A program made the position numbers and the translations under genes. A DNA stretch of 55,142 nt. Origin: a virus. The notes beneath the pieces are model-generated. The model worked only from the letters and a program-made list of their open reading frames with translations. It had not been told where the DNA came from and ran no database searches. Shown here piece by piece: positions 1 through 55,142 of this stretch (positions within the stretch are counted from its first letter, which is position 1; each line of letters starts with the position of its first letter). The DNA lies in the IMG/VR virus record IMGVR_UViG_3300045988_062587; one strand, written 5' to 3'.

Positions 1-55
1 GGGTATAGGTGTCAAAAAAATTCAGTTCAGCAGGCATTGTTATATCCTCCTCACA
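1..55. repeat. Terminal overlap copy 1 (identical to 55088..55142); contains a duplicate of the first 37 nt of the major capsid gene
   Basis: gggtataggtgtcaaaaaaattcagttcagcaggcattgttatatcctcctcaca is present at both ends of the window. Confidence 0.95.
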
Positions 56-455
56 GTGCGGGTGCAGCGGCCTTGAAGACGATGCCACCGTTGCGCAGAG
101 CATCCTTGTCGGCCTCGGTCATAGTGTAGCTGTCGGCCACGGTAACCTTGTTGGAGTTGAAGCAGCCCATCAGGTACACCGGGGCGGTCACATCGTCAGC
201 AGTGCCAACGTCCACATCATCACACAGGATGCAGTAAGCGGTAAGCACCTCATTACTGGCAGCAGCGGTGCCCAGCACGACCAGCTTGTTATCGCCAGCA
301 GTGCCGCCAGACTTTGCCAGAATGGTGCCGCGCTTGATGGTATCGGCCTTGGACAGCTTGCGGATGGTGCCGCCGCTGACAACCAGCTTGGGGTTGATGT
401 CGGCAATCAGGCCATCAAATTCCATGGTGCCGAGAGATTTGCTCAGTTCGCTCAT
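51..455 (-). CDS. Head decoration protein, lambda gpD-like
   Basis: 134 aa starting MSELSKSLG, with a GAGGAGG RBS upstream of the ATG at 455. It sits between the protease-scaffold and the gpE-like capsid gene (across the junction). The Gly/Ala/Val-rich pattern is typical of gpD-family proteins. Confidence 0.65.
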   Translation of the reverse strand: MSELSKSLGTMEFDGLIADINPKLVVSGGTIRKLSKADTIKRGTILAKSGGTAGDNKLVVLGTAAASNEVLTAYCILCDDVDVGTADDVTAPVYLMGCFNSNKVTVADSYTMTEADKDALRNGGIVFKAAAPAL

Positions 456-469
456 AGTAGTGTTCCTCC

Positions 470-1702
470 TCACTTCTTGTCGTCATCGAGCAGTTCGGCG
501 ACGGCTGCTTCGGCAGCAGCCATGCGCTCGGCCTGCGTCTTGGGCACATTGCCATTTGCATCGGGCAGAGATTCCGGGCTGCCAGATGCAGACGCGCCCG
601 GAACAGCCTCCACGTTTTGTGCACCAGATGCGGCGTTGTCCGCTGCCAGATTCTTCAGAAACTCGTGACCCTGCGCAGCAGCAGCCTTGGCGGCGCGGAA
701 TGCCAGCTCGCGAGCATCGCAAGCGGTCTCGCCGTACTTAGCCTCCTGCACCAGAGCGGGGTCAAACAGGCTTGCCACCGAATCGATTTCGGCCAGACGG
801 TTGCGCTCCGCGCTCACGGCTGCGTCAACTGCGGCCTGCGGGTTTTCTGCTGCGGGGGTTGCAGGGGTGGGATTTGCATTGTTTGCCATAGTGGATTGTC
901 CTCCTTCGTTGGACTGGGCGGCGGGTGCCGCCGGTGTATTTGCAGCAGCGGCAGCAGGTGCAGCCGCTTTAGCCATAGGAATGTTGTCTGGCAACTTTAC
1001 GCCAGGCATCAGGCGCAGGGCGTGACCATTTGCGTAGATGGTCTGACGGTCTGCGCTTGCGGAGATTGCAACAGGTTCAGCATCATCCAGCAGTTCGTCG
1101 GCAAAGCCCTTTTCTACGGCCTCTTTGCCTGTCATATAGGTAGTGTCGGCCATCATGTGCAACAGCACAGTTTCAGACATCCCAGTCTTGCGCTTGTAGA
1201 TGCTGACCTGCGACTTGTCCCACGCATCGTTGGCATCGGCAGCCTTGCGCAGTTCATCTGCGTTGTATGCGCCAAGAACAAAACTCCAGCATTTGTGAAT
1301 CATCACGAGGCTGGACGGATTTACGCGGACGGTATCGCAGGCGCACATGATAAGGCTGCCGCCACTCATTGCCACACCGTCCACGATACAGACCAGCTTG
1401 GTGCCTTTGGCCGCCAGCTCCCGGAGCCGATTGTGAATCAGGATGGAAACGCCTGCATCGCCGCCCAAACTGTCCATGCGGATGGTGATTTGTGAACACC
1501 CCTCAATCTGTGCCAAGTCGTTCAGAAACTCACTCTCAACGATGTACTGGCCGGGAATCGGTTCATTGGTCCATCTGTCGATGGGCTGTTTTTCCACGAT
1601 ATCGCCGTACATGGTAATGTCGGCGGTCTGGCCGTCAGTGCTGGCCATTGCGTAACAAGGCCGCTGGATGTTCACCTGCGGTGCGTTATTCGGTTTGGGC
1701 AT
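470..1702 (-). CDS. Head maturation protease (ClpP-like) fused to an Ala-rich scaffold-like C-terminal region
   Basis: ClpP-type core (ITIRMDSLGGDAGVSILIHNRL ... VAMSGGSLIM ... LVMIHK) followed by a low-complexity Ala/Pro/Glu tail. The likely start, MPKPNN at 1702, overlaps the end of the portal gene. Confidence 0.8.
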   Translation of the reverse strand: MPKPNNAPQVNIQRPCYAMASTDGQTADITMYGDIVEKQPIDRWTNEPIPGQYIVESEFLNDLAQIEGCSQITIRMDSLGGDAGVSILIHNRLRELAAKGTKLVCIVDGVAMSGGSLIMCACDTVRVNPSSLVMIHKCWSFVLGAYNADELRKAADANDAWDKSQVSIYKRKTGMSETVLLHMMADTTYMTGKEAVEKGFADELLDDAEPVAISASADRQTIYANGHALRLMPGVKLPDNIPMAKAAAPAAAAANTPAAPAAQSNEGGQSTMANNANPTPATPAAENPQAAVDAAVSAERNRLAEIDSVASLFDPALVQEAKYGETACDARELAFRAAKAAAAQGHEFLKNLAADNAASGAQNVEAVPGASASGSPESLPDANGNVPKTQAERMAAAEAAVAELLDDDKK

Positions 1703-3287
1703 TTTGCTTACCTCCCTGTGTCGTAATGCTGGCGGTGGTTTCGATTGCGCCCTCACTGCCAGCTGCTTTCAGCAGCTCATTTTCACGAGCCAGCTGTTCG
1801 GCGTTTTCGGTCCAGTCGCCGCCGCCCATCTCAAGGGTGACCTGTTCGTGGGTCTTAAAGGCGTGGTGCGTCTGGAGAATGGCTGCATTGACTTCCTTGG
1901 CGGGGTCAAGACTGCCCTGCACAGGGCCAATCCAGCGGGCACCGCACCATGCAGCACGGAGCAGCGGGTCATCAAAAAAGCCCGGAGCGATTACTCGCCC
2001 ACGGGCTACGGCCTCGGACAGCCAAATCTCGTATGCCGGCTGGCAGAAACTATCCACCAGCCACGTGCGCCGCATCTTGAAACCCTCCCACGCTTCCAGC
2101 AGGGCAGCACGGGAGGCGGAATAGCTGGCGTTGAACTCTTTGAGCAACAGCTCGTAAGGCATCTCGATTGCGCCGCCCATCAGCTTGCACAGCGTTTTGA
2201 CAAACTGCTCAAATCCGGCGGTCGGAATGTTTGGGTTTCCGAACTTGATGTCTTCGCCCTTGGCCAAATGTTCCACCTGACCGGGGCCCATTTCGTACTC
2301 GTTCGTGCTGTGGCTGGCATTGTCCATCTGCGGGTTCTCAACAGGAACGCCGCCCAGATCTCCGCTGCCAGTTTCGTTGAACGGAATTGCGTCCTTGGGC
2401 GCATCCGACACAATCCACGCCGTGAAGTACGACTGGACAAGTGCCGCCAGCAGTTCGGATTCGGTGTATCTGCGCAGCTGGAGCAGCGGTTCTATGATAG
2501 GCGCAACAAGGGGAACGCCGCGGTACTGGTCCGGCCGTTCCGATTCCATGATGTGCAGCACTTGGGGCAGTCCGGTCTTTTTGCCAACGACCTCCACACG
2601 CTGCCATACGGTTTCCTCGCTGTTGAGCCACTCGTGCGGATAGGTATTTCGGATGTGGTACGCCACAACGGCACCGCTGCTGTCCACCTCTACACCGTCG
2701 AGAATCTTGTTCCCGTTGTCGGGGTTCTTGCCTACGGTGTATCCCAAAATGTCAATCGCGCTGCCGTATCGGTTCGGTGTAGACACCCGGTCGGCCTCCA
2801 CCAGATGCAGCCGCAGGGCGTAGGGGTGCAGCTTATCAACGTCCCGGATTTTCACAACGGCGAAAACATCGCCGCTCATAAGCCAGCTTTTCAGGGCCAG
2901 CTGCTGCAATCCGTAGAAGTTGTTCATCCCCATAGCATCGCAGTTGCGGCGGTTCTCGGCCCAGAGCCGGAACTCGGCCTCAGCCTTGGTCTGCCATTCC
3001 TTGGCCGCCTCCGGGGTAAGACCCAGAACATCCCGGTCGATGGTGGATTTCAGGGTCAGGCCAGTGCCGACCACCTTTGTGCGGTTCGTGTTGATGGCAC
3101 TTGTGGCGACAGGTGCGCTCATGTAGAGCATCCGGCTGCGCTGCCGCAGGGTGTCGGCGTTGTCGTGTATATCGCTGGATGGCGAATTGCTGTTCGGGAA
3201 AAATGCCCGCAGCGCACGCCGCTTATGGCTTGCACCAGCCTCGCTGTATCCGCTGGCCTGCGGCGCAGCCGTTGCACGGTATTTCAA
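1686..3287 (-). CDS. Portal protein, lambda gpB family
   Basis: 533 aa, positioned after terminase and gpW. The N-terminal region RSRMLYMSAPVATSAINTNRTKVVGTGL is typical of lambda-family portals. Confidence 0.85.
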   Translation of the reverse strand: MKYRATAAPQASGYSEAGASHKRRALRAFFPNSNSPSSDIHDNADTLRQRSRMLYMSAPVATSAINTNRTKVVGTGLTLKSTIDRDVLGLTPEAAKEWQTKAEAEFRLWAENRRNCDAMGMNNFYGLQQLALKSWLMSGDVFAVVKIRDVDKLHPYALRLHLVEADRVSTPNRYGSAIDILGYTVGKNPDNGNKILDGVEVDSSGAVVAYHIRNTYPHEWLNSEETVWQRVEVVGKKTGLPQVLHIMESERPDQYRGVPLVAPIIEPLLQLRRYTESELLAALVQSYFTAWIVSDAPKDAIPFNETGSGDLGGVPVENPQMDNASHSTNEYEMGPGQVEHLAKGEDIKFGNPNIPTAGFEQFVKTLCKLMGGAIEMPYELLLKEFNASYSASRAALLEAWEGFKMRRTWLVDSFCQPAYEIWLSEAVARGRVIAPGFFDDPLLRAAWCGARWIGPVQGSLDPAKEVNAAILQTHHAFKTHEQVTLEMGGGDWTENAEQLARENELLKAAGSEGAIETTASITTQGGKQNAQTE

Positions 3288-3390
3288 AATATCGCCTCCA
3301 TAACTTTCAAACTAAGCGGACTGGCTGGGGAAAGGAGTGAAAAGCAGCCAGCCCGCGGCAAAGACCCGGATGGGCCGTTACCCAAAATTG

Positions 3391-3645
3391 TTACCAGTCT
3401 CGCGGAATGATCCCGAACGCTTTTCGCGCGTTCTGGCCGTTCAGCAACGATTCCAGTTCATCGACTTTCTGCTCGGCCTCTTTGATTTCATCGCTAAGCT
3501 TGCCGAGGTCGAGCCGGGTGAGCTCACGGTCATCCAGACGGTAGCTTTTCACGCCGCCAGACAGCAGCTTGTTGTATGCCGTATACAGGTTGTCAAGCCG
3601 CTGCGTGTGGAATTCCAGCCGCTTTTTGATGGTCGTGGTATTCAT
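3391..3645 (-). CDS. Head-tail joining protein, gpW-like
   Basis: 84-aa helical protein between terminase large subunit and portal, as in lambda. Motif: YRLDDRELTRLDLGKLSDEI. Confidence 0.55.
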   Translation of the reverse strand: MNTTTIKKRLEFHTQRLDNLYTAYNKLLSGGVKSYRLDDRELTRLDLGKLSDEIKEAEQKVDELESLLNGQNARKAFGIIPRDW

Positions 3646-3655
3646 ATCTCACACC

Positions 3656-5566
3656 TCACCAGTCGTCCAATAGGCTCTCCCTCTTTTTTCTGTGGGAGGG
3701 CTGTGGTTGTTGAATGTTTACTGCTGCCGGGGCATCGACCGCCTTTCCACGCAGCCTTTTCAGGGCACGGTCGATGGCATCGAGGTCTTTCGGCAGCACC
3801 TTGTAGGCTGCCAAAGCGTAGTTCCGGCAGTCAAGTGCCTCGTTTCGCTCGTGGCCGGAGATTTTCTCCCATTGCCACGGATTGCGGTGGTTCTCTTTGT
3901 ACACCAGATGTTCGGACAACAGGCCGTTGAAATAGCTCAGCCCGTAGTCATCCCGGCGTGGGAAATGGCAATACCGGGCGCCCGGCTCCTGCACTTTCAA
4001 ATCATCCATGATGATTTGCTTGCCGGAATCAACGCCCAGCTGGTATTGCCAGCACATACCGACGTAGCGGTTCTGTATCGTGATTTTCTGCTGCTTGGGC
4101 GGAGCCGTGAACGGCCTGTCCGAGCCGGGAAAGCCTTTGATGCAGAACACCTTTTTGCCGATGCGCTCATGGCAGCGGAGGCGAACATCCTGCGTGAAGT
4201 GGCCGCCCTCGTCCACGAACTTTATGGACACGGGCAGTTCCACGCCATCGGCGAATTTCAGGCGACGGTCGAATACCAGTTCATCAAGCTGCTGCCAGAC
4301 CTCGTCACTGTCCGGGCGGCCCATGATGATGCCTTTTTCGATGCCCCACGTTTCACCGAAGTGGCCGAAGCCCACGATTTCGTACTCCATGCGGTCATCC
4401 TGTGTGTCAACGCCAGCAGTCAGAACCAGCACGCCGTCCGGCAGTTCCGCAGGGTATTCCTCCCTGCGGCCCAGCATGGTGTCCTCGTCCTGCACATCGC
4501 CGCGGTCTTCCCACAACAGGCCCAGCCGGGTGTTGTACACGACCTGCATCTTCTTCGTATCGCCCAGTGCGTTCAGGTATTTCAGCACGGTTTCTTTCCA
4601 TGCAGCCCACTGGGAAACAAAGCTGTTCAGCCAGAAAGAACGGATGCCGTTCTCGTAGGCTGCCGGATTCTCTGCTTGCCAGTGCGCAGGCGCACGTTTC
4701 ATGGTCACTTCGTCCGAAATGCAGCCGCACTCCGGGCAGAGATACCACACATCGTTGACCTTGTAGGTCTTTTCGCCGTGAACCTCGATGGTGTCATACT
4801 CGTACCGAATATCTTCCCAGCGCAGTTCGTGGAATCCCTTGCAGTGTGGACACTGCGACACCCAGCGTTCCATCGTGCCTTTGACGTAGGCCTTGGCGAT
4901 TGCGCTGTGACCTTTGATTGTCGGGGTGGAAACCTCGACCGCCTTTGCGTTGTAGAACGTGGTCTGCCGGGCCATTGCCAGTTCCCACGGGTCGCCCTCA
5001 GTGCCGGCACTCGTAGCCCAGCGGTCACGTTCATCGCCCAGCACATAGCGGATGGGTTTCGATGCCAAAGCGTGCGCCTCGGTGGAGCCGCACATGGTCA
5101 GGATGCCGCCGGGGTAAGACTTCTGCAGAATGGTGTTGCCGCTGTCTCGGCTCTTGCTCTCTGCTACCTTTGCCCGCAGGGTAGGACAGTCTCGTATCAT
5201 GGGAGCGATACGCAGCTTGCTGTACTCCTTGGCATCAGTCTGAACCGGGTGGATAAAAAGGATAGATCCGGGGTCAACGTCAATCGTTCTGCCGATGACA
5301 TTGTTTTCAAATTCGCTCTTGCCGACCTGCGAGGACGCAACGACAACAATGTGATGGACGCGAGGGTCAGAGTATGCGTCCATGATTTCCACCAGATAGG
5401 GCGTTCTGCTGTTGCGCCAGCGGCCTTGTTCAGCAGATGCTTCCGGGGACAGGACGCGGTTTTGTGCTGCCCACTCGCTGACGGACATATTGGGCGGGGG
5501 CCGGATAGCTGCCACCAGCTTTGACACCAGAGCATTCAGACGGTCAACCGCTGCATTCTCACTCAT
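3656..5566 (-). CDS. terL: Terminase large subunit, lambda gpA family
   Basis: Walker-A-like VVVASSQVGKSE and a CxxC...CxxC zinc motif (CPHCKG...CPECG). The likely start, MSENAAV at 5566, overlaps the terS stop (ATGAGTGA). The ORF track extends to 5623. Confidence 0.9.
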   Translation of the reverse strand: MSENAAVDRLNALVSKLVAAIRPPPNMSVSEWAAQNRVLSPEASAEQGRWRNSRTPYLVEIMDAYSDPRVHHIVVVASSQVGKSEFENNVIGRTIDVDPGSILFIHPVQTDAKEYSKLRIAPMIRDCPTLRAKVAESKSRDSGNTILQKSYPGGILTMCGSTEAHALASKPIRYVLGDERDRWATSAGTEGDPWELAMARQTTFYNAKAVEVSTPTIKGHSAIAKAYVKGTMERWVSQCPHCKGFHELRWEDIRYEYDTIEVHGEKTYKVNDVWYLCPECGCISDEVTMKRAPAHWQAENPAAYENGIRSFWLNSFVSQWAAWKETVLKYLNALGDTKKMQVVYNTRLGLLWEDRGDVQDEDTMLGRREEYPAELPDGVLVLTAGVDTQDDRMEYEIVGFGHFGETWGIEKGIIMGRPDSDEVWQQLDELVFDRRLKFADGVELPVSIKFVDEGGHFTQDVRLRCHERIGKKVFCIKGFPGSDRPFTAPPKQQKITIQNRYVGMCWQYQLGVDSGKQIIMDDLKVQEPGARYCHFPRRDDYGLSYFNGLLSEHLVYKENHRNPWQWEKISGHERNEALDCRNYALAAYKVLPKDLDAIDRALKRLRGKAVDAPAAVNIQQPQPSHRKKRESLLDDW

Positions 5567-6131
5567 CGTCGTCACCAGCCAGCTTTTCAGCCCACGCCTT
5601 GCGTTCACGGACACGGGCCTCATACTTTGCCGGGTCGTAACGGAACATGGCGATTTCCTCGGCTATCTGATTCACCTCGCCACGCATATACTCTGCCACC
5701 TCTGCCGGGTCAGACAGAGCAGCCGCATTGATGGCAACACGGCTGGGCAGCGCCATCAGCGCACCCCGGACGGTGTAGATAAGCTCAGAGGTCATAGCGG
5801 CCACATCCTCACTGCGGTGCATCTGCCCGGACAGCTCTTTTGCCTCAGCTTGAGCGATTTTCGCTTTGCTGGCTTTGAGCGTAGCTTCTGCTTTCTGCTT
5901 GATGTGGTCCAGCTTTTTGGCCTCTGCCGCTTCCTCTTTGGTCAGCCCGCCACGGGCAGTGCTGGCATTGTAGGCCTGCACTGCGTCACCAAGGACAAAT
6001 TTTCCTCGACTGACGGTGGTGAGCACCCCATCCTGTGTGAGCTGCTGCACCCTGCGGTTCGTGATGCCCAGCACGGCGGCCAGTTGGGTGGTGGTCACAG
6101 TCATGTCAGCAACTCTTTCTTTTGTCGGCAT
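5559..6131 (-). CDS. terS: Terminase small subunit, Nu1-like (N-terminal wHTH)
   Basis: N-terminal HTH (TTTQLAAVLGITNRRVQQLTQDGVL), a coiled-coil middle region, a position immediately upstream of terL, and a strong RBS (AAGGAGGTGG). Confidence 0.65.
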   Translation of the reverse strand: MPTKERVADMTVTTTQLAAVLGITNRRVQQLTQDGVLTTVSRGKFVLGDAVQAYNASTARGGLTKEEAAEAKKLDHIKQKAEATLKASKAKIAQAEAKELSGQMHRSEDVAAMTSELIYTVRGALMALPSRVAINAAALSDPAEVAEYMRGEVNQIAEEIAMFRYDPAKYEARVRERKAWAEKLAGDDDE

Positions 6132-6183
6132 TCAGAAACCACCTCCTTTTTTGTAAAACTCTTTGGAAAATCACAGCGAAGTC

Positions 6184-6191
6184 ATTATACA
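6184..6191 (-). promoter_or_regulatory. Candidate extended -10 promoter element (TGTATAAT) upstream of terS
   Basis: The minus strand reads ggtttGTATAAT about 50 nt upstream of the terS ATG. No clear -35 element. Confidence 0.3.
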
Positions 6192-6275
6192 AACCGTAAC
6201 GAAATGACTGATTTTTCCCTCACTAACTAGCTTGGTTTCGGGGTCGTCGAGCCCGCTCATGGTAGGGTACCCCCG

Positions 6276-6425
6276 TCACAGTACCTTTTCAGCACAGAAC
6301 GGCTGTTCCTGCCCGCTGTCGGGCGGGTGGAACGCAGCGTCAACCATTGCAGGGTCATGCACGAAGGTGAACTTCATGTCCTGCACAGGTACAGGCTTAT
6401 CAACGTAGATGTCTACGACAGGCAT
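6276..6425 (-). CDS. Small hypothetical protein (49 aa), below the ORF-track cutoff
   Basis: A GAGGAG RBS precedes the ATG at 6425. Translation: MPVVDIYVDKPVPVQDMKFTFVHDPAMVDAAFHPPDSGQEQPFCAEKVL. It fills the gap after the IbrB-like gene. Confidence 0.35.
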   Translation of the reverse strand: MPVVDIYVDKPVPVQDMKFTFVHDPAMVDAAFHPPDSGQEQPFCAEKVL

Positions 6426-6442
6426 TGTGATACGCTCCTCTC

Positions 6443-6970
6443 TCAGATGCTGCGGATAACCTTGGCCTTAGAGTATGTCGGATGGTCTTTGGTCATCATG
6501 TTCAGAAACTCGTCTTTGGTGAAGCCGGACAGACGGAAGATCTCTTCGGGCTTCATGCCCAGCTGCTTGCCGATCTCGTCCACGGTCTTGCCCTCGTCCA
6601 TAAGCTTCTTCACGATGGCTTTCATGGGGTCGAGCAGGTGTGTGCCGCGGGCTCGGTTGTGTGTGATGGTGCCGTATACATCGGCACTCTCGTCACCGTG
6701 ATGGTCTACGACTACGACAGGCACCTTGCCGCCCAGCAGGGACAGCAGCGGTTCACGGCCTGATACTGTCCAGCGGTGGAAGCCGTCAATGATGGTTCCG
6801 TCCGGGCGTACCACGATGGGCAGCGTCCAGCCGTTGGTCAGAATGGACTGCACCAGCAGCTTCAGGTTCTCCTCACTGACCTTGTTGGGGTTGTAGTCGT
6901 TGGCGTGGATGGTGTTGCGGTCTACCCACTGGAGGGATGCCAGCGGTGCGAATACGTCAATGTTTTCCAT
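6443..6970 (-). CDS. IbrB-like ParB/sulfiredoxin-domain protein
   Basis: Starts MENIDVF at 6970. Motifs HANDYNPNKV and IIDGFHRW (DGxHR) are typical of IbrB-type ParB N-terminal domains. It overlaps the PAPS-reductase gene by 14 nt. Confidence 0.7.
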   Translation of the reverse strand: MENIDVFAPLASLQWVDRNTIHANDYNPNKVSEENLKLLVQSILTNGWTLPIVVRPDGTIIDGFHRWTVSGREPLLSLLGGKVPVVVVDHHGDESADVYGTITHNRARGTHLLDPMKAIVKKLMDEGKTVDEIGKQLGMKPEEIFRLSGFTKDEFLNMMTKDHPTYSKAKVIRSI

Positions 6971-8105
6971 GGTTCTGCTCCTCCTTGATGCGGGCGTTGT
7001 GGTCGTTGTAGATGGTGGTCCAGAGGATGCGCAGGATACGCATCTTGGGATCTCCGTACAGCAGCCCCTCATACATGGTCTTGTAGTGCTTCTGTTCAGC
7101 GATACCATAGGTCTTTATGAACAGGCCTCGCCAGTGGTCGATGTGGGATAAGGTGTCCTTGGCGATGGTGTACCGCTCCGGGTGGAGGAACAGCAGGTCT
7201 TTGCAGAGGGCTTTATAATCCTTCTGTTCGGTATCTGCTTCCAGCTCACGCCGCTTGCGGGTGCTGCGCCGGAACATCTCGGAATCCCAATAAAGCAGAA
7301 CGAGGTAGGCGTTTGGCTCTCGCCGCTGGATACGCTCCCACAGGTCGTTGTCGGTTTCTGCAACCCACCGTAGGCCTTGTGTGCTGGTATCTCCAAAGAA
7401 AGCGCAAAGCCGGAGTGCATTTTTATGCACACCAGCTTCGTACAAACGCATATAGATTTCAGGGAATTCAAGGTTTCGCTCTTTGATGTACAGCCAAACA
7501 TCGGAATCAGCCCAATCGTAGATGGGATAGAACTTGCCGCCTTTTGTGATACGCTCCATTTTGGTGTTGGCGATACACTTAAAGCGGGTCAGGCTTTCTG
7601 CTGTGCGCAGGCCGACCAGCTGAATGCCGTCGCGGAACGCCTTTTCGCAGAACGTCTGGTAGTTCATCTCTCCGGGGTGGTGCAGGTATGGGCTGTACCT
7701 GATGGCAAAATCTGGCGGGGTACGCATCCACACATCTTCTTTGCCAGGCTCCCATGTTATCCACGATTCTGACGCGGAAAGGTGGTCTATCACGCACACC
7801 TGCTTGAACGGCAAGCAAAACCATAAGAATTTCGCGCCGACCGACAGGAAGTTGCGCCGCCAGCGGTGTGCTGCATCGACCATGGAGGGGTAAAGTCCTT
7901 CCTCGTCAATGAACGTCACCGTCAGCTGCTTGGGGTCGAGCTCTCCGGAGAGAATCATCTCATACACGAGATTGGCCATGCACAGGCTGTCCTTGCCAGA
8001 GGAAAACGACAGATAGATTTTGCAGCCGTTTGCGAACACATTGCGGATACGGATTTTCGCCGCCCGCAGCACGTTCATGCTGCTTTCCACTACTTTCACA
8101 GGCAT
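6957..8105 (-). CDS. PAPS-reductase-family PP-loop ATPase, IbrA/DndC-like
   Basis: PP-loop motif YLSFSSGKDS near the N-terminus and a long helical C-terminal extension like IbrA. It overlaps both flanking ParB-like genes. Confidence 0.8.
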   Translation of the reverse strand: MPVKVVESSMNVLRAAKIRIRNVFANGCKIYLSFSSGKDSLCMANLVYEMILSGELDPKQLTVTFIDEEGLYPSMVDAAHRWRRNFLSVGAKFLWFCLPFKQVCVIDHLSASESWITWEPGKEDVWMRTPPDFAIRYSPYLHHPGEMNYQTFCEKAFRDGIQLVGLRTAESLTRFKCIANTKMERITKGGKFYPIYDWADSDVWLYIKERNLEFPEIYMRLYEAGVHKNALRLCAFFGDTSTQGLRWVAETDNDLWERIQRREPNAYLVLLYWDSEMFRRSTRKRRELEADTEQKDYKALCKDLLFLHPERYTIAKDTLSHIDHWRGLFIKTYGIAEQKHYKTMYEGLLYGDPKMRILRILWTTIYNDHNARIKEEQNHGKH

Positions 8106-8779
8106 ATCAGTTCACCGCACTTCGGGCAACGGATGCACCTGTGCTGTTCCACGCCGCTGTCCGCCTCTGGAGCAGCTGTTTGCGGTTCAGAAGGTGTAGA
8201 CTCCTCCAGCACTGTGGAGGGCTGCTGCGGGGCAGCGGAGACGGTAGGAGTAGGCTGCGGGGCGGGAGCCACCGGGTAGGTCGGTGTTTCGGTATACGGA
8301 ACATGTTCCTCTGCCTGATGGCGGTTGATGGGTGCGATCTCGTTTTCCGGGAAATCGCCGTAGGAGCTGATTACTTCATCAGCTTCATCCGTGGTGCTGT
8401 TCAGCATTTCCAGCAGGTCAGCATCCCAGCCCGGAACGTCCACATCGCCGTCCAGTTCCTTGACCAGTTCTTCGATGGCATCCACATCGGTAAAGCCGAG
8501 TTCATAGACCTTGTTGTCAGCCATCATCAGCTTTTTCTTCTGCACATCGGTCAGCCCGACCATCACATAACAGTCGCAGGTTTCCCGACCCATGCGGAGC
8601 AGGGCTTCGTACAGACCGTTGCCGGCAATGATTTCGCCATCCTCGGCAACGACCAGCGGCTTCACCTGACCGAACATCTCAATGCTGCGGATGTACTCGG
8701 TGATTTGCTTGTCGGAGTGCCGGCGGATGTTGTGGGTAGGCTTATGCAGCTCTGCCAGCTTCTTTACCGTGATGTTCAT
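8096..8779 (-). CDS. ParB-like N-terminal domain protein with a C-terminal CxxC..CxxC-like tail
   Basis: ParB-type core (HSDKQI..SI..FGQVKPLVV...IIAGNGLYEAL), a Pro/Thr-rich linker, and a C-terminal CIRCPKCGELICL. Confidence 0.7.
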   Translation of the reverse strand: MNITVKKLAELHKPTHNIRRHSDKQITEYIRSIEMFGQVKPLVVAEDGEIIAGNGLYEALLRMGRETCDCYVMVGLTDVQKKKLMMADNKVYELGFTDVDAIEELVKELDGDVDVPGWDADLLEMLNSTTDEADEVISSYGDFPENEIAPINRHQAEEHVPYTETPTYPVAPAPQPTPTVSAAPQQPSTVLEESTPSEPQTAAPEADSGVEQHRCIRCPKCGELICL

Positions 8780-9777
8780 CGTGCGGCCTCCTTCCTGTCA
8801 GAAACGAGGTCCAGAACGATGGAGAACAGGACGGCGGCTACGACAATGTAGATGCGGATCGTGCTCATCAGCTGCCAGATGCCCATAACGCCAAGCGGAA
8901 TCAGGATCTGCCACGAGGCCACGGTGAGAACATCCAGCGCAAAGCCAAACTTCTTGCCGAAAACCAGATATTCGCAGTAGAGGTAGGTGGACAGCGAGGA
9001 AATGGCAATAACCGTAATCAGGATGGCTTTCATCACATTCAGCATCGGGCTGAACCGCACCCAAGTGAGCAGCGCAGCCAGCACCATGTAGATGCCGAAC
9101 ATCACGCCAGCCAGCACAAAGGCCTTCTTCATGTCGCCGTGCCGTGTACCGTCCGTGTTTCCATCGTTGTACTCAAACAGCGAATAGTAATACGGGCAAG
9201 CGAACGGACCGGGCAGTAAAAGCAGCCCATTGTACACGCCAGCTTTGATGCCAGCAACATTCACGCCGGGATCAATGGCAGCGAACGTGCCGCCAGTGTA
9301 AACCAGAGCGGCTACAACTACTACGGCCAGCAGGCCATAAACGACCACCCATGAAAAACCATCGGACAGCACGTTGCGAATCATGCCATCTTTGAGCAGC
9401 ATAATCAGGAACGCCACGCAGGTGACGTACACGATAATCATGCCGCCCTTGGTTCCAATGGGTGTATCGCCGAAGATCTCGTAGATGCCGCTCATCTGCG
9501 TCCACGTCTGAAACAGCGTCAGCAGGCCGATGAAATAGAACATCACCTTGCTCTGCATGATGCGCCGGATGGACGGAACACGGTCAGCGAACAGGCCGAA
9601 TGTGATACACGCCAGAGAATTGAACACCGCCCAGATGATTGCCGGAACTGCGCCGTATCGCAATGCAATGGTACGGAAGTTCATCAGACTGCCCACTCCC
9701 GCCCACGATGCGACAATGGAGCAGGCGTAGAAAATAGTGGGGTTTGCCTTGAATTTTGCCTTGATTTTCTGATACAT
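8776..9777 (-). CDS. Polytopic integral membrane protein (possible transporter), family not recognised
   Basis: About nine to ten hydrophobic segments by eye. The likely start, MYQKIKAKF at 9777, has a GAAGGAGA RBS. Its stop overlaps the ParB start by 4 nt. The ORF track extends to 9921. Confidence 0.7.
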   Translation of the reverse strand: MYQKIKAKFKANPTIFYACSIVASWAGVGSLMNFRTIALRYGAVPAIIWAVFNSLACITFGLFADRVPSIRRIMQSKVMFYFIGLLTLFQTWTQMSGIYEIFGDTPIGTKGGMIIVYVTCVAFLIMLLKDGMIRNVLSDGFSWVVVYGLLAVVVVAALVYTGGTFAAIDPGVNVAGIKAGVYNGLLLLPGPFACPYYYSLFEYNDGNTDGTRHGDMKKAFVLAGVMFGIYMVLAALLTWVRFSPMLNVMKAILITVIAISSLSTYLYCEYLVFGKKFGFALDVLTVASWQILIPLGVMGIWQLMSTIRIYIVVAAVLFSIVLDLVSDRKEAAR

Positions 9778-9905
9778 AGAAAAATCTCCTTCTTTGCGGC
9801 TGGACACGGCGAAATGTCCAGCTTGCAGCACCTCGGCTTTTCGGGGTGCTGCGGTGATGCCACACGCAAAGGAGCAACGTGCGGCCCGGAATCCTCCTTT
9901 CAGGC
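9778..9905 (-). promoter_or_regulatory. Structured 5' leader of the membrane-protein operon (three stem-loops)
   Basis: Inverted repeats at 9800-9821 (7 bp), 9825-9852 (8 bp) and 9868-9900 (7 bp; AAAGGAG/CTCCTTT). Confidence 0.3.
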
Positions 9906-9944
9906 AATAAAATAGCGGCACCCACCGGGAATGGTGAGCACCGC
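9906..9944 (-). terminator. Intrinsic-terminator-like hairpin plus U-tract upstream of the late operon
   Basis: Minus strand: GCGGUGCUCACC-auuccc-GGUGGGUGCCGC (12 pairs including G-U) followed by UAUUUUAUU. Confidence 0.5.
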
Positions 9945-9971
9945 TTGGCTTGATTTGAATTTTGCATCCTA

Positions 9972-10000
9972 ATCATATCACCGGGAGCATCCGTTGTCAT
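9972..10000 (-). promoter_or_regulatory. Candidate late promoter (ATGACA-N17-TGaTATGAT)
   Basis: On the minus strand, the -35 is ATGACA (10000-9995), the spacer is 17 nt, and there is an extended -10 TGaTATGAT (9980-9972). The predicted start is about 20 nt before the terminator hairpin. Confidence 0.4.
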
Positions 10001-10017
10001 CTGAATCCATATCAAAG

Positions 10018-10061
10018 CGTTGCTGGTCGTTGACTTTCGTTCTTCTTCGTTGCTGGTCGTT
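10018..10061. repeat. Direct repeat CGTTGCTGGTCGTT x2 (10018-10031, 10048-10061), 30-nt period
   Basis: Exact 14-mers read directly from the sequence, lying just upstream of the candidate -35. Confidence 0.8.
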
Positions 10062-10086
10062 CTTGTTTATTGCACTGCATTACACG

Positions 10087-10127
10087 CCGTGTGAAACCGT
10101 CCTACACCGTCCACCACCGTGTGAAAC
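10087..10127. repeat. Direct repeat CCGTGTGAAAC x2 (10087, 10117) with CCGT phased every 10 nt (10087, 10097, 10107, 10117)
   Basis: Read directly: gCCGTgtgaaaCCGTcctacaCCGTccaccaCCGTgtgaaac. Confidence 0.8.
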
Positions 10128-10147
10128 AATCTGCATTGATTTTTGAT

Positions 10148-10248
10148 ATTTTCAGTTTGAATTTAACTTTTGGCTGCCAAAATGTAAAACTTATTTCTAT
10201 ATTTGGCCGTATTTTATGAAAATTTTAGGTTGAATTTGAGTTTTCGGG
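10148..10248. repeat. Pair of imperfect ~27-nt AT-rich direct repeats (about 10148-10174 and 10222-10248), core TTGAATTT
   Basis: attttcagtttgaatttaacttttgg compared with attttaggttgaatttgagttttcgg. Confidence 0.55.
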
Positions 10249-10249
10249 C

Positions 10250-10278
10250 AAAAATAAAAAGCCCTGCAAATGCAGGGC
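10250..10278 (-). terminator. Rho-independent terminator after the ArpU-like gene
   Basis: GCCCTGC-aaat-GCAGGGC hairpin followed on the minus strand by TTTTTATTTTT. Confidence 0.7.
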
Positions 10279-10285
10279 TTATCGG

Positions 10286-10681
10286 TCAATGTGATTCGAG
10301 GTAGTTGTAGGCCATCCGGCTGACCCCGGCTTCCGTGTAGCACTTTCCGAGTGCTCCGGCAACTTCTGCCCACGAGTAGCAGCGGACAAACCGCAGCCGG
10401 AAGATCAGATAAAGCCGGGCATCCATGATGCTCTTGCAGTACGCCTCGACCTTGGGCTTTTCTTCCGCTGCCTGTTCCTCCAACCAGCGGACACGTTCAT
10501 CCATGTCAGCCAGTTCCACAGCCAGATCCGCCACCTTGTCCCGAACACCGGGCGTATGTGGCATACCCGTCAGCTGTGGGGAGGCAGGATTGATTTTCTG
10601 CCGAAGATTCTCCAAGGCCTCACGGTCTTTTTCGAGGGTCATCTGAATGTCATAATACTTTGACAATTCCTGTAATGTCAC
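10286..10681 (-). CDS. Putative late-gene transcriptional regulator (ArpU/RinA/DUF1492-like, sigma-70 region-4-like HTH)
   Basis: LTGMPHTPGVRDKV motif and a C-terminal LIFRLRFVRCYSWAEVAGALG...SRMAYNYL HTH. It is the last early gene before the late region. Confidence 0.5.
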   Translation of the reverse strand: MTLQELSKYYDIQMTLEKDREALENLRQKINPASPQLTGMPHTPGVRDKVADLAVELADMDERVRWLEEQAAEEKPKVEAYCKSIMDARLYLIFRLRFVRCYSWAEVAGALGKCYTEAGVSRMAYNYLESH

Positions 10682-10700
10682 AGCCTACCTCCGTCATAAT

Positions 10701-10895
10701 TCAGCTGCCGTTTTGCAACGGTGCTTCTGTTATTTTATCACATTTTGCCGCCGGAAGATAGACAGGAAGTCCAGAAATTATGTGGTCTGCTCCAATTTTG
10801 CACAATCCCGGCACCTCATAGGTCTGACCGTTGGAATCGGTGCGTTGGATAGGTGGGTCGAGGGGTATGTAGTTCTCACAAGACAGGCAGCTCAT
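10701..10895 (-). CDS. Hypothetical small protein (64 aa)
   Basis: ORF in the early operon; its start overlaps the upstream stop. Confidence 0.45.
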   Translation of the reverse strand: MSCLSCENYIPLDPPIQRTDSNGQTYEVPGLCKIGADHIISGLPVYLPAAKCDKITEAPLQNGS

Positions 10896-11314
10896 TCTTC
10901 CACCCTCTCGATTTTCGGGAACGGCTCATGCCCCAGCGGGATAGGCTTGCAGGAGCGATTTGTCGTCCCGGGGGATTCTCGCTTTTCCCCCGGGGAATCC
11001 AACCACTGCTGGTGCTCGATGGCGTGTACAAGGTCGATACACGTTCCCCATGAATCGTGTTGCCGCTCCCGGTGTCCAAACGGTGGGTAGGCCAGTTTAT
11101 AGGCAGCCTCAAACATCGTTTCGATGCAATGCTTTCGTTCGTTATAGACGCGGATGTCGTATGGTTTCTCATAGAGTTGCTTTTTGTCCTCTCCATCAAA
11201 GACCAAATCCTCTGTCAAGGGTTCAAACTGCCCCATGCGCAGCCTCATATACTCGTCCACAGCCACGCTGATGATACGCAACTGTTCTTCCGAGATTTCA
11301 ACGCAGTACTTCAT
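10892..11314 (-). CDS. Hypothetical protein (140 aa)
   Basis: ORF with natural composition. Its ATG overlaps the upstream stop (ATGA). Confidence 0.6.
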   Translation of the reverse strand: MKYCVEISEEQLRIISVAVDEYMRLRMGQFEPLTEDLVFDGEDKKQLYEKPYDIRVYNERKHCIETMFEAAYKLAYPPFGHRERQHDSWGTCIDLVHAIEHQQWLDSPGEKRESPGTTNRSCKPIPLGHEPFPKIERVEE

Positions 11315-11475
11315 TTTTTCTCTCCCTCATCGCCATCATGATAGCTAACGCCGAATAATGCCGGAATCAAAAAGAACCAAAGCGCCCTCAGATTTCCGGT
11401 GACGTGGATTGCGGTTGACACCGCCAACCCCACTGAAATCCACTCCGCTGCATAGATAAGCGCAACCCATTTCAT
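11311..11475 (-). CDS. Small two-TM membrane protein (54 aa), missed by the ORF track
   Basis: MKWVALIYAAEWISVGLAVSTAIHVTGNLRALWFFLIPALFGVSYHDGDEGEKK. There are ATGA overlaps at both ends and an AGGAGG RBS. It replaces the Arg-rich 80-aa ORF at 11345..11587, which is in another frame. Confidence 0.5.
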   Translation of the reverse strand: MKWVALIYAAEWISVGLAVSTAIHVTGNLRALWFFLIPALFGVSYHDGDEGEKK

Positions 11476-12038
11476 TCCGGCACCTCCTGTTTGCCGTTGC
11501 CAAAACTCCGGGCAAATACCGCCCGTTGGATAAAGTCCACATCCTCTGCAATAGACCGTACCGATGAATTATCAGAGCGGATTTCAAAGGAACGGAGAAT
11601 GAAGTTCTTCAAAGTGTCCAGACTGTAACCTGCGATTGACTTCCCGAAGAATGCGGTAAGGATTTCAATAATGGTTTCCTCATGCCGAGCGAACTCGCAT
11701 CCATAGACTTTGTGTTCAGGAATAAAGGACACCCAGTAGGTAAACCGAGACTTATCGTGACCGGCTTTCAGGTCAAGGCAGCGGGTTTCGGTTTGCAAGT
11801 AGCGGACTGCCCGGTCGGTTATCCGATTCAGCTCCTTTTCCCCAATGGTGCAGCCATCCGGGAAAAGTTCTTCCATGAACTGAAGAAAAAGCTGTTCGCC
11901 ATTGGCACAATCGAACACGTCATGCCATGTGGCAGCCCATTCGGCCATTGCTTCTCTTTTTTCAAAGAGAATTGTGCAGGCCAGTCTGACAAAGTTGGCC
12001 GGAGATTCAACCATGAAATGCAGTTGTTCCATTGTCAT
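11472..12038 (-). CDS. Hypothetical protein (188 aa from MTMEQLHF)
   Basis: A GGAGG RBS lies 6 nt before the ATG at 12038. The longer track ORF (to 12248) overlaps the upstream gene in another frame. Confidence 0.55.
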   Translation of the reverse strand: MTMEQLHFMVESPANFVRLACTILFEKREAMAEWAATWHDVFDCANGEQLFLQFMEELFPDGCTIGEKELNRITDRAVRYLQTETRCLDLKAGHDKSRFTYWVSFIPEHKVYGCEFARHEETIIEILTAFFGKSIAGYSLDTLKNFILRSFEIRSDNSSVRSIAEDVDFIQRAVFARSFGNGKQEVPE

Positions 12039-12270
12039 ATTCAGCCTCCATACACGCTTTCTTGCAAGCCTCACACTTTTTGTACGGCTGTTCAAGCCAG
12101 CAGTCGAACAGTAAACACTTCGGTTTTCTGTACTCCGGTGGAGCCTTGCGTCCGTGGGTTTGAGTACGAAACGTATGGTACTTGCACACCTCTTTGCCCC
12201 AAAAATCTCCGCCGAATTCGCAACTTTCACGACCCGGCGAAACCTCATGCTTAACTGTGATGGTTTTCAT
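12007..12270 (-). CDS. Hypothetical Cys-rich protein (87 aa from MKTITVKH)
   Basis: ATGA overlap with the upstream stop at 12267. Several Cys residues (CEF..C..C..CEACKKAC). Confidence 0.5.
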   Translation of the reverse strand: MKTITVKHEVSPGRESCEFGGDFWGKEVCKYHTFRTQTHGRKAPPEYRKPKCLLFDCWLEQPYKKCEACKKACMEAEYDNGTTAFHG

Positions 12271-12665
12271 TTTTTTACCTCCGGCGGCTCCAGCAGCGGT
12301 GCCCACAGCTTCACATGCCCGTAGTGGCCATCCTCTGCACGGTGGCCATCCTCAATGTGCCACGTCCCGTTTTCGACCCAGCCTTTCATGGTGTGGCCGC
12401 TCTCGCAGCACACCCATACGATGTCGCTTATCACGGCGCAGTGCTTTTCGCCGGCGCATTCCCAGCTTTCTTCATGGGCGATTGGCGGGTTCTTGGCATC
12501 ATGCCATGACATCTGGCGCACAAAGTCAACGACCATCTGGCTGGCCTCGTGCAGGGCTTTGGCAGCAGCGTCTTTGCCTTTGAAGCCGTTGTAATATTCA
12601 ATCTCGGCCAGAGCGTCCAAATCCGTTGCCGGGTCGATGAGGCGGCAGGCTTCCTCAAGGGTCAT
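12267..12665 (-). CDS. Hypothetical protein (132 aa from MTLEEACR), possibly DUF551-like
   Basis: ATGA overlap with the upstream stop. The W/H-rich C-terminal half resembles DUF551-type phage proteins (weak). Confidence 0.5.
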   Translation of the reverse strand: MTLEEACRLIDPATDLDALAEIEYYNGFKGKDAAAKALHEASQMVVDFVRQMSWHDAKNPPIAHEESWECAGEKHCAVISDIVWVCCESGHTMKGWVENGTWHIEDGHRAEDGHYGHVKLWAPLLEPPEVKK

Positions 12666-12964
12666 TCGATGTACCTCCGTGTGTCCTTGTTCCAGTGCAG
12701 CGTGATGGGGTTGCCGCACTTGCAGGGAATGGTGATCTCCGGCTCCATGATGTTGGTCTTGCCTTTGGCCACCAGCCCGCAGCAGCCGCAGGCGAACTCA
12801 TAGGGGGCAAGCCCCCTCTCAAGCGAGATCGTGGCCCCGCAGCGGCAGCCGATGGACATCTGCGAAACGTGGAGGTATGTACCAAACTCCTTACCGCAGC
12901 AGGGGCAGCGCAGCCGCAGCAGCCCCCGTGCGCCGGGCTCCGGCGGGCGATTACTCTTTCTCAT
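12662..12964 (-). CDS. Cys-rich zinc-binding protein with four C-x-C-G units
   Basis: RCPCCGKEF, IGCRCGATISL, FACGCCGLV, IPCKCGNPITL. Confidence 0.6.
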   Translation of the reverse strand: MRKSNRPPEPGARGLLRLRCPCCGKEFGTYLHVSQMSIGCRCGATISLERGLAPYEFACGCCGLVAKGKTNIMEPEITIPCKCGNPITLHWNKDTRRYIE

Positions 12965-13169
12965 GGTCGGCTCCTTTCTCGGTCTGAAACCGAATCACTT
13001 CCCGGAACAGCAGCTCATTGTTGTGCTCCGATTCAGTCATAAAGTTGATGTACTCCCGGAACAACTGGCGGTCATGCTGCTGCCGGCTGGTTTCGCCCAG
13101 CAGGGCACCGATAGCCACGCCCACGGCCAGTATCGCAATGTTGATGAAGATCTGATCAGGCATTGTCAT
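12951..13169 (-). CDS. Small single-TM membrane protein
   Basis: MTMPDQIFINIAILAVGVAIGALLG... The start is chosen at the internal ATG (13169) that overlaps the upstream small ORF's stop. Confidence 0.5.
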   Translation of the reverse strand: MTMPDQIFINIAILAVGVAIGALLGETSRQQHDRQLFREYINFMTESEHNNELLFREVIRFQTEKGADHEKE

Positions 13170-13284
13170 CACCCAGCACTTTCTCGATGAGGTCAAAGAC
13201 CATTTCCCGGTCTTCGGTGGTCAGGAAGTCAGCCGCCATGATTTCAAACTTGAGGCGGTCAGCGTATTCTTTCAAATCACCCAT
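13156..13284 (-). CDS. Small acidic protein (42 aa), below the ORF-track cutoff
   Basis: A GGAGAGGAG RBS precedes the ATG at 13284. Translation: MGDLKEYADRLKFEIMAADFLTTEDREMVFDLIEKVLGDDNA. Confidence 0.35.
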   Translation of the reverse strand: MGDLKEYADRLKFEIMAADFLTTEDREMVFDLIEKVLGDDNA

Positions 13285-13287
13285 GGT

Positions 13288-13632
13288 TTACTCCTCTCCC
13301 AGCTGGGCAAGGATCTCGTTGCCCTTGTCCATCAGTTCATCCCGCCGTTTTTTCTGCTCAGCCTCCAGCTTTTCCATTTCCGCCTGATACTTTTTCAGAG
13401 TTCCCGGCCGGAAATTCTTGCTCTTGCCCATGCGGATTTTTGCGGCAATTTTCTTGTGCTGCTGAACGGTCTGGCGCAGTTCGGTGTCCGTGGTCAGAAT
13501 CTGGTAGCGATGGTGGCAGCCAGGGCAGGTGAAATACTGCACCATGTAGTCGCCGCTCCATGTGGCGCGGATGCCGGCGGTCTGGATGCTGAACGGCGTA
13601 CCGCAGCGGTCACACTTTACAAGGTCGGTCAT
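13288..13632 (-). CDS. Zinc-ribbon protein with a basic coiled-coil tail
   Basis: CDRCG...CPGCH followed by a Lys/Glu-rich helix. ATGA overlap with the ParB stop. Confidence 0.6.
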   Translation of the reverse strand: MTDLVKCDRCGTPFSIQTAGIRATWSGDYMVQYFTCPGCHHRYQILTTDTELRQTVQQHKKIAAKIRMGKSKNFRPGTLKKYQAEMEKLEAEQKKRRDELMDKGNEILAQLGEE

Positions 13633-15185
13633 TCGCCATACTCCTTTCTGCACAGCTGGAACGCATTGCAGTGGTCATCGCAAGTTTTGCAGCACTTGTC
13701 GCATTCAGGGTGAGCAGCTTTGCACTTATCGCAGGGCGTGTCAGCCTGGCTGCCGGAACCATACACCGCAAAAAGCTGGTGGGTGCCGTCTTGCAAAGCC
13801 TTTTCATCATCGGCCATTTCGTAACCGAGTGCAGCGAGCAGTTCATAGGTGCTGTCAAGGTCATCATTTTTGCGGTGAACGAACTTGCTCGCGCCTGTCG
13901 GCCCGTTCCATTCCGTGCTCCAATAACCCTCACGACTGCTGTCCGTTGCATCAAAAGCAACCGCCAGTAGAATCTTCTCCGGCTCGGTATCGTAAGCATT
14001 GAACATTTTCAGGGCATCTTCCAGTTCCGTGTCTTCCCGAATCTGCTCATCCAGACCGATGCCGAGCAGCTGCAACACATTTTCGTCGTCCTCCATGTGC
14101 CGATATTCGGTCAGAACCGGGGTGGAATAAGCCAAGATTTCCGGCAGGTGCTTTCTGCACTCTGTGGGAGTCAGGTTTTTCACGAAGTCCCAGCGCAGCT
14201 CATACATGAGCTTCGTGACGGCGGCAAACTGTTCTCTCGCAAGCTTCTCGGTGGCTCTTGCGGCTTCTCTCGCTGAGTTGCTGGCATCCTCGGCATCCGT
14301 ATCGCGAGGTTTATACAGGTCAATCTGATTTTCACTGACCTTATAGACATAAGCAACCTTGTCGGCATCTTCCGGCATGATGACTTCCTTTTTTGTGCCC
14401 CATTTGCCATACGCATTTACGTGTTCGTGTGTCTGGTAGGTGGCCTGTGAATCTTCCACGGCGAATTTTTTGAGCTGCTCAATCCATTCGGCCTTTTGGT
14501 GCTGCCATTTTTGCTGTTCCAGCGCATCCTGCATAGCCCTGTTGAAGTTCTGGGTGCCGAGGGTCTCCAACACCCGGTTTCTGGCTTCCAAGTCCTCGAT
14601 TTTGTCCAGCTGGGCGAAGTCAGACAGGGTTGCACCGCGCTTTTCGGCTTTCTTGAAGCTGTCGTGGTTCAGTTCCAGCAGCTTGATACGCCGCCGAACG
14701 GTGGACTGTGAGAAGCCGGATTTGTCGGAGATCTGCTCCACGGTCTGCCCAAAGTCCATCATCATCTGGAAGCCCTGAGCCTGTTCGTAGACGGTGAGGT
14801 CTGACCGCTGCATATTCTCCACCATCATGGTCTGCATCTGCTCCCGCTCATCCATCTCAACGATGGCGCAGGGCAGCTCGTAAAGCCCGGCCTGCTGCGC
14901 TGCCGCTGCCCGGCGATGGCCGATGATGATGGTGTAGTCGTCACCCACCCACATAACCTTGGGAGCCCATGCTGCTGCGGCGGCGGCTGCATCGCCGCCC
15001 TCGTCAACGCACTTGCTGATGTACTCCCGGCTGCTGAGGTAGTGGCCGGGAATGACCGTCAGGTTCTGGTACACGCCGTTTTCCTTGATGCTGGCCGCCA
15101 ACTCGGACAGGTCGCCCAGCTCCTTGCGGGGGTTATCCGGGTGCGGGTGAAGCTGCCGGATAGGGATATAAGTAATGTCTGCCAT
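13629..15185 (-). CDS. ParB-like nuclease-domain protein (518 aa) with a Cys-rich C-terminus
   Basis: ParB N-terminal motifs (IRQLHPHPDNPRK, IIIGHRRAAAA), an HTH (QISDKSGFSQSTVRRRIKL), and a C-terminal CDKCKAAHPECDKCCKTCDDHC. Confidence 0.8.
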   Translation of the reverse strand: MADITYIPIRQLHPHPDNPRKELGDLSELAASIKENGVYQNLTVIPGHYLSSREYISKCVDEGGDAAAAAAAWAPKVMWVGDDYTIIIGHRRAAAAQQAGLYELPCAIVEMDEREQMQTMMVENMQRSDLTVYEQAQGFQMMMDFGQTVEQISDKSGFSQSTVRRRIKLLELNHDSFKKAEKRGATLSDFAQLDKIEDLEARNRVLETLGTQNFNRAMQDALEQQKWQHQKAEWIEQLKKFAVEDSQATYQTHEHVNAYGKWGTKKEVIMPEDADKVAYVYKVSENQIDLYKPRDTDAEDASNSAREAARATEKLAREQFAAVTKLMYELRWDFVKNLTPTECRKHLPEILAYSTPVLTEYRHMEDDENVLQLLGIGLDEQIREDTELEDALKMFNAYDTEPEKILLAVAFDATDSSREGYWSTEWNGPTGASKFVHRKNDDLDSTYELLAALGYEMADDEKALQDGTHQLFAVYGSGSQADTPCDKCKAAHPECDKCCKTCDDHCNAFQLCRKEYGE

Positions 15186-15211
15186 AGGGGTTACTCCTTT
15201 CTTGATTCAGG

Positions 15212-16105
15212 TTAGAAAAACGTGAGCTGCCCGGTTTTGGTTTCGTTAAGAGGCTCATTTTCCGGGGCTTTAGGCTCATTTTTGATAGATTTTTGCAAAT
15301 TTGCGGGTTTAATATCGGTCTTTTCGATTTTTGCAGGTTCGCCTTTCGGTTCAAACAGCAGGTTCATCTGCGCTATCTGGCGGCGCATATACCACACATC
15401 GGTTGAGAAGAACGGCATATACCAGATGCGATTCTGTGGTCCAGCCGGGAGAAGTCCTCGGTCATCGTAAGCGGTTGCCGGGTCGGCGATAGTGTCACCG
15501 ATGACTACATATCCAGCGCAGCCCATGAAGCTGCACTGGATGTAGCACATCAGGCCCACAATAAAGTCAATGTCTTGGGCAACGACAAGGACTTTGTTGT
15601 GGTAGCAAATATTTCTGCTCTTGCAGATATTCAAAAAGGCCAGCAGTGTTGCGCCCGCTCCGCAAGCCGGGTCAGACACGGAGATGAAACCCTCCATGTC
15701 GGGCACGATCTTGGCATCGAATGTAATCTCTGCCATGCAGCGGCATACATCGTATGGAGTGAAGAACTGGCCGGCATGGTCATTTCCCAACTCACACATC
15801 ATGTACAGCGACCCCAGAAAATCCTGATCCGGATTTTGCTCCATGCCAATGACCACCTCGGCAAGCATTTCAGCCATGCCGTTCCGCTCTGCTGCGGAGT
15901 ATTTGGAAATGATGGTCTGATAGTCCTTGGTGCGCTCCGGGGCGTTCAGCCTATCCGTTGAGTTTGAGATCTCGATAGCCGTCAGGTGGATGAAATCCCT
16001 CCAAATCTCCCAGCGGTTATGCTTTCCCGTCAGCCCTTCAAAGATTTTGAGGAAGTTTTTCTGATGGTCATCACGGATGCTGCGTGTCACTGCTGCCTTT
16101 GCCAT
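15212..16105 (-). CDS. HsdM-like N6-adenine methylase homologue lacking a canonical (D/N)PP(Y/F) motif
   Basis: Motifs GQFFTP, DPACGAG and IGDT are present. Where NPPF would be expected, the sequence reads WYMPFF. Confidence 0.7.
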   Translation of the reverse strand: MAKAAVTRSIRDDHQKNFLKIFEGLTGKHNRWEIWRDFIHLTAIEISNSTDRLNAPERTKDYQTIISKYSAAERNGMAEMLAEVVIGMEQNPDQDFLGSLYMMCELGNDHAGQFFTPYDVCRCMAEITFDAKIVPDMEGFISVSDPACGAGATLLAFLNICKSRNICYHNKVLVVAQDIDFIVGLMCYIQCSFMGCAGYVVIGDTIADPATAYDDRGLLPAGPQNRIWYMPFFSTDVWYMRRQIAQMNLLFEPKGEPAKIEKTDIKPANLQKSIKNEPKAPENEPLNETKTGQLTFF

Positions 16106-16108
16106 TGG

Positions 16109-16594
16109 TTATTCCTCCGTGTCGTCCTCAGCGGAATCCTCGGACGGTTCATCGTCGAGGTCGTCCTGCGGGGCATCCTGCTTGGTATCCTGCTGAGAAT
16201 TGGAATCCGGCACATCAGGCACCGGCACGCCGAAGTTGCGGAGTTTGCCGTTCTCCATCAGGTCACGGAAGAAGAACTGCTGCCAGAAAGAGATCATCTT
16301 CAGCAGGATGTTCTCAATCTTGGTGCGGAGAACCTTGTCAATGCTGAACGTGCCCTTGACCTTGGTCTTCAGCTCGCTGTTCTCAAAGTACCAGCACATG
16401 GAAGAGTCCTGACTGCAATAGCCGGTTTCCTCCACATTGCCCAGCATGTCCATCTGGGTAGCAATATCATTGATGGGGGTGATCACCAGCGTGATGGGAT
16501 AGCGGTCCTTGAAGAAGCGGAACGTGAAGTTGTGCTCATCGCACAGGCCCTGCAGCTTTTTCTTCTGGGCCTCGTAGTTGGAAATTTCACTCAT
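16109..16594 (-). CDS. Hypothetical protein with an acidic C-terminal tail
   Basis: Starts MSEISNY with an AAAGGAG RBS. The C-terminus is DDLDDEPSEDSAEDDTEE. Confidence 0.6.
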   Translation of the reverse strand: MSEISNYEAQKKKLQGLCDEHNFTFRFFKDRYPITLVITPINDIATQMDMLGNVEETGYCSQDSSMCWYFENSELKTKVKGTFSIDKVLRTKIENILLKMISFWQQFFFRDLMENGKLRNFGVPVPDVPDSNSQQDTKQDAPQDDLDDEPSEDSAEDDTEE

Positions 16595-16608
16595 GGTATG
16601 TACTCCTT

Positions 16609-17130
16609 TCAGCAATCAGATGAAATTTTGTAATCGTTGTTGTGATTTTCAATGGCAGTCAGCCCGACGGCGTATGCCGCCCAGATGTCCGCTTTGAAAC
16701 CGTAGAAAAAATCCGGGTTCTTGCTGGTGCCTTTTCCGTTTTTCAAATCGTGGGTTGCGAAACGGTCAATCAGCGCTCGCCGGATGGCCGGGTCATTTGC
16801 CCGGCTGTCATGGCAGATGTGCCGCTTTTCTTCGATGCGACAGAGAAGCCGCGGCTTCTGCGCCATCTGGATGGACAGTGCTTCATAGAAACGCCCAATC
16901 CAGAGGACGGTATCAAACACTTCCCTTCCCACGGCCATGCCGTAAGAAGCCACCATTTCAATGACCGCCCACTGCCAGCCCTGTTCATTGGCGAAAACCA
17001 GCTTGTTGCGCAATTCTTCGTTATCGACCTTGCCGAACTCCAGCGGCCTCAATGTGTTGCAGTCGATAACGCAGTAGGCGCTCTGCCTGTTGCCCGGATC
17101 AATGGCAATAATCGGGCATTTTTCACTCAT
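16609..17130 (-). CDS. RuvC-like Holliday junction resolvase
   Basis: IAIDPGNRQSAY (catalytic Asp), AVIEMV (Glu), and a size and context typical of phage RuvC. Confidence 0.7.
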   Translation of the reverse strand: MSEKCPIIAIDPGNRQSAYCVIDCNTLRPLEFGKVDNEELRNKLVFANEQGWQWAVIEMVASYGMAVGREVFDTVLWIGRFYEALSIQMAQKPRLLCRIEEKRHICHDSRANDPAIRRALIDRFATHDLKNGKGTSKNPDFFYGFKADIWAAYAVGLTAIENHNNDYKISSDC

Positions 17131-17450
17131 AAATACGACCTCCCAAATTCCTGAATAAACCGGGCTTCCGGCCAGCCGTAGTGTTCCATAGCCTTTTTCT
17201 GCGCCCAGCGCTTCAGCCGGAGATCAGCCTCCCGGTTGGTATGTACGGCAGTCACACCGTTCTGGTGGCACCACGGGCATAAATTCGCCCACAGGCCAAG
17301 CCGCTTGCTCTTATCCCGGTACGGTCCGAAAAAGACTTCGTGCCTGGCGGTGCGATACCGCCCGCAAATCAGACAGGTGGGGCTCTTGCTGAGGATGCTG
17401 GGCGCATAGCCATTGCTGTCCAGCTTCTCTCCGTACTCATTTTTTGCCAT
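17127..17450 (-). CDS. Zinc-finger HNH-like protein (CxxC...H..F...CxxCH)
   Basis: CLICGRYRTARHEVFFG...LCPWCHQNGVTAVH. An AGGAGG RBS lies 9 nt before the ATG at 17450. Confidence 0.4.
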   Translation of the reverse strand: MAKNEYGEKLDSNGYAPSILSKSPTCLICGRYRTARHEVFFGPYRDKSKRLGLWANLCPWCHQNGVTAVHTNREADLRLKRWAQKKAMEHYGWPEARFIQEFGRSYL

Positions 17451-17451
17451 G

Positions 17452-18204
17452 TCAATGCGTCCTCCTACGTTCAAAAGACTGCTGAGAAACCTGCTGCATC
17501 ACCAGTTGAATCTTATCCTGCATACTCTGGTCAGCCAGCACATTGACAGGCTGCGCAGTTGCACTGATGCGCCCAAGGGTCTGTGCCCGGACACGCTTGA
17601 TAAAGTTCAGCTGCTGCTTGCGGAACTCCTTGTCCACTTCTGCGGCATCCTTGCTGCCATCAATATCTGTAACTTCCAGATCCGGAGCTTGCATGGCATC
17701 GGCAGCGCAGCGGCGCAGCTTTTCCATTGCTACGTCCAAACCGTCCTCGTGCGCCCACTGGTTCAACTGCTCATAGTTGGCGTGGCTTTCTTTGCGCAGC
17801 CGTTCCAGCCGTTCTGGACCATAGTGCAGTATGTCAATAACTGCCTTTGCGTAAATCTGCCATGCGATTCTTGCAGCTTTGTTTCCAGCAATCTGATATT
17901 GCTGCTCTTTACGGCCACGAGGTGCCCGTAGCATCGGGATGCGGTAGTCGGAAGTGACATACCCCGCCAACCAGCTTTCCCGAATGGCCTCGGCCCTGGC
18001 TTTAGAGGGGCGGCCATTGGCATCTGGGGTCATAATGACTTCGGTGTTCTGATCTTCCAGGTCGTGAATCCTGTCTGTAATGCGGTCAAGGCGGGTCTTG
18101 CCAACACCGAACTCCTGATGCAGCGCAATGGTGGTACACAGGCACACGATTTGGCTGACAGCCTGTTGAGTGTCATCCATCTCGGTCTGAAACGACTTTT
18201 TCAC
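17452..18204 (-). CDS. Hypothetical protein (250 aa)
   Basis: ORF in the replication module; family not recognised. Confidence 0.6.
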   Translation of the reverse strand: MKKSFQTEMDDTQQAVSQIVCLCTTIALHQEFGVGKTRLDRITDRIHDLEDQNTEVIMTPDANGRPSKARAEAIRESWLAGYVTSDYRIPMLRAPRGRKEQQYQIAGNKAARIAWQIYAKAVIDILHYGPERLERLRKESHANYEQLNQWAHEDGLDVAMEKLRRCAADAMQAPDLEVTDIDGSKDAAEVDKEFRKQQLNFIKRVRAQTLGRISATAQPVNVLADQSMQDKIQLVMQQVSQQSFERRRTH

Positions 18205-18761
18205 GGCTCTGCACCTCCTGAAACGGTCCAGACCCGGCGGGAACCCCAGCCAGACCAGCTTAGAGCCTCCGCATGGGTGTTCACCGCCACGTCCAGCTTG
18301 TTACCTACCACAGCACTCCCGGTGTCCTGAACGACCCGGAGACCTACACCCTCGATATAGACCACCGTGCCGTAGGGCAGGATGCTGGTGTCAGCTGCCA
18401 CGGTCACGCCCGGCTGCACCTTTGCGCCGCTGGATGTAATTCCGTGTCCCTCGCCGCAGATGTGGGCGTATTCTTCGGCACAATAGGCCGTGCAGCTGAA
18501 CGACCCGGCGTATGTAAGGGTCAAATCGGTCTGGGCGTTCAGCTCTGCGGTCAGGTTATCTACCTCGGTCTGAAGCCGGCCGACATTTTCCTCCGCGTCA
18601 ATCGCCCGCGTCTGCCAGTTCTGAAAACGGCTGGCGTAAATATCCCGCTCGATTTCCAACTCGTCCACCCGCCGGGAGTAGGCCGTGCTTGCGAGGATGC
18701 AGCCAACCATCGCACACGAAACGCACACGATCAGGCTGCGGAATGGTCTTTTCAACCTCAT
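18201..18761 (-). CDS. Membrane-anchored 3D-domain (MltA/RlpA-like barrel) protein
   Basis: An N-terminal TM segment, a coiled coil, then FSCTAYC...GITSSGAKVQPGVTVAADTSILPYGTVVYIEGVG..VVQDTG, typical of 3D domains. Confidence 0.65.
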   Translation of the reverse strand: MRLKRPFRSLIVCVSCAMVGCILASTAYSRRVDELEIERDIYASRFQNWQTRAIDAEENVGRLQTEVDNLTAELNAQTDLTLTYAGSFSCTAYCAEEYAHICGEGHGITSSGAKVQPGVTVAADTSILPYGTVVYIEGVGLRVVQDTGSAVVGNKLDVAVNTHAEALSWSGWGSRRVWTVSGGAEP

Positions 18762-19348
18762 GTCGTGCCACCTCCAATCTGTGCCGGGGCTGCGCCGCCG
18801 GGCAGAGCCGGGGGCTGCAAACTCTCAACCGGGGCATCCTGCACAGCCCGGTCGAAGCCCGGCCGGACGAACTGGCGCAGATCCGCGCTGCTGCGGCTGC
18901 TGAAAATCTCCGACAGATCTGCCGGGGAGCCAGCCCATCGCTGCACCACCATCGGGAGGGCGGCGAAGATTTTCGCATTTTCCTTTTTGAAATCTTCGCC
19001 TTTCAGCTTGCGCCCATCGGGGGCAATGAATCCACCGTGGGTCTGGTAGTACAGATTTGCCTCGATTTTCCGGGCAGCTGCCGCAGCCTGCGTCCAAAGG
19101 TCATTTGCCGAGGGCTGCTGGGCTGACAGCAGCTTTTTGATTTCAGCGCACCAGTCCACAATCAGCTGGTTCTGGAATCTGCACTGTGTAAAGGCCGTAT
19201 ACAGTGCCTTTTCCACAATCTCGTCCGGGATGGTGCCAAACGCCCGGATGTAGATTTGCGTGTCAGCCCTGCGCTCCTCCAAGCTGCGGGCGCGGCCGTA
19301 GTGGTCATCGATGACCACCAGCAGCTCACGCAATTTCGTATCGGTCAT
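18758..19348 (-). CDS. Hypothetical replication-module protein (possible helicase-loader-like)
   Basis: Position directly after the replisome organiser. Only weak resemblance to G39P-type loaders. Confidence 0.4.
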   Translation of the reverse strand: MTDTKLRELLVVIDDHYGRARSLEERRADTQIYIRAFGTIPDEIVEKALYTAFTQCRFQNQLIVDWCAEIKKLLSAQQPSANDLWTQAAAAARKIEANLYYQTHGGFIAPDGRKLKGEDFKKENAKIFAALPMVVQRWAGSPADLSEIFSSRSSADLRQFVRPGFDRAVQDAPVESLQPPALPGGAAPAQIGGGTT

Positions 19349-20202
19349 GTTGTCGAGCCTCCTAAAAGTTCTCCGAAAATTTCATCGTAGTCATCAGCAG
19401 CGGAACGCTTTGGCTGCTGACCCGCCGGGGGCTTACGCCGCTGGTCGCGGGCTTGCACATCACCAAGGGTTTTCACGCCCTCGTTTTTCCATGACTTCAA
19501 AATGCCGTTGATGTAGTTCCACTTGCGAACGCCGGACAGAGCAGCTTTTTTGATGGCCAGCAGAATGAGGTCATCCGCGAAAATCTCCCGCCAGTCCATC
19601 AGGGCATCCCTTGCAGCCGGCGGGAAGCTGCCGATGTTCTCCTCGTAAGAGCCGATGATCTCCGCAAGTCCGGCATCGACAGCCGGACTACCGTTATCTC
19701 TATCTCTTACTCTGTTCTCTATCTCTTTATCTTTATCTTTCTCTATCTCTTTCTCTGTATGGACATTGTCCACATTGTTGTCCTCGTTGTTGTCTGCACC
19801 TTTAACAGGGATTTGTCTGCGCCGATTCTCACGTTGGAGACGTTTTTGCGCCGAATAATCTGTTTCGCTTCCAACAATATCTGAATAGTTGGAGATAGTC
19901 AGTATTCCGTCAGGGCTTTCAAAAATCAGGCCAATCTGTTTATAGACGCTCAAGGCCACACGGACAGTTGCCAGAGAGAACCATTTGCATTCTCGCTGGA
20001 TTTTTTCAGCATCGTAAGGAATGAGCATCTCTCCGATTTGAGAAACCAGACAACCACCCGTGTTGATAGTCTTGAGACATAACATTTGATAGAGAACAAC
20101 GTAATTGGCACCGTCCGGCTGGCTCATAAGATAGTCAATCTCGTCCGAGGACATGAAGCTATCTTTGAGTTTTATCCAGTAAAACCTCTTGCCAGTTGCC
20201 AT
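19345..20202 (-). CDS. Replisome organiser (phage_rep_org N-terminal domain + DnaD-like C-terminal domain)
   Basis: N-terminal FYWIKLKDSFMSSDEIDYLMSQPDGANYVVLYQML. C-terminal ENIGSFPP...LILLAIKKAAL....WNYINGILKSW..EGVKTL. Confidence 0.75.
   Translation of the reverse strand: MATGKRFYWIKLKDSFMSSDEIDYLMSQPDGANYVVLYQMLCLKTINTGGCLVSQIGEMLIPYDAEKIQRECKWFSLATVRVALSVYKQIGLIFESPDGILTISNYSDIVGSETDYSAQKRLQRENRRRQIPVKGADNNEDNNVDNVHTEKEIEKDKDKEIENRVRDRDNGSPAVDAGLAEIIGSYEENIGSFPPAARDALMDWREIFADDLILLAIKKAALSGVRKWNYINGILKSWKNEGVKTLGDVQARDQRRKPPAGQQPKRSAADDYDEIFGELLGGSTT
19697..19751. repeat. Three exact 12-mers TCTCTATCTCTT (19697, 19716, 19740) inside the replisome-organiser linker; candidate origin iterons
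   Basis: Read directly from the sequence. They encode the KEIE repeats of the inter-domain linker. Confidence 0.5.
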
Positions 20203-20214
20203 TATCAGACCTCC

Positions 20215-20760
20215 TTAGAACGGCAAGTCGTCCGTGTCGTTGATTTCGGAGAAATCATCGGCATTACCCTGCGAGTAACTGGGCTGTACAGCTTCGGGAG
20301 CAGCTTCTGCGCCCTGCCACTGCTGCCGCTGGCTCTGGGTGGAAAATCCCATCTGCTGGGGATGCTGCGGCTGTTGACTCCGATACGTGGATGACGGCGG
20401 GTTCGTACCGCCGTCATCCACGGGTTCCTGTCGACTGCTCTGTTTGGGGCCGCAGAAGTGAGCCTTATCCACGATGAACTCCGTTGCAATACGGTCTTCG
20501 CCGTTCTTGTCCTGATATTTGCGGGTCTGGCAGTGGCTTTCAACTACCATCTGGCTGCCCTTGCTGAAGTATTTGCAGATGAACTCTGCGGTATTGCGCC
20601 ACGCTGTAAAGCTGAGCCAATCAACCTGACGGTTGCCATCCTCGTCTGCCTTGCTGCGGTCAACAGCCATGCGAAAGCTCGTGACCGAAATGCCGCTTTG
20701 TGTGGTCCGAAGTTCAGGATCAGCAGCAAGCCTACCCTGAAAATTGCAGCTATTCAGCAT
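20215..20760 (-). CDS. ssb: Single-stranded DNA-binding protein
   Basis: OB-fold N-terminus (GRLAADPELRTTQSGISVTSFRMAV), a Gln/Pro-rich linker, and an acidic DDLPF tail. Confidence 0.9.
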   Translation of the reverse strand: MLNSCNFQGRLAADPELRTTQSGISVTSFRMAVDRSKADEDGNRQVDWLSFTAWRNTAEFICKYFSKGSQMVVESHCQTRKYQDKNGEDRIATEFIVDKAHFCGPKQSSRQEPVDDGGTNPPSSTYRSQQPQHPQQMGFSTQSQRQQWQGAEAAPEAVQPSYSQGNADDFSEINDTDDLPF

Positions 20761-20780
20761 TGAACATCACCTCTTTCTGG

Positions 20781-21311
20781 TCATTTGGACCATTCTTCTT
20801 TGTATCGAGCCAACTGTTCCGGGGTATCCGTCTGGATGCCCAGTTCCTTGGCTTCTTCGATTGCGCCGTCCACAAGACGGGCAAATTCCTTTGAATCCAT
20901 CTTGTGGCTTTCCTTGTAGACAAAATAGCAGGAGTAGTCTTTTCCGTTTTCCTGCCGGGTTTCATAGAGCCGGACATAGGGGTAAAAGTCGCTGGGATCT
21001 ACGGTCGGCGGGAGTTTCAGGCCAACAGTCTTTCCATCCTTATCGCGGGCCAGTGCTCCGTACGACACCACAAGTCGCCGCTTCACGGCATCTTCGCTCT
21101 CTCCGGTTTCCGCAGAAATTTTGTTGCACAGAACGTGGAAATACGCATTTGCTGACAGGCTGCGCTTCTCCCTGTGCTTTTTGATTTCCACGTCCAGAAC
21201 CGGCTCCAGATGCAGCTTGTCCCAGATTTCTCGGAAGTCGCCGTTGAGTTCCAATGTGACACGCTGCTTTCCGCCAAGGGTAAAAGCCATATCCACCAGC
21301 CGCCCGGTCAT
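20781..21311 (-). CDS. Hypothetical recombination-module protein (weak NinB-like RSLxxN motif)
   Basis: Starts MTGRLVD (ATGA overlap with the MBL gene). The KRSLSANAYFHVLCNKI motif is reminiscent of NinB (RSLDQNRKLWA). Confidence 0.45.
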   Translation of the reverse strand: MTGRLVDMAFTLGGKQRVTLELNGDFREIWDKLHLEPVLDVEIKKHREKRSLSANAYFHVLCNKISAETGESEDAVKRRLVVSYGALARDKDGKTVGLKLPPTVDPSDFYPYVRLYETRQENGKDYSCYFVYKESHKMDSKEFARLVDGAIEEAKELGIQTDTPEQLARYKEEWSK

Positions 21312-21958
21312 GTGGTATCCTCCTTGTCCTGATGGCAGTGCATATAGATGTACGCACTGTTTGACCCCATGTTGGCATAGAGCCAATCATTGATTTTTGC
21401 CACGCTCATGTGGTCACGCAAGACACGTTTTTCATAGATATACTCACCAGTCAGCTTTTTCTCAGCGATTTTTGCCTGAATCTCCTCGTCCTCGTAGTTG
21501 GCTTCGACCATGTAGAGGTCATAGTTCGGAGCGGCTATACCGTTCAGATTGTTCATGTCGGTGCAGTAGAACAGCTTTCCGGCGGGGAGCCAGACCTTCC
21601 ATCCGCAGTTCGGAACATTGTGCTTCACCATGTTCGGAATGACATTGCAGATGCCGTAACCGTACATAGTTCCCGGTGTCAAAACATCAATCTGGGAAAT
21701 TGGCACCCCTGCATCCACCAGCGGTCCGCACAACCAGTCGCAGCAGGCGAATCGCAGTGTTGGGCGATTGGATGCCAGTAGTCGAAGCGTTGACGGCTGG
21801 AAGTGGTCACAGTGGATGTGGGTCAAGAGAACCAGCTTCAGAGTTTTCCATTCTGCGGCCAAAGCCTTGAACGGAACACCGCAGTCAATCAGAATCTCAT
21901 GCTCAATCACCACGGCGTTTCCCTTGCTGCCTGTTGCGATGATGTTGTAGCTGATCAT
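21308..21958 (-). CDS. Metallo-beta-lactamase-fold hydrolase
   Basis: HxHxDH motif (LTHIHCDH). A frequent partner of RecT in phages. Confidence 0.75.
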   Translation of the reverse strand: MISYNIIATGSKGNAVVIEHEILIDCGVPFKALAAEWKTLKLVLLTHIHCDHFQPSTLRLLASNRPTLRFACCDWLCGPLVDAGVPISQIDVLTPGTMYGYGICNVIPNMVKHNVPNCGWKVWLPAGKLFYCTDMNNLNGIAAPNYDLYMVEANYEDEEIQAKIAEKKLTGEYIYEKRVLRDHMSVAKINDWLYANMGSNSAYIYMHCHQDKEDTT

Positions 21959-22902
21959 AACGAGCTGAGGTCAACAACCTCTTCGACGGCAGTGGGCTCG
22001 CCCTGCGAAATATCACCGTGCGGCAAGGCCTGTCCTGCGTCCACTTCGGGCTTTCCAGTATGAAGTTCTGGCTGCTCCTGTGCGTCAGACATGACTTCCT
22101 GCGTAGTAAGGATTTCGCCATTATCTGCTACCGCTGCCACGGCATTATCGCTTTCCAAAGCCTTGGTCATTTCGATGCTCATAACACCCCAGCGAGAAAT
22201 AAGCTGTCGAAGCATGGTTTTCTTTGCCATGTCATCGAACGACTTATACCAAAAGGACGAATACTTCCACATTTCGCTCTCCGGGATTTTGCCCGCCAGC
22301 AATTCCTCGTACTTCTGCCGACTGAACGCCTTGGAGTAGGTATCTGCGTGGTTCATCATTTTTTCTTTGGACCAGTACAGCACCTTGCGGAAACCGTTCA
22401 TGTACTCAAAGTAAGCCATGTAGCCAACGGTAGGTAGCGCATCCCGCTGGTCATCGTCTTCGATGAACTGGAACTTGGGCTTGCCGGTCATCGAATCTTT
22501 GCCCAGATACTCGCCCTGCTTAATCTCGGTAACATCGAGATCCGCATACTGGCCGCTGCGCAGCGCCAGCTGGATGTAGCCCTTATATCCGAGGACGAAC
22601 TGCGCATCGATCTTGTTTGCCTTGCGGTTCTTAAAGGGAACCAGATAATACTGGCCCAGCTGCGGAGAGGGGCTAAGGTTGAGGGATTCACCAAGCAGGG
22701 CACCCGCCAGAATCGTGCCGGCATCGCACTCCTGCAAAGCCGGATTGACCGCGACTGCTGAGGTGATGCTTGCCGTAAAGCGACGAACGCGGGCGGGGTC
22801 GCGCAGGGTGTTGGCAATCAAAGACTGATAGCCCTTAGTGGTTATCGCCACAGAAAACTTAGGCTTCTGCTGCGCTTGCAGCTGGTTGTTATACGTTGCC
22901 AT
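21955..22902 (-). CDS. recT: RecT-family single-strand annealing protein
   Basis: RFTASITSAVAVNPALQECD..SILGALL..SLNL...LGQYYLVPF pattern. Start MATYNN has an AAGGAAGG RBS. Confidence 0.85.
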   Translation of the reverse strand: MATYNNQLQAQQKPKFSVAITTKGYQSLIANTLRDPARVRRFTASITSAVAVNPALQECDAGTILAGALLGESLNLSPSPQLGQYYLVPFKNRKANKIDAQFVLGYKGYIQLALRSGQYADLDVTEIKQGEYLGKDSMTGKPKFQFIEDDDQRDALPTVGYMAYFEYMNGFRKVLYWSKEKMMNHADTYSKAFSRQKYEELLAGKIPESEMWKYSSFWYKSFDDMAKKTMLRQLISRWGVMSIEMTKALESDNAVAAVADNGEILTTQEVMSDAQEQPELHTGKPEVDAGQALPHGDISQGEPTAVEEVVDLSSL

Positions 22903-23791
22903 ATTCGATACCTTCCTTTTCAAGATAATTTTTCAGGCCGATAAGCTGCGCTTTCGTGCCCTTTGCGTAGAAGCGGGTCATCAGAATGGGCTCCGGCTTG
23001 GGCTGCGAGACCGGTTCGACATCGGGCTGCACAGGCATTTCCGGGTCTACTGAAATTTCCTGCGCTGGTTCAGGCTGCGTCTGGGCTGCTGCGGCAGCAG
23101 CGGCGCGAACTTTTTCTGCCGCAGCTTCACGTTCTGCCTGCCTGACACGGCGTTCTTCTTCCATCCGCCGCTGCTCTTCGAGAGCCTTGTGACGGTTATC
23201 CACAACTTTAATCGCTGTGGGCAGGTCGAGGTTCTTCCGGTATTCCACCATGACCTCCGCAGAACTTTCCATAGCGTCGATTGCAGTAACATCGGACACG
23301 ATGCCATCCACAAACGCCTTTGCCTGTTTTTTCAGGGCAGTGACGCTGTCGCTCATGTTGACTTTCGGCCGGTAGGTCAAGTCATCCATCCAGTCAATAC
23401 CCGCAGCCGCCACCAACTCGTTGTAATACTCCTGAACAACATCCGTCTTCTGCGCCACGATGCCGGAAGTAACGTCCGTGATTTTACGCTTCAGTTCTGT
23501 GTCTGCGGTCTGGAACGGCACCGTCACACACTCACGATAAACCTTTTCAAACTCGGTATACGGTTCAAGGATTTTTTCCTTGACAGCAATGCGCTGGGCT
23601 TCGTATTCCTTGAATTCCTTGGTCAGCTGTGCGCGAGCATCCTTGACGCTTTTATAAGTCTGCTCTGTGCAGACCAGCGAGAGCGCGTCAGCCGTGCGCT
23701 GCTCGATGTCAGCTTTTACGCTGTGCAGCCGCTCAACGATGATAGGCAACTGCTGCAGTTCGATAACCTGCAATGCGGTTTCCTGTGCCAT
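22889..23791 (-). CDS. DUF1351-like protein (RecT-associated)
   Basis: 300-aa helical protein directly upstream of recT, with an Ala/Glu/Arg coiled coil. Confidence 0.55.
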   Translation of the reverse strand: MAQETALQVIELQQLPIIVERLHSVKADIEQRTADALSLVCTEQTYKSVKDARAQLTKEFKEYEAQRIAVKEKILEPYTEFEKVYRECVTVPFQTADTELKRKITDVTSGIVAQKTDVVQEYYNELVAAAGIDWMDDLTYRPKVNMSDSVTALKKQAKAFVDGIVSDVTAIDAMESSAEVMVEYRKNLDLPTAIKVVDNRHKALEEQRRMEEERRVRQAEREAAAEKVRAAAAAAAQTQPEPAQEISVDPEMPVQPDVEPVSQPKPEPILMTRFYAKGTKAQLIGLKNYLEKEGIEYGNV

Positions 23792-23805
23792 GTGGCATCC
23801 TCCTT

Positions 23806-23955
23806 TTACTTTCCAAAAATGATGGTTTTCCCAGTGTCCTTATTCAGGAGCACCATGCCGTTCGGGATATCCCGAACCCAGAGATATGCGGTGCAGTCCC
23901 AACCGGCAGCAGAGAGGGCTTCCTTCTGGCGGCGGGTCAATTTCTTGGCTTTCAA
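23806..23955 (-). CDS. Small DUF6906-like protein (49 aa), TTG start, below the ORF-track cutoff
   Basis: (M)KAKKLTRRQKEALSAAGWDCTAYLWVRDIPNGMVLLNKDTGKTIIFGK. The TTG overlaps the upstream TGA, and GAGGAGGGGG lies upstream. Confidence 0.45.
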   Translation of the reverse strand: MKAKKLTRRQKEALSAAGWDCTAYLWVRDIPNGMVLLNKDTGKTIIFGK

Positions 23956-24239
23956 AAAATCACCCCCTCCTCGGCCTTATTGACAGCGATATTCAACGTG
24001 ATGGTCTCCCGGCAGCGGCGGCCGAAGTTGCCCTCCGAGCCGAACATCTTGGTTTTCTCGAACTCCTTTGCGCTATACACGCTGGCGCAGTTGAGAACAT
24101 TGGGAATGCGATCAGGGTGGACTGCCCGGAACGCCTGACACGCCATGTGGTAGTTGGGCGCCCAGACCACCGTCCATCCTCCACAGTACGGCTGAACATC
24201 ATCTGAGCCGTATGTGAAATAGAATTTTTCCAGATCCAT
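23952..24239 (-). CDS. Hypothetical protein (95 aa)
   Basis: The ATG at 24239 overlaps the upstream TGA (TGATG). Confidence 0.6.
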   Translation of the reverse strand: MDLEKFYFTYGSDDVQPYCGGWTVVWAPNYHMACQAFRAVHPDRIPNVLNCASVYSAKEFEKTKMFGSEGNFGRRCRETITLNIAVNKAEEGVIF

Positions 24240-24613
24240 CACTCAGCCTCGCTTTCGTTCTTGATGCAGATACCGAGCGCAGAGAATAAGAGCATCAGGC
24301 CAACTTCATCTCCGTCATCCAGGCTCATAAAGTCGAGCTCCCCGGCCACAAAGCCCTCGCGGAGAATCACAGCGGTGCCCACAATGGGCTGACCATGTTC
24401 CGGCGTACCGTAGAGAATGCTGGCAATGCTGTTGATGGCGTAGCCTTTCAGCAGTCCCTCATCATCAATCACCATGCACAGTCCTTCCGGCAGATACTTG
24501 GGATGAACCACATCGATGCAACCGCCGACCTCTTTCTGGAGGTTGTCCAGCAGCGGTTCGCCGAAGTCCTTGAACTGCATCTGATTCTCGGTGTCGAATA
24601 CCAATCCTTTCAT
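24239..24613 (-). CDS. DUF3846-like protein
   Basis: MKGLVFDTENQ...LQKEVGGCIDVV....L.MVIDDEGLLKG pattern. An AAGGAG RBS precedes the ATG at 24613. Confidence 0.6.
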   Translation of the reverse strand: MKGLVFDTENQMQFKDFGEPLLDNLQKEVGGCIDVVHPKYLPEGLCMVIDDEGLLKGYAINSIASILYGTPEHGQPIVGTAVILREGFVAGELDFMSLDDGDEVGLMLLFSALGICIKNESEAE

Positions 24614-24617
24614 AAAA

Positions 24618-24797
24618 TCACTCCTTTTCCGGGAAGCACTCACGGATTTCCCATGCGTCTGCGGCCTCTAAGCAGCGGTCGCAGCCAACGATTACGCCAT
24701 CATCGGTGCGGTAAACGGTATCACACCTCTGATGGCAGAGGGGGCACACAGGAGGGTCAGGGTAGCCAGCCTCCGCATCAGTCCTCGGATACAGCAT
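24618..24797 (-). CDS. Small zinc-ribbon protein (59 aa), below the ORF-track cutoff
   Basis: Verified codon by codon: MLYPRTDAEAGYPDPPVCPLCHQRCDTVYRTDDGVIVGCDRCLEAADAWEIRECFPEKE. GGGAGGTG RBS. Confidence 0.45.
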   Translation of the reverse strand: MLYPRTDAEAGYPDPPVCPLCHQRCDTVYRTDDGVIVGCDRCLEAADAWEIRECFPEKE

Positions 24798-24975
24798 CCA
24801 GCACCTCCCTGAGCTTGCGACCCATCCAGCGGCCTACGCCGTCGAACGTGCCGTTGCTGTCCAGCCAGACAAACACGGCCGCAACGACGGCAGTCAAAAC
24901 AAACTGCGCCGCCGGGGCACGAGCTGCTGCCTGTTCAGCGGTGAGGCCGTACACGGTCATCAGGATCTTAATCAC
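24778..24975 (-). CDS. Small single-TM protein (65 aa, GTG start)
   Basis: The GTG at 24975 overlaps the upstream TGA (GTGA) and has an AAAGGGGAG RBS. TM segment: APAAQFVLTAVVAAVFVWL. Confidence 0.4.
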   Translation of the reverse strand: MIKILMTVYGLTAEQAAARAPAAQFVLTAVVAAVFVWLDSNGTFDGVGRWMGRKLREVLDAVSED

Positions 24976-25148
24976 GTCTTGTTCTCCCCTTTCTTTCTTT
25001 GCTGGTAGGCCTCCCATGCGGCATCCAGCATGGCTTCTCCGTCCGGCATGGCCATGATTTTGAGGTAGAGCCTCTTGCAGCCCCGCGCCAGCCGGGCGGT
25101 ATCTTCGGGGCTGATTTCATCCAAGTGGATGTGTGGAACGCTATCCAT
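24972..25148 (-). CDS. Small hypothetical protein (58 aa), first gene after cro, below the ORF-track cutoff
   Basis: A GGAGG RBS precedes the ATG at 25148. Translation: MDSVPHIHLDEISPEDTARLARGCKRLYLKIMAMPDGEAMLDAAWEAYQQRKKGENKT. Confidence 0.4.
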   Translation of the reverse strand: MDSVPHIHLDEISPEDTARLARGCKRLYLKIMAMPDGEAMLDAAWEAYQQRKKGENKT

Positions 25149-25161
25149 GTAAACCTCCGTT

Positions 25162-25178
25162 GTTCAGTTTAACTGAAC
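25162..25178. promoter_or_regulatory. Operator palindrome GTTCAGTTTAACTGAAC (copy 2), abutting the cro stop codon
   Basis: Perfect 8-nt arms around one central base; identical to the copy at 25412-25428. Confidence 0.55.
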
Positions 25179-25388
25179 TTACAGGGCAAAAAAATAGTCT
25201 GGGATATCCGACACTTCGATTTTTAGTGCCTGACACGCAGCTTCGATTTCGTCCTGTTTCCAGTCAACCTTACCGTTGAGTTTGAGAGATGTGGTGCGGT
25301 CCGACCATCCCATACTCTTGCCAAATGCCCCTCTGGTTCCGAAAATCTCAACGATTCGGCCCAGCAGCTTGTTATAGCTTCTCTGCAT
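25179..25388 (-). CDS. Cro-like regulator (DUF739 family)
   Basis: FG...FGKSMGWSDRTTSLKLNGKVDWKQDEIEAACQALKI...DYFF matches the DUF739 pattern. Probable ATG at 25388 (AGAGGTGA RBS). The ORF track starts at the GTG at 25397. Confidence 0.7.
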   Translation of the reverse strand: MQRSYNKLLGRIVEIFGTRGAFGKSMGWSDRTTSLKLNGKVDWKQDEIEAACQALKIEVSDIPDYFFAL

Positions 25389-25411
25389 CGTTTTCACCTC
25401 TTTTCCGTTCG

Positions 25412-25428
25412 GTTCAGTTTAACTGAAC
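25412..25428. promoter_or_regulatory. Operator palindrome GTTCAGTTTAACTGAAC (copy 1), immediately downstream of the cro promoter -10
   Basis: Exact 17-mer lying between the Pcro -10 (25436-25441) and the cro RBS. Confidence 0.6.
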
Positions 25429-25435
25429 TGTTCAC

Positions 25436-25464
25436 ACTTTACCACAACGATTTCTCCTTGTCAA
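25436..25464 (-). promoter_or_regulatory. Early (cro) promoter TTGACA-N17-TGgTAAAGT
   Basis: On the minus strand the -35 is TTGACA (25464-25459), the spacer is 17 nt, and the extended -10 is TAAAGT (25441-25436). Confidence 0.55.
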
Positions 25465-25504
25465 TACAAAAATTCACTTTTTTTGAACTTTTTGGCTGGA
25501 ATAC

Positions 25505-25533
25505 TTGAACTTTTATTTATACCATGATATGAT
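25505..25533 (+). promoter_or_regulatory. Repressor promoter TTGAAC-N17-TATGAT
   Basis: -35 at 25505-25510, -10 at 25528-25533, followed by a GGAGG RBS and the ATG at 25558. Confidence 0.5.
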
Positions 25534-25557
25534 GTAACCATACTGGAGGTGAACCAA

Positions 25558-25932
25558 ATGAAGCCATCAACGACCGCAGAACGTCTGCAAGAAGCTATGA
25601 ATATCAGAGGTCTGAAACAGGTTGATGTTTTGAGGCTTGCAGAGCCGTACTGCCGCGCTTACGGTGTCAATCTTGGAAAAACCGCTTTGACCCAATATGT
25701 TTCAGGGAAAATCGTTCCTCGGCAAGATAAGCTAACCATCTTGGGATTAGCCCTTGATGTTTCAGAGGTATGGCTGATGGGCTACGATGTTCCCATGGAA
25801 AGAAAAACTGCGCCCATCCCCATGGAAGAGGATGAGCGCAGTAAAGAGTTCGTCGAACTATTTAATCAGCTCAGCACCGAGCAGAAAAAGGCCGTTCTTT
25901 ATGTTATGAAAGGCTTTTTAGAAAAGCAATGA
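25558..25932 (+). CDS. CI-like repressor, XRE-family HTH without an S24 peptidase domain
   Basis: HTH (ERLQEAMNIRGLKQVDVLRLAE...LTQYVSGK..P). Divergent from cro. ATG at 25558, 8 nt after GGAGG. The ORF track starts at the GTG at 25549. Confidence 0.8.
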   Translation: MKPSTTAERLQEAMNIRGLKQVDVLRLAEPYCRAYGVNLGKTALTQYVSGKIVPRQDKLTILGLALDVSEVWLMGYDVPMERKTAPIPMEEDERSKEFVELFNQLSTEQKKAVLYVMKGFLEKQ

Positions 25933-26032
25933 CACGTTCTTGATCTTCTGCTGACAGATGCAAGAACAGTTCAAGTGCCAGCATGGCGCGAAGCTGCTCT
26001 CGGACATCATCGGAATCGATGGAAACGTCCAT
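25904..26032 (-). CDS. Possible 42-aa ORF convergent with, and overlapping, the repressor 3' end
   Basis: An AAAGGAG RBS precedes the ATG at 26032. Translation: MDVSIDSDDVREQLRAMLALELFLHLSAEDQERVIAFLKSLS. It overlaps the cI-like gene by 29 nt. Confidence 0.3.
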   Translation of the reverse strand: MDVSIDSDDVREQLRAMLALELFLHLSAEDQERVIAFLKSLS

Positions 26033-26077
26033 AATATTCCGCTCCTTTCTGTAAAATTACTGCCAGCAGTTTATCTG

Positions 26078-26086
26078 ATTATACCA
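26078..26086 (-). promoter_or_regulatory. Extended -10 promoter element TGGTATAAT pointing antisense to the repressor gene
   Basis: The minus strand reads ctattcTGGTATAATcag, about 45 nt upstream of the 42-aa ORF. Confidence 0.35.
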
Positions 26087-26143
26087 GAATAGCACATGGT
26101 TTTCAGCCGTTTGTAAAATAATGCCAGAATGCGAGGGATAATT

Positions 26144-26266
26144 ATGTTTTTGACTACAACTGACAACATACAAGGCAAAAATGTAACGGAATATTTGGGT
26201 ATCGTAGCTTCTGTCATTCTGACCGTTATGCCTGGCGGCAACAAGATGATGGGTGTTTCTCTATGA
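26144..26266 (+). pseudogene. 5' fragment of a YbjQ/UPF0145-family gene (40 codons), translationally coupled to the BRCT gene
   Basis: MFLTTTDNIQGKNVTEYLGIVAS matches the conserved YbjQ N-terminus (compare E. coli [23 protein letters not shown]) and then diverges. Its TGA overlaps the next ATG. Confidence 0.5.
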
Positions 26267-26610
26267 ATCTGAAAGAAATCGCATCGCACTTGCAGGAATT
26301 TAAGAGTGTTTGTGTGACCGGGAATCCAGTCATGCTGAGAAATAGAACAGATTTTCTTGATATTATTTCTGCGTATGGCTTGACTATGGACATGAACGTG
26401 TCAAAAAAGACAGGTCTTTTGATTGTGTGCAGCGACTCAATGCAAAAGAAAATCGACAGAGCGGATGCCCTGAATATTCCAATCGTTTCGGAGCAGCAAT
26501 GGTTTGAACTCATGCCGGAACTTGAGGCCGCTGGAATGTGGAACGGAAAGCCAATTTCATTCGCGGATGACGATGGTATCTACCGTTTTGATGTGGGTGG
26601 TGATGGATAA
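26263..26610 (+). CDS. BRCT-domain protein
   Basis: VCVTGNPVMLRNRTDFLDIISAYGLTMDMNVSKKTGLLIVCSDS..KKIDRADALNIPIVSEQQWFELM resembles the LigA C-terminal BRCT domain. Its stop overlaps the integrase ATG. Confidence 0.7.
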   Translation: MNLKEIASHLQEFKSVCVTGNPVMLRNRTDFLDIISAYGLTMDMNVSKKTGLLIVCSDSMQKKIDRADALNIPIVSEQQWFELMPELEAAGMWNGKPISFADDDGIYRFDVGGDG

Positions 26611-28241
26611 TGGCAAAAAAGAAGAAGCCCGCCGGGGGCATTGCCGTCATCTATGCCCGCTACTCATCCCATAACCAAAGGGATGTTTCCATTGAGCAGC
26701 AGATCGAGGCGTGCCGGAAGCACGCTGCAGAACTCGGTCTGACCATTATTGCCACCTATGAAGACCGGGCGATCAGTGGTCGCACCGATAACCGCCCGGC
26801 ATTCCAGCGCTTGATGCACGATGCCGAAAAAGGCAAATTCAGCTATGTGTTGGCGTGGAAGTCCAACCGCATGGGACGGAACATGATGCAGGCAATGGTG
26901 AACGAATCCCGCCTGATGGACTGCGGCATAAAAGTCTACTATGCCGAGGAAGATTTTGACGATTCAGCCGCTGGGCGGTTTGCCCTGCGCAGCATGATGA
27001 ATGTCAATCAGTTCTATTCGGACAACCTCGCTGAAGACGTACGCCGCGGTCTGATGGATAATGCCAACAAGTGCATGGTCAATGGTCGGCAGCCTCTGGG
27101 CTACAAGCGGGGTAAGGATGGCAAGGTCGTGGTGGATGAGCCAGCGGCTGCCATCGTCCGTGAGGTCTACGCTCGTGTCGCTTCTGGCGAGTTATTCACG
27201 GACATTGCCCGTGATCTGAACCGCCGGGGCATAAAAACAGCTGATAAAGGCGAATGGAATAAGAACAGCTTTCACAGGCTGTGTTCCAACGAGAAATACC
27301 GTGGCATCTACATATACGGCGATGTTCGCATCGAGGGCGGCATCCCGACCATCATTGATGATACCCTGTGGTACAAGGTACAGGAGGCACTCCGAGTGAA
27401 AAAACTGAAAAGGAATGGCCGTCACCGTCCCGGCGATGAGGACTATCTTTTGACCGGGAAACTCCGGTGTGGGAAGTGCGGTGGCTACATGATCGGAATG
27501 TCCGGCAGATCAAAGACCGGAGATATCCACTACTATTACGCTTGTCAGAACAGGCGTGTCGGGCGCACCTGTGACAAGAAGAATATCCGCCGGGATGTTA
27601 TCGAGCCAGCGGTAGCACAGGCCATCAAGGAATACTGTCTGACCGATGATGCCATCGAATGGATTGCCGATAAAACTGTGGAATACTGGGAGAAGGCAGA
27701 CAGGAATCTCCAGCTTGATTCCATCGAGGGCGATCTGGCAGCCGTGCAGTCGTCTATCTCGAACGTGATGAAAGCCATCGAGATGGGTGTGGTCACAGAA
27801 ACAACTCGTGACAGGCTCATAGAATTGGAAAAGCAGCGTACCGACTTGAAGTCAAAGCTGGCACTTGCCAAAGAGGAAGTTGTCCATGTTGACCGTAAAA
27901 AACTGATTTCCAGCCTGCTGCTTTTCAGAAACGGCGACATCCACGACCGCCAATATCAGGAAGACCTTTTCAAGACATTCCTGATATCCGTGTATGTCTA
28001 CGATGACGATGACAATGGGCACTTAAAGATTGTATTTAACGCTTTCGGAGATAACAACACCGTTGATTTGCCTATTGATTTTGGTGAAACTGATAATCAA
28101 TCAGCATTTTCCGATGGAGCGGAAAAGTTCGATTATTCTCTCCATCGGTCAACCAAAAGAGAACTAGGCGAACACAGTACAATCGAGATGGTTGGTTCAG
28201 TGTTCGTCTTGTTTTGTTCCCTACCGAAAATAAGAAAGTAA
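26610..28241 (+). CDS. Large serine recombinase (integrase)
   Basis: Resolvase catalytic domain (AVIYARYSSHNQ...SIEQQ), a recombinase domain, a zinc ribbon (CGKCGG...YYYAC) and a coiled coil. Confidence 0.9.
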   Translation: MAKKKKPAGGIAVIYARYSSHNQRDVSIEQQIEACRKHAAELGLTIIATYEDRAISGRTDNRPAFQRLMHDAEKGKFSYVLAWKSNRMGRNMMQAMVNESRLMDCGIKVYYAEEDFDDSAAGRFALRSMMNVNQFYSDNLAEDVRRGLMDNANKCMVNGRQPLGYKRGKDGKVVVDEPAAAIVREVYARVASGELFTDIARDLNRRGIKTADKGEWNKNSFHRLCSNEKYRGIYIYGDVRIEGGIPTIIDDTLWYKVQEALRVKKLKRNGRHRPGDEDYLLTGKLRCGKCGGYMIGMSGRSKTGDIHYYYACQNRRVGRTCDKKNIRRDVIEPAVAQAIKEYCLTDDAIEWIADKTVEYWEKADRNLQLDSIEGDLAAVQSSISNVMKAIEMGVVTETTRDRLIELEKQRTDLKSKLALAKEEVVHVDRKKLISSLLLFRNGDIHDRQYQEDLFKTFLISVYVYDDDDNGHLKIVFNAFGDNNTVDLPIDFGETDNQSAFSDGAEKFDYSLHRSTKRELGEHSTIEMVGSVFVLFCSLPKIRK

Positions 28242-28249
28242 GTAAAAAA

Positions 28250-28288
28250 GACCCAAACCTCGCATGAAATGAGGTTTGGGTCTTTTTT
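28250..28288 (+). terminator. Rho-independent terminator after the integrase
   Basis: 12-bp stem GACCCAAACCTC/GAGGTTTGGGTC, 9-nt loop, T6 tract. Confidence 0.8.
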
Positions 28289-28306
28289 GTTTTATTTCCT
28301 GTTAGA

Positions 28307-28327
28307 TTTTTCCGAAATACGGAAAAA
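28307..28327. promoter_or_regulatory. Perfect palindrome TTTTTCCG-AAATA-CGGAAAAA (candidate operator or attP element)
   Basis: Read directly from the sequence, between the integrase terminator and the XRE gene. Confidence 0.3.
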
Positions 28328-28413
28328 CTTGCCGGAATAGAGGGTTTCTTGCCAAAATGCAGACAAGCCGACCATGAATCGGCTAAAATCAGCAACAAAG
28401 GAGACCAAAGGCT

Positions 28414-28680
28414 ATGATTAGGATTTTGCTGTCAACCCGCCTTGGCGAACGGCGGATGACACAGAGCGACCTTGCTCGTGTCACAGGGATTCGCAGTCAG
28501 ACTATCAACGAGTTGTACCACGATTTTGCGGAGCGTGTAAGTCTGGACGACCTCGACCTCATCTGTGAGGCACTGGACTGTGACCTCGAAGACCTCATTG
28601 TGCGAGAGCCCAACATTGAGCGCAGGGTCAAAGAGGTACGTCATATCCCTCAGACCGTGAACAAGTCTCGCAAGAAATAA
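28414..28680 (+). CDS. XRE-family HTH regulator (paralogue 1)
   Basis: MIRILLSTRLGERRMTQSDLARVTGIRSQTINELY...LDLICEALDCDLEDLI. Confidence 0.75.
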   Translation: MIRILLSTRLGERRMTQSDLARVTGIRSQTINELYHDFAERVSLDDLDLICEALDCDLEDLIVREPNIERRVKEVRHIPQTVNKSRKK

Positions 28681-28688
28681 CCTCTCCT

Positions 28689-28719
28689 GCCCGGATGCGT
28701 CAAGCATCCGGGCTTTTTT
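28689..28719 (+). terminator. Rho-independent terminator after XRE paralogue 1 (overlaps the 3' end of the convergent XRE gene)
   Basis: GCCCGGATGC-gtcaa-GCATCCGGGC followed by T6. Confidence 0.6.
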
Positions 28720-28927
28720 CGTTCTCATCCGGCACGAATTCCAGAAGATCTGCGGGCTGGCAGTCCAGAACGGTGCACAGCTTGTCCAGAACGTCCAACG
28801 GAATATGCTTGACGGAGTTGTTGTTCATGCCCGACAGAGTGGGCTGGCGAATCCCGGTCATTGCGACCAAATCCTTTTGTTTGATGCCTTTTTCGGCAAG
28901 CACGGCTTTCAACTTGATGCGAATCAT
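28700..28927 (-). CDS. XRE-family HTH regulator (paralogue 2), divergent from the cargo operon
   Basis: MIRIKLKAVLAEKGIKQKDLVAMTGIRQPTLSGM...LDKLCTVLDCQPADLL. Same architecture as the gene at 28414..28680. Confidence 0.75.
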   Translation of the reverse strand: MIRIKLKAVLAEKGIKQKDLVAMTGIRQPTLSGMNNNSVKHIPLDVLDKLCTVLDCQPADLLEFVPDENEKSPDA

Positions 28928-28948
28928 GTAAGCACCTCCCTTTTCTTC

Positions 28949-28977
28949 ACTATATCACACTTACCTGAAAATTGCAA
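28949..28977 (-). promoter_or_regulatory. Promoter of XRE paralogue 2: TTGCAA-N17-TGaTATAGT
   Basis: On the minus strand the -35 is at 28977-28972, the spacer is 17 nt, and the extended -10 ends at 28949. Confidence 0.5.
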
Positions 28978-28980
28978 CGC

Positions 28981-29004
28981 TTTTCGTAAAAATATTTACG
29001 AAAA
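28981..29004. promoter_or_regulatory. Inverted repeat TTTTCGTAAA-aata-TTTACGAAAA between the divergent promoters
   Basis: 10-nt perfect arms read directly from the sequence. Confidence 0.45.
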
Positions 29005-29018
29005 ATGTTGTTTTACTA

Positions 29019-29047
29019 TTGACATACAACGAAATTCGTTGTATAAT
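29019..29047 (+). promoter_or_regulatory. Consensus sigma-70 promoter of the cargo operon: TTGACA-N17-TATAAT
   Basis: Perfect hexamers at 29019-29024 and 29042-29047 with a 17-nt spacer. Confidence 0.7.
29026..29042. promoter_or_regulatory. Operator-like palindrome ACAACGAA-a-TTCGTTGT filling the promoter spacer
   Basis: Perfect 8-nt arms inside the -35/-10 spacer. Confidence 0.5.
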
Positions 29048-29106
29048 ATAGACATAGAGAGGAGGTTACGAGGTGCAAGGGAGCAACCCAAAGGGGGTGA
29101 TGCTCC

Positions 29107-29205
29107 ATGACAAGCAAGGAATTTGCAAAGCTCACCAGAGCCGAGCAGGTAGCCCGCTTTGAAGCATACAAAAAAGCGGCTCAGGATCGCACCCTGAACC
29201 GCTAA
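29107..29205 (+). CDS. Possible 32-codon leader ORF in the cargo-operon leader
   Basis: A GGGGGTGA RBS precedes the ATG at 29107. Translation: MTSKEFAKLTRAEQVARFEAYKKAAQDRTLNR. It is enclosed by the 12-nt complementary segments at 29070-29081 and 29232-29243. Confidence 0.3.
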   Translation: MTSKEFAKLTRAEQVARFEAYKKAAQDRTLNR

Positions 29206-29295
29206 CCGCTAAAAGCCCGTTATCCACAAGCCCCTTGCACCTCCATTTTATTTTTTTATTGAAGATTTGTCAAGAGTAAATCGGAGGTTTTCAGC

Positions 29296-29859
29296 ATGAA
29301 GTTCATTGACATCAACCGAGAGTTCACCGCAGCAGCCAATAGCTACATGGCGCAGGGCTACTACATCAACGCCGGAACGATGGGCGGAAGCCAGGGCGAG
29401 GTCGCTCACATCGACCTCACAAACGGCACCGAGATCATCCGGGTGCTGCTCACCACATTCAACAACTACCTTGGCACCGAGGGTGTGGAGCTGATTGTTG
29501 GCCGGGTCAAGGACGACATCAAGCCTAATCAGGAAGACCGCTGGAACACCGTCTGGAATGAGCGTCTGGAGGTCATCAGCAACAAGAAGTTCTACCGTCT
29601 GAACAACCGCGCACAGGATGGATTCTACGGCACAGAGGAGGAAGCAAACGCCGCCGAGGAGAAGCGGTTTGACCGCTACAAGAGCCGCCGCAGCAATGAC
29701 AGTGCGGTGGATGTGACCACAAAGGCCGCTCCGATGGTCAAAAAGTACATCCACGAGAAGTTCGGTGTCCGGCGCGTGAAGATGGACGACATCAAGGTCG
29801 TCAAGCACGGTGGCCGCTACACCGTCACCTACCACAAGCACGCTGCACAGCTGCACTAA
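29296..29859 (+). CDS. Hypothetical protein (187 aa), first cargo gene
   Basis: GGAGG RBS and natural Lys/Glu/Asn-rich composition; family not recognised. Confidence 0.7.
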   Translation: MKFIDINREFTAAANSYMAQGYYINAGTMGGSQGEVAHIDLTNGTEIIRVLLTTFNNYLGTEGVELIVGRVKDDIKPNQEDRWNTVWNERLEVISNKKFYRLNNRAQDGFYGTEEEANAAEEKRFDRYKSRRSNDSAVDVTTKAAPMVKKYIHEKFGVRRVKMDDIKVVKHGGRYTVTYHKHAAQLH

Positions 29860-29874
29860 AGGGAGGGCGCAAAG

Positions 29875-30813
29875 ATGGTCACGATTCAGAGCCAAAACTT
29901 CGGCGTTGAGATTGAAATGACGGGCGTTTCCCGCGGAACAGCCGCCTCCGTCATCGCCAACTACTTCGGTGTCGGCGGTATCCACTTTGCAGGTGGCACC
30001 TACCAGACGTACGAGGCCAAGGATAGCAAAGGCCGCGTATGGAAGTGCATGAGAGACGGTTCCATCACTCCCCGGCGGCGCAGAGGTGGTGCAATCGTAG
30101 AGGCAGACGATACCTACCGCTGCGAGGTCGTGACCCCGATTCTCCAGTATGAGGACATCACCGACCTGCAAGAGGTCATCCGGGCACTGGTCAAGAAGGG
30201 TGCCATGGCGAACAGCTCCTGTGGTATCCACGTCCATGTTGACGGTGCGAACCACACGCCCGAAAGCCTCTGCCGGCTGCTGAACTTCGCCACCGGGCGG
30301 CAGGATCTGTTCTACGAAGCCCTGCAGATCGGCAGCCGCGCAGACCACTGGTGCCACAAAATCAGCCCTGCCCTGTTCCGTGAAATGAAGAAGAACGGCC
30401 GGGCAAGCCGGAACGATGCAGAGCGCATCTGGTACAGCGTAGTGAATGACGGATATGATGGAGGTGTGGATTCTTCCCACTACAACAGCACCCGGTATCA
30501 CGGAATCAACCTCCATGCATTCTTCACAAAGGGCACCGTGGAGTTCCGGCTGTTCAACGGAACCACCCACGCCGGGCGCATCAAAGCATACGTTCAGTTC
30601 TGCTTGGCAATGAGCGCATGGGCTATCAACTGTGACCACGACAACCTTCACTTCAAGTCCATCAGCGGTTACACCCAGCAGCAGAAGCACGATTTGATGA
30701 TGCGAGTGCTCACCAAGCGTCTTGGCATGAGAGGCCCGGAATTCAAGACCGCCCGGCTGCATCTCACCTCTGCATTTTTGACAGAGGCCGAGAGCGAAAA
30801 TACCGCCGCCTAA
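29875..30813 (+). CDS. Amidoligase_2-family (GCS2/glutamine-synthetase-like) putative amidoligase
   Basis: FGVEIEMTG...W.CMRDGSI...CEVVTPIL.YEDI..LQEVIRAL...GA....SCGIHVHVD matches the mobile-element amidoligase pattern. Confidence 0.8.
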   Translation: MVTIQSQNFGVEIEMTGVSRGTAASVIANYFGVGGIHFAGGTYQTYEAKDSKGRVWKCMRDGSITPRRRRGGAIVEADDTYRCEVVTPILQYEDITDLQEVIRALVKKGAMANSSCGIHVHVDGANHTPESLCRLLNFATGRQDLFYEALQIGSRADHWCHKISPALFREMKKNGRASRNDAERIWYSVVNDGYDGGVDSSHYNSTRYHGINLHAFFTKGTVEFRLFNGTTHAGRIKAYVQFCLAMSAWAINCDHDNLHFKSISGYTQQQKHDLMMRVLTKRLGMRGPEFKTARLHLTSAFLTEAESENTAA

Positions 30814-30864
30814 AAACCGAAAAGCTGCGCTATCTGGCTATACGGGCATTTGGAGGATATGACA

Positions 30865-31269
30865 ATGAAACTTTACAAATACTCCGGCACCATCGAGGAG
30901 CTTGCCGTTGAACGCGGCCGAATCTCCTATATCAAACTCTTTGATGTGACCGACTTCGACAAAGCACCAACCAGACTGGAAGTCTTCGGTGCGCTCGGCA
31001 AGTACATTGAGGCCATCGAGGGAACCGATGCCGAAGAGCGATACATCAAGAGTGATTGGTACTTTGACAGCAACCTGTATCTGCGCCGCATTGAGATTCC
31101 CGGCGGTGAGGTTGGCCGCCCGGCGAAAATCATCACCCAGAGCCCGGACAACATCGACCAGTTGGAGATCTTCGGCCAGCAGGACTATATCCAGACCAGC
31201 AAGCCGGAATCCATGTCCTGCAAGGAAATTTACCGCTGGTCCGATTGGGAACGCCAGAACATGAAGTAA
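30865..31269 (+). CDS. Hypothetical protein (134 aa)
   Basis: The ATG at 30865 lies 8 nt after GGAGG. The ORF track starts at the TTG at 30850. Confidence 0.65.
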   Translation: MKLYKYSGTIEELAVERGRISYIKLFDVTDFDKAPTRLEVFGALGKYIEAIEGTDAEERYIKSDWYFDSNLYLRRIEIPGGEVGRPAKIITQSPDNIDQLEIFGQQDYIQTSKPESMSCKEIYRWSDWERQNMK

Positions 31270-31282
31270 GGAGGTGGTGACC

Positions 31283-31678
31283 ATGTTCAGTATTACCGAT
31301 AACGAGAGGCTGCGGGATGCGTACGCACTCTTGATGTTCATGCAGAGCGACATTCCCGCCTCTGCCGAAAAGAGGGCTGCCGTGAAAAACTTGGCGGCAA
31401 CCGTTAAGATGGAGATCCGGGCCTACAATAACCGCCCCGCCCCTGATGTGCATATCATCTGTGCCGACTATGACGGCCGTCTGGAGCTTGTTCAGCTGCC
31501 CGATAAGCTGGACGAGGCGCACGAGATGGACGCTACCAACTGGTTTCTTAACCATCATTATTTGAAGAGTTACAACAGCCCCTATGACTGCACAGGGCAG
31601 GAGTTCACGAATTGGTTTTATCTGTTCCGGCGGCGCGGTCACTGGTTTGCATATCACTCGGTTAGCCGAGATGTTTAA
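31283..31678 (+). CDS. Hypothetical protein (131 aa)
   Basis: An AAGGAGG RBS precedes the ATG at 31283. The ORF track starts at the GTG at 31274. Confidence 0.65.
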   Translation: MFSITDNERLRDAYALLMFMQSDIPASAEKRAAVKNLAATVKMEIRAYNNRPAPDVHIICADYDGRLELVQLPDKLDEAHEMDATNWFLNHHYLKSYNSPYDCTGQEFTNWFYLFRRRGHWFAYHSVSRDV

Positions 31679-31690
31679 GGAGGAAGTACA

Positions 31691-31936
31691 ATGACGGACG
31701 AAAAAGCTATCGAAAAGATGCTCTATGACCAGCAGCAGGGCTGGCCGCTGTGCCCCCGCTGCGGCGAGAGGATGCCGGACAAACTGACCCACGGAGCACT
31801 GAGCCGCCACGCCAATGGCGTGTACATCTGTGAGGCTTGCGGCACCGATGAAGCCCTCCGGGACTGGACCGGGAACGTCAAACCGCTGTCCGACTGGGTG
31901 CTGGTTCGCGTATACAATGGAGATCTTCGGAGGTAA
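31691..31936 (+). CDS. Zinc-ribbon protein (81 aa)
   Basis: CPRCGERM...CEACGTDEAL. Confidence 0.65.
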   Translation: MTDEKAIEKMLYDQQQGWPLCPRCGERMPDKLTHGALSRHANGVYICEACGTDEALRDWTGNVKPLSDWVLVRVYNGDLRR

Positions 31937-31941
31937 TCGAT

Positions 31942-32121
31942 ATGGAAGAAATGCTCCTGTCACTGAATGGACCGTGGTCAAACGCAGCCTGCATCGGCTA
32001 CTGTGTCATGGCGATGCGCAGCGCCGGTTTGAGTGAGAAAACGCAGCGCAAAGTCCTCGATGAACTGACCCAGTGTTTCGACGACGTGAGTGTCGAAGAC
32101 GCTGCACAGATGAAGTTCTAA
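31942..32121 (+). CDS. Small hypothetical protein (59 aa), below the ORF-track cutoff
   Basis: GGAGG lies 8 nt before the ATG. Translation: MEEMLLSLNGPWSNAACIGYCVMAMRSAGLSEKTQRKVLDELTQCFDDVSVEDAAQMKF. Confidence 0.45.
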   Translation: MEEMLLSLNGPWSNAACIGYCVMAMRSAGLSEKTQRKVLDELTQCFDDVSVEDAAQMKF

Positions 32122-32125
32122 CAAA

Positions 32126-32173
32126 CAAAAAATCCCCCTACACTGGCCCGAAGGTCAATGCAGGGGGATTTTT
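32126..32173. terminator. Bidirectional terminator between the cargo operon and the lysis cassette
   Basis: 9-bp stem AATCCCCCT/AGGGGGATT with an A-run upstream and a T-run downstream. Confidence 0.6.
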
Positions 32174-32234
32174 GCGCGCTACCGAGGTAGCCAAATATAA
32201 AATCAAGAGTGGACCATGCCGGGCCGCTCTCTAC

Positions 32235-32250
32235 AAAAGCCGAAGCTTTT
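32235..32250 (-). terminator. Small hairpin AAAAGC-cgaa-GCTTTT downstream of the holin gene
   Basis: Symmetric stem with flanking A/T runs. Confidence 0.35.
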
Positions 32251-32286
32251 CAAGTGCCTCTATTTTACACGGCACTCATGCAGCAG

Positions 32287-32604
32287 TCAAGACTTTTTGC
32301 CCAGTGCTGCGGTCATAACATCAAAGGCGTGTTCGATGACTGCGTCCAGCACCTCGTCGGTGATGGCCCAACGGATAGCCGCCGGGCACTTGGCGCGGAG
32401 AGCAGCGAACACCTGCTTCTTCTTTTTGGCGCCCTGACCGCTGCCCATGATGGACAGCTCGGCCTTTTTGACCAGATCCAGAGCCAGATCCTTGACGGTG
32501 GCCTTGTAGCCCAGCCGGATGCCCCCGACCGCCAGAGCAACGAAGCCCAGCAGCATCAGAGCGATGGCGATGGGCGCGGGGATGAAGCTCAGCATAGCTT
32601 CCAT
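32287..32604 (-). CDS. Putative holin (LL-H-like, one N-terminal TM)
   Basis: MEAMLSFIPAPIAIALMLLGFVALAVGGI followed by a charged helical region. It lies directly after the endolysin and has a GGAGG RBS. Confidence 0.5.
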   Translation of the reverse strand: MEAMLSFIPAPIAIALMLLGFVALAVGGIRLGYKATVKDLALDLVKKAELSIMGSGQGAKKKKQVFAALRAKCPAAIRWAITDEVLDAVIEHAFDVMTAALGKKS

Positions 32605-32682
32605 GATATTGCCTCCTATAAGTATCAGCGGCGCGGAGAGCCACCCCTGCACCGTTTTGTCGTGTTGGTTATATCGGATGTT

Positions 32683-33339
32683 TCACAGGTACTTGGAAGC
32701 CCCGGATATGGCCTTCCAGCTGGCAGGGCCGCAGATACCGTCCACGGTCAGTCCGTGCGCCTCCTGCGCTTTCAGCAGCGCGTTCTCGGTGCCCTCGCCG
32801 AAAATGCCGTCCGGGGTCAGCCCCAGCAGCCGCTGGAGCATCTTCGTGGCTGCACGGTTTGCATCCCCGGTGCAACCCCGGCGGATGGTCGGCAGAATGA
32901 ACTTCTGGTAGGTGGTGCTGGGGTAGTGCCGCGGGGCATCGCACAGCCACGTTGCCTTTGCATCGCGGGTATCGGTGTGTACGATGGCGCAGCCGTCATA
33001 CCAGTAGATGCCCACCGCCTTGAAATACTGGGCGGCGATGATGCCCAAGGCCACAGGATTGATGCTGCGGTTCACCATGCGCCAGTCTGCCGCCATACCA
33101 TAGCGGTGCTTGGAATTTGGGCTTCCGCCAACGGTTTTGCTGGCATTGTGCGTGATGCAACGGTATCCGCTGGTCACCTTGATGGCCTTGCCCAGCTTAT
33201 CCCGGATGGCCTGAAGTTTTTCGACCAGCTCCGAATCGACCATCTGGCGAGTACACCCGCAGGGGCACTTGAAGTCCTTGCGGGTGAAGTTCTTGCTCAG
33301 GGCAGATGTGTCGCTGGCCTGATAGACGATGACTCTCAT
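32683..33339 (-). CDS. Endolysin: M15-family zinc peptidase domain + PG_binding_1 domain
   Basis: SGYRCITHNASKTVGGSPNSKHRYGMAADW (M15A/YcbK-like) and a C-terminal LQRLLGLTPDGIFGEGTENALLKAQ...VDGICG. Confidence 0.8.
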   Translation of the reverse strand: MRVIVYQASDTSALSKNFTRKDFKCPCGCTRQMVDSELVEKLQAIRDKLGKAIKVTSGYRCITHNASKTVGGSPNSKHRYGMAADWRMVNRSINPVALGIIAAQYFKAVGIYWYDGCAIVHTDTRDAKATWLCDAPRHYPSTTYQKFILPTIRRGCTGDANRAATKMLQRLLGLTPDGIFGEGTENALLKAQEAHGLTVDGICGPASWKAISGASKYL

Positions 33340-33353
33340 GTAGAAAACCTCCT

Positions 33354-33782
33354 TCAAGAGAAGTCGTGCTTTTGAAGCCGCTCATTGTACACCCGTTTGA
33401 TATTCGCTACCGCACAGATGCAGCGGTTGTTTTTGTAGTCGGGGTGACTGCGGCAGTAGTCCTCATAGGCATCAATGACGGCCAAAATCTCGATAAAATG
33501 CTCCCTCGTGTGGTGCTTATCATCAATCAGTTCGTCATTGAAGCGCAGGATCTGGGTACGCAGAAGATTGGCATTGCGCTCATCATCAACTTGGATATGC
33601 TCCTCCAGCTTTTTCTGGGTCTGCTTCTGCTGTTCCAGCACTTCAGCATTCAGGGCGTGTCCGATGATTTTCGCAAGCCTGCTCCACGGATTGATCTTGA
33701 TGGGCGAAACCTCAATGAGCGAGAGCAGCACCAAAACCATCCCGCCACCGCTCCAGAACAATTCTTTCAGATTCACAGCCAT
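33354..33782 (-). CDS. Membrane-anchored protein, possible second holin/lysis regulator
   Basis: N-terminal TM segment (GGGMVLVLLSLIEV) followed by a helical domain. Located upstream of the endolysin. Confidence 0.4.
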   Translation of the reverse strand: MAVNLKELFWSGGGMVLVLLSLIEVSPIKINPWSRLAKIIGHALNAEVLEQQKQTQKKLEEHIQVDDERNANLLRTQILRFNDELIDDKHHTREHFIEILAVIDAYEDYCRSHPDYKNNRCICAVANIKRVYNERLQKHDFS

Positions 33783-33787
33783 CCCCC

Positions 33788-34186
33788 TCACTGAACCAGC
33801 GCGGCGATTGCCTGCAAATCAAAAATCGGAGCATCAAAAAACGCTCTCGCCCACAGCCAGTAGTCTTCGGACTCCGGGCGGCGGTACTTTTGGCAGAGTG
33901 CCGATGCCCAAACCCGGTTCCAGCGGGTCTGGTAGGCTGCATCCCGGCGCTCAAGGCTCCGCTGGATGTTTCCTACCAGATCCCCGCGCAGGGTGCCGTT
34001 ACCGTCATCATCCTGCACAAAGCAGTCCATGCCGTTCTGGCTCCCCACAGCACACACACGCTGGTTTTTGTGCATAAGAAAACCGTCCTGACAGGTCAGG
34101 GCGGTTCCATAAGGAATATTCACTTTTCCATCTATGCCGTCGAAGCGCGCCCGGCGGCGGGCGATAAAGCGTTCATGCTCCACCAT
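33788..34186 (-). CDS. Hypothetical protein (132 aa)
   Basis: ORF between the XkdX-like gene and the lysis genes. Confidence 0.55.
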   Translation of the reverse strand: MVEHERFIARRRARFDGIDGKVNIPYGTALTCQDGFLMHKNQRVCAVGSQNGMDCFVQDDDGNGTLRGDLVGNIQRSLERRDAAYQTRWNRVWASALCQKYRRPESEDYWLWARAFFDAPIFDLQAIAALVQ

Positions 34187-34189
34187 GGG

Positions 34190-34363
34190 TTAGACCTGCT
34201 CTTTCTTCTCGGCGAGCATACCGGTCAGCTCGGAGTAGTGCTCATCGGTCAGTTTGCCGGCGGCGTAGAAAATATCGATCTTCTCCGCCAGACCATCGGT
34301 ACTGCCGCGCTCGATCATGCGCTTGCAGGTGCGATACAGAACCAGTTCCGTTGCTTTGCTCAT
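34190..34363 (-). CDS. XkdX-like small protein (57 aa), below the ORF-track cutoff
   Basis: A GGAGGA RBS precedes the ATG at 34363. Translation: MSKATELVLYRTCKRMIERGSTDGLAEKIDIFYAAGKLTDEHYSELTGMLAEKKEQV. Confidence 0.45.
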   Translation of the reverse strand: MSKATELVLYRTCKRMIERGSTDGLAEKIDIFYAAGKLTDEHYSELTGMLAEKKEQV

Positions 34364-34378
34364 TGCGTTTTCCTCCTA

Positions 34379-34717
34379 TCAGGTATTCTCAGTGTCATCC
34401 GTATCGGAGACATTCAACTCCAGAAGGGTCAGGCGATAAGCCTGATCCACGTTCATCTCGTCGGCATCCTCGATGGCACTTTTGGATTCCATGATCCAGC
34501 TGCCGATGTCGGTCTGCTCCAGCATGACCGTTTCCAGCTCATCGCCCATCTGATCGCGGTCGAACAGCTGGTACGGCGTCCCGGCATAAGAAATGCCCGA
34601 AGCATCAGGCTCCGGGCAGAGGATATAACAGCCGTTGTCGGCTTTTTTGATGTAGGTCACGTCCTCGGTCAAGGCAAGGACGGTGCCATCACTGGCTTTG
34701 ATGATTTTGTTGAACAA
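34379..34717 (-). CDS. Hypothetical acidic protein (112 aa)
   Basis: ORF whose start overlaps the RT 3' end. Confidence 0.55.
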   Translation of the reverse strand: MFNKIIKASDGTVLALTEDVTYIKKADNGCYILCPEPDASGISYAGTPYQLFDRDQMGDELETVMLEQTDIGSWIMESKSAIEDADEMNVDQAYRLTLLELNVSDTDDTENT

Positions 34718-35889
34718 GGCACTCTACCTCCAAAAATTGCATAGCAAAGCCGCCGCAGACGCAGCAGCCGCCCATGGTCATCAAAATTTTTATAGTAGGC
34801 TTCTTGGCAGTTCATATACTGCGCTACCTCCTGCAGGGTACGTTTCCCGGCCAGCCATTCACGGTGGAACAGCTTCAGTTTCCTCCGTGCGCGTATCACG
34901 CCGTCACGACTACCATTGACTTTGATTTTCCCGGTCTCGGTCAAGGTAAAACGAGCCTTGCACCAGCGGAAAGGCTTTGTCAGAGGGATGATCTTGCATT
35001 TCTTCTTGTTGACCGGGATGCCGCGGATTTCAAACTGGCGCACGATAGCGCGGCCCAGCTTTTTCAGATCTTCGATATCCGGGAGAATGATGCAGTAATC
35101 ATCCATGTAGTGTCCGGCGCTATGCGTGGACATCTGGCATTTGATCCAGTTGTCCACAGCACTGGGCATTGCCGCCATTTCTTGTTGGCTCGGCTCAACG
35201 CCCAGCGGCATCCCACGGCCCGGAAATTCGCCGGGAGCAGTATCAATAATGGTATCTGCTATCCGCCGAAAATCAGGGTTCAGGATATACCGCTGGTGCC
35301 GCTGATAGATGATAGAATGGGGTGCATAAGGAAAGAACTTCTTCAGGTCGAGCAGCAACACCCCGCCCGCACGGCCATACTTGCGGTAATGCCGTGCCAG
35401 CTGCTGTTTGATGCGCTTGATCTGCCAGTGCAGTCCCTTACCAATCCGGCTTGCACCGTTGTCATAGATCATGCTGGGGTCGTAAAGCGGCTCCAACACT
35501 TCCTTGCTGATGACCTTGTGGATTTGTCGGTCTGTAATATGAGGAGCGTCAATCCCACGAATCTTGCCGCGTTCGCAGACCGTGAAATGAACGTATTTCT
35601 TAGGCCGCCACCTTTTGGCCAAAATAAGCCGCCGCTGCTTCGCTGTGTGGGAAAACAGATGCCGCTCAAAGTTCTGCGTGCTCTGCTTCCAGCGTACACC
35701 GTTGCAGCATTTCCGGCCATATTTGAACATCGTGTGGTAACTGAATACTTCTCCCAACGAACCGAGGGCGGCACAACGAGCTTCCTGTCTGGCTCGGCGT
35801 GCTGCCCGGCGGCGCTGGTATCGTGCTTCATGGCGCTCCTGACTTGTCATAAAAGTATTCGCTCCTCGTACAGATGAATTGTAGGGCAT
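34669..35889 (-). CDS. DGR reverse transcriptase
   Basis: Catalytic HYMDDYCII, the DGR-typical GxxxSQ motif (GVEPSQ), and LLLDLKKFF. The more likely start is the ATG at 35850 (MTSQERHEA, GAGGAG upstream). Confidence 0.9.
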   Translation of the reverse strand: MPYNSSVRGANTFMTSQERHEARYQRRRAARRARQEARCAALGSLGEVFSYHTMFKYGRKCCNGVRWKQSTQNFERHLFSHTAKQRRLILAKRWRPKKYVHFTVCERGKIRGIDAPHITDRQIHKVISKEVLEPLYDPSMIYDNGASRIGKGLHWQIKRIKQQLARHYRKYGRAGGVLLLDLKKFFPYAPHSIIYQRHQRYILNPDFRRIADTIIDTAPGEFPGRGMPLGVEPSQQEMAAMPSAVDNWIKCQMSTHSAGHYMDDYCIILPDIEDLKKLGRAIVRQFEIRGIPVNKKKCKIIPLTKPFRWCKARFTLTETGKIKVNGSRDGVIRARRKLKLFHREWLAGKRTLQEVAQYMNCQEAYYKNFDDHGRLLRLRRLCYAIFGGRVPCSTKSSKPVMAPSLP

Positions 35890-36071
35890 CGTCTAATCTG
35901 CTTTATGCCGGCACATGAAACGCGGTAAGATGCATCCCGCGCCATGCAAGAAGCGTCCGTGTCAGCATATCGAAAAGCAGTTTTAGAGGTTTGACCCTCA
36001 GGGAAGTACCTCTCCTTTTGCTATGGTCGTCTTTCACCTATGGCTACTCCATGTGACCAAGCATTGCAAAA

Positions 36072-36202
36072 TCCGGGCACAACACCATACGCATTGTTAG
36101 CGTTGTTATAGTCCAACGACCCCGACGACGAAACCGCGCAGAAGTTGTTGTTGTTGTTGATGTTGTTGTAGTTCGGCGACCGCAGCCACCAGACCGCCGC
36201 CG
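36072..36202 (-). repeat. DGR template repeat (TR), Asn-codon (AAC/AAT) rich
   Basis: Homologous to 37111-37232. The track ORF at 36021..36227 is this repeat, not a gene. Confidence 0.85.
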
Positions 36203-36234
36203 CAGGAATTGACAGAGATACACCCACTTAAAAA

Positions 36235-36693
36235 TCAGGCTTTCCGATTGACCGTTCCGATCATGCCTTGCAGCAGGTCGTTTTCCTTGTCAATCAGCTC
36301 ACCCAACTTTTGAGCCATTTTGTCCAGTCTTTCAGTTGCTTTCTTCGCATCGACACTTTTCCCTGAGGGAGTTGTGAAACATCCCTGCGGGTTCTGGGTC
36401 ATGATGAGATAGCAGTGAGTCAACCGAACATCCAGCGCCATCAGGGATGCCCGCGCTTCCAGAAGATGTGCTTTACGAAGCTGGCGCCGCTGATCGTCGG
36501 AGGGATAGATGCTGTTTGCCTTTTCGGCGTGGTCTATCACCTCGCCTGCCAGCTTTGCAACCGGTTCTGCAATCAATCTGGAATACCTTGCGGAAATGCG
36601 GGTCAGGAAGTTTATCGTTTCAATGTAAATCGCATTGGCGACATTCACATACTCCGCCTTGCTTTCTGTGCGCTTGGATTTCAAAACTGACAT
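36235..36693 (-). CDS. avd: Accessory variability determinant (Avd-like helical bundle protein)
   Basis: 152-aa basic helical protein immediately upstream of TR, with a GAAGGAGA RBS inside the end of the RHH gene. Confidence 0.6.
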   Translation of the reverse strand: MSVLKSKRTESKAEYVNVANAIYIETINFLTRISARYSRLIAEPVAKLAGEVIDHAEKANSIYPSDDQRRQLRKAHLLEARASLMALDVRLTHCYLIMTQNPQGCFTTPSGKSVDAKKATERLDKMAQKLGELIDKENDLLQGMIGTVNRKA

Positions 36694-36699
36694 GATACT

Positions 36700-36885
36700 T
36701 TAGTCTCCTTCGGGGTCATCGAGATCGATTTCCCCTTGCTCTCGCTCAACTTCTTCCAAATGCTTGAGCAGCACATACTCTATGTAGTTCGTGATGGACC
36801 GATGCTCTTTTGTTGCTAGGACACCGATCTTATCAAAAACTTCATCGGACAGGCGCAGTGTAAAGACGCGCTTGTTAGTTGCCAT
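36700..36885 (-). CDS. Ribbon-helix-helix (CopG/Arc-like) protein, 61 aa
   Basis: MATNKRVFTLRLSDEVFDKIGVLATKEHRSITNYIEYVLLKHL has the beta-strand-helix-helix pattern. AGGAGG RBS. The stop lies 6 nt before the avd ATG. Confidence 0.65.
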   Translation of the reverse strand: MATNKRVFTLRLSDEVFDKIGVLATKEHRSITNYIEYVLLKHLEEVEREQGEIDLDDPEGD

Positions 36886-37083
36886 ACAATACCTCCTAAC
36901 AAACAGGTTTTGAAAGTATTGTATAGCGTTTTTCGTGCCGTGTATGCACTCATAAGACAGTTGAGTGATAGCACTTTCAGTATCTTTTTTCAAAAAATCG
37001 CGCGGGGCGCTGACGCGCCCTTTGAATTTTTTTAGGAAAGTTTGCTGTTTTCCGCCCACTTCCGTGGGCTTGAGTAAGTCGAG

Positions 37084-37100
37084 AATCCCTGCGGGGGATT
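37084..37100 (-). promoter_or_regulatory. Hairpin immediately 3' of VR (DGR target-recognition-type stem-loop)
   Basis: Minus strand AATCCC-ccgca-GGGATT. It overlaps the stop codon of the target gene and is absent downstream of TR. Confidence 0.45.
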
Positions 37101-38691
37101 AGACAACAAAGCCGGGCACAACACCATACGCATAGTAAGCGTAGTAACAGTCCAACGACCCCGACGACGAAACCGCGCAGAAGTAGTTGGTGGCGAAGTA
37201 GTACGGCGACCGCAGCCACCAGACCGCCGCCGTTCCGGTGGCGGAATGTTTATTGGCAACTTTGCTGTTACCCGCTTTGAAATAATCGTACTGTGCCTGA
37301 TAGTTCGGCTCCGCATCATTGCAATACTGGTGCGTTGCAAAGACCTCATACTCGGACAGCAGGAACAGATAATCCGTGGTAGAGGACACGTTGCTGGCGG
37401 TATTGCCGCCGCCCGCATTATCCGTATACTTCGTGCAGGACTTCATCGCCGCCCGCAGGTCAGAGGGAAGTGCAGCCAGCAACGTGTTGGCGGTCGGACT
37501 GGTGGGAGAACTTGCGCTACCCAGCACCTTGCTCCGCATCTGACTGCTTCCCCAGCCACCAGAGTTCGTGTTGCTGGTGTTCATCGTGAACGCACCAGAC
37601 GTAGAAGTCGTGCTGCCGTAGCTGCTATCCACCAGACCAACAAACTTGCCGCTGATCTTACCCAACAGGAAGTGGATACGGTTGCTGCCCTCCTTGCCGG
37701 AATTGTGGTTGAAACCGATGATAAAGGCATCGACTTTCAAGCTGGAGATTGTAGTTGCACCCACCTTGCCATTGATGGTTACACTCTTAGTGTCGCCCAC
37801 AGACCACCAGTTCTTCGCCTTGCCCTCATCGGACACCTTGCGGATAACTTTCCACTCGTTCTTCTCCAGAACGGCGTTGATGTAGGTCAGCGTCAAAGCA
37901 TAATTCTTGTACTCGGTGGCGGCAACCGTGGCGTTGGTCGAGTCGGTGCCCAGCGTTGCAGTGATGCTCCATGTACCCAGCTCAGGCGGATAGAAAACGA
38001 CAGTGCCGTTTCCGTCGTTGCCGCTCACAATGGCCGTGAGGGTGGTATCTCCGCAGGAGGCCGTGACCTCGCTGCCCACAGGTGCGGTCAGCGTCAGAAC
38101 GCAAAAATGTACAGTGGTCGTGTAGCTACCACCGTTCTGCGTCACCTCGATTTCTGCGGTGTCACTGATGGCATCGCCCCTGACCGCCTGAACAGTATAG
38201 GTACCCGCCCGCTTGATACGCACCGATGCCACGCCGTCGCTGTCGGCCGTCGCCTTATAGGCTTTGCCCGTACCAGTCATGGTAGCGGTGACGGTCGAGC
38301 CGGTGGCCGCCGTTACCGCCAGCGTGGCAGCGAAGTACGGCAGATTGAGCGTATACTGACCGCCCACGACATCGACAGTGACGGTGTCGTCCGTGGTCAG
38401 ACCGGCCAGTGATGCCGTGACCGTCCACTCGCCCAGCCGGGGCAGCGTGGTGGTGAAGCTGCCACCAGTCGCCGTGCCGGTGATAGTGCTCTGGCCGTCA
38501 GTGATGGTCAAGGCGCTGCCCGCAGTCGTAGTGACAGTGAGCTTCGGCAATGTATTGCCCAGCACCTTGTCCAGCGCCTCCTGAATGTTGGATGCAGAAA
38601 TGCCCAGAGTGTCCTCGTAGGCGATTTCTTTTGCAGTCCCGCCGCCGCTCTGTGCACCGCCAGAACCTGCATTAAAAGGGCCCCATGCCAT
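37099..38691 (-). CDS. Tail fibre / receptor-binding protein, DGR target (Ig-like repeats + C-type-lectin-fold C-terminus)
   Basis: Thr/Val-rich repeated beta modules. C-terminal AVWWLRSP....FCAVSSSGSLD.....YGVVPGF carries the VR. Confidence 0.8.
   Translation of the reverse strand: MAWGPFNAGSGGAQSGGGTAKEIAYEDTLGISASNIQEALDKVLGNTLPKLTVTTTAGSALTITDGQSTITGTATGGSFTTTLPRLGEWTVTASLAGLTTDDTVTVDVVGGQYTLNLPYFAATLAVTAATGSTVTATMTGTGKAYKATADSDGVASVRIKRAGTYTVQAVRGDAISDTAEIEVTQNGGSYTTTVHFCVLTLTAPVGSEVTASCGDTTLTAIVSGNDGNGTVVFYPPELGTWSITATLGTDSTNATVAATEYKNYALTLTYINAVLEKNEWKVIRKVSDEGKAKNWWSVGDTKSVTINGKVGATTISSLKVDAFIIGFNHNSGKEGSNRIHFLLGKISGKFVGLVDSSYGSTTSTSGAFTMNTSNTNSGGWGSSQMRSKVLGSASSPTSPTANTLLAALPSDLRAAMKSCTKYTDNAGGGNTASNVSSTTDYLFLLSEYEVFATHQYCNDAEPNYQAQYDYFKAGNSKVANKHSATGTAAVWWLRSPYYFATNYFCAVSSSGSLDCYYAYYAYGVVPGFVV
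37111..37232 (-). repeat. DGR variable repeat (VR)
   Basis: Last ~40 codons of the target gene. It has 12-13 substitutions relative to TR, all at TR adenines. Confidence 0.85.
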
Positions 38692-38694
38692 AAA

Positions 38695-39117
38695 TCAAGC
38701 CTCCTCTGCCGCTGATGCGGCTTCAATGATGTGATACTGAGCGGAAATCGCAGCACTCGGAACGGATGCCGCCCGGAGGCGTAAAACACCGGCCATGCTC
38801 TCCGTCGATGTGAAATCCGCCGCCCGTGCAACTGCACTGCTGGACGGGTCAACATCCACTCCCACGCTATCTGCCGCCGTCAGACCATCCACCTTGATGT
38901 CGATGTACTTCGTATACCCGGGGACACTGGAATCGGACTTCCAGCCGGTGACAGGGATGGAGAACGAAACGAATGTTGCCCGGTCTGCTTTCAGTCCGTG
39001 CATTTCTTCCAGTGCAGCAGCGGCGGTAGATGCGACTTTGGCGGTAGCATTGCTGGACTGGGATGCAGCGCTGCGGAGCTGATCCAAAGTTGTGAGCGCA
39101 TTGCTCAAAGAAGTCAC
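38695..39117 (-). CDS. Hypothetical tail-fibre-associated protein
   Basis: ORF between two fibre genes. The start is uncertain (GTG at 39117 or TTG at 39108). Confidence 0.5.
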   Translation of the reverse strand: MTSLSNALTTLDQLRSAASQSSNATAKVASTAAAALEEMHGLKADRATFVSFSIPVTGWKSDSSVPGYTKYIDIKVDGLTAADSVGVDVDPSSSAVARAADFTSTESMAGVLRLRAASVPSAAISAQYHIIEAASAAEEA

Positions 39118-39187
39118 CTCCCATAAAAAAATAAGGGGCAGCGGTGAATATTCTCCGCCGCCCCTTTACTCATGAGATCTCAGAGGC

Positions 39188-40213
39188 TTACTCGCCGTAA
39201 ATCTCTGCCAGCATCTCGGACACCTCGGCATCGGTAGCCGTATGGTTCGCAATGGCCTTATCGATGGTGGTATCCATGCCGTCCAGCTTGGTCTTATCCG
39301 CAGCGGACATCAGGCCAGCCTTGGCAGTGGTCGCCTCGTCATAGGTGGTATCCTGAGCCGGGATGCCAAGGCCGGTGATATCATCCTTGGTCACAGGAAT
39401 GGTATCGGTCACATGGCCCTCTTCATCCACAGTGGTCTTGTACAAACCGCTGGCAGCAGCGGTGTGGGTGGGATGGACATACTTGTTTGCGCCAGCCTCA
39501 ATGCCGTCCAGCTTATCCTTGAGAGCCGCAGTGAAGTTCTCGTCAGACAGACCCTTGCCCGCTTCTTTCTCCACATAGCCAGACAGGTCAACGAAACCGG
39601 CCAGCACATCATACTTGTAGGCATCGCCGACCTTGACCACCACGACATTGGTGCCCTTGGGATATTTGTTGCCCGCACCCTCAACGAAGTTGTTGGTGGT
39701 GGTGAAAGCATCAGTCACGTTGTAGACGTTGCCCAGAACATTCTCAGCCAGAGCGGGCAGCGCAGAAAAGACCACAGAGCCAGCGGGCTTATAGACAGCG
39801 CTGATCTTGGCGTTGATCTCGTCCTTGGTGTAAGCGTCGGTGATGCCGTATCCACCCAGAGTAGTGGCCTTGTCGGCCTTTGCAGCCAGAACAGCAGCCA
39901 GAGCGTCGTCGAGGTCAGACTGGGAAATCTTCGCCTTGTAGGCCAGTGCAGCCAGACCCTTGATGGCAACATCGGTACCAGCCACGGAAATGCTACCGTT
40001 CTTGGAGCCGGTGGCAACCAGAATGTCCACCATCTTCTCAGCGATGGCCAGGGCAACGCCGTTCACCTTAACGCCCTCCAAGACGTTGGCCTGTGCGCCG
40101 ACATCCTCCAGAGCCTTGATGCGCTTGTTCTGGGCCTCGTCAACGGCCTTCTGCTTCAGACCCAGCGCCTTCAGTGCGCCCAGCTTTGCGAGCTTCTCAA
40201 CATTGTAAGCCAT
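39188..40213 (-). CDS. Tail fibre protein
   Basis: N-terminal coiled coil and repeated GYGITDAYTK-type fibre motifs. C-terminal ATDAEVSEMLAEIYGE. Confidence 0.65.
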   Translation of the reverse strand: MAYNVEKLAKLGALKALGLKQKAVDEAQNKRIKALEDVGAQANVLEGVKVNGVALAIAEKMVDILVATGSKNGSISVAGTDVAIKGLAALAYKAKISQSDLDDALAAVLAAKADKATTLGGYGITDAYTKDEINAKISAVYKPAGSVVFSALPALAENVLGNVYNVTDAFTTTNNFVEGAGNKYPKGTNVVVVKVGDAYKYDVLAGFVDLSGYVEKEAGKGLSDENFTAALKDKLDGIEAGANKYVHPTHTAAASGLYKTTVDEEGHVTDTIPVTKDDITGLGIPAQDTTYDEATTAKAGLMSAADKTKLDGMDTTIDKAIANHTATDAEVSEMLAEIYGE

Positions 40214-40246
40214 AATAAGTATCCTCCGTAAATTGTTGTTTGGTGT

Positions 40247-41347
40247 TTATTTGTCGTAGATTTCGGCCAGCATTTCGGATACATCATCCGTAGCTGCCAT
40301 CTGGTCTTCGGAAACTGTGGCGTGGACAGAAATAACACCGTCTTTGGTCACTTCCACGCCGTCGCCAATTTTCACGCAGCCCAGCCGGTCACGGGTCGCA
40401 ATTACCAGTTCACCGGTGCCACCTCCTTTCCCGAACAGAGTGACGACTGCCTGAATATCAGCTTCCGGGATGCGCTGAGAGAAAAAGCGAACAATACCGT
40501 TCAAAGTCTCGCACCCGTTCAGGACACCCGCCTTGTTCGAAATAGAAAAGCAGCTGGCAGTTGCGGAACCGCTGGGCCAAAGCTCAGGGGTGCAGTCTGC
40601 CAACTCTGCATCGTAGGTATACGCATACGGCATTTCACCCTCGCTGTCCGATACGGCTTTCCAGCCGTCCACAGAAAGGGTCAGGTCGTATTTGCCATAG
40701 TAGCCGCCGGAGCTGCCGCCACCACCGCCGCCGCTTTCCTTGATAAGCTCTTTGACCCTGTCTTCCGACATGATCTGGCCGGATTCCTCCAGCTCTTTCA
40801 GAGCCTTACTGGTGGCTTCGGTGATGATTTTGGCATGGGCATCCGGGGCATCGTTGTGCTGTGAGATCTCCTTCAGCACCATTTCCCGCACCATCCGCAT
40901 AATTGCTTCAACCTGCGGGTCAACGGTGAGTGAGATATTGGCTTTGGTCGAAACGGCCAGCAACACAGCAATTTGGAATTCATGGTCAGCAGTACCGATG
41001 GCCGGGATCTCGATGCCCCGATCGTCCTGCATCAAAAAGAGCAGCGTGTCCTCCGGGTCGTCATTGAGGCGGCCAAACACACCGATCTGGTGCATGAAGT
41101 ACGGCTTATCTGCACCGCCCGTCCAAATGCTAACTTTGCGGGCTTTTTCACCCTCATATTCCACGGTGTCGATGCCCAGCAGTTTAAGCTCATAGGTATC
41201 ACCGCTGACTGCCGTTTCCTCGGACAAGTCGGTGTCAACGGTGCCCGTGCCGCTTACAGCACGGGTGATGGTGAGCGCACCGCCCGAAATGGACTCGGAC
41301 AACATCGCAGCACCGGCGCTGGTATATGCATATTTTTCCCAGCTCAT
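40247..41347 (-). CDS. Tail fibre / baseplate-proximal fibre protein
   Basis: Follows gpI with an ATGA overlap. The N-terminus resembles P2 gpH-type attachment regions. C-terminal ATDDVSEMLAEIYDK. Confidence 0.55.
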   Translation of the reverse strand: MSWEKYAYTSAGAAMLSESISGGALTITRAVSGTGTVDTDLSEETAVSGDTYELKLLGIDTVEYEGEKARKVSIWTGGADKPYFMHQIGVFGRLNDDPEDTLLFLMQDDRGIEIPAIGTADHEFQIAVLLAVSTKANISLTVDPQVEAIMRMVREMVLKEISQHNDAPDAHAKIITEATSKALKELEESGQIMSEDRVKELIKESGGGGGGSSGGYYGKYDLTLSVDGWKAVSDSEGEMPYAYTYDAELADCTPELWPSGSATASCFSISNKAGVLNGCETLNGIVRFFSQRIPEADIQAVVTLFGKGGGTGELVIATRDRLGCVKIGDGVEVTKDGVISVHATVSEDQMAATDDVSEMLAEIYDK

Positions 41348-42120
41348 AACGATTTCCCTCCTAACTTGATGGTGACGGTTTCATAGGTCTGCGCAGGTCT
41401 GCCAGATGCAAGCGCCTGTGCAGACACAGCCTTGGCGTGGATAGTTCCGGGCAGCGCAATGGTCGTTTTCATCCGAGTTGTGCTGACCGCACCAGCGGCG
41501 CAGGCGTGTGCGCTGACTGCCCGCGGCTCGATAACACCCGGCATAAGAACCGTGTAGGACATCGTTGTGGCGCAGGGAATCGCTGCAACATAGCACGCTT
41601 TCGGCTCCGTTTCCGTGTAGTAAATGACGCTGTCCAAATGCGACCGAAGATTTTTGTAGCAGATGATTTTTTGCAAAACCTGCTGATGTTTGGCCTCATT
41701 GATTGCAGCGAAATCAACCGTGATACGGAGTTTGAAGTGGTACGGATCGCCGCCGTACTCAAACCACTCCAAAACTTTGGGATTGGGATAAATCGCAGAA
41801 ATGGCTCTTTCAACAGCCGCTTTTGTGCCACGGTGCCGGTGAACATAGAAGCTGTCCTTGATGGTTTTTCTTTTTTCCTCAAGGGTGTAGGATCTATCGT
41901 ACCAGTCCACGGCGAAGTCACGAGCCAGAATGTCAAGCAGCCATTCGGGCAGTTCGTCGATGCGGGTATAAATCCGCAGGGAGTCGATTTCATCCTGCCG
42001 GGATTCCATCACCTTGGCTATGGCCTGTCCCAGAGCCACCGTCTTAGGGTCTTTTTGGAGCGCAATCGGAAACTGCTGCATCATGTTGTCAGCAGTCAGG
42101 CCGTGGTTACTCATCCTCAT
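41344..42120 (-). CDS. Baseplate/tail protein, P2 gpI family
   Basis: ELPEWLLDILARDFAVDWYD...EEKRKTIKDSFYVHRHRGTKAAVERA pattern. Confidence 0.75.
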   Translation of the reverse strand: MRMSNHGLTADNMMQQFPIALQKDPKTVALGQAIAKVMESRQDEIDSLRIYTRIDELPEWLLDILARDFAVDWYDRSYTLEEKRKTIKDSFYVHRHRGTKAAVERAISAIYPNPKVLEWFEYGGDPYHFKLRITVDFAAINEAKHQQVLQKIICYKNLRSHLDSVIYYTETEPKACYVAAIPCATTMSYTVLMPGVIEPRAVSAHACAAGAVSTTRMKTTIALPGTIHAKAVSAQALASGRPAQTYETVTIKLGGKSL

Positions 42121-43252
42121 ACCCTCCGCTCTTTATCGTCACCGTGCCCAACTTTGCCACTTGCGGAACCTTGTCGTTGCGGTCAAGGGATGGCGCACCG
42201 TCTTCCAGCGGAGTAAAGGCGGGCTGTTTGAGGTCTACACGTTTGATGCCGGCCGAAAGAAGCAGATACCGCAGCCTGTCAGGGTTGATGTCCCTGCCCA
42301 TCTTGCCGGACTGCCAGCGGATGTACCGCTGCACAGCCTCATTCACGCCGGACTGAGCTTCACTTGCGGAAATGCTTCCGTCACGGGTCAGGTAATAGGT
42401 CAGGTCGATATCATAGGGCACTTCTTCCGGGTCGCCGGAGATCACATAGTCCGTCAGCGGCCGGATTTCATCCGGTGAGCAGGCCGCAACCATGGCACGC
42501 TTGGTTTCTTCGCCAGCCACGCTGCCATCGTTCATGACGGCATACAGGCAAACCGTGCCAGGGCTGGGCGAATTTGCAACGACATCTGCGATTTCCGTGG
42601 AAACCCTCTTTGCAAAGTATTTGTAGGCACCGATTGGGCCAGCATCAGACCATGCACTCTGACTGTCACGCATCAGCTCATAAAATTCCTCGTCGTCCGG
42701 GGCATCAGAACCGTTTGCGCTGACCGTGATATTGGAGCAGCCGGAGTAGTAGTCGTAGATGTCAACAGCGGTGTGGATGTCCCCCACAGCATAATCATTG
42801 CCAGCCGTGCCCACGGTCTGGCAGGTCACCTGAACATCCGTGTATGTTGCGCCGATGGGAACGTACTCGTCTGCGGAGGTTTCCCAGTACAGGGCTGCAT
42901 TGTCGTCTGTGACACGGGTGCCGGCCGGAATCAGCACCGCCGTCTGGCGGGGCTCGCTGATGTAAAAGCGCATGGTGCAGGTCGCCGCCGTAGGCTTGGG
43001 GCGCTCCTGCAAATAGAACAGCTCGGCCAGGCCATCCAGATACTCGCCCTCTGCGCTGCTGGGCAAGTTTTGGCAGCCTGTCCAGTTATTCTGGGCACGC
43101 TCGTACATGATGGCATCTTCGACCCACGAAATGAAAAGCCGTTCCGGGCTACCGGGCATCACAGTTTTGCCAAAGAACTGCTCATATCCTGCGACAAGCA
43201 GCCTGTCCAGCTCATCCATGTCCGTAGACACGAACTCGTAGGTTTTACGCAC
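42107..43252 (-). CDS. Baseplate J-like protein (P2 gpJ / Mu gp47)
   Basis: 381 aa between the gp25-like and gpI-like genes. Motif: IPAGTRVT...VQVTCQTVGTAGNDY. Confidence 0.8.
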   Translation of the reverse strand: MRKTYEFVSTDMDELDRLLVAGYEQFFGKTVMPGSPERLFISWVEDAIMYERAQNNWTGCQNLPSSAEGEYLDGLAELFYLQERPKPTAATCTMRFYISEPRQTAVLIPAGTRVTDDNAALYWETSADEYVPIGATYTDVQVTCQTVGTAGNDYAVGDIHTAVDIYDYYSGCSNITVSANGSDAPDDEEFYELMRDSQSAWSDAGPIGAYKYFAKRVSTEIADVVANSPSPGTVCLYAVMNDGSVAGEETKRAMVAACSPDEIRPLTDYVISGDPEEVPYDIDLTYYLTRDGSISASEAQSGVNEAVQRYIRWQSGKMGRDINPDRLRYLLLSAGIKRVDLKQPAFTPLEDGAPSLDRNDKVPQVAKLGTVTIKSGGYEDE

Positions 43253-43577
43253 TGATGCTCACCTCCACGACGGGCAGCATCCGCCCGGGAGTGTCCGGGG
43301 CTTCCTTGAAAGTAGTCCCCATGTAGGTGGCACGAGGTTCAAACCGCTCGATGGCCTCCTTGATGGCAGCGCAGAGCATAGGCTGCGCCACATTTTCCGG
43401 CCGGTCGAGAATGTTCGCAATATCAATGCCAAATTCCCGGTAGCAAGGCACTGTGCCTTTCGGTGTAGACAGGATGACGGCGATGTTCTGCAGAACGCTG
43501 GTCACGGTATCCTGCTCCCCAAGGGAAATGGTGGTCAGGTCGTTTGCCGATACCAAGTAGTTGCTCACAAAAATCAC
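43245..43577 (-). CDS. Baseplate wedge protein, gpW/gp25 family
   Basis: SVLQNIAVILSTPKGTVPCYREFGIDI...IKEAIERFEPR. Confidence 0.8.
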   Translation of the reverse strand: MIFVSNYLVSANDLTTISLGEQDTVTSVLQNIAVILSTPKGTVPCYREFGIDIANILDRPENVAQPMLCAAIKEAIERFEPRATYMGTTFKEAPDTPGRMLPVVEVSISA

Positions 43578-43578
43578 C

Positions 43579-43977
43579 TCATTCTCTCTGATATTCCAAC
43601 AAAGAAACGCTTGCGGTAATCCATGTCGGTGTACCGAAAGCGTCTGTGTGCAGGGTCTTGAATTTTACAGATTTGATAACCCACCGATAGCTGCCATAGA
43701 CCACATTGCCGAGAACGAACGGCAGCGTTGTCCCATTGAGGACGCATTCTTGCAGTCGTTCCCGCTCTTTGGTTGGATTCACGCCGAGGTATGCGGCCAG
43801 TTCAATGTCAAACGTAATTGTTTGAGCATCGGTGCCTGTAAACTCGGTCAGGGCCGGGCCTCCGGCGCGCTGGTGAGTAGTATATCTGGCAGATACATTT
43901 TGCACCATGTTCTTGATGGTCTCGACATGGCTATCGAACACGGCAAAACTGATGTCTCCGAGGCAACCGACAATCAC
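43579..43977 (-). CDS. Tail protein, P2 GpU-like
   Basis: LGDISFAV...ARYTTHQRAGGPALTEFTGTDAQTITFDIEL...VLGN..YG.YRWVIKSV pattern. Confidence 0.5.
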   Translation of the reverse strand: MIVGCLGDISFAVFDSHVETIKNMVQNVSARYTTHQRAGGPALTEFTGTDAQTITFDIELAAYLGVNPTKERERLQECVLNGTTLPFVLGNVVYGSYRWVIKSVKFKTLHTDAFGTPTWITASVSLLEYQRE

Positions 43978-44369
43978 GGATAAATCCCTCCCAGCACGAA
44001 GCCATCAGCATTGAAGCACGGGAGGTACAAGCAGACCACCGTATCATCAATGGCCGGCAGCCACCACACCACATGGGACTTGTGCTGATGGTTTGTGGAG
44101 TTGTCCGCCCCGATGACCTTTTCTTCCTCATCCCAAATCTGGCGTGAGCCATCCATGGTCGTTTTGATCTCAAGGTTGTAGGGGCTGGGGTGGATATACT
44201 GGTGATTGTGTTCGCCGGCTGACTCCGTATAGACAATGGCTTTGTAGTGCTGCATCACCGGGAGCCAGCCGGACGTGATGCCGGTGTCCTCAAATTTGCA
44301 GCGGACAAGGCGCTTTTCTTTGTTCACATCGGTGACTTTACCGAGGCGAACGTCAACAGCGGTGTTCAT
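43974..44369 (-). CDS. Baseplate spike/assembly protein V-like
   Basis: Starts MNTAVDVRLGKV (AGGAGGG RBS; the ATG overlaps the gpD stop). OB-fold-like LGKVTDV...RCKFEDTGITSGWLPV...CLYLP...GFVLGGIY. Confidence 0.6.
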   Translation of the reverse strand: MNTAVDVRLGKVTDVNKEKRLVRCKFEDTGITSGWLPVMQHYKAIVYTESAGEHNHQYIHPSPYNLEIKTTMDGSRQIWDEEEKVIGADNSTNHQHKSHVVWWLPAIDDTVVCLYLPCFNADGFVLGGIYP

Positions 44370-45685
44370 CAGTACCCTCCTAAAACATGACGGCCGGAAA
44401 CCTGCGTGGTGTACCCGCCAGAGCCGGTCACGGTATGCTTGGCCTGCTTCACGATGTACTTTCCATCCCACGGCCCGAAGCTCTTGGTTTCAAACGTCAG
44501 GCCTGCAACCTTGCCCGGGTCGCCGTGGTAGGTAAAGCCAACCTGACGCTCAAACTTGTTGTGCAACCGGAGCTTTTTGGCAGCCAGTTCTTTGGCCTCG
44601 GTCTTGCTCGTGACCGGGGCATAAACTTCCAGCTGCTGGTTGGTTTTGCTCTTGGCATCGTAGTCCTTGACGTAGGCGATACCCTCAATGGGCTTGCCGT
44701 TCGGCCCAACATAGGACACCCGGCAGGACGCATACTGCGTTCCGGCCTGGCCGAGCGTGTGGCTCCACTTGATATAGCTTTTGTCGTCTTTGGTGACAGT
44801 CCATGCAGAATCTTTTCCCTCGTATTCTTTCTGGTCGAAGATAACGAGTTTGCCGTCTGTGCATTTCAGCGACAAGCCGGCATCATGGCACAACTGCGAC
44901 AGGAAGTCGATGTCAGAGCAGCGGTACTGCTCCACACGCTTATACTCAGGATCCTTTTTCGCAAGGAACTGGGACTTCATACCGTTCTTCTTCGCCATTT
45001 CATTGGCGATGCCGGATAACTTGTACTTTTCCCAGCCCTTGCTCTGCTTGGTCTGCCGGATCTGGCTGGTATAGGGCAGCCCCGTGGCCTTTATGGTGAT
45101 AATGTCGGGCGGGCCGGATGCGTTTATGCTATCCAGCTCAAACTCCCCGCAGTCCAGCGCCTCATCCTTTCCGTCAGAGTGCCAGTTACAGGCCGTGATG
45201 GTAGCCCGGATTTTCAGGCCACCTTCACTGCTGCCGGAAGAACTGCCGCCAGATTTACCGGAGATCTCGCTGGCATCGACCCAGCCATAGACCCGGGACG
45301 TTCCGTCCGTGTGAATAACATGGTACGGGTGCAGCGCGCCCTGCTTGATGATGGTGATCTTGGCCGGGCCAGCCTTTGGTGTTCCGTTTGCCTTTTTGTC
45401 GGTAGATGCCTTGTAGTGTGGACCGCCAAGGAACTGCACCACGTCACCAACCTTGTAGCCATCAGAAGATGCGGCCGACACATCGCCGTCCAGCATCTTC
45501 TGGAGCCAGTCGGTCATCCAAACGCCCTCCCGGTCTTGGAGTTTGATCTGCAGGTCGTCACTGGCATCTTCCTCATTATCGGTAAATGTCAGCGACAGCA
45601 GGTAGGGCTTGATGCTGCTGGTGATGTCCACGCCGTCAAACTCCACAGTACACTCGGCATGGCGGGCGGTATTTTCGTCGCTCAT
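44369..45685 (-). CDS. Late control gene D-like baseplate hub protein with an inserted SH3-like segment
   Basis: gpD-family N- and C-terminal regions, with an insert YKVGDVVQF...HVIHTDGTSRVYGWVDASEI. ATGA overlap with gpX. Confidence 0.7.
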   Translation of the reverse strand: MSDENTARHAECTVEFDGVDITSSIKPYLLSLTFTDNEEDASDDLQIKLQDREGVWMTDWLQKMLDGDVSAASSDGYKVGDVVQFLGGPHYKASTDKKANGTPKAGPAKITIIKQGALHPYHVIHTDGTSRVYGWVDASEISGKSGGSSSGSSEGGLKIRATITACNWHSDGKDEALDCGEFELDSINASGPPDIITIKATGLPYTSQIRQTKQSKGWEKYKLSGIANEMAKKNGMKSQFLAKKDPEYKRVEQYRCSDIDFLSQLCHDAGLSLKCTDGKLVIFDQKEYEGKDSAWTVTKDDKSYIKWSHTLGQAGTQYASCRVSYVGPNGKPIEGIAYVKDYDAKSKTNQQLEVYAPVTSKTEAKELAAKKLRLHNKFERQVGFTYHGDPGKVAGLTFETKSFGPWDGKYIVKQAKHTVTGSGGYTTQVSGRHVLGGY

Positions 45686-45894
45686 GTGACCACCTTCTTC
45701 CACGGGGGCAAGGTAGAGCTGGTTTGTGTCTCGGTATCCGGGAGCGTCAGAACGATTCCGGCCGGGAACACAAAATAGCCCAAGTGCTGCGGATTAGCAG
45801 CCATCAGGTTGGGAGCATAGGCGCAACTGCCGAGCTGCTTATAGGCCACGCTGTCCCAGCGGTCGCCTTGAACAGTCGTATAGGTTTTACTCAT
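45682..45894 (-). CDS. Tail protein X (LysM-like), P2 gpX family
   Basis: YTTVQGDRWDSVAYKQLG....LMAANP.....VFPAGIVLTLP. Confidence 0.7.
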   Translation of the reverse strand: MSKTYTTVQGDRWDSVAYKQLGSCAYAPNLMAANPQHLGYFVFPAGIVLTLPDTETQTSSTLPPWKKVVT

Positions 45895-48800
45895 GCATAC
45901 CTCCCTCTGAAATCATCGTCCTCTGCATCTTTCACGATTTCGAGGACAAGTTCTCTCAGGCTGTCATTCTGGGCATTCAGGACGTTTTGCAGCTCGGCAG
46001 TATCAGATATACCTGAGATATGGTAAACCGGCGAGAGCGATATAGGAACCGTGCTGCGTGCTGAGGAGGAGCCGTTGCTCTCTGGCAGCTCAGCGCTCAT
46101 GGGGGTAACGCTTGCGCTCTCCATCTCCCGTCTGGTTTCCGAGGCCGTCAGAACAGATTCCCCGCCGTTGAAGTAGACCAGCTCCGGGCCATGCTCACCA
46201 ACGAGGGCAAAGCCGGGAGCCGCATCTTCCGTACCAACAGCATATCCGGGGATTCCGTGGTTGACATTGTAGCGCTCGTTGGAGCCTGCCAGCGCAGTAG
46301 AGGCCGCCGAGGCGATTTTGGCATAGGCTTCCTGCACACGGGGCATCATGCTGGATGCGCCATCGATGAAGCCCTGAATCGTCTCCTTGGCGCTTTTCGT
46401 GGCCTCGTCGCTCATGTCCATTTCCGATACGGTATCGGCTACGGTCTTGGCGATTTCGTCCATAGAATTGCTCATGCCGGTCTTGAGGTCGGCGATAGAT
46501 TCGCTGGTGGTATCCTGCGCTTCTTTCAGTGCAGCATAGTTCTCAACCATTTTGGCGAGATCAGCATCCGAGGCCGAGGCCATACCGGCAATCGCATTGA
46601 CGGATTCCTTGCTGCCATCCGCAAAACTGGCGATAATTTCACTCAGACCGTCGATGTCAGCCGCCCGTTCGTTCAGCTTTTCGAGGTTCTGGTTGTAGTT
46701 GTCCCAGTAGGTGATCTGGCTTTGCAGTGCATTGTTGATGGATGCAGCGGAGGTCGAAACGACCTTTTCCGCAGAATCCCACAACGCATACTGGCCGCTG
46801 ATGCTGCCGTAGGCTTCATCATAGGCATCCTTGTAGGCTGCAATGATGTCCTGAATCCGAAGCTCTGCATCAGAGATGGCATTCGCCACATTCTGCTGCT
46901 GCGCTGCAACATCGTCTGCGCTGTCGGCGGCGGACTGCTGCGAAGCATTCAGGGCATCGACTGCGGCGCTGGCCTCCTGATACTCGGCCTCGGCGGCATT
47001 GATAGCCTCCTGATCCTGTTCTACGGCGGCGGTGTAGTTCTCGACCTCCCGCCGGGCAGTGACAAGGTCATCCGAGTACCCCATATACTCAGTGCGCAGT
47101 TGCTGCACATCCTCGCTCATGGTGCGCCACGGCAGATCTTCCACCGTGCCGTAGGTGAGCTTGAACTGCTCATCCGTCAGGCCGAGGGTGGTCAGCAGCT
47201 TATCGTAGGCAGCAGACATGCCGGCATTGGATTTTTCCACCTTTGCCTGCGCGGTCGCCAGCTTGGTTTCGTTCTCAGCACTCTCAACCAGCACATTGTT
47301 GTACTGGTCATAAAGGGTGTTCAGGTATTCCTGCCGGGCCTGTGCCTTGGCATCCGCCACATAGGCATCCGTGTGCTGGCGCAGCGCTGCGGTGCCGCCC
47401 TTGATGGAATTGGTCTCAAGGTCAATATCATCTGCAAGACTGGGCACCAGAACAGACAGCCGGGCCAGCGTGTCGTGGTATTCGGCATTTCCGTCCGTGT
47501 TCCCATTTGTGGCGGCCTCGATGGCCTCCAACTTGCTGATGTACTGGTCCGCAACGCTGGCGGTCGCTGCCATGTTGGACAGGGTGGAATCGTAGCTTGC
47601 GCTCGCTTCTTCCATGCTGTCGCCCATGTCACGAGCGGCGCTGGTCAGCTCCTTTACAGAGGGCACCGTCGCATCGGCAGATGTTGCCAGTGCCGTGACG
47701 AGCGTAACCGTTCCTGCAATCGCCACAGATGCAAGCGTCAGCGGGCCAGCAAGTCCCGCCAGAGAGCCAGTGAACAGAGTTGCCGCCGCATGAGCTAGTT
47801 TTATGCCAGCTGAAACCGCAGTCAGCGTGCCGACCAGACCGCCCAACGTGACGGTTCCTGCCGCAATTCCCTTGACCACACCGGGATTTTCCTCTACAAA
47901 TCCCTGCATCCAGCCCAGGACTTCCGCGCCGACATCGTACAAATCCGACATCACCGGAGTCAAATCCTCACCGATGGCGATTTTCAGGCCGTCTGCTGCG
48001 GACTGCATCAGCGTCAGTCTGCCGTTCATGTTGTCGAGCATGGTGCCTGCCATTTTATCGGCAGATCCGGCGCAGTCGTTCAGAGCTGCGGTGTAGTCCG
48101 CAAAAGACTGCCCGCCCTCGGCTGCGGCCTCGCTGCACCCGGCCATGATGGTTTGCAGTTTGGAATACTGGTTCGTGCCGGCAATGACCTTTGCAAGGTT
48201 GGCTTGCTCTTGGTCGGTCAGGGTGTCCCAGATACCGGCCATGCCTGTGAGGATGCTGGACAGGCTCTGCATATTGCCGTGCGCATCATAAATCTGCACA
48301 CCGTATTCTGCAAGGGTGTCCCCGCACTCTTTCGTGTTGGTTGCAAGGCGGGTGAAGATGGCGTTCAGGGCCGTGCCAGCCTCGCCGCCCTTGACACCGG
48401 CGTTGGCCATGGTAGCCAGCACAGCGGTGGTTTCCTCGACCGAGTAGCCGAGGGATGTAGCGGTAGCTGCACACGCCTTGTAAGCCTCACCCAACTGGAT
48501 GACATTCGTGTTGGAGTTGGCCATGGCGTAGGCCATTACGTCCACAAAGTGCGTGGTGTCGGAGGCCTTCAGGCCAAAGGCCGTCAGGTAGTCGGTGACA
48601 ATATCGGATGCCTGCGCCAGATCCATGTTGGCAGCAGCAGCCAGATTCAGCACCGGGCTGATGCCGTCCAGCATAGACTGGGTGTCCCAGCCTGCCAAAG
48701 CCATGTAGGACAGGGCATCAGCCGATTCACCAGCGGTGAATTTGGTGGTCGCGCCCATCTCCTTGGCCTTGTCGGACAGAGCCGTCAGCTCCTCACCGGT

Positions 48801-49460
48801 AGCACCAGAGAGGGCCTCGACATTGCTCATGGATGCTTCAAAATCACCTGCGGTGTTGACGCAGTCCATGTAGGCATCCCGGATTTCTCCGAGGGCCTTT
48901 GAAATGCCGACCGTGGCCAGCGTGGCCTCGACCGTCTCAAGCGCCTCGACCGATTTTTCACCGAATCCCTTTGCGCCCTCACCGGCCTCGTCCATCGTTT
49001 TCTTGAGGTCAACCTGCTTATCCTTGAGCTTATCGACCTCAGTTTCCAGCCGGACGCTTTCCGCCGTCAGCTGCGTGGTATCCACGCCAGCTTCGTGCAG
49101 AGCATTCCCGGTGGCAGCCAAACGCTGCTCATAAGTGTTCAGGGAGGCCGTGGTCTTGTCGATCTGCGCTTGTTTGGAAATCAGCTTGTTTTCCAACGCA
49201 GAGGAATAACCCTCGGTCTCCTGAATCTCTTTCTGGATGTTGTCGTACTGTTGCTGCAAAACAGAAAGCCGCTGACGGGTTGCGTCAACGGCCTGCTGCT
49301 GCTTCTGGTACGCCGAAATGTCGGATTGTACTTTGTTCAACAGCTGAATCTTCCCCTGCGTTTCCACAAGGGCAGACTGAGCAGCCTTGAATGTACTGGA
49401 AAAGCTGCTGTTCTGTTTGGCGGACAGGTTGAACAGCAGCTCCCACTCTTTACGAGCCAC
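45891..49460 (-). CDS. Tape measure protein
   Basis: 1189 aa, helical, Ala/Gly-rich hydrophobic core. Position after the chaperone pair. GTG start. Confidence 0.9.
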   Translation of the reverse strand: MARKEWELLFNLSAKQNSSFSSTFKAAQSALVETQGKIQLLNKVQSDISAYQKQQQAVDATRQRLSVLQQQYDNIQKEIQETEGYSSALENKLISKQAQIDKTTASLNTYEQRLAATGNALHEAGVDTTQLTAESVRLETEVDKLKDKQVDLKKTMDEAGEGAKGFGEKSVEALETVEATLATVGISKALGEIRDAYMDCVNTAGDFEASMSNVEALSGATGEELTALSDKAKEMGATTKFTAGESADALSYMALAGWDTQSMLDGISPVLNLAAAANMDLAQASDIVTDYLTAFGLKASDTTHFVDVMAYAMANSNTNVIQLGEAYKACAATATSLGYSVEETTAVLATMANAGVKGGEAGTALNAIFTRLATNTKECGDTLAEYGVQIYDAHGNMQSLSSILTGMAGIWDTLTDQEQANLAKVIAGTNQYSKLQTIMAGCSEAAAEGGQSFADYTAALNDCAGSADKMAGTMLDNMNGRLTLMQSAADGLKIAIGEDLTPVMSDLYDVGAEVLGWMQGFVEENPGVVKGIAAGTVTLGGLVGTLTAVSAGIKLAHAAATLFTGSLAGLAGPLTLASVAIAGTVTLVTALATSADATVPSVKELTSAARDMGDSMEEASASYDSTLSNMAATASVADQYISKLEAIEAATNGNTDGNAEYHDTLARLSVLVPSLADDIDLETNSIKGGTAALRQHTDAYVADAKAQARQEYLNTLYDQYNNVLVESAENETKLATAQAKVEKSNAGMSAAYDKLLTTLGLTDEQFKLTYGTVEDLPWRTMSEDVQQLRTEYMGYSDDLVTARREVENYTAAVEQDQEAINAAEAEYQEASAAVDALNASQQSAADSADDVAAQQQNVANAISDAELRIQDIIAAYKDAYDEAYGSISGQYALWDSAEKVVSTSAASINNALQSQITYWDNYNQNLEKLNERAADIDGLSEIIASFADGSKESVNAIAGMASASDADLAKMVENYAALKEAQDTTSESIADLKTGMSNSMDEIAKTVADTVSEMDMSDEATKSAKETIQGFIDGASSMMPRVQEAYAKIASAASTALAGSNERYNVNHGIPGYAVGTEDAAPGFALVGEHGPELVYFNGGESVLTASETRREMESASVTPMSAELPESNGSSSARSTVPISLSPVYHISGISDTAELQNVLNAQNDSLRELVLEIVKDAEDDDFRGRYA

Positions 49461-50004
49461 TACTTACCGTCCTTTCTCGCTCTCTGGCGCTCGGCAATGA
49501 GGTCATTGCTGCTGCGGATCCATTGCCGGAACTGATACAGGGGCATTTCCAGCCAGTAGGGCGCAGGCGTACAGTTGACCTGTGCCATTGCAAGCACCTG
49601 TCGCCGCAGCCACACGCCGCCATCACCGGTTACAAGTCCGACCTCAGCAAAAAATTTCTCGCTTTGGTGCGGATGGTGTTGTAGTCCCGGATGCTCATAG
49701 CACCAATGACATCAACACCGATAGGCTCGGTACACGCCCGGCAGGCCATGCGGATAAGGTAGCCCGCACTCATCGAGGGGATGATAACCGGCTGATTCAG
49801 AGCCGTAAGCTCTGCCTCGATGGCGATGGAGTCATTGCCGGTCAGCTTGCCCCAGTTGAACGTGAGGGATTCGTAGTGCTTGCCCTCATAGTCAAGGGGC
49901 TTCTGGAGCTTGTGAGTGTAGGTATACGGGTCAGCAGCGGCAGCAGCCTTTGCAGCGGCGGCCTGAGCTGCATCAAATTCTTTCGGGTCAATGACGGCGT
50001 TCAT
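49460..50004 (-). CDS. Tail assembly chaperone, -1 frameshift fusion product (gpE+E'-like)
   Basis: A -1 slip at T TTT TTG adds ...AEVGLVTGDGGVWLRRQVLAMAQVNCTPAPYWLEMPLYQFRQWIRSSNDLIAERQRARKDGK. It ends at a TAG overlapping the TMP GTG. Confidence 0.55.
49630..50004 (-). CDS. Tail assembly chaperone (gpE-like, zero-frame product)
   Basis: 124 aa between the tube gene and the TMP. Motif: LTFNWGKLTGNDSIAIEAEL. Confidence 0.7.
   Translation of the reverse strand: MNAVIDPKEFDAAQAAAAKAAAAADPYTYTHKLQKPLDYEGKHYESLTFNWGKLTGNDSIAIEAELTALNQPVIIPSMSAGYLIRMACRACTEPIGVDVIGAMSIRDYNTIRTKARNFLLRSDL
49648..49654 (-). promoter_or_regulatory. Programmed -1 ribosomal frameshift slippery heptamer T TTT TTG
   Basis: The zero frame reads AAT TTT TTG, six codons before the stop. 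The -1 frame stays open for 62 codons. Confidence 0.6.
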
Positions 50005-50080
50005 GCTGGATAGCTCCTTTCACGCTCAAAAAATAGGCCGGGACTGCAAAATGCAGCTCCGGCGAAACGCTATATGCGGA

Positions 50081-50596
50081 TTACTTGCCCAGGGCCGCAC
50101 GGACACCGGCCAGATAATCCACACCGTTGATGTAGCAGATGAAGTTGAGGGGGTCCAGTTCACGAACCTTCTTACCGTTGATGTACGTTGCCCAGTAGCG
50201 GACAGCGTATTCACCGGAGCCAGAGGTGGGCGTTGCGGGGGCAATGGTGCCACTCTTGGTCGATTTGGGCACGACCACGAAAATATGCTTTTCCTTCCGT
50301 GCCTCGACCGTGCCCGCAACAGGATCCTCATACTGGTTTGCCACACGCAGGTCAATGCTGTGACGGCGCAGCTCCGACAACTGGACGGACTGCGGCGTGG
50401 TGGTGCGGAATTCCAGACCAAGGGTCATAGCCTCCAAATGGCCCAGAATGACCGCTTCGACGTTACCACCGACACCAGCGCCCGAAATGCTCTGCGTCAG
50501 AAAGGTAACATCAGGCAGGGTAACTTTCGACATACCCAGATACTCCACGCTGTCCTCATAGACCGCGAAGTTGATAACGCTCTGATCGATTGCCAT
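50081..50596 (-). CDS. Tail tube protein (P2 FII family)
   Basis: INFAVYEDSVEYLGMSKVTLPDVTFLTQSISGAGVGG pattern, 171 aa, after the sheath gene. Confidence 0.85.
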   Translation of the reverse strand: MAIDQSVINFAVYEDSVEYLGMSKVTLPDVTFLTQSISGAGVGGNVEAVILGHLEAMTLGLEFRTTTPQSVQLSELRRHSIDLRVANQYEDPVAGTVEARKEKHIFVVVPKSTKSGTIAPATPTSGSGEYAVRYWATYINGKKVRELDPLNFICYINGVDYLAGVRAALGK

Positions 50597-50611
50597 TGTA
50601 GTGCCTCCTTT

Positions 50612-51766
50612 TTAGGACTGGAGTGCGCTGGTCACATAGTCAGCGTCATATTCCAGCACAAAATCAATTTCCTGCGCCGGAGAGGGCGGGGTCATGTAGA
50701 CGTGCAGCTTGATTTTGCCCGCCATCAGGCTGGTCAGCGGGTTCTCGTTTTCCAGCATTTCCACACGGGCACCCAGCAGATAGCCTGCGCCCACCAGACC
50801 GTTCAGCCAGATGGTGGCGCTATCCAGAATGGTGTCGATGAGACGACGGTTCATCGGCTTGTCGAGCTTGCTCCAGAACGTCTTGATGAGGGTGTTGGAG
50901 ACGTAGTCGAACATACGGCTGAGCGGGATGAAGTAGTCCTTCACATCCGTGGACTTGGGGTAGCACGCAGTATGGTTGCCCCAAGCGGTCCAGCCGCCCA
51001 TGAAGTTCAGGAAGGTGCAGATGCATGCAGCATCAACAACAAGGGCCTGATTATAGGTCAGGTTGATAGTGTTGCCGTCGTCGTCGCACAGGCCGTCGAT
51101 GTGAACGGTCTTGTTGGAGGGGCTTTCATAGGGAATGCCCTCGTTGCCGGTATCGGTTTCTGCAAGGCAGCCCGCCTCGACGGTGGAACCGTGGAAACGC
51201 AGATCACCGAGGGTGCCATTGGGCCAGCACAGGATGGTCTTTTCGGTATAGGTGCCGCTGTTTTTCGCCTGAACCGCAGCGGTATAGGTCTTTGCGGAAA
51301 TGTCCACCAGAGCCTTGCCGGTAAACATGCCGTTGATGGAGCCAGCCTTTGCGTCCATAACAGCTGCAACGGTGGCATCCTGGGAGAAGCCGGGAGCCAT
51401 AATCAGGTCGGGCACAATGCCGAACATGGTCAGGCACAGCTCAATCTGCTCAACAGCGGCGGACACATCGGAAGCCTCGGCGGTCTCGCCAACGGGCAGG
51501 AAAATGACCGGCTGGCAGGCGCACAGCTTGAAGTGGTAGTACATCACCTCACAGACGGTGTACTTGGCCCAGTCGTCGTCATAACCCAGCTGTTCCTTTG
51601 CCTCATCATAGCTGGTGCAGAGCACCGGGAGGCCAGCGGTCGCAGCAGTACCGGTCGCCTTAGACAGCGGTGCGGTGCCAATGACAAAGGGGATGCCGCA
51701 GGTTGCGGTGTTCGGTGTCGCCACGGCGGTATCGGCGCGGCTGACATTGATACCATGATCTGCCAT
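50612..51766 (-). CDS. Tail sheath protein (P2 FI family)
   Basis: 384 aa immediately upstream of the tube gene. N-terminal HGINVSRADTAV...IPFVIGTAP. Confidence 0.85.
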   Translation of the reverse strand: MADHGINVSRADTAVATPNTATCGIPFVIGTAPLSKATGTAATAGLPVLCTSYDEAKEQLGYDDDWAKYTVCEVMYYHFKLCACQPVIFLPVGETAEASDVSAAVEQIELCLTMFGIVPDLIMAPGFSQDATVAAVMDAKAGSINGMFTGKALVDISAKTYTAAVQAKNSGTYTEKTILCWPNGTLGDLRFHGSTVEAGCLAETDTGNEGIPYESPSNKTVHIDGLCDDDGNTINLTYNQALVVDAACICTFLNFMGGWTAWGNHTACYPKSTDVKDYFIPLSRMFDYVSNTLIKTFWSKLDKPMNRRLIDTILDSATIWLNGLVGAGYLLGARVEMLENENPLTSLMAGKIKLHVYMTPPSPAQEIDFVLEYDADYVTSALQS

Positions 51767-51781
51767 AGTATGTATTCCTCC

Positions 51782-52093
51782 TTACTTGGATTTGGCGAGC
51801 ATCCGTGCAAATGCAAGGACGGCCTCGCCGCGTGCTTTTGCCTTTTCAGGCGTGGTGTGCAGTTCGTCCACATTGATGATGAAGTCGGCCACACCGGGAT
51901 ATTTCTCGGTGGCAATCTTCACATCATCACGCTCTACGGCCTCCGCAGCAGCGCAGGGGTAAATCGTGTTTTTCTGGATGTAGCCCAGAATGGACGGGCC
52001 GACGTAAATAGAAACGCCGGGCTTGCTCTGTGCAGGCTCGGCGCTCACGGCGTTTTCGGCGTTCTGTTCCGCCGCGGTCTTTTTCACCGCCAT
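51782..52093 (-). CDS. Hypothetical structural-module protein (103 aa)
   Basis: ORF between the tail-completion-like gene and the sheath gene. Confidence 0.55.
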   Translation of the reverse strand: MAVKKTAAEQNAENAVSAEPAQSKPGVSIYVGPSILGYIQKNTIYPCAAAEAVERDDVKIATEKYPGVADFIINVDELHTTPEKAKARGEAVLAFARMLAKSK

Positions 52094-52614
52094 AATTCAA
52101 TGTCCTCCGTTTGCTGCACGGTCGGCAGCTTCCAGTAGGTGATCATTTCTCCGGCATAGTAGGGCTTCGATTCCTCGTCATAAGGAATGCTTTCCAACTT
52201 GTGGTCGTGGGAAATGTCGAGAGTAAACTGATACCGGGGCTTTCCATCAGCTCCGACACCGCCCACCTTGCGGACTTTCAGCAGCTCCACCCGGAAACGC
52301 TCCATCATGTTCAGGAGCGCAAGGTCACCCTCCTGTTCGTCCGGGTTGTAGCAGCAGAAAATAGATCGCACAGACACGACCGTGCGCTCCTCGTTGCCAG
52401 GCTGCTGCTCCGTTGCCAGCGGAATAACCCGGTGGATGATGTAGGGAGCCTTTTTCTTGGCAGCCCTGCTGTCAGGCAACCGCATCAGGTAAACTTCCGG
52501 GGCACGGTAGGCCTGTTCGGTATCGCCTTGCTGCATAGCCACCGGAAGAATCATGTCGGACATGATTTTCTCGGTGAATGCTTTCAGCTGTTCAAGCAAA
52601 ACCACACTGGTCAT
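52084..52614 (-). CDS. Hypothetical tail completion/terminator-like protein
   Basis: Assigned by position; starts MTSVVLL at 52614. Confidence 0.45.
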   Translation of the reverse strand: MTSVVLLEQLKAFTEKIMSDMILPVAMQQGDTEQAYRAPEVYLMRLPDSRAAKKKAPYIIHRVIPLATEQQPGNEERTVVSVRSIFCCYNPDEQEGDLALLNMMERFRVELLKVRKVGGVGADGKPRYQFTLDISHDHKLESIPYDEESKPYYAGEMITYWKLPTVQQTEDIELWR

Positions 52615-52615
52615 A

Positions 52616-53227
52616 TCACACACCCCATCCATTCAAAACTCGTGTAATCTCGTGCTCAATGCGTTCCTCGTAGGTAGAGGCCATTTTCGCCTCGATGGAG
52701 TCCATAACATTCTCGTTGGAGTACATCATCTGCGGGGTGGCAGGACCAAACAATTCCTTGACTGGGAACCGTTTTTCTCCCTGCCTCTCATAGATGCCAT
52801 AGTGAGAGCCCATCTTCGCCTCAAAAGCGTGGTCCAGTGCCTGTCTTGCGCCGGATTTCTTCACGCGAGTTACTACGCGGCCGCTGCGGTCCACCTTGGT
52901 GTCGAAAACTCTAAGGGGGATAACGCTGCCACGGTAGCCGAAGTTGATGGAAACCTCACCATTGCTGCCCCGCTGGATGTTGTTGATATTCTTTGTGCGG
53001 TTGGAAAATTCGCTGCTGCTGATGGCATACTCCTGCGTGACTGCCCGCTTCGCCACCGTTTTTCCGGCGGCAGCGGCGCGAGCCAGCGCAGATCCTACAG
53101 CACGATTGGCACCTCCGGGGATTCCGGAAAGGATGGCTGACACGCGGTCAAACCCCTCCTCTGCAATGTCAACAGCGATGCCAGCTGTCACGCTGTGCAT
53201 CATGGTGTCCGTTGTCACATCGCTCAT
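52616..53227 (-). CDS. Minor tail protein Z-like (lambda gpZ family)
   Basis: GANRAVGSALARAAAAGKTVAKRAV...INFGYRGSVIPL..F...V pattern resembles gpZ. Confidence 0.5.
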   Translation of the reverse strand: MSDVTTDTMMHSVTAGIAVDIAEEGFDRVSAILSGIPGGANRAVGSALARAAAAGKTVAKRAVTQEYAISSSEFSNRTKNINNIQRGSNGEVSINFGYRGSVIPLRVFDTKVDRSGRVVTRVKKSGARQALDHAFEAKMGSHYGIYERQGEKRFPVKELFGPATPQMMYSNENVMDSIEAKMASTYEERIEHEITRVLNGWGV

Positions 53228-53583
53228 TCGTCAATCGCCTCCAGTTCTACCCGCAGCATCCCCATTTCGCAGACAGAGGATGCCACATAGTAGCTGCGGA
53301 CAAATCCGTCTTCGTCAATGCCCAGCTTGCAGCCCTGCTCCGGCTGCTTCCCGCCGAGAGCTGCAATATCGCAATGCAGCACCCGGCTTACCCGGTATAT
53401 GCCCTCTGCATGGTCACTGATGCTCTGACGCACCCGCTCCTTTTCGGAGAGGCCGGTCATGACAATGGGAATATCCGAATACTCCTCACCGTCATAGTAG
53501 ACCGTGTGCGTTTCTGCGAACTCGTCCAGATTCAGAAAGACGCTGTTCAGGTCTTCCTGCACAGCGTCCTTGAAGCCGCTCAT
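53224..53583 (-). CDS. Head-tail connector/head completion protein (family not recognised)
   Basis: Assigned by position between capsid-proximal and tail-proximal genes. ATGA overlaps. Confidence 0.45.
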   Translation of the reverse strand: MSGFKDAVQEDLNSVFLNLDEFAETHTVYYDGEEYSDIPIVMTGLSEKERVRQSISDHAEGIYRVSRVLHCDIAALGGKQPEQGCKLGIDEDGFVRSYYVASSVCEMGMLRVELEAIDE

Positions 53584-54017
53584 GCGGTGGGCATCGCAGC
53601 AGACAGCTCCGGGGCCTCGGTGCTCTCGTCACCGGGAACAACGTCCTCGGCGCAGATAGCCTCGACGAGTTCATCCTTGGTCTTGAGCTGCTTGGTTTCG
53701 ATGCCCATATCCGCAGCCAATTTCTTCAGCTCGGCTACGGTCATGCTCTGCAGCTGGTCGGGGTCGAGGTGTGCCGCCTCAGAGCCGTTCTGCGAGGCTT
53801 CGGCTGCGGGAGTGTCGTTACCTTCCGCAGTTGCCGGAACGCCCGCAGGGGCGGTTTCCGGGGCAGTGGGCGCAGAAAACGCGCATTTCGCCACACCCAG
53901 CCCGATAAGGCGGGCTGCTTCGGCATCGCTGACCTCACACCGCTCGCCATGCGCAACAGTGTGAACACCAGTCTTGGTGGGGCAGCCGTAGCCACCGCAA
54001 AGAATTTCAACAATCAT
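53580..54017 (-). CDS. Hypothetical head-module protein with a Rho-N/SAP-like HeH motif
   Basis: MTVAELKKLAADMGIETKQLKTKDELVEAI. Confidence 0.5.
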   Translation of the reverse strand: MIVEILCGGYGCPTKTGVHTVAHGERCEVSDAEAARLIGLGVAKCAFSAPTAPETAPAGVPATAEGNDTPAAEASQNGSEAAHLDPDQLQSMTVAELKKLAADMGIETKQLKTKDELVEAICAEDVVPGDESTEAPELSAAMPTA

Positions 54018-54041
54018 CGGTGTACTCCTTTCAGGTCAGAC

Positions 54042-55124
54042 TTAGCCGACCATGTTCTTGGCGCGAATCCACGGAATGTAGTTCTTGGGTGCAGCCAGAG
54101 GACGAGACTTCAGGGCGGTCTTGCGAGTGTCGTTTTCCTGATCGATGCTGAACTTCGGAACACGGCGGCCAGAAATGGTGGACTGGATGGTGTCGCCGTA
54201 GTTGATCTGAGTGATAGCACCATACATCAGATGGCCGCAGCCGGGAGCCGTAATCACGGCATCGGTCTTGGGGAAGTAACTCTGCTCCTTGTCGGTGGAA
54301 TCCACATAGGTTTCATCAACAGAAATCAGATTCAACTTGTAGCCGCGGAAGTTGAGGGTGCCACCGTAGACAACGCCGTCGTATGCGCTCAGCTGCTGCT
54401 CAATCTGGCCGATGATGATGCCGGAATTCTTATCCAGCAGACGCTGAACCTTTTCGAGATTCATCACTGCGTCATAAACATCAGCACCCAGCAGCAGGTC
54501 GGCAGCGCGCAGACCACGCTTGGACAGCAGCCGGCACATAGCCGGAACGTCGCCAAAGAAATTGCCACCTTCCTCGTTCCACTTGTGGGCGGCAGTGTAG
54601 ATGTGGTCGTTCTCGTGGCCGGGATTGTAGAAATTCACGACCTTTGCCTCGCCCTTGGTCACGTTGTCGAGCATCTCCTGCATGACGCATCCGTTGTCCA
54701 GCATGGTCTGTGCGCACATCCACTCCTCGGTGCGGATGATACGGCCATCCATGTCAGCCAGATCGTTCTGGACCAGTTTTGCGGCACGCTGGGCAGGGGT
54801 GCTGTTGGCATAGATGGCCTCGCCGAAGCCACGCTTCGTCAGGTCATCAGAGGTCAGAGGACGGCTCACACCGATGGACGCAGGCTCAAACTCGTGGATC
54901 TCGTAGCCCATGCGCTCCATCGGGATTGCGCCGACACGAGGCGACACAAAGGCTGCCATCTTGCGGTCGCCGTCCATGTACTCGGTCAGCACCTTGTTGG
55001 AGCTGAAGATGTCGCCCTCCTCCGTGGGAAAGTAGCGGTCACGGAAAAAAGTCTGCTTGGGCACAATGCGCTTCTGCACGGCCATCAGGGTATAGGTGTC
55101 AAAAAAATTCAGTTCAGCAGGCAT
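54042..55124 (-). CDS. Major capsid protein, lambda gpE family
   Basis: 360 aa. FFDTYTLMAVQKRIVPKQTFFRDRYF..E....S.KVL.EY.DGDRKMA.FV.P is the gpE-family N-terminal pattern. Its 5' end lies in the terminal overlap. Confidence 0.85.
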   Translation of the reverse strand: MPAELNFFDTYTLMAVQKRIVPKQTFFRDRYFPTEEGDIFSSNKVLTEYMDGDRKMAAFVSPRVGAIPMERMGYEIHEFEPASIGVSRPLTSDDLTKRGFGEAIYANSTPAQRAAKLVQNDLADMDGRIIRTEEWMCAQTMLDNGCVMQEMLDNVTKGEAKVVNFYNPGHENDHIYTAAHKWNEEGGNFFGDVPAMCRLLSKRGLRAADLLLGADVYDAVMNLEKVQRLLDKNSGIIIGQIEQQLSAYDGVVYGGTLNFRGYKLNLISVDETYVDSTDKEQSYFPKTDAVITAPGCGHLMYGAITQINYGDTIQSTISGRRVPKFSIDQENDTRKTALKSRPLAAPKNYIPWIRAKNMVG

Positions 55125-55142
55125 TGTTATATCCTCCTCACA
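55088..55142. repeat. Terminal overlap copy 2 (identical to 1..55)
   Basis: Exact 55-nt identity with the window start. Confidence 0.95.

Follow-up and report, generated by a model that had tools for sequence, protein, structure and literature searches.

The four-gene cassette lying upstream of the terminase genes in this phage encodes a PP-loop ATP pyrophosphatase that belongs to the IbrA/YbdN (COG3969) clade and has no catalytic cysteine. The enzyme is flanked by two ParB-type proteins, and the triad is preceded by a predicted LeuT-fold transporter, which is an obligate companion of these genes in this lineage. The target of the cassette is most likely a nucleic acid. It is plausible, we infer, that the cassette modifies DNA, and the view that its enzyme is not a sulfur AMG is well supported by the sequence.

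Locus layout and leader

The window, i.e. the whole stretch of 55,142 nt that was analysed (IMG/VR record IMGVR_UViG_3300045988_062587), carries the cassette at 6443-9777 as four minus-strand genes, with the terminase genes downstream:

8776-9777, minus strand: LeuT-fold transporter (predicted), 333 aa, first cassette gene, ATG at 9777 with AAGGAG before it
8096-8779, minus strand: ParB1, 227 aa, acidic ParB-like protein
6957-8105, minus strand: IbrA/YbdN-type (COG3969) PP-loop ATP pyrophosphatase, 382 aa
6443-6970, minus strand: IbrB-type ParB, 175 aa, ParB N-domain and helix-turn-helix (HTH), last cassette gene
5559-6131: terS, starting 311 nt downstream of the cassette
3656-5623: terL, gpA type, after terS

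The initial annotation had described four overlapping genes upstream of the terminase, and the re-derived ORF coordinates and junctions, with overlaps of 4 nt (ATGA), 10 nt and 14 nt, agree with it exactly; the motifs it named were also found, SFSSGKDS at enzyme residues 33-40 and both NDYNPN and DGFHRW in the last protein. No terminator-like site was found in the interval between ibrB and terS. The cassette sits here between a RinA-like activator and terS/terL, and the early region upstream contains an N6-methylase gene and a third ParB gene. This gut-bacterium phage is related to Faecalibacterium phage Taranis, in whose GenBank record (2018) the four genes are labelled IbrA, IbrB, 'nuclease protein' and 'transporter membrane protein'. 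The gene set is therefore not new, having been named in that record since 2018. Compared with Taranis, all four genes are under purifying selection, with dN/dS values of 0.17 (transporter), 0.10 (ParB1), 0.065 (enzyme) and 0.057 (IbrB).

The cassette and the late operon are preceded by a conserved leader, in which the following elements were recognized:

9778-10000, minus strand: conserved leader, whole extent
10000-9972, minus strand: promoter-like element ATGACA-17-TATGAT
between the promoter-like element and the terminator-like hairpin, minus strand: conserved G(T/C)AAAAT
9945-9914, minus strand: terminator-like hairpin and U-run
9900-9893, minus strand: pseudo-SD AAAGGAGG
9884-9860, minus strand: hairpin with anti-SD-like loop UUGCUCCUUUG
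9852-9825, minus strand: hairpin
9822-9801, minus strand: hairpin with loop AUUUCGCC
9791-9786, minus strand: true SD

Both the terminator hairpin and the anti-SD-loop hairpin are retained in the RNAalifold consensus of 16 divergent leaders, where compensatory changes occur at 13 of 16 pairs. No Rfam family was found to match the leader.

Proteins of the cassette and their conservation

The enzyme matches PF01507 (PAPS_reduct, 4e-11), with the match confined to residues 159-222, and phrog_2302 over its full length (8e-93). Its AlphaFold2 model (pLDDT 87) resembles generic PP-loop enzymes in the PDB (NcsA, TtuA, PAPS/APS reductase, FMN adenylyltransferase, TilS and CysD), these matches spanning the N-domain only. 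As in COG3969, the N-domain (residues ~1-225, PP-loop at 33-40) is of the PAPS_reduct family, and the basic, all-helical C-domain (~225-382) is a divergent, shorter form of the DUF3440 domain of the IbrA/YbdN family. Pfam DUF3440 (PF11922) gave no direct match to the window enzyme; among 40 aligned sequences, i.e. the window protein and 39 relatives at 23-50% identity, PF01507 was found in all and DUF3440 in 18 (best E 3.5e-52), and the C-domain profile of the window subfamily matches the DUF3440-bearing relatives (hhalign probability 98.5%, E 2.7e-15, 130 columns). The best viral fold match in BFVD is a COG3969 protein aligned over the full length (TMq 0.61, 368 columns). The IbrA/IbrB-type pairing proposed from the letters alone is thus upheld by the DUF3440 relatives, the hhalign result and the COG3969 fold match; of the profile searches suggested with it, those for PAPS_reduct and ParB (PF02195) were positive, and that for DUF3440 was negative directly and positive by profile-profile comparison.

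Residues S35, K38, S40, D67, E69, W126, G165, E170, S171, R174, D202, W204, Y218, R232 and R262 are invariant in the enzyme. No cysteine is invariant among the 40 sequences, the best conserved being C97 (33/40), and the window enzyme has no ECGxH, CGxH or CxxC motif. Since it lacks a catalytic cysteine and belongs to the COG3969 clade, the enzyme should transfer adenylyl groups or adenylate its substrate, in the manner of CysD, FMN adenylyltransferase, TilS and QueC; it should not reduce sulfonucleotides by a thiol-dependent route or insert sulfur as DndC does.

ParB1 matches phrog_620 (ParB-like, 2e-47), phrog_498 (5e-28), which represents the ParB N-domain of phage DNA methyltransferases, and PADLOC MTase_II (2e-16), and it shows weak PDB matches to Spo0J and sulfiredoxin. 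Judged from these matches it is probably a ParB/Srx-fold protein without the motif arginine: GNGL stands in place of the GxxR motif, Leu replaces Arg in 71 of 73 relatives, and G53, N54, G55 and L56 are kept in 71-73 of the 73. The protein is acidic (pI 4.5, net charge -22), with a Pro/Thr/Glu-rich linker and a C-terminal CPxCG knuckle whose residues C218, P219, C221 and G222 are kept in 71-72 of 73 relatives. The IbrB-type protein matches PF02195 (ParB_N, 27 bits, above the cut-off), phrog_2159 (8e-72) and TIGR00180, and has the GxxR-type motif as DGFHRW together with NDYNPN; its DGxHR motif resembles that of DndB. Residues 21-139, including the HTH, align with Spo0J of T. thermophilus (1vz0), and the protein is strongly conserved along its whole length (69 relatives). 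Its gene overlaps the enzyme gene by the 14 nt, and all related viral loci with enough downstream sequence also carry an IbrB-like gene.

No Pfam, PHROG, NCBIfam or PADLOC match was obtained for the transporter. Foldseek comparison of its AlphaFold2 model (pLDDT 86, pTM 0.85) with the PDB ranked human CHT1, an SLC5 member, highest (TMq 0.65), ahead of CAT, ApcT, AdiC and Nramp, and the protein is predicted from this model to be a 10-helix secondary transporter of the LeuT fold (APC superfamily, SLC5/SSS-like). Of 579 homologues in the database searched, none has a Pfam domain. Related loci have a full-length SSS-family protein (PF00474, TIGR00813) in the transporter slot, so that two distinct LeuT-fold forms fill one cassette position; the window transporter did not match the Pfam and NCBIfam profiles PF00474 and TIGR00813, and its alignment with the same-slot SSS-type proteins is of low probability with matching motif order (hhalign E 0.034).

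Co-occurrence of the genes across phage genomes, which the initial annotation had proposed to assess, is borne out. The ParB-enzyme-ParB triad is contiguous in 80/80 related viral contigs (43-100% identity), and a LeuT-fold transporter precedes it in 71 of 72 viral loci. The ParB/PAPS genes follow the short transporter in all 44 informative loci of GTDB bacterial genomes, none of which has this short form apart from the cassette. Roughly half of the relatives encode a second small PAPS_reduct protein, which is absent from the window. The cassette stands directly before the terminase in all Oscillospiraceae-type loci reaching far enough downstream, and annotated triads adjoin the terminase in Mycobacterium phage Bernardo and Arthrobacter phage Edmundo, so the second ParB is not, as had been stated, an addition made here. 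Annotated IbrA and IbrB pairs are also found in Streptococcus and Flavobacterium phages. No transporter accompanies these pairs, nor E. coli YbdNM, and hence an imported compound is not essential to the core reaction everywhere.

Possible function of the cassette

Our best explanation, offered tentatively, is that the cassette is a dedicated module of late infection for ATP-driven coupling of an imported small molecule to nucleic acid, most probably to phage DNA that has been replicated and is about to be packaged, where the attached group would counter restriction or mark identity. The transporter would provide the group for attachment, and the PP-loop enzyme would adenylate either the imported compound or a base carbonyl, leading to joining of the two. 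IbrB, with its ParB N-domain, DndB-like DGxHR and HTH, would bind DNA and may serve as an NTP-gated clamp or partner NTPase (cf. DpdB with DpdA and CysN with CysD), while ParB1, being acidic and without the motif arginine and having a methyltransferase-type ParB domain, may be an adaptor and not a catalyst.

This explanation is favoured by the absence of an invariant Cys and of a CysH motif in an enzyme of generic PP-loop fold, with nucleotidyl-transferring enzymes among its best matches, by the contiguity of the triad in 80/80 viral loci and its annotation in two actinophages, and by the linkage of the transporter (71/72 viral and 44/44 genome loci), whose single slot is filled by two LeuT-fold forms. 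It is also favoured by the closeness of the ParB1 domain to the N-domains of phage DNA methyltransferases, the ParB-type HTH of IbrB, the adjacency to terS/terL, the N6-methylase and third ParB upstream in the early region, the late-type leader with no terminator before terS/terL, and the purifying selection on all four genes. A precedent is the anti-Dnd PAPS-domain::Dam protein of a vibriophage (bioRxiv 10.1101/2021.05.05.442762). Against the explanation stand the strong acidity of ParB1, atypical for a DNA binder, the existence of transporter-less IbrA/IbrB pairs elsewhere, and the absence of any reported modification of Taranis DNA in the literature searched. Moreover, tRNA is the usual substrate of the characterised PP-loop enzymes with nucleic-acid targets. 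A more specific version, speculative and of low probability, is a new DNA hypermodification in which the LeuT-fold protein would import a metabolite, be it an amine, an amino acid or a carboxylate, for attachment to a base by PP-loop adenylation, guided by ParB-type clamps, on concatemeric DNA right before packaging, and in which the anti-Shine-Dalgarno hairpins of the leader might sense the same metabolite. Such a reaction, if real, would parallel on DNA the way TilS makes lysidine, or an amidation of the QueC type.

Going by its Pfam and PHROG names, the enzyme would be a bona fide sulfur-assimilation AMG, i.e. a PAPS/APS reductase making sulfite, and phage cysH genes including the DUF3440 clade have been treated as sulfur AMGs (bioRxiv 10.1101/2021.01.05.425418; 10.64898/2026.02.18.706556). 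This is extremely improbable given that the enzyme has no C-terminal ECGxH catalytic Cys and its family no invariant Cys, the cysH, APS-reductase and CysD models score 19-36 bits against cut-offs of 154-396, PF01507 covers only residues 159-222, and linkage to two ParB proteins is obligatory. Identity with CysH itself was rejected, as there is no ECG(L/I)H Cys and the cysH models reach 19-22 bits against cut-offs of 154-165. The initial annotation had also argued against sulfur assimilation; the conserved CysH catalytic cysteines that it listed among signs of the contrary were looked for among the 40 aligned sequences and are absent, and the window enzyme lacks ECGxH and CxxC motifs. Phosphorothioation (PT) of the Dnd, Ssp or BREX-4 type, or mimicry of PT against host restriction, would put the enzyme in the role of DndC/SspD and IbrB in that of DndB, in keeping with weak PADLOC and NCBIfam matches to DndC and BrxP (E about 1e-5 to 4e-3) and with the resemblance of DGxHR to the DndB motif. 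In addition, a phage PAPS-domain protein helped to counter Dnd (bioRxiv 10.1101/2021.05.05.442762) and gut bacteria commonly possess PT systems (PMC12914056). We nevertheless consider this highly unlikely: the matches are far under the family cut-offs (TIGR03183, 16 bits vs. 290), and DndC carries a characteristic cysteine dyad (PMC10853773), whereas no Cys is conserved in the present family. The criterion for PT synthesis is a PAPS-domain protein together with a P-loop NTPase (PMC12914056), but the latter (DndD/SspC/BrxC) is absent from the cassette and the annotated Taranis genome, and no cysteine desulfurase is present in the cassette or a Taranis-type genome. With DndC cysteines, NTPase partner and desulfurase all missing, a DndC-like mechanism is unlikely.

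Possible, although unlikely, is a role of the cassette as regulator or accessory of late transcription or packaging, with the ParB proteins as NTP-gated clamps near cos/pac or the late promoter and the PP-loop enzyme as a nucleotide-dependent switch. The annotation lineage ('co-activator of prophage gene expression IbrA/IbrB', after the phenotype from which the genes take their name), the HTH of IbrB and the position between a RinA-like activator and terS/terL, pre-terminase also in Bernardo, Edmundo and Oscillospiraceae-type loci, fit such a role. It leaves unexplained, however, the dedicated, obligatorily linked transporter and the second PAPS_reduct enzyme that about half of the relatives encode; the pair in Flavobacterium phage 23T is not annotated beside the terminase, and the invariant catalytic-type residues (SGGKDS, DEE, ES..R) argue for real turnover. 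The obligatory transporter of this lineage, the acidity of ParB1 and its lack of the DNA/NTP motif arginine, and the action of the PAPS_reduct-fold relatives FMN adenylyltransferase and CysD on small molecules would suit a counter-defence or metabolic module working off DNA. Such a module would turn the imported compound into a cofactor or signal by adenylylation or amidation, or would destroy a nucleotide or a host immune signal, and the ParB/Srx proteins would be NTPases or phosphotransferases, like sulfiredoxin. This is rather improbable, as IbrB retains the DNA-binding HTH of ParB, the ParB1 domain is of the type fused to DNA methylases, and the core pair is widespread without any transporter. 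There is a very slim chance that the enzyme modifies host or phage tRNA or RNA (as do TilS, ThiI, TtcA and NcsA) with an imported amine or amino acid, retuning late translation: NcsA, TtuA and TilS are among its best structural neighbours, and the prevalence of tRNA as substrate of characterised PP-loop enzymes with nucleic-acid targets points the same way, but no RNA-binding domain (THUMP, PUA or similar) was detected, its ParB-type partners have a DNA-type HTH, and no linkage of the cassette to tRNA genes was observed.

Comparison with known systems

E. coli IbrA/IbrB and their K-12 paralogues YbdN/YbdM share with the window pair an enzyme in which a PP-loop PAPS_reduct N-domain precedes a helical C-domain of the DUF3440 type, and an adjoining, translationally coupled small ParB-like protein. 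IbrA/IbrB-type genes, like the cassette, lie on prophages or other mobile elements. The window enzyme differs from IbrA/YbdN in its shortened, divergent DUF3440, undetected by Pfam, and the lineage differs from IbrA/IbrB in adding a second, acidic ParB and the LeuT-fold transporter, both obligate. The E. coli ybdNM genes lie on the chromosome, where a LysR-type regulator represses them (PMC9068703). In line with the initial annotation, no paper in the literature searched establishes a biochemical product for IbrAB-type pairs. Bernardo (gp1/4/5) and Edmundo (gp4-6) show the same ParB, PAPS_reduct-like, ParB order directly upstream of the terminase, the triad enzyme having been found by tblastn at 26-28% identity. 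These actinophages differ from the window in lacking the transporter and in having Actinobacteria as hosts, and Edmundo also in a methyltransferase between triad and terS.

DpdA/DpdB, of which DpdB is ParB-like, insert 7-deazaguanine into DNA, and the GTPase CysN drives CysD, an adenylyltransferase of the PAPS_reduct fold. Both pairs are precedents, by analogy only, for a base- or nucleotide-handling enzyme needing a partner NTPase, the window differing in having neither TGT nor GTPase and in a sequence kinship no closer than superfamily. In DndB/DndC, SspD and BrxP, as in the window, a PAPS_reduct-family PP-loop protein occurs with a ParB-superfamily protein (DndB), whereas the Cys dyad, Fe-S-type cysteines, DndD/SspC/BrxC P-loop NTPase and desulfurase have no counterpart in the window, and profile similarity of DndC/SspD/BrxP to the window enzyme is marginal. 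A vibriophage gained resistance to host Dnd from a PAPS-domain::Dam fusion and a co-transferred adjacent gene (Piel et al., bioRxiv 10.1101/2021.05.05.442762). This fusion differs from the cassette in being a single polypeptide with a methylase, without ParB partners, DUF3440 or transporter, and is like it, when compared at the shared domain, in having a phage PAPS_reduct domain, which in the fusion is tied to a DNA-directed function and to counter-defence.

Organisation and conservation of the cassette

As the initial annotation had read from the sequence, four co-oriented genes with overlapping ends lie upstream of the terminase genes; a six-frame ORF listing and direct translation bear out this arrangement, and the motifs quoted at the time (SFSSGKDS, NDYNPN and DGFHRW) are all present in the translations.

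3656-5623: terL, gpA-type (PF05876/PF20454)
5559-6131: terS (phrog_57)
6443-6970, minus strand: IbrB-like ParB protein, 175 aa
6957-8105, minus strand: PP-loop enzyme, 382 aa
8096-8779, minus strand: ParB1, a ParB-like protein, 227 aa
8776-9777, minus strand: membrane protein (transporter), 333 aa
10286-10681: RinA-like activator gene, 508 nt upstream of the cassette

Stop and start codons within the cassette overlap by 4, 10 and 14 nt, and three of the four gene starts have a strong Shine-Dalgarno sequence. The gap between the cassette and terS/terL measures 311 nt and contains no terminator-like site. Among the database homologues, P0008, P0103 (PAPS_reduct+ParB_N), P0145 and P0203 (transporter+ParB_N) are apparent fusions of neighbouring cassette genes. 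These may be Rosetta-stone evidence for physical association if real, and may equally be indel or assembly artefacts; they were set aside as evidence because overlaps of 4-14 nt let one indel or assembly error create them.

Relatives of the window include the temperate Faecalibacterium phages Taranis and Pioen, and one IMG/VR contig (UViG_3300045988_044968, locus L006) is essentially identical to it, with 100% identity in the enzyme gene. The GenBank record of Taranis (2018) labels the genes 'transporter membrane protein', 'nuclease protein' and 'co-activator of prophage gene expression' IbrA and IbrB, and RefSeq labels them ParB-like partition proteins and phosphoadenosine phosphosulfate reductase. 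As all four genes had thus been labelled by 2018, the set itself is no new sighting. Nucleotide identity to Taranis is 84% over the cassette region, and the dN/dS values of the transporter (0.17), ParB1 (0.10), the enzyme (0.065) and the IbrB-like protein (0.057) point to selection maintaining all four genes. For terS (5559-6131, compared with Taranis terS at L001 4782-5354) dS is 0, against 0.5-0.85 for the adjoining cassette genes, a contrast that indicates a putative recent recombination boundary between ibrB and terS. The Taranis ibrB-terS gap holds a DUF6275 ORF and a 53-aa ORF, both absent from the window.

The conservation of the cassette is the main new result of this analysis. The IMG/VR scan returned 80 loci with an enzyme 43-100% identical to that of the window; they include many near-duplicates, so that the counts are not independent events, and enzyme identities span down to 43%. 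The initial annotation had singled out a four-gene architecture, and this recurs: ParB1, enzyme and IbrB are contiguous in 80/80 loci, wherever the contig reaches far enough, and a LeuT-fold transporter precedes ParB1 in 71 of 72 loci, counting those where the contig offers 2.4 kb or more upstream of it. This transporter comes in two forms, the short form of the window (39 loci) and a full-length SSS-family protein of about 460 aa (32 loci; PF00474 4e-23, TIGR00813 5e-34). A second PAPS_reduct protein of about 262 aa (motif AWSAGKDS) is encoded between transporter and ParB1 in 37 of the 72 loci (L025, L027, L034, L043, L059-L061, L064-L078, L092, L093 and others; e.g. L059:3620-4408); the window and Taranis have no copy. 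Many copies of this protein end in CGTHPWP, reminiscent of the CysH ECGLH motif.

In bacterial assemblies, taken at one genome per species, the short transporter was found in 52 species, mostly Oscillospiraceae and other gut or rumen Clostridia, with further cases in Phascolarctobacterium, Selenomonas, Oribacterium, Sedimentibacter and Treponema MAGs. In each of the 44 loci where the sequence runs on downstream, ParB1, enzyme and IbrB come next, optionally preceded by the small PAPS_reduct gene and usually followed by terS/terL. Since it was never found alone in these 44 loci, the short transporter is a dedicated cassette component.

The cassette proteins

The Pfam PAPS_reduct match on the enzyme covers only residues 159-222 (4e-11), and PHROG 2302 spans the whole protein (8e-93). 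NCBIfam models for CysH, APS reductase, CysD and DndC score 16-36 bits against cut-offs of 154-536. An exhaustive HMMER search gave 1093 homologue representatives at 50% clustering. The window protein was aligned with 39 relatives (23-50% identity to it), and invariant residues in these 40 sequences comprise S35, K38 and S40 of the PP-loop as well as D67, E69, W126, G165, E170, S171, R174, D202, W204, Y218, R232 and R262. No cysteine is invariant in the alignment, the best conserved being C97 (33/40), and the window enzyme has neither an ECGxH nor a CxxC motif.

The AlphaFold2 model (pLDDT 87) matches PP-loop enzymes over the first ~230 residues only, its fold neighbours being NcsA, PAPS/APS reductases, FMN adenylyltransferase/FAD synthase, TilS, TtuA, CysD, GMP synthetase and LarE. 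The remaining C-terminal domain is basic (pI 9.0) and helical, and no PDB counterpart of it was matched. Among viral structures a COG3969 protein matches best, with an alignment that spans the full length (TMq 0.61). Of the families anticipated in the initial annotation, PAPS_reduct and, on the IbrB-like protein, ParB_N were recovered directly, whereas Pfam DUF3440 does not match the window enzyme and emerges through its relatives: it matches 18 of the 40 aligned sequences, and the C-domain profile of the window subfamily agrees with that of the DUF3440-bearing relatives (98.5% probability, E 2.7e-15). The enzyme thus falls in the IbrA/YbdN (COG3969) clade, carrying a shortened, divergent DUF3440 domain, and together with the adjoining IbrB-type ParB it bears out the proposed IbrAB-like character of the operon.

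CysH acts through a thiosulfonate on its C-terminal cysteine; because cysteine conservation is absent, neither CysH-like nor DndC-like working is possible for the enzyme. The chemistry remaining to it would be ATP alpha-phosphate transfer, which PP-loop proteins use either for adenylylation of a phosphate/sulfate-type acceptor (CysD, FMNAT) or for carbonyl/carboxylate adenylation followed by amine attack (TilS, QueC, NadE, GuaA).

The IbrB-like protein passes the Pfam ParB_N cut-off, aligns to Spo0J (1vz0) across the N-domain and helix-turn-helix, and in 69 relatives shows conservation from end to end, NDYNPN, DGFHRW and HNRARG included. ParB1 is a protein of another kind, resembling phrog_620 and, notably, the N-domains of ParB type found in phage DNA methyltransferases (phrog_498 5e-28; PADLOC MTase_II 2e-16). 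With a pI of 4.5 and a net charge of -22 it is very acidic; it has GNGL in place of the ParB GxxR (Leu in 71/73 relatives) and ends in an invariant CPxCG knuckle, preceded by a low-complexity acidic linker. From these features we infer that IbrB is a DNA-binding, possibly NTP-dependent partner, and that ParB1 may serve as an adaptor or regulatory subunit. A PDB sequence search found no close solved structure for the three soluble proteins, and a PADLOC search of the cassette for known defence systems gave marginal DndC/BrxP and MTase_II matches only.

A third ParB-domain protein is encoded elsewhere in the window (13629-15185, minus strand; 518 aa), with an N-terminal HPDNPRK-type ParB box and a cysteine-rich C-terminus. 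Its Taranis counterpart lies in the early region, where an N6 DNA methylase gene stands two genes upstream of it, and this pairing of N6_Mtase and ParB_N recurs ahead of the cassette in a prophage of Vallitaleaceae (L091).

The membrane protein had no family match in four profile libraries. Its model is a ten-helix LeuT-fold transporter (pLDDT 86, pTM 0.85), closest to the SLC5 choline transporter CHT1 (TMq 0.65) and then to CAT, ApcT, AdiC and Nramp, so that at the level of the predicted fold the label 'transporter' is supported. The short and SSS-type forms have ordered motifs in common, and assignment of the short form to the SSS family was not adopted, the profile-profile comparison being only suggestive (E 0.034); the two forms may reflect either divergence or replacement. 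Cellular homologues were also considered as a guide to substrate. The best 120 SSS-type homologues share at least 67% identity and seem to be of phage or prophage origin (both of the two contexts inspected were prophages) and the short form is confined to the cassette, so cellular context gave no substrate hint. A 381-aa reading of the transporter gene from GTG 9921 was rejected, since the ATG at 9777 has a Shine-Dalgarno sequence and fits homologue N-termini. The leader at 9778-9921 (minus strand) is open in frame with the transporter from that GTG, and some database entries run to 351-438 aa; such N-terminal extensions probably arise artefactually from the structured, GC-rich leader.

The leader upstream of the transporter gene

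The 508 nt between rinA and the transporter gene contain the following elements, in order of transcription.

10280-10259: rinA terminator
between this terminator and the promoter-like element: AT-rich DNA with direct repeats
10000-9972, minus strand: promoter-like ATGACA-17-TATGAT with TG extension
after the promoter-like element, minus strand: G(T/C)AAAAT element, nearly invariant across divergent phages
9945-9914, minus strand: strong hairpin and U-run, terminator-like
9900-9893, minus strand: pseudo-Shine-Dalgarno AAAGGAGG
9884-9860, minus strand: hairpin whose loop UUGCUCCUUUG mimics an anti-Shine-Dalgarno
two further hairpins, minus strand, the last (9822-9801) with conserved loop AUUUCGCC, then the real Shine-Dalgarno

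The layout is identical before short-type and SSS-type transporters and is kept in L003, L021, L022, L028-L030, L038, L041, L046-L050, L061, L062 and L083. Across related leaders the anti-Shine-Dalgarno-like loop reads UUnCUCCUUUG and the last-hairpin loop motif UUCGCC, and an alignment of 16 leaders retains the two main hairpins, with compensatory changes in 13/16 pairs. By analogy with antitermination-controlled late promoters, the leader may combine the promoter of the late operon with a -10-like element and a terminator, both promoter-proximal, and its 3' part would control translation of the first gene. Since terS has no terminator in front of it either, the late (packaging) transcript would then start with the cassette. 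Perfect direct repeats lie immediately ahead of the promoter-like element, at 10018-10061 and 10087-10127: CGTTGCTGGTCGTT and CCGTGTGAAAC each occur twice there with 30 nt spacing, and the RinA-like activator may bind at these sites.

The leader could be a translational riboregulator or a new riboswitch. A known riboswitch was sought in Rfam without a match in the 508-nt leader (E-value mode), so the transporter ligand cannot be read from one. Over the whole window the only Rfam hit was RT-2 RNA at 35841-36061 (minus strand; 175 bits, E 3e-42), the non-coding RNA of diversity-generating retroelement (DGR) reverse transcriptases, in agreement with the Taranis annotation of a DGR, with its reverse transcriptase and target gene.

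Possible functions and comparison with known systems

Judged by its conserved residues, the enzyme is firmly excluded from sulfate assimilation via the CysH mechanism, and the earlier claim that the operon is not a sulfur AMG stands, no cysteine being conserved in the enzyme family. The analogy drawn with DndC proved weak, and phosphorothioation of the Dnd/Ssp/BREX-4 type appears unlikely, because the cysteines, P-loop NTPase partner and desulfurase of those systems are all missing from the cassette. The best-supported reading, which we adopt tentatively, is that the cassette is an ATP-dependent, nucleic-acid-directed modification module, acting most probably on phage DNA late in infection and, in this lineage, using an imported small molecule. 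The evidence is circumstantial (a ParB partner with helix-turn-helix, a second ParB of the type associated with methylases, constant terminase adjacency and predicted late expression), and there is precedent in the literature: a vibriophage PAPS-domain::Dam fusion, co-transferred with its adjacent gene, gave escape from Dnd (bioRxiv 10.1101/2021.05.05.442762; summarised in PMC13551039). A role of the cassette in late transcription or packaging would echo the 'co-activator' history of IbrAB and seems rather unlikely; that it is a small-molecule counter-defence pathway we consider doubtful, and that its enzyme modifies tRNA, very improbable.

Phage "PAPS reductase/cysH" genes are among the most reported viral AMGs and have been used to argue for sulfur-metabolism reprogramming in gut and environment, a reading still given to phage PAPS reductases (bioRxiv 10.1101/2021.01.05.425418; 10.64898/2026.02.18.706556); DNA modification by them has been raised as a possibility only (PMC13551039). 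For the IbrA/COG3969 clade the sulfur-AMG reading is chemically untenable because the conserved cysteine is absent. Genes of this clade instead form a tightly conserved multi-protein module with ParB-type partners, to which anaerobe phages add a dedicated transporter. Direct testing is feasible since Taranis, Pioen and Faecalibacterium hosts are cultured: a positive outcome would extend phage nucleic-acid modification or counter-defence by a new type, and even a negative one would put right an annotation in wide use.

The core pair belongs to a kind that is known though uncharacterised, IbrA/IbrB (YbdN/YbdM, COG3969). The version that adds an acidic second ParB, an obligate transporter of LeuT fold and, optionally, another PP-loop enzyme appears to be undescribed in the searchable literature, and no functional study of the module was found there (IbrA/IbrB, DUF3440, PAPS reductase with ParB, anti-defence). 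A PAPS-domain protein with a P-loop NTPase partner serves as a criterion for PT systems (PMC12914056), and E. coli K-12 ybdN-ybdM is the chromosomal, uncharacterised counterpart of the IbrAB pair (PMC9068703). Enzyme matches were found in 223 phage records (tblastn), and hundreds of sequenced actinophages have related pairs, as does E. coli K-12 (ybdNM). The simple IbrA and IbrB pair is carried by phages of Streptococcus thermophilus and Flavobacterium. Arthrobacter phage Edmundo has a ParB-PAPS-ParB triad (gp4-6), followed there by a methyltransferase, terS and terL, and in Mycobacterium phage Bernardo a ParB-PAPS-ParB set (gp1, gp4, gp5) stands directly before terminase gp6, as it does in the cassette.

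Follow-up and report, generated by a model that had tools for sequence, protein, structure and literature searches.

A mosaic accessory operon with an exchangeable amidoligase gene, probably repressor-controlled, in a Taranis-like Faecalibacterium phage

Six adjacent plus-strand genes of a temperate phage, one of them coding for an enzyme of the Amidoligase_2 family, raise the question whether their products form a single machine or are separate pieces of accessory cargo. The window, that is the whole stretch of 55,142 nucleotides analysed here, carries a 55-bp terminal repeat and is therefore regarded as a circular, complete genome. It shares 95.6% nucleotide identity with gp83-gp77 of Faecalibacterium phage FP_Taranis, annotated there as an amidoligase plus hypothetical proteins, and with phage Pioen. 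The window is thus a complete Taranisvirus genome, and its source is an already known, Taranis-like temperate phage of gut Faecalibacterium. The operon is flanked by serine integrase and XRE genes on one side and by holin and endolysin genes on the other, and is oriented like the former and opposite to the lytic genes. In integrated relatives it forms the extreme end of the prophage, adjoining the host genes rplM-rpsI. Going inwards from the att-proximal end of the prophage form, one first meets a gene for an 88-aa XRE-family HTH protein (28414..28680, plus strand; PF13443 HTH_26, E 1.4e-20), and in two related loci (L003 and L004) host rpsI lies directly upstream of its homologue. It is separated from a second, convergent XRE gene by a GC-rich hairpin terminator (28689..28713; 10-bp stem, 8 of its pairs GC, plus a T-run).

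All six reported ORFs could be confirmed on the plus strand at 29296-32121. However, the transcription unit begins some 280 nt ahead of the position reported and its leader holds a seventh ORF, g0 (29107..29205, plus strand), which has a ribosome-binding site, corresponds to gp83 of FP_Taranis and encodes a basic peptide of 32 aa (pI 10.2). Intergenic gaps in the operon are 5-51 nt and a GGAGG-type ribosome-binding site precedes each ORF. Since dN/dS among relatives lies between 0.04 and 0.28 across all seven ORFs, these are real coding genes. The perfect promoter described earlier is indeed there: TTGACA-17-TATAAT at 29019..29047 on the plus strand, a consensus sigma-70-type promoter matching 12/12 positions and the best-scoring site between 24 and 33 kb. 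The bidirectional intrinsic terminator at the other end, which the operon has in common with the convergent lysis cassette, was borne out as well (32128..32173; -26.8 kcal/mol with z -5.6 on the plus strand, -31.6 kcal/mol with z -6.1 on the minus strand, and a U-run on both). The operon is thus a separate transcription unit that has a promoter and a terminator of its own and runs against the lytic genes; its place at the prophage end is a classic one for a moron. It shows the features of an accessory island, namely autonomous transcription signals, a location at a module boundary and a gene content that varies among close relatives.

The earlier note had concluded from this arrangement that the operon is expressed independently. 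This holds as far as the unit is its own, but independence from any control is doubtful. Divergent from the operon promoter lies the gene for a 75-aa XRE-family HTH protein (28700..28927, minus strand; PF13443, E 1.2e-22), the presumed operon repressor. Three related operator-like sites (28975..29044; inverted repeats I5, I16 and I20) are found between the two transcription units. CAACGCTTTTCGTAA and its mirror make up an imperfect palindrome at 28975-29010, which covers the minus-strand promoter (28977..28949), and the third site, a perfect 21-bp palindrome (ATACAACGAA-A-TTCGTTGTAT), occupies 29024-29044 within the plus-strand promoter. Within the window the operator-like 17-mer is unique (chance expectation 0.15). 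Conservation of the region stays at 97% even in cases in which the gene downstream shows no more than 54% identity. The 75-aa XRE gene, the operators and the 32-aa ORF of the leader always travel together, and other phages have a different block in place of all three; on these comparisons, g0 is part of the regulatory block and not of the cargo. A design of three operators and a strong promoter recurs, with different sequences, in the alternative module of L073 and in L004, an island with an amidoligase and a GGACT-type gamma-glutamyl cyclotransferase.

Further downstream, a candidate antisense unit is predicted on the minus strand (29165..29273). Its promoter, TTGACA-17-TAAAAT (29273..29245), has 11/12 matches and would drive an RNA of about 70 nt with two hairpins, ending at a terminator with a 13-bp stem and a T-tail (29203..29175). 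The predicted RNA folds with -34.2 kcal/mol (z -4.0); a search against Rfam gave no match, and the relatives offered no sequence variation usable for covariation. The non-homologous leader of L073 is predicted to have a similar antisense design. Because operator-like repeats over the promoter, a divergent XRE gene and a convergent antisense promoter and terminator come together here, the operon is probably repressor-controlled and not constitutive.

This layout calls to mind immI of phage P22, where mnt, Pant-arc-ant and the sar antisense RNA are found. The locus might accordingly be read as a secondary immunity or antirepressor region, with the divergent XRE gene in the place of mnt, the strong promoter in that of Pant, and the short first ORF and antisense RNA in those of arc and sar; the first cargo gene, g1, would supply a switch factor akin to an antirepressor, with the genes behind it as passengers. 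The two regions match point by point, with a divergent repressor, a strong operator-controlled promoter, a short first ORF and, as predicted here, a small convergent antisense unit with promoter and terminator just before the first large gene, and the same design is met in the non-homologous alternative module. Moreover, g1 is the most constant cargo gene (61/70 related islands) and always the first. That the phage has its main switch elsewhere in the genome, at gp02/gp03, also speaks for this reading. Yet Mnt, Arc and Ant have no homologues here, and the downstream cargo is a mosaic of several genes. The g0 peptide is too short and looks too helical for an Arc-type ribbon-helix-helix protein. 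Finally, g1 (29296..29859, plus strand; 187 aa) belongs to a family of 317 proteins without a Pfam domain (phrog_38037, function unknown): except for one spurious hit, the Pfam search gave no match, with no ANT, Bro-N, KilA-C or other antirepressor domain, and its AlphaFold2 model (pLDDT 84.5) had no fold match to anything of known function in the PDB or BFVD. We therefore consider the immI interpretation quite unlikely.

The second cargo gene, g2 (29875..30813, plus strand), encodes the amidoligase. The assignment made earlier for this 312-aa protein is correct: it is a bona fide Amidoligase_2 member (PF12224, E 5.9e-61; 206.9 bits against a cut-off of 22; residues 6-246 aligned to profile positions 2-244 of 245) and also matches phrog_2443 (E 2e-92). 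Residues E12, E14, E84, H119, H121, R207, H209, E223 and R225 are invariant among 15 homologues, down to 38% identity, and the hEhE strand and the CGxHxH, RYH and ExR motifs are conserved. From what is known of the superfamily, we take these acidic, His and Arg residues to be the metal- and nucleotide-binding and catalytic positions. Judged by its sequence, g2 is an intact member of an Amidoligase_2 clade of Bacillota phages. The range of phages, plasmids and ICEs given for such enzymes is only weakly reflected in this clade, for which 58 phage records stand against 2 plasmid records. As had been stated, no demonstrated function for the family was found in the literature or among solved structures; no solved structure of any member is detectable by sequence or profile. 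Amidoligase_2 enzymes are related to GS/GCS2, and from this family membership g2 would be expected to couple, with ATP, an amine carried by some host or phage molecule to a carboxylate, which is probably a glutamyl gamma-carboxylate.

Conservation of flanking genes tells with which partners this clade is normally associated. In 66 of 72 species-level loci from Bacillota genomes, the gene for a GGACT/AIG2-type cyclotransferase lies directly downstream of the amidoligase. Reportedly, such Amidoligase_2-GGACT/GGCT gene pairs of Bacillota phages and prophages had been predicted by Iyer, Abhiman, Burroughs and Aravind in 2009 in Mol Biosyst. The enzyme of the window is 37-69% identical to amidoligases adjoining a GGACT, and it agrees with these pairs in enzyme family and conserved catalytic positions, in the temperate phage context with XRE control, and in a zinc ribbon like that encoded by g5 as an occasional third gene. 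However, no ORF of the window matches GGACT at E <= 10. Also absent is a degenerate amidoligase paralogue (A7; 99% probability and E 7e-18 against the amidoligase profile), which stands upstream of the amidoligase in about 22 of 80 loci; instead, the window has the lineage-specific orphan g1 in this place. Two candidates for hidden counterparts were rejected, g3 as a diverged GGACT (hhalign probability 0.7%) and g1 as a counterpart of A7 (1.1%). Conversely, g1, g3, g4 and g6 do not occur beside the amidoligase in any of the 72 loci.

The products of the operon are all small, soluble and non-membrane. The third gene, g3 (30865..31269, plus strand; 149 cluster representatives), encodes an acidic protein of 134 aa if started at ATG 30865 as in the FP_Taranis annotation (the ORF finder gave TTG at 30850). 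It is predicted to form a beta-barrel (AlphaFold2 pLDDT 97.2, pTM 0.90), and its best PDB matches are OB-fold proteins, none of them significant (E >= 0.04, TM <= 0.48), so that the model appears weakly OB-like. The product of g4 (31283..31678, plus strand; GTG at 31274 according to the ORF finder) is a 131-aa orphan from a family of 288 proteins without a domain but with a conserved C-terminal YDCTGQxFTNWFxLxRRxGHWFAYH. An 81-aa CxxC...CxxC zinc-ribbon protein (CPRC...CEAC) is encoded by g5 (31691..31936, plus strand; phrog_2945, E 2e-7), and an acidic helical protein of 59 aa by g6 (31942..32121, plus strand), which has a ribosome-binding site and a dN/dS of 0.04. The profile and structure searches proposed for the five partners thus yielded no recognisable families: the zinc ribbon of g5, although visible in the sequence, is found by Pfam at sub-threshold level, and g1 and g3 gave the structural results described above.

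Does the set nevertheless act as one machine, for instance of a substrate or tag, a ligase and accessory factors serving defence, counter-defence or host modification? The genes are tightly packed in one operon, and the complete six-gene form is the commonest single architecture, present in 26 of 70 islands. There is also some association: among the 38 islands with an amidoligase, 36 have g1 and 36 have g3, compared with 25 and 18 of the 32 without it, which may reflect lineage or a loose functional link. The enrichment is statistical for g3, and likewise for g0. Furthermore, g5 is 41-50% identical to zinc ribbons which follow distant amidoligase-GGACT pairs (L003-L006, L058-L060), and it matches those of L069 and L070; in the window, two other genes separate it from the amidoligase, and it is also found without any amidoligase.

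Against this stands the composition of the islands. The 70 distinct islands, which are related metagenomic contigs and not independent samples and in which ORFs were called by ATG plus ribosome-binding site so that genes may be missed, fall into 32 architectures. Twelve of them hold the five partners without the amidoligase, and in 21 an unrelated 86-aa gene occupies its slot; in three of the latter (L161, L195 and L196) this gene follows a g1 that is 100% identical to that of the window. The integrated prophages L073-L076 have the same scaffold and no amidoligase. In many relatives g4 is replaced by other genes and in some g6 by an HTH gene, each independently of the other. As read from these contents, the cargo slots are shown to be exchanged independently by recombination among near-identical phages. 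The gene set is not fixed, neither across the islands nor across the 72 loci, and the partner which the clade does conserve, GGACT, is missing. In addition, no small protein of the operon has the Gly-Gly-Gln/Glu end of a Pup-like tag. The comparative data have largely refuted the proposal of one amidoligase-centred system, which we regard as very unlikely.

The lack of such a tag bears also on the comparison with PafA and Dop, the glutamine-synthetase-like carboxylate-amine ligases by which a protein tag is attached in the Pup-proteasome system. They belong to the superfamily and perform the chemistry predicted for g2, and offer a precedent for a GS-like ligase modifying proteins. However, the small proteins of the window end in ...TLNR (g0), ...DLRR (g5) and ...QMKF (g6), g2 has no detectable sequence similarity to solved structures, and there is no proteasome context. 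Another possible substrate is DNA, with the amidoligase taking part in a pathway of DNA or nucleotide hypermodification which protects the phage genome from restriction. In Heliusvirales-type phages the amidoligase-GGACT pair does lie upstream of terminase, with genes for a DNA methyltransferase and a ParB-like nuclease as neighbours, and amidoligase and amidotransferase genes have been reported to co-occur with thymidine-hypermodification clusters in viral metagenomes (PMC8989533). But the annotation of the FP_Taranis stretches inspected lists neither a hydroxymethylase nor a kinase nor a gene of the aGPT-Pplase type. Since the amidoligase gene is optional among near-identical phages, a genome-wide DNA modification is unlikely, and we hold this explanation to be extremely improbable.

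The observations are best united, and in our judgement likely explained, by a self-contained, repressor-controlled mosaic accessory operon of a Taranis-like temperate Faecalibacterium phage, and not by a six-part amidoligase machine. It consists of a consensus promoter with three operator-like sites and a divergent XRE gene, a structured leader with the 32-aa ORF and the predicted antisense RNA, and six cargo genes up to the bidirectional terminator. The amidoligase fills one swappable slot and, its usual downstream GGACT being absent, would act without a phage-encoded enzyme cleaving the bond it makes. The island as such is an ordinary but well-organised mosaic accessory island. The lambda bor/lom-type morons, the P2-like hotspots and other known accessory regions of temperate phages are likewise autonomous units with their own promoter and terminator, at a module boundary beside att and the lysis cassette and with high gene turnover; the elaborate dedicated regulation by two XRE genes, three operator-like sites and possibly an antisense RNA sets the present locus apart.

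When would these genes be expressed? From the promoter and operator layout we infer that in an established lysogen the XRE protein keeps the operon silent or throttled, the operon firing once the genome is in a repressor-free cell. The layout would fit early host-takeover or counter-defence cargo better than a constitutive lysogen defence. The integrase-like orientation and the att-proximal position are, however, equally typical of lysogen-expressed genes, and this counts against the accessory operon as we favour it. The genes could then be morons transcribed from the prophage which protect or modify the host by superinfection exclusion, defence or a gamma-glutamyl metabolic change, as is also suggested by the unit's own promoter and terminator, its place beside host DNA and a content as variable as in known prophage hotspots. 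On the other hand, PADLOC-DB v2 gave no significant match to the operon proteins (best E 0.039 and 0.068, over short stretches), exclusion proteins and most defence enzymes differ from the small soluble products found here, and a consensus promoter buried under operator-like sites, together with an antisense unit, is predicted to be tightly repressed rather than steadily active. Altogether, expression as lysogen morons seems rather unlikely to us.

Returning to the repressor-controlled accessory operon, its cargo resembles that of anti-CRISPR and other anti-defence operons, which carry an Aca-type HTH regulator, usually as the last gene. In both cases inverted repeats lie across a very strong promoter, a small HTH gene adjoins it, and small soluble cargo varies between closely related phages. 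In the window, however, the HTH gene is divergent and upstream, and a 312-aa enzyme is unusual cargo. Also, Pfam and PHROGs searches covering the six proteins and most alternative cargo families placed none of the alternatives in a known family and detected no anti-defence family, except for DarA_C, an anti-restriction domain, in one related island (L071).

According to a wider and, in our estimate, rather doubtful proposition, the clade would be an enzyme widespread among gut-Firmicute phages that serves counter-defence or host takeover and is usually paired with GGACT. The amidoligase would write an amide mark of gamma-glutamyl type on a molecule of host or phage, to be erased by GGACT. The conserved C-terminal Ala-Ala (...TAA in g2), reminiscent of how the ssrA tag ends, would give the enzyme a short life, and the Taranis island would be an Aca-like anti-defence locus under repressor and antisense control. 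The natural variants with and without the amidoligase make its function testable, and, if this proposition were true, the presence/absence polymorphism would reflect an arms race with the defence systems of Faecalibacterium.

The first and last 55 bp of the window are exact direct repeats (1–55 and 55088–55142); this phage genome is therefore complete and circular, with a length of about 55.1 kb. Over the operon region it shares 95.6% nucleotide identity with Faecalibacterium phage FP_Taranis and phage Pioen. The FP_Taranis counterparts are gp83–gp77, annotated as 'amidoligase enzyme' plus hypothetical proteins, and the operon is not discussed in the papers on Taranis and Pioen. The genes had already been deposited and annotated in both phages, and nothing here is categorically new; useful new points are the analysis of partners, the natural variants with and without amidoligase, and the regulatory design.

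On one flank of the operon are genes for a BRCT protein, a large serine integrase and two short XRE regulators, on the other a holin, an M15 endolysin and the reverse transcriptase of a diversity-generating retroelement. The integrase gene separates the operon from the main lysis-lysogeny switch of the phage (gp02/gp03 in Taranis), and the two XRE genes adjoining the operon are therefore a regulatory module of their own. Where relatives are integrated, the first XRE gene directly follows the host rplM-rpsI genes. Thus, the operon comes to lie at the very end of the prophage, with att on one side and the lysis cassette on the other; this is the classic moron site that the earlier note had recognized. 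Two of the flanking genes deserve mention in their own right. The 115-aa BRCT-domain protein (26263–26610, plus strand; PF00533, E = 4e-7) is encoded by a gene whose stop codon overlaps the start codon of the integrase gene, and it might assist the integrase as a cofactor or directionality factor; it also matches the candidate defence model PDC-S48 weakly (E = 6.6e-10). The reverse transcriptase (34669–35889, minus strand; PF00078) carries a YMDD motif and belongs to the retroelement known from earlier descriptions of Taranis and Pioen, in which a DUF6273 protein is the target.

All six plus-strand reading frames claimed for the operon were recovered, here with ATG starts as in the annotation of the reference phage: g1 (187 aa, 29296–29859), the amidoligase gene g2 (312 aa, 29875–30813), g3 and g4 (about 130 aa each, 30865–31269 and 31283–31678), g5, an 81-aa zinc ribbon of the CxxC...CxxC type (31691–31936), and g6 (59 aa, 31942–32121). 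A seventh frame on the same strand, g0 (32 aa, 29107–29205), which has its own ribosome-binding site, had been overlooked. The genes are separated by gaps of 5–51 nt, and each is preceded by a GGAGG-type ribosome-binding site. Among relatives all frames are under purifying selection (dN/dS 0.04–0.28; values for holin and endolysin were left out as unreliable, their alleles being too divergent for a good alignment), and thus they are real genes.

All operon proteins are soluble, and most resist assignment. The g1 family comprises 317 proteins without a Pfam domain; its AlphaFold2 model is good (pLDDT 84.5), but no fold match was obtained with it in the PDB (best E 1.1), and the viral models that matched were all of the g1 family. 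For g3 the model is exceptionally confident (pLDDT 97.2, pTM 0.90). It has no significant fold match in the PDB, the weak best ones being OB-folds (SSB, anticodon-binding domains of aminoacyl-tRNA synthetases, superantigen-like proteins), so that judged from its modelled shape g3 may be a binder of nucleic acid or oligosaccharide. Sequence and profile searches of the PDB with g1 and g3 returned nothing. For g4 there is a narrow family of 288 proteins, which share a conserved C-terminal motif, g5 falls into PHROG families of unknown function, and g6 has no match. Compared with PADLOC, the operon proteins gave no significant match, and NCBIfam contributed nothing useful; on these two results the operon was ruled out as a defence system.

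The 312-aa protein had been assigned to the Amidoligase_2 family, and this holds (PF12224, E = 5.9e-61). The enzyme is an intact member of the family: even in homologues with as little as 38% identity, the residues E12, E14, E84, H119, H121, R207, H209, E223 and R225 do not vary. Its clade is large and mainly phage-borne. It is very common in phages of the human gut (6,320 protein clusters at E <= 1e-10), has relatives at no fewer than 577 places in species-representative Bacillota genomes, and appears in 58 phage records, many of them 'Candidatus Heliusvirales'. Only two of 72,556 plasmid records contain a match, and the proposed distribution on plasmids and ICEs must be rejected for this clade. 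No amidoligase member was detectable among solved structures by PDB sequence or profile search, and we found no paper that demonstrates the function of a phage amidoligase or GGCT. At the C-terminus of the enzyme (30805–30813) an Ala-Ala end occurs in 100 of 120 close homologues, and a final Ala in 57 of 80 species-level representatives. This end resembles that of the ssrA/ClpX degron, and the amidoligase may be deliberately short-lived.

Which genes accompany the enzyme was counted at 72 species-level genome loci with enough downstream sequence. In 66 of these (92%) a gamma-glutamyl cyclotransferase of the GGACT/AIG2 type directly follows the amidoligase gene. A zinc ribbon similar to g5 follows in six, and g1, g3, g4 and g6 in none. 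Furthermore, about 22 of 80 loci (within L078–L157) have an upstream gene for a protein of 250–300 aa, found also in L068 (4110–4874) and L069 (3896–4624), which hhalign matches to the amidoligase profile (probability 99%, E = 7e-18). The catalytic motifs are not kept in this alignment and a C-terminal 'NEKYxxRxWLLRLG...AFR' module is; such a degenerate paralogue may act as a pseudo-enzyme partner. The GGACT and, in some loci, the degenerate paralogue are therefore the true conserved partners of the amidoligase. The window holds neither: the paralogue is absent, and the GGACT HMM found no match anywhere in it. The possibilities that g3 or g4 is a diverged GGACT (hhalign probability 0.7% for g3) or g1 a degenerate amidoligase paralogue (1.1%) were rejected as well. 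Thus, without a GGACT, with g3 not being one and g1 not being the paralogue, the Taranis amidoligase stands 'orphaned' from a module of two to four genes. The pairing of phage amidoligases with GGCT/GGACT was reportedly predicted by Iyer et al. in 2009. This pair is the closest known system, and the locus studied here shares its enzyme family but lacks its defining feature.

According to the earlier note, the six genes could form one system centred on the amidoligase, a reading to which the complete set in 26 islands of the following survey would lend itself. Anchored on the conserved first XRE gene, we collected 70 distinct complete accessory islands, and they fall into 32 architectures. The individual genes recur at different frequencies: g1 in 61 islands, g3 in 54, g5 in 53, g6 in 52, g4 in 50 and the amidoligase in 38. 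In 12 islands all five supposed partners are present without it, and in 21 its position is held by an unrelated 86-aa gene. In three related islands (L161, L195 and L196) this exchange has taken place next to a g1 that is 100% identical to that of the window, which also disposes of a coupling of g1 alleles to the amidoligase, and the integrated prophages L073–L076 have the same scaffold without amidoligase. This mosaicism is decisive: the operon consists of independently exchangeable cassettes, a six-gene 'system' does not exist, and the single-system view is largely refuted and must be regarded as very unlikely.

The 86-aa protein (MKKVIFTYDSKDMKHG..., with a CWSC motif), which in L161, L195, L196 and L073–L076 takes the slot corresponding to 29875–30813 of the window, has no Pfam or PHROG match. 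The other alternative cargo tested consists for the most part of additional HTH regulators and of small proteins to which no function is assigned, with DarA_C (anti-restriction) and DUF7678 as the only recognisable domains. The DarA_C protein (7411–7818) is found in L071, an island of a related Dysosmobacter prophage, behind a g1 homologue of 47% identity and without an amidoligase. This hints at a hotspot that is able to hold counter-defence genes.

The perfect promoter that had been described, TTGACA-17-TATAAT at 29019–29047, indeed matches the consensus in 12 of 12 positions, and the bidirectional terminator at 32128–32173 folds into a strong hairpin, and each strand has a U-run. That the promoter is embedded in operator-like repeats had been overlooked. 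The 180-bp stretch between the minus-strand XRE gene (28700–28927) and g0 contains three related 15-bp sites (28975–29044; core CAACG-N3-TTCGT) spaced by 21 and 31 bp. An imperfect palindrome made up of two of these sites (28975–29010) covers the promoter of the XRE gene itself, and the third is a perfect 10+1+10 palindrome (29024–29044) filling the spacer of the consensus promoter and the start of its -10 element. Conservation of the block made up of XRE gene, operator-like sites and g0 stays at 97% even in cases of only 54% identity in the following gene, and in other relatives the block is swapped as a whole for a different XRE gene, repeats and a 37-aa leader ORF. Three sites of different sequence in the same layout are also present at 7756–7839 of L004, a distant prophage with an amidoligase-GGACT island. 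Between g0 and g1, in addition, the minus strand has a convergent promoter, TTGACA-17-TAAAAT with 11 of 12 positions matching, and behind it a terminator (29165–29273). The predicted antisense RNA of about 70 nt would form two hairpins (-34.2 kcal/mol, z = -4.0), and its unit overlaps the 3' end of g0. An equivalent arrangement occurs in the non-homologous leader of L073 (5870–5988). The plus-strand leader is unusually structured (z = -3.2); Rfam returned only sub-threshold noise, and a riboswitch or known leader RNA was ruled out on this result.

This layout argues for an operon that is repressible and tightly timed, not simply constitutive. Of the claimed independent expression, the separate promoter and terminator stand, whereas constitutive activity is made doubtful by the operator-like repeats predicted at the promoter. 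Judged from the arrangement of promoter and operators, the 75-aa XRE protein would repress the operon in the lysogen, and the operon would fire in a repressor-free cell. Genes expressed in the lysogen as morons, for which the position at the prophage end speaks, are a possible but rather doubtful explanation. The island behaves like moron or anti-defence hotspots, with a control that is Aca-like or immI-like. The latter likeness would suit an antirepressor region such as immI of P22, with g1 as a switch factor, which we consider somewhat less probable still. Because of the repressor-type layout together with the small, soluble, fast-turning-over cargo, early host-takeover or counter-defence cargo is weakly favoured over a lysogen-expressed defence.

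The locus is an autonomous operon with modular cargo, containing an intact amidoligase without its usual GGACT. Amidoligases belong to the GS/GCS2/PafA superfamily. From this membership the enzyme would be expected to activate, at the expense of ATP, a carboxylate that is probably a glutamyl gamma-carboxylate, and to join it to an amine on some target; that this chemistry should serve the hypermodification of DNA appears extremely improbable. In most phages GGACT would cleave gamma-glutamyl-amine bonds to 5-oxoproline and the free amine, a phage-encoded reversal that would be missing from the Taranis island.

The locus separates the amidoligase from genes that merely adjoin it. Its regulatory design, with three predicted operators, a leader ORF and perhaps an antisense RNA, suggests that the expression of its cargo is tightly timed. 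Nearly isogenic natural variants, with either the amidoligase or the 86-aa gene, together with the inducible relative Pioen provide a direct route for testing what the enzyme does. Thus, the function of an enzyme that is very common in gut phages becomes more testable through this locus.

Follow-up and report, generated by a model that had tools for sequence, protein, structure and literature searches.

The window, a 55,142-nucleotide stretch of viral DNA analysed at its full length (IMG/VR record IMGVR_UViG_3300045988_062587), contains a complete and intact diversity-generating retroelement (DGR) that rewrites the tip of a protein of the tail-fibre module. Its carriage by a Taranisvirus-like temperate Faecalibacterium phage of the FP_Taranis group, together with the mechanism proposed below, is very probably the best explanation of the whole. 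The finding of a DGR is correct yet already known, since the window shares ~95-98 % identity with Faecalibacterium phage FP_Taranis, whose DGR was published in 2018 by Cornuault et al. (PMC5883640) and is annotated in the Taranis RefSeq record.

An earlier note on this DNA had claimed a complete DGR, and all parts were found: a reverse transcriptase (RT), adenine-only differences between a template repeat (TR) and a variable repeat (VR), a VR at the target gene's 3' end, an IMH/IMH*-like divergence and a structured RNA. The coordinates and minus-strand gene order given there were reproduced, with the ORFs, TR and VR all located (Table 1). On the minus strand, the cassette consists of the DUF6273 target gene, a short hairpin, a ribbon-helix-helix (RHH) gene, a gene for a basic protein of 152 aa, the TR, an RT-2 RNA and the RT. 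No ORF is interrupted, and the catalytic motifs are intact. These parts, their order and the adenine-only pattern were observed in the window and in 23 related TR/VR pairs.

Table 1. Features of the DGR and its surroundings in the window.
Feature	Position	Strand	Remarks
DGR reverse transcriptase	34669..35850	-	393 aa from ATG 35850 (likely start)
Structured RNA, Rfam RT-2 (RF03077)	35841..36061	-	175 bits vs gathering score 40; full-length model
Template repeat (TR)	36069-36202	-	134 nt, non-coding; core 36073-36200
Accessory protein	36235..36693	-	152 aa, pI 9.4; fold match to Avd family
Ribbon-helix-helix (Arc/CopG-like) gene	36700..36885	-	61 aa, inside cassette
GC-rich hairpin GGGCGC-GTCA-GCGCCC	37004..37021	.	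consensus match only
Short inverted repeat AATCCC-CCGCA-GGGATT	37084..37100	-	folded as DNA
Putative IMH	37099..37131	-	sequence comparison; IMH/IMH* definition from PMC5758913
Variable repeat (VR)	37108-37232	-	125 nt; core 37112-37230; 12-13 differences from TR
DGR target gene	37099..38691	-	530 aa; Pfam DUF6273, phrog_37900, Taranis ortholog
Tail fibre protein (context)	40247..41347	-	phrog_27381 'tail fiber protein', E=3e-198

The TR exceeds the VR by 9 nt, and their alignment therefore needs one gap, which is single, in frame and located within the AAC tract. For nine equivalent placements of this gap, the core repeats differ by 12 mismatches, all at TR adenines. This agrees with the 12 substitutions, or 13 with a boundary position, reported in the earlier note, and the codon example quoted there (GAC TAT AAC AAC GCT AAC AAT in the TR, GAC TGT TAC TAC GCT TAC TAT in the VR) is exact. 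The blastn alignment of 134 columns (E=4e-38) contains 13 mismatches and 9 gap positions; the 13th mismatch, GGA in the TR and GGC in the VR at the 3' boundary, likewise falls on a TR adenine. The default gap placement of MAFFT produces one apparent T-to-C mismatch, which is due to the choice of alignment and is not a real non-adenine change. Over ~119 aligned positions, zero differences lie outside adenines, and the flanking DNA differs by 1-5 % among relatives. For 12 of 12 substitutions on the 23-25 aligned adenines among 121 positions, the hypergeometric p is 1e-10 to 4e-10. An A-free core of 31 nt occurs exactly twice in the window, with zero occurrences expected, and no second VR was found in the window by blastn.

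Across the lineage, 264 of 266 TR/VR differences (22 pairs) are located at TR adenines, and the isolate genome of F. prausnitzii UT1 shows the same adenine pattern. Nearly every related contig carries a different VR on a nearly constant TR, and the TR variant of the window was found identical in seven loci, the window included. The 130-nt stretch compared across loci (36073-36202) contains 29 TR adenines, nearly all at codon positions 1-2 and mostly as AAC. Up to 17 codons can be recoded, 12 of which are AAC or AAT; each of these allows 15 residues and no stop codon, and the theoretical number of variants is ~1e17.

The IMH/IMH*-like divergence follows a GC-rich end common to both repeats, GCGTATGGTGTTGTGCCCGG, which was never seen changed in any VR. 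After this common end, the VR continues with its specific sequence CTTTGTTGTCTAA, where the TR has ATTTTGCAATGC (IMH*). Located 7 nt past the end of the TR/VR homology and overlapping the stop codon, the short inverted repeat is a weak candidate for the counterpart of the GC-rich hairpin/cruciform downstream of the IMH. A stem is kept at this site with other bases in Taranis (CCCC/GGGG) and Pioen (CCCCC/GGGGG); the hairpin is short and folds no better than shuffled sequence (z-scores only -0.5 to -1.4). The other hairpin, which is flanked by T/A runs and lies between the target gene and the accessory genes, is terminator-like by its consensus match.

The open frame of the RT runs from 34669 to 35889 (406 aa) and contains the motifs already recognised in the earlier note, HYMDDYCII at residues 260-268 and LGVEPSQ at residues 229-235. 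It matches Pfam RVT_1 (E=5.8e-15) and phrog_1423 (E=8e-88). The view that the RT is of the DGR type was upheld, as its only significant relative of solved structure is bRT of BPP-1 (23 % identity over 297 aa, E=9e-14), the sole PDB sequence match below E=0.3; LGVEPSQ aligns with IGSLTSQ of bRT, and YMDD is intact. The RT-2 RNA fills the spacer between TR and RT, runs over the RT start codon and is found at the same position in four relatives (Taranis, Roos, Pioen and Dulem virus 34). In BPP-1, the equivalent place holds the Phage_DGR RNA (RF03022), and RT-10 has been placed at the equivalent BPP-1 position (PMC5737381).

The label 'avd' given previously to the 152-aa gene was borne out by fold, position, size and charge, but not by sequence. 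Its AlphaFold model (pLDDT 93) has four long helices, and among PDB folds it is closest to 2gsc (probability 1.00, TM up to 0.81), a PF05635 representative homologous to bAvd (PMC10053308). Ranks 2-5 in BFVD are 'Avd-like protein' entries with probability 1.00; the Foldseek E-values are modest (0.03 for PDB, 0.002 for the BFVD 'Avd-like' entries). The pI also lies within that of Avd proteins (9.5 +/- 0.7; PMC5758913), and in Dulem virus 34, which is diverged, the protein is still found beside TR and RT. Every sequence-level test of Avd membership, against bAvd and the Pfam Avd families, was negative (hhalign probability 0.4 % with bAvd, no match to PF22296 or PF05635). Based on fold, position, size and charge only, a divergent Avd-like four-helix bundle is supported. 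The RHH gene, annotated as 'Arc-like repressor' in Taranis RefSeq, matches phrog_582 Arc-like repressor (E=1.9e-6) and, below the cut-off, Pfam RHH_7 (E=2.9e-4). The DGR of Dulem virus 34, although otherwise syntenic, lacks this gene.

By analogy with BPP-1, we infer that the spacer RNA primes cDNA synthesis, that RT and accessory protein form a complex, that retrohoming proceeds through the IMH, and that the target has a receptor-binding role. The minus-strand accessory operon (RHH, Avd-like protein, TR, RT-2 RNA and RT) would be transcribed into an RNA in which the TR precedes the structured RT-2 spacer. The RT, presumably with the basic four-helix-bundle protein, would reverse-transcribe the TR and misincorporate opposite template adenines. 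The cDNA would then take the place of the VR at the DUF6273 gene's 3' end, with the direction set by the difference between IMH and IMH* and perhaps also by the short hairpin past the stop codon. As a result, up to 17 codons in a C-type-lectin-like tip could be recoded. That the element was recently active, as suggested earlier, is plausible because non-adenine differences are absent and read variation at the VRs has been reported for the phages Roos and Pioen (PMC11792537).

That the repeats are an ordinary duplication near an unrelated RT of a group II intron, retron or defence system, with a coincidental adenine bias, is effectively refuted. The RT has a weak match to the NCBIfam group II intron RT/maturase (48 bits against a cut-off of 300) and generic RT and DRT matches in PADLOC, but bRT itself scores stronger generic PADLOC RT matches and is the only significant RT match in PDB. 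Neither intron RNA domains nor a retron msr/msd were found, RT-2 being the sole Rfam match in the window, and chance would have to account for p ~1e-10 in the window alone as well as for the lineage-wide pattern. An intact but dormant or fossil DGR, whose VR differences were inherited from an ancestor, is improbable. In its favour, the 9-nt difference in length means that the VR as it now stands was not simply copied from the TR as it now stands, and one TR codon is AAC in the window but TAC in most relatives and in the window VR, which fits a TR change after the last homing. Moreover, several other DGRs of Faecalibacterium phages (Mushu, Lelie, Lagaffe_CP, CP11) showed no read variation (PMC11792537). 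However, open ORFs with intact catalytic motifs, repeats free of non-adenine changes next to diverging flanks, a different VR in nearly every related contig and the variation in the close relatives Roos and Pioen argue against this reading. For the 9-nt difference itself, ordinary replication slippage that expanded the AAC tract of the TR after the last homing, unrelated to the retroelement mechanism, is possible but rather unlikely. The DNA repeat does slip, as TR tracts of 27, 30, 33 and 36 nt occur in the lineage. Nevertheless, the tracts of the VRs measure 18-33 nt, VR and TR differ in length in frame in 12 of 23 lineage pairs, with the VR shorter in 11 and longer in one, and no TR tract below 27 nt was seen in about 50 TRs. 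Once diversified, a VR also ceases to be a perfect repeat, and its DNA should be less prone to slippage; for indels adjoining AAC in TRs, RT slippage has been named as the cause (PMC5758913; PMC12875486). The length differences in the lineage are consistent with RT slippage on AAC repeats, as already proposed in these studies.

The target protein matches phrog_37900 (E=6e-149) and, above the gathering score, Pfam DUF6273 (E=2.5e-14), whose domain covers the C-terminal residues 403-530, with the VR in residues 488-528; its FP_Taranis RefSeq ortholog is annotated as 'DUF6273 domain-containing protein ... DGR target'. DUF6273 has been reported to be C-type-lectin-like (PMC10743442; bioRxiv 10.1101/2024.10.15.618418). 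The label 'tail fibre' from the earlier note holds for the genomic position and through a fusion in Pioen, but the target itself has neither a recognisable fibre N-terminal anchor domain nor a fibre annotation. It could instead be a Hoc-like or 'tentaclin'-like adhesin on the virion surface that binds mucus or other gut ligands, which is unlikely. Besides the missing anchor domain, this would fit the match of phrog_10993 'Hoc-like head decoration' to the VR domain (E=3.7e-11), the occurrence of DUF6273 in tentaclins and other non-fibre DGR targets (PMC10743442) and the absence of a functional assignment for the Taranis target in the work of Cornuault et al. (PMC5883640). However, the Hoc-like match is limited to the common DUF6273/VR domain, and the gene is located in the baseplate/fibre block: a baseplate P2-I-like gene precedes it, three fibre-like ORFs stand immediately ahead of it, and the lysis genes follow. 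In Pioen, the same target body is fused directly to a 204-aa fibre N-terminal anchor domain that is 100 % identical to the window's fibre gene over 204 aa, and the Dulem virus 34 target begins with a weakly similar domain (E=7e-4). Because of the module position and the Pioen fusion, the target was assigned to the fibre; by analogy, the VR tip at the tail-fibre module's distal end is most likely a host-binding surface.

Compared to FP_Taranis, Roos and Pioen, the region is 94-95 % identical in nucleotides with the same gene order, DUF6273 target, RHH gene, 152-aa gene, RT-2 RNA and RT, and the TR is identical except for the one codon (AAC in the window, TAC in these phages). In the structural half of the genome, identity to FP_Taranis (Taranisvirus taranis) is 97.6 %, whereas it is only ~86 % in the replication/lysogeny half, and the VR sequences differ. 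VR and TR are equally long in Taranis and Roos, and in Pioen the VR exceeds the TR by 3 nt; the target has an ORF of its own in the window, Taranis and Roos, unlike in Pioen. With the prototype BPP-1 (mtd-avd-TR-brt), the window shares the order of target, accessory gene, TR, structured RNA and RT on one strand adjoining lysis genes, a homologous RT, adenine-specific differences, a tail protein gene with the VR at its 3' end, an IMH that differs from IMH*, and an inverted repeat after the VR. It differs in the accessory protein, which has no detectable sequence similarity to bAvd, the RNA family of the spacer, the extra RHH gene between target and accessory gene, a DUF6273 target instead of the Mtd architecture, and an RT whose bRT-aligning region is preceded by an arginine-rich N-terminal extension of ~30 aa. 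As in the DGRs with in-frame AAC indels described by Wu et al. 2018 (PMC5758913), VR and TR differ in length by a multiple of three, the difference falls inside the AAC tract, and the substitutions on either side of it can all be adenine-only. Of the 372 DGRs in that survey, only 14 had in-frame indels, and nearly all of these belonged to, or lay close to, Lineage 4, which is cyanobacterial and non-phage, whereas the pairs counted here belong to a single phage-borne Firmicutes lineage.

The present analysis makes small additions to a published element: an accessory protein identified at the fold level, the recognition of RT-2 as the RNA of the TR-RT spacer, fusion evidence that places the target with the fibre, and in-frame VR/TR length differences in about half of the lineage pairs, mostly with a shorter VR.

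The window is another genome of the group of Faecalibacterium phage FP_Taranis. Its structural half is 97.6% identical to Taranis and its other half about 86%, and the region studied here is 95% identical to Taranis and 94% to the phages Roos and Pioen. The Taranis TR/VR pair was reported in 2018 (PMC5883640), the Roos and Pioen DGRs with read-level VR variation in 2024 (PMC11792537), and the orthologous gene in the Taranis RefSeq record is labelled 'DGR target'. Given this near-identity to phages whose DGRs are published or annotated, the element is already known, and nothing about it is out of the ordinary among Faecalibacterium phages of the gut. Its components, the order in which they lie and the pattern of substitutions are those of a DGR: a DGR-type RT, a TR/VR pair, a VR at the target gene's 3' end, putative IMH and IMH* sequences and a spacer RNA were all found. 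We regard a canonical DGR as very probably the right explanation, and the anatomy and interpretation proposed in the earlier note are right, including its reading of the element as complete. Its labels of 'avd' and of recent activity were over-confident.

Features of the cassette and its surroundings, with positions in the window
Feature	Position	Strand	Remark
Target ORF	37099-38691	minus	530 aa
VR	37108-37232
RHH ORF	36700-36885	minus	61 aa
Accessory ORF	36235-36693	minus	152 aa
TR	36069-36202
RT-2 RNA (RF03077)	35841-36061		full-length, 175 bits vs gathering score 40
RT ORF	34669-35889	minus	probable start ATG 35850
Length-variable AAC tract	37183-37203 (VR), 36153-36182 (TR)
TR codon 10 of the tract	36155-36157		AAC
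Constant adenine	36084 (TR), 37123 (VR)		A of GCG TAT GGT
Stem after the VR	37084-37100		6-bp stem, 5-nt loop
Inverted repeat at the RHH start	36884-36924	minus	perfect 9-bp arms, 23 nt apart
Fibre-module protein	39188-40213	minus
'Tail fiber protein'	40247-41347	minus
Overlapping ORF	34379-34717	minus	112 aa
Related loci with a TR/VR length difference			L003, L005, L009, L010, L022, L027, L036, L041, L047, L052, L055

Between the TR core (128 nt) and the VR core (119 nt) there are 12 substitutions and a 9-nt gap in the AAC tract, so that the TR is longer by three codons, a point to be added to the gene order given in the earlier note. Enumeration of all placements of one single gap yielded nine equivalent alignments, and in each of them 12/12 substitutions lie at TR adenines, with no mismatch elsewhere. 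A thirteenth adenine change is the flanking GGA/GGC boundary position (13/13 with the boundary), and blastn of TR against VR likewise gave 13 mismatches and 9 gap positions (E=4e-38). The 12 or 13 adenine-only substitutions counted by hand in the earlier note therefore hold, and the example codons it quoted are exact. An apparent T-to-C difference produced by the default gap placement of MAFFT is an alignment artefact and does not refute the adenine rule. The VR corresponds to residues 488-528 of the target, i.e. the 3' end of the coding gene, while the TR lies in the non-coding stretch between the accessory and RT ORFs on the minus strand. The TR is rich in AAC, with nearly all of its adenines at codon positions 1-2. 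Twelve AAC/AAT codons and five codons with a single A can be recoded, and no allowed change creates a stop codon. Exactly two copies of the adenine-free 31-nt repeat centre are present in the window, and a blastn search with the TR showed no further copy there, so that the window contains a single VR and no second or remote target.

Two positions of the repeats deserve separate mention. The A of GCG TAT GGT, 3' of the last variable codon, is constant in every examined VR, unlike all adenines upstream, as would be expected if homing stops there or if this Tyr is under strong selection. The AAC at codon 10 of the TR tract is common to seven loci including the window, whereas the codon is TAC in Taranis, Roos and Pioen and in the majority of contigs. 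Since the aligned VR codon of the window is TAC, as in the TRs of most relatives, this mismatch could be older than the TR change and not a product of mutagenesis.

Beyond the last variable adenine, TR and VR both read GCGTATGGTGTTGTGCCCGG and then diverge. The shared end ...GTGCCCGG, followed by CTTTGTTGTCTAA in the VR and by ATTTTGCAATGC in the TR, is kept in all relatives, a pattern consistent with a putative IMH closing the VR and an IMH* of different sequence closing the TR. The stem after the VR overlaps the stop codon, and its position is kept in relatives with other bases. Its folding z-scores are only -0.5 to -1.4, an energy indistinguishable from that of shuffled sequence. A GC-rich inverted repeat downstream of the IMH is found in only 34% of DGRs (PMC5758913) and is thus not strictly defining. 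As a promoter scan gave nothing above shuffle expectation, no promoter is claimed.

RT-2, the sole Rfam match in the whole window, extends from 8 nt past the TR to just beyond the probable RT start codon, and it occupies the equivalent place in Taranis, Roos and Pioen as well as in a diverged relative, Dulem virus 34. RT-1 to RT-19 were described as motifs adjoining RT genes by Weinberg et al., with RT-10 located between TR and brt in the prototype Bordetella phage BPP-1 (PMC5737381). In BPP-1, this gap holds the Phage_DGR RNA (RF03022) and not RT-2. Because of its conserved place in the relatives and the RNA at the equivalent place in BPP-1, RT-2 is the spacer part of the element's DGR RNA. 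By analogy with BPP-1, it may also take part in priming.

The RT matches Pfam RVT_1 and phrog_1423, and a direct BLASTP alignment with Brt, the BPP-1 RT as translated from that phage's genome, shows 23% identity across 297 residues (E=9e-14). Among all PDB sequences, this RT (8ub7_A) is the only match below E=0.3, the next RT matches having E>0.3, and its alignment coincides with the BLASTP one. The motif [I/L/V]GxxxSQ is diagnostic of DGR-type RTs. Here it reads LGVEPSQ (residues 229-235), aligned with IGSLTSQ of the BPP-1 enzyme, and YMDD is intact at residues 261-264, so that both motifs quoted in the earlier note are exact. A weak NCBIfam match to group II intron RTs (48 bits against a cut-off of 300) and generic PADLOC RT matches were given no weight, and the group II intron, retron and defence-RT readings were rejected. 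The homologous RT and the adenine-only changes are common to this element and BPP-1, whereas the spacer RNA family and the Avd sequence differ. Also by analogy with BPP-1, the RT would form a complex with the accessory protein, homing would be directed by the IMH, and the target would have a receptor-binding role. The 3' end of the RT gene is overlapped by 49 nt by a 112-aa ORF that matches phrog_29248, of unknown function, and has no annotation in the Taranis RefSeq record. Dulem virus 34 has an ORF in the equivalent overlapping position, 46% identical over 80 aa. This ORF may belong to the conserved surroundings of the cassette, or it may simply open the block of genes on the lysis side.

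The 152-aa protein, called avd in the earlier note, gave negative results in every sequence test against Avd. No match was found in Pfam, NCBIfam, PADLOC or the PDB, including phmmer against the PDB, no Pfam match at E<=1 was obtained for 41 diverse homologues, and a profile of the family found nothing in the PDB. An hhalign comparison of this profile with bAvd, the BPP-1 accessory protein, gave a probability of 0.4%, and in the control bAvd itself matched PF22296 at 7e-36. By sequence, the protein thus appears to lie outside the Avd families PF22296 (bAvd-like) and PF05635 (23S_rRNA_IVP), and in Taranis, too, Cornuault et al. reported no homologue of Avd (PMC5883640). The family is large: clustering at 50% leaves 367 representatives, and at 90% there are 1550 clusters. 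An AlphaFold model based on 20 close homologues (74-100% identity) had a pLDDT of 65 and meaningless Foldseek matches and was discarded. The retained model, built from the 41 diverse homologues, has four long helices (pLDDT 93, pTM 0.86). Its best fold match in the PDB is 2gsc (probability 1.00, target TM 0.76-0.81), which is Xcc0516, a pentameric four-helix bundle representing PF05635 and a reported bAvd homologue (PMC10053308). In the viral structure library BFVD, ranks 2-5 are named 'Avd-like protein'. The protein is basic (pI 9.4), as are Avd proteins (pI 9.5 +/- 0.7; PMC5758913), 32 nt separate the end of its gene from the TR, and Dulem virus 34 retains it beside TR, RT-2 and RT. We conclude that the predicted fold, together with the context, points to an Avd-like accessory protein, not to one that can be shown to belong to the Avd sequence families.

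The RHH gene matches the Arc-like phrog_582 (E=1.9e-6) and Pfam RHH_7 under its cut-off, a weak but consistent indication of its identity. It is found in Taranis, Roos and Pioen and is absent from the cassette of Dulem virus 34, which marks it as an addition specific to the lineage, outside the core parts of a DGR. The arms of the inverted repeat at its start, ATACAATAC and GTATTGTAT, bracket its ribosome-binding site and start codon. This repeat is a candidate operator or RNA hairpin over the ribosome-binding site, which would suggest that the RHH protein regulates itself and perhaps also the downstream avd-TR-RT unit.

The target belongs to Pfam DUF6273, the fold of which has been reported to be CLec-like (PMC10743442; bioRxiv 10.1101/2024.10.15.618418). 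A P2-I-like baseplate gene and three fibre-like ORFs come before its gene and the lysis genes after it, a synteny that favours the tail fibre named in the earlier note. The strongest support for a fibre role comes from a fusion in Pioen, whose 745-aa DGR target is 100% identical in residues 1-204 to the N-terminus of the window's 'tail fiber protein' and corresponds in residues 216-745 to the window's target. A weakly similar domain likewise opens the 900-aa Dulem virus 34 target. No direct match to fibre families was seen for the 530-aa protein of the window itself, and a target acting as an adhesin instead of a fibre tip is an alternative that we consider improbable. A search of the whole target against the PDB with phmmer gave only spurious Kelch-like designed repeats on its middle region. 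Upstream of the target, two proteins of the fibre module have almost identical C-terminal motifs, ...TDAEVSEMLAEIYGE and ...TDDVSEMLAEIYDK. Pioen has no ORFs corresponding to them, its fibre N-terminal domain being joined directly to the target body, so that parts of the fibre module seem to be shuffled like cassettes.

A search with the adenine-free core identified 49 IMG/VR loci and one isolate genome, F. prausnitzii UT1. In 22 TR/VR pairs, 264/266 differences are at TR adenines (A to T 114, A to G 95, A to C 55), and the chance of 12/12 substitutions falling on adenines in the window is about 1e-10. Coincidence, together with membership of another RT class, can practically be dismissed. The TR is nearly constant across the lineage, with the exact TR of the window in seven loci, itself counted, while VRs differ between genomes. 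That the element is dormant seems unlikely to us. Dating of the last homing by comparing flank and VR identity across loci was uninformative, since a portion of the target gene that is divergent and recombines falls within the 800-nt upstream flank. One of the only two non-adenine differences is a T-to-A change in Taranis, where the 5' part of the VR reads GGCGGCGGACTGG and its own TR GGCGGCGGTCTGG. Two IMH*-flanked copies contain VR-like codons, in the 5' half in L049 (IMGVR_UViG_3300045988_048237) and in the 3' half in L035 (IMGVR_UViG_3300014804_000064). They are probably TR/VR chimeras, assembly artefacts across the 130-nt repeat, and could alternatively reflect VR-to-TR gene conversion, which would corrupt the template.

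In-frame length differences between TR and VR are a known phenomenon. Wu et al. (2018), in whose survey just 14/372 DGRs had in-frame indels, mostly those of a non-phage lineage, proposed RT slippage on AAC repeats (PMC5758913), a model also invoked in a 2026 BPP-1 study (PMC12875486). What stands out in the Taranis phage lineage is their frequency. A length difference is present in 11/22 pairs (four at -6 nt, three each at -9 and -12 nt, one at +3 nt) and, with the UT1 pair at -3 (TR tract 27 nt, VR tract 24 nt), in 12/23, the VR being shorter in 11/12. Most pairs come from metagenome assemblies, and L005 and L047 are not independent since one VR is common to both. In the four pairs from cultured sources (Taranis, Roos, Pioen, UT1), two differ, Pioen by +3 and UT1 by -3. 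All differences are multiples of three and lie inside the AAC tract. As the tracts measure 27-36 nt in TRs and 18-33 nt in VRs, the spread and the bias towards shorter lengths are properties of the VR. RT slippage on (AAC)n during cDNA synthesis would yield in-frame, mostly shortened VRs, with tracts of 6 to 11 codons from a template of 9-12 codons, and would do so much more often than has been reported for DGRs generally. Relative to RT slippage, DNA slippage expanding the TR is a rather unlikely source of the 9-nt difference. A DGR that varies both the length and the sequence of a binding loop by RT slippage, with a sequence-cryptic Avd-like protein and a lineage-specific RHH regulator, is a tentative proposal, for which we would claim somewhat less than even confidence.

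The element adds little as discovery, the Taranis-group DGR, its TR/VR pair and its DUF6273 target being published and in RefSeq already, but it has some practical value in that the parts of this lineage are now cleanly and fully annotated. New relative to the published descriptions are the fold-level Avd-like accessory protein and RT-2 as the TR-RT spacer, and a specialist might pursue only the in-frame length variation of the VR and the Avd-like protein that sequence methods miss. RT slippage on AAC repeats has so far been inferred only from surveys and BPP-1 error profiles. If the proposal is true, the lineage would offer a natural case of programmed indel mutagenesis that is experimentally tractable because Roos and Pioen are inducible, and if the length changes arise in retrohoming, these prophages would lend themselves well to measurements of RT slippage on such repeats.

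Follow-up and report, generated by a model that had tools for sequence, protein, structure and literature searches.

In-frame length differences between template and variable repeats in a Faecalibacterium phage DGR and its relatives, with a probable origin in homing

A DGR carried by a Faecalibacterium phage has a variable repeat (VR) that is 9 nt shorter than its template repeat (TR), and this difference is real and biologically meaningful. The phage is represented by a stretch of viral DNA of 55,142 nt (IMG/VR record IMGVR_UViG_3300045988_062587), hereafter the window, to which the coordinates refer. Comparison with relatives suggests that the shortfall of the VR probably arose in TR-to-VR retrohoming, by slipping of register in steps of 3 nt. 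Length change in DGRs and a slippage model to explain it have already been published (Wu et al. 2018, PMC5758913) and in this respect novelty is low. What is new is the lineage-level picture, in which a phage DGR is affected in about half of the sampled genomes, the TR is stable and the loops of sister lineages are fixed.

The window belongs to a phage related to FP_Taranis, Roos and Pioen and is close to FP_Taranis. Its DGR region shares 96-97% identity with these three phages, and the remaining genome is ~86% identical to Taranis. The ORF map of the minus strand contains one complete DGR cassette, the features of which are as follows:

34669..35889, minus strand: DGR reverse transcriptase (RT) gene, 406 aa, from RVT_1, PHROG and motifs
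36069..36202, minus strand: TR, 134 nt, non-coding, with the accessory ORF on one side and the RT gene on the other
36144..36173, minus strand: TR tract, 10 NNC codons, where the extra 9 nt lie, from reading and alignment
36235..36693, minus strand: accessory ORF, 152 aa, where DGRs carry Avd, from the ORF list
36700..37059, minus strand: small Arc/RHH-like ORF within the cassette, between the target gene and the accessory gene, from RHH_7 and PHROG
37054-37069, minus strand: hairpin GCCCAC-GGAA-GTGGGC, 3′ of the VR, from DNA folding
37084-37100, minus strand: hairpin AATCCC-CCGCA-GGGATT, just 3′ of the VR, from DNA folding
37099..38691, minus strand: DGR target gene, 530 aa, with a C-terminal DUF6273 (Pfam E 2.5e-14)
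37108..37232, minus strand: VR, 125 nt, at the 3′ end of the target gene
37183..37203, minus strand: VR tract of 7 codons, from reading and alignment

This cassette is an ordinary, active phage DGR, and its anatomy can be read directly from the window. The VR ends the target ORF at its 3′ side and the non-coding TR adjoins the RT gene, which is the layout of a DGR. The RT matches Pfam RVT_1 (E 6e-15) and the PHROG reverse transcriptase family (E 8e-88), and its translation contains LGVEPSQ and YMDD. It thus has the RVT_1 core, YxDD and the [I/L]GxxxSQ motif, the last of which is diagnostic of DGR-type RTs. The sole solved relative of the RT is the 328-aa RT of the 8ub7 series (E 1.7e-8), which we take to be the BPP-1 bRT. 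The Taranis orthologue of the target gene carries the RefSeq annotation 'DGR target'. The accessory ORF gave a single match, to phrog_30516 of unknown function, with no detectable Avd homology and zero matches in Pfam, NCBIfam and PDB sequences; in Taranis, likewise, no Avd homologue was found (Cornuault et al. 2018, PMC5883640). The Arc/RHH-like ORF has a weak match to RHH_7 and a match to the PHROG Arc-like repressor (E 2.5e-6), and its counterpart is labelled 'Arc-like repressor' in the FP_Taranis record, where it is annotated at 62 aa as against 119 aa for the longest ORF in the window. A regulator inside a DGR cassette could affect the timing of homing activity.

Homology between the two repeats ends at CCCGG[A/C]TTT, with A in the TR and C in the VR, fixed in all relatives, and this point may be an IMH/IMH* boundary. 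The two 6-bp hairpins that lie at 37054..37100 fold no better than shuffled sequence (z = -1.05) and are suggestive only. A second, shorter TR was sought within the window and none was found; there is one TR and one VR only.

Local alignment and direct reading agree that the 134-nt TR and the 125-nt VR differ in length by a single 9-nt block, within the tract that follows ...CGG TCG CCG. In the TR this tract reads AAC TAC AAC AAC ATC AAC AAC AAC AAC AAC (NYNNINNNNN) and in the VR TAC TAC TTC GCC ACC AAC TAC (YYFATNY). The invariant flanks enclose 29 nt in the TR (36145-36173), or 30 nt and 10 codons if C36144 is included, and 20 nt in the VR, or 21 nt and 7 codons; both the lengths and the encoded tracts are as given in an initial annotation of the window. 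A single 9-nt gap places 13/13 mismatches on TR adenines (hypergeometric P = 3e-11, from 25 A among 125 aligned positions), CCCGG A/C TTT being counted among the 13, and this adenine specificity is a direct observation. There are 9 equivalent placements of the gap (tract offsets 5-13), every one of which covers the T of ATC, and a gap placed anywhere else forces a non-A change. That annotation had already seen that only A-to-N differences remain once the gap is set, and the placement it gave is a valid one. The codons it named are displaced, as plus-strand GATGTTGTT at 36159-36167 corresponds to sense AAC AAC ATC (codons 3-5), whereas sense ATC AAC AAC would be 36153-36161; both placements give an equal result. 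The window therefore bears the marks of a non-canonical indel, in that the difference is a multiple of 3 nt, lies at AAC repeats and leaves only A-to-N changes elsewhere.

Relatives of this DGR were gathered by a scan for the A-free invariant of the repeat across 47 IMG/VR contigs, 106 human-gut metagenome contigs, one complete F. prausnitzii chromosome and three cultured-phage records. We removed 25 parsed copies of the repeat, most of them chimera-like, whose tracts were atypical or whose TR/VR flanks did not match. The final set comprised 100 clean TRs, 58 unique VR haplotypes and 38 unique TR+VR pairs, with the caveat that many metagenome contigs are of low coverage and single cases of length change could be artefacts. 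The 60 clean VRs resolved into 58 unique haplotypes, which indicates an active DGR. The exact VR of the window was sought in independent contigs and was absent among 162 loci, as expected because the site is hypervariable; its haplotype is also unlike the VRs of Taranis, Roos and Pioen.

TR/VR chimeras occur in contigs L031, L044, L072, L079, L086, L090, L117, L120, L125, L127, L142, L144 and L157. In some of these the upstream flank is that of the VR, whereas both the body and the downstream flank are those of the TR, an arrangement in which the accessory and Arc-like genes would be deleted, whilst L044 has a TR bearing the first block of the VR and L157 has unmutated TR sequence within VR flanks. 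Such contigs could reflect assembly collapse across a repeat of 125-134 nt, true recombination between TR and VR, or non-mutagenic homing. Moreover, at least 13 contigs break off ~1 kb away from the TR, which puts their ends at or within the VR (L008, L009, L010, L014, L015, L020, L026, L027, L029, L030, L039, L043 and L046), which fits heterogeneity of the VR within samples breaking the assemblies.

Length differences of the kind seen in the window recur among these relatives, and their recurrence and direction were observed directly. The tract lengths were distributed as follows:

TR tracts (n = 100): 8 codons in 2, 9 in 5, 10 in 81, 11 in 11 and 12 in 1
VR tracts (n = 58): 6 codons in 4, 7 in 7, 8 in 8, 9 in 6, 10 in 25, 11 in 4, 12 in 1, 16 in 1 and out of frame in 2

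Non-modal lengths are thus found in 33/58 VRs vs 19/100 TRs (Fisher P 1.6e-6; Levene P 9e-10). Length is steadier in the TR even though its repeat is the more perfect of the two. In the comparison of TR and VR in related phages, a check that the initial annotation had proposed, 18 of the 38 unique pairs are equal in length and 20, or about half, are unequal, 19 of the latter by a multiple of 3. By size, the VR differs by -12 nt in six pairs, by -9, -6 and -3 nt in four pairs each, and by +3 and -4 nt in one pair each, giving 18 in-frame deletions of 1-4 codons, one insertion of a single codon and one loss of 4 nt. In all 18 pairs of equal length there are zero non-A changes in the tract and xTC is kept at codon 5. 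For 18/20 unequal pairs a single contiguous gap is enough to remove every non-A change, and in 9 of those 18 the gap must remove the ATC codon, as it must in the window.

Differences in length are also found between closely related genomes. Taranis and contigs L078, L082 and L089 share an identical 850-nt spacer between VR and TR and are equal in TR length, and their VR tracts have 10, 9, 10 and 6 codons, respectively. The nearest relative of the window, L016, differs at 2/849 positions and has a VR of 10 codons. Target proteins of the Taranis lineage in the protein clusters of an independent database have loops of 5-11 residues, which differ from 10 residues in 14/22.

Some of the individual repeats merit description. 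The 16-codon VR tract of L146 holds an internal TCG CCG, a copy of the upstream flank of the tract, and looks like a partial tandem duplication of the start of the VR, by a template switch or an assembly loop. The out-of-frame tracts of L093 and L098 are 29 and 26 nt long, and out-of-frame VRs include those of proteins P0007 and P0008, whose target C-termini are frameshifted; these may be either slips by a non-multiple of 3 that selection purges or errors of low-coverage assemblies. Almost all variation among the TR alleles is in the number of AAC copies or at adenines (AAC/TAC/TGC as the last codon; ATC vs AAC), as exemplified by L060, L081, L113, L123, L009, L075 and L115, and four TRs are without any ATC codon. 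The changes at adenines might be a sign that the TR is itself occasionally a target of homing, which has been reported in a synthetic system.

Two controls show that change of length is confined to the long AAC tract, which is again a matter of direct observation. Firstly, the repeat contains a second A-rich block, TAT AAC AAC GCT AAC AAT, that has no long AAC run. Its length is 20 nt in all parsed repeats, TR and VR alike, the 58 unique VR haplotypes among them, although it is mutagenised just as heavily. Secondly, sister DGRs (Dulem virus 34, MT835543 and L159) have TR tracts of 7 codons with AAC runs of ≤3, and the loop of the target protein is exactly 7 residues in 66/67 sister-lineage proteins. 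By alignment, the TR of the Taranis lineage has an additional 9 nt relative to the sister templates, to which the VR of the window aligns without a gap, 7 codons being typical of the family. In L159 the TR contains AAC x3-AAT-AAC and length is unchanged in its 6 sampled proteins; therefore, repeat content alone may not suffice for length change. The L159 lengths were taken from protein clusters, the viral-contig scan having yielded only 3 truncated loci. Because VR lengths vary more than those of the TR, differ despite identical flanks and are constant in both controls, the changes point to TR-to-VR transfer and not to ordinary drift at the DNA level.

We consider that the tract itself probably allows this transfer to slip. 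During homing, the RT would copy TR RNA into cDNA, misincorporating at random opposite adenines, and this cDNA would replace the VR at the 3′ end of the DUF6273 gene, a gene of receptor-binding type. With a tract made up entirely of NNC codons and its adenines miscopied, the dependable cDNA-template pairs would be the G:C pairs at every third base, and moving the primer terminus by 3 nt or a multiple thereof would give a register nearly as stable as the correct one, even across ATC or TAC. In the window the RT, or a later step of cDNA-target pairing, would have jumped 9 nt including the ATC codon, the outcome being an in-frame loop with 7 residues in place of 10. Since G:C pairs are kept under 3-nt shifts, slipping of this kind would account for the in-frame changes, for the deletions that span ATC and for the confinement to a long periodic tract. 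We infer that the fault would lie at reverse transcription and not at integration or repair, and that G:C pairing would be what sets the register. Slippage of the RT on AAC and homing that tolerates in-frame indels had been listed in the initial annotation as separate possibilities; they are in effect one idea, which the comparative data favour.

Slipping alone leaves two features of the data unexplained. Deletions outnumber insertions by 18:1, an excess that could stem from selection rather than mechanism. Moreover, the sizes of the deletions are flat, with 4, 4, 4 and 6 cases for 1-4 codons, whereas simple slippage by one unit predicts a fall-off; selection toward an ancestral loop of ~7 residues, or long jumps, may contribute. 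Within the transfer itself, the change may alternatively come from a junction formed inside the tract at integration, or from heteroduplex repair that preserves the length of the recipient.

Selection would also play a part if a full 10-codon VR had been written and had later lost 9 nt at the DNA level, by replication slippage or recombination, with the short loop then being retained. Selection for short loops is plausible, as the shorter loops, at 6-8 residues, lie close to the 7 typical of the family, and the copy number of the TR itself drifts by DNA-level slippage (8-12 codons). However, a mutagenised VR tract is no longer a repeat and should slip less, yet it varies in length about three times more often than the TR, and it does so between genomes whose flanks are identical. 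We therefore regard deletion after homing as improbable.

Still less probable, in our view, is that a single deletion founded a class of short VRs which later homing diversified without resetting their length, either because a 9-nt loop-out between cDNA and target was repaired toward the recipient or because the 5′ junction fell inside the tract. Consistent with this idea, nine different 7-codon VR tracts (7 DNA haplotypes and 2 protein clusters) vary only at the NN of NNC and must have been diversified at that length, without any 7-codon TR having been seen. However, lengths of 6, 7, 8, 9, 11 and 12 codons are all present, and near-identical genomes fall into different classes, which shows that these are not stably inherited. 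Moreover, formation of an indel during homing would still be required.

A 7-codon VR might also be the relic of a 7-codon template, had the TR expanded after the last homing event. The TR did expand at some point, as is evident from the 7-codon TRs of the sister DGRs and the gap-free alignment of the window VR against them. However, all 100 clean TRs have 8-12 codons, and the expansion is therefore old and predates the radiation of Taranis, Roos and Pioen. The 10-codon TR allele of the window occurs in 16/100 clean TRs, its own included, with many independent contigs 100% identical, and VRs differ among genomes that share identical flanks. The 7-codon haplotypes are all distinct from each other and differ at A-derived positions, and were thus written by adenine mutagenesis at that length and are not relics. 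On these grounds we reject the expansion after last homing that the initial annotation had allowed for, its probability being very small.

Lastly, an error of assembly or consensus in the low-complexity GTT repeat or in a heterogeneous VR, which had been named as the finding that would overturn the observation, is barely credible: although VR heterogeneity does disturb assemblies (25 odd repeat copies, most chimera-like, and many contigs that stop at the VR), the repeat is just 30 nt and identical in 15 other clean TRs, the VR tract is non-repetitive, in frame and different only at A positions, and like differences are present in the cultured isolate Pioen (TR 134 nt, VR 137 nt), in the complete chromosome of F. 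prausnitzii strain UT1 (L051; 9 codons in the TR vs 8 in the VR) and in a 216-kb contig at 37x coverage (L089; 10 vs 6 codons).

Register slipping during homing would place the change of length in a predicted loop of the target protein. We modelled target residues 262-530 (window 37102-37908, minus strand) with AlphaFold from 92 sequences (pLDDT 91.4, pTM 0.90). The VR tract corresponds to model residues 236-242, of which DSSP assigns 236-241 to the loop of a beta-hairpin whose strands are 230-235 and 242-246, residue 242 beginning the second strand. The predicted position of this loop at the tip of a hairpin is consistent with tolerance of 5-12 residues. The DUF6273 model has one significant structural match, to the IgA peptidase of Thomasclavelia ramosa (9qa6; E 4e-8, TMq 0.48). 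A C-type lectin domain, the usual fold of DGR targets, was considered for the VR domain and is unsupported, as Foldseek matches to CD23 and the mannose receptor had E > 1.

A further reading, which we put forward tentatively and hold to be doubtful, is that the DGR of the Taranis lineage evolved its expanded, NNC-periodic (AAC)n tract as a selected, built-in diversifier of length, and not as a tolerated error. If so, each homing event would sample 12-14 randomised tract adenines together with a loop of ~5-12 residues, in likeness to the junctional length diversity of antibody CDR3.

Among known systems, the closest precedent is the survey of Wu et al. 2018 (PMC5758913), in which TR and VR differ in length in 25/372 DGRs (7%), 14 of those 25 by multiples of 3, and 74% of indels adjoin AAC. 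The authors proposed template slippage in reverse transcription, perhaps as an extra mutagenic capability, and their model is cited in a 2026 study (PMC12875486). The window resembles their cases in that all other differences are A-to-N, and the rationale for slippage, with 2/3 of incorporations mismatched, is similar. That homing with in-frame indels would enlarge the repertoire, as the initial annotation proposed, is not a new idea. Unlike in our lineage, the in-frame indels of that survey (14/372 DGRs) are nearly all Lineage-4-related (cyanobacterial, non-phage) and are single snapshots, whereas here a DGR of Firmicutes phages is affected in about half of the sampled genomes, with VRs of 6-12 codons beside a stable TR of 10 codons.

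The DGRs of Taranis, Roos and Pioen have themselves been published (Cornuault et al. 2018, PMC5883640; PMC11792537) and are like that of the window in gene order, the 96-97% identity extending across the RT, the TR, the accessory ORF, the Arc-like ORF and the 3′ portion of the DUF6273 target. Variation of the VR at read level was reported for Roos and Pioen (PMC5883640; PMC11792537), and the unequal repeats of Pioen appear without comment in Table S3 of PMC11792537. Length variation is discussed in neither paper and the word 'indel' is absent from the main text of the 2024 paper. With the DGR of BPP-1 (bRT/Avd/TR/VR of mtd) the window shares an RT-mediated, adenine-specific and one-way transfer from TR to VR, into the 3′ end of a receptor-binding gene. 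However, homing in BPP-1 is described as length-preserving, with indels negligible in E. coli reconstitutions, and the window differs from it in the absence of detectable Avd homology in the 152-aa ORF and in a target fold that is DUF6273 and not Mtd.

DGRs are usually described, and engineered, as length-preserving machines of pure substitution. The present lineage is a natural exception, since in about half of the genomes sampled the VR is unlike its template in length, which is not so in sisters with shorter AAC runs. Lysogens that can be cultured and induced are available (HTF-238 for Pioen, FM8 for Roos), which makes the slippage hypothesis already published directly testable. For directed evolution with DGRs these data suggest a design rule, namely that long NNC-periodic tracts would yield libraries of loop length and interrupted tracts would avoid them. 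They also carry a warning, in that DGR detectors and assemblers which assume gap-free TR/VR pairs will mis-handle such loci.

Outside the Taranis lineage, the VR of L159, a myovirus-like contig (4888-5011 vs 5714-5837), is 99% identical to its TR over 124 nt with all adenines unmutated, which may mean that this DGR has just been reset or is inactive, or that the assembly has collapsed here. For other DUF6273 targets (P0084, P0063 and P0048) the contigs contain no RT or TR within 3.5 kb and hence give no information on a template. In L163 and L165, from other phage lineages, paired DUF6273 genes (~282 and ~233 aa) lie beside portal and head genes and again lack an RT within 3.5 kb, an arrangement that recalls the two-target, distant-template DGRs described for Lelie and CP11.
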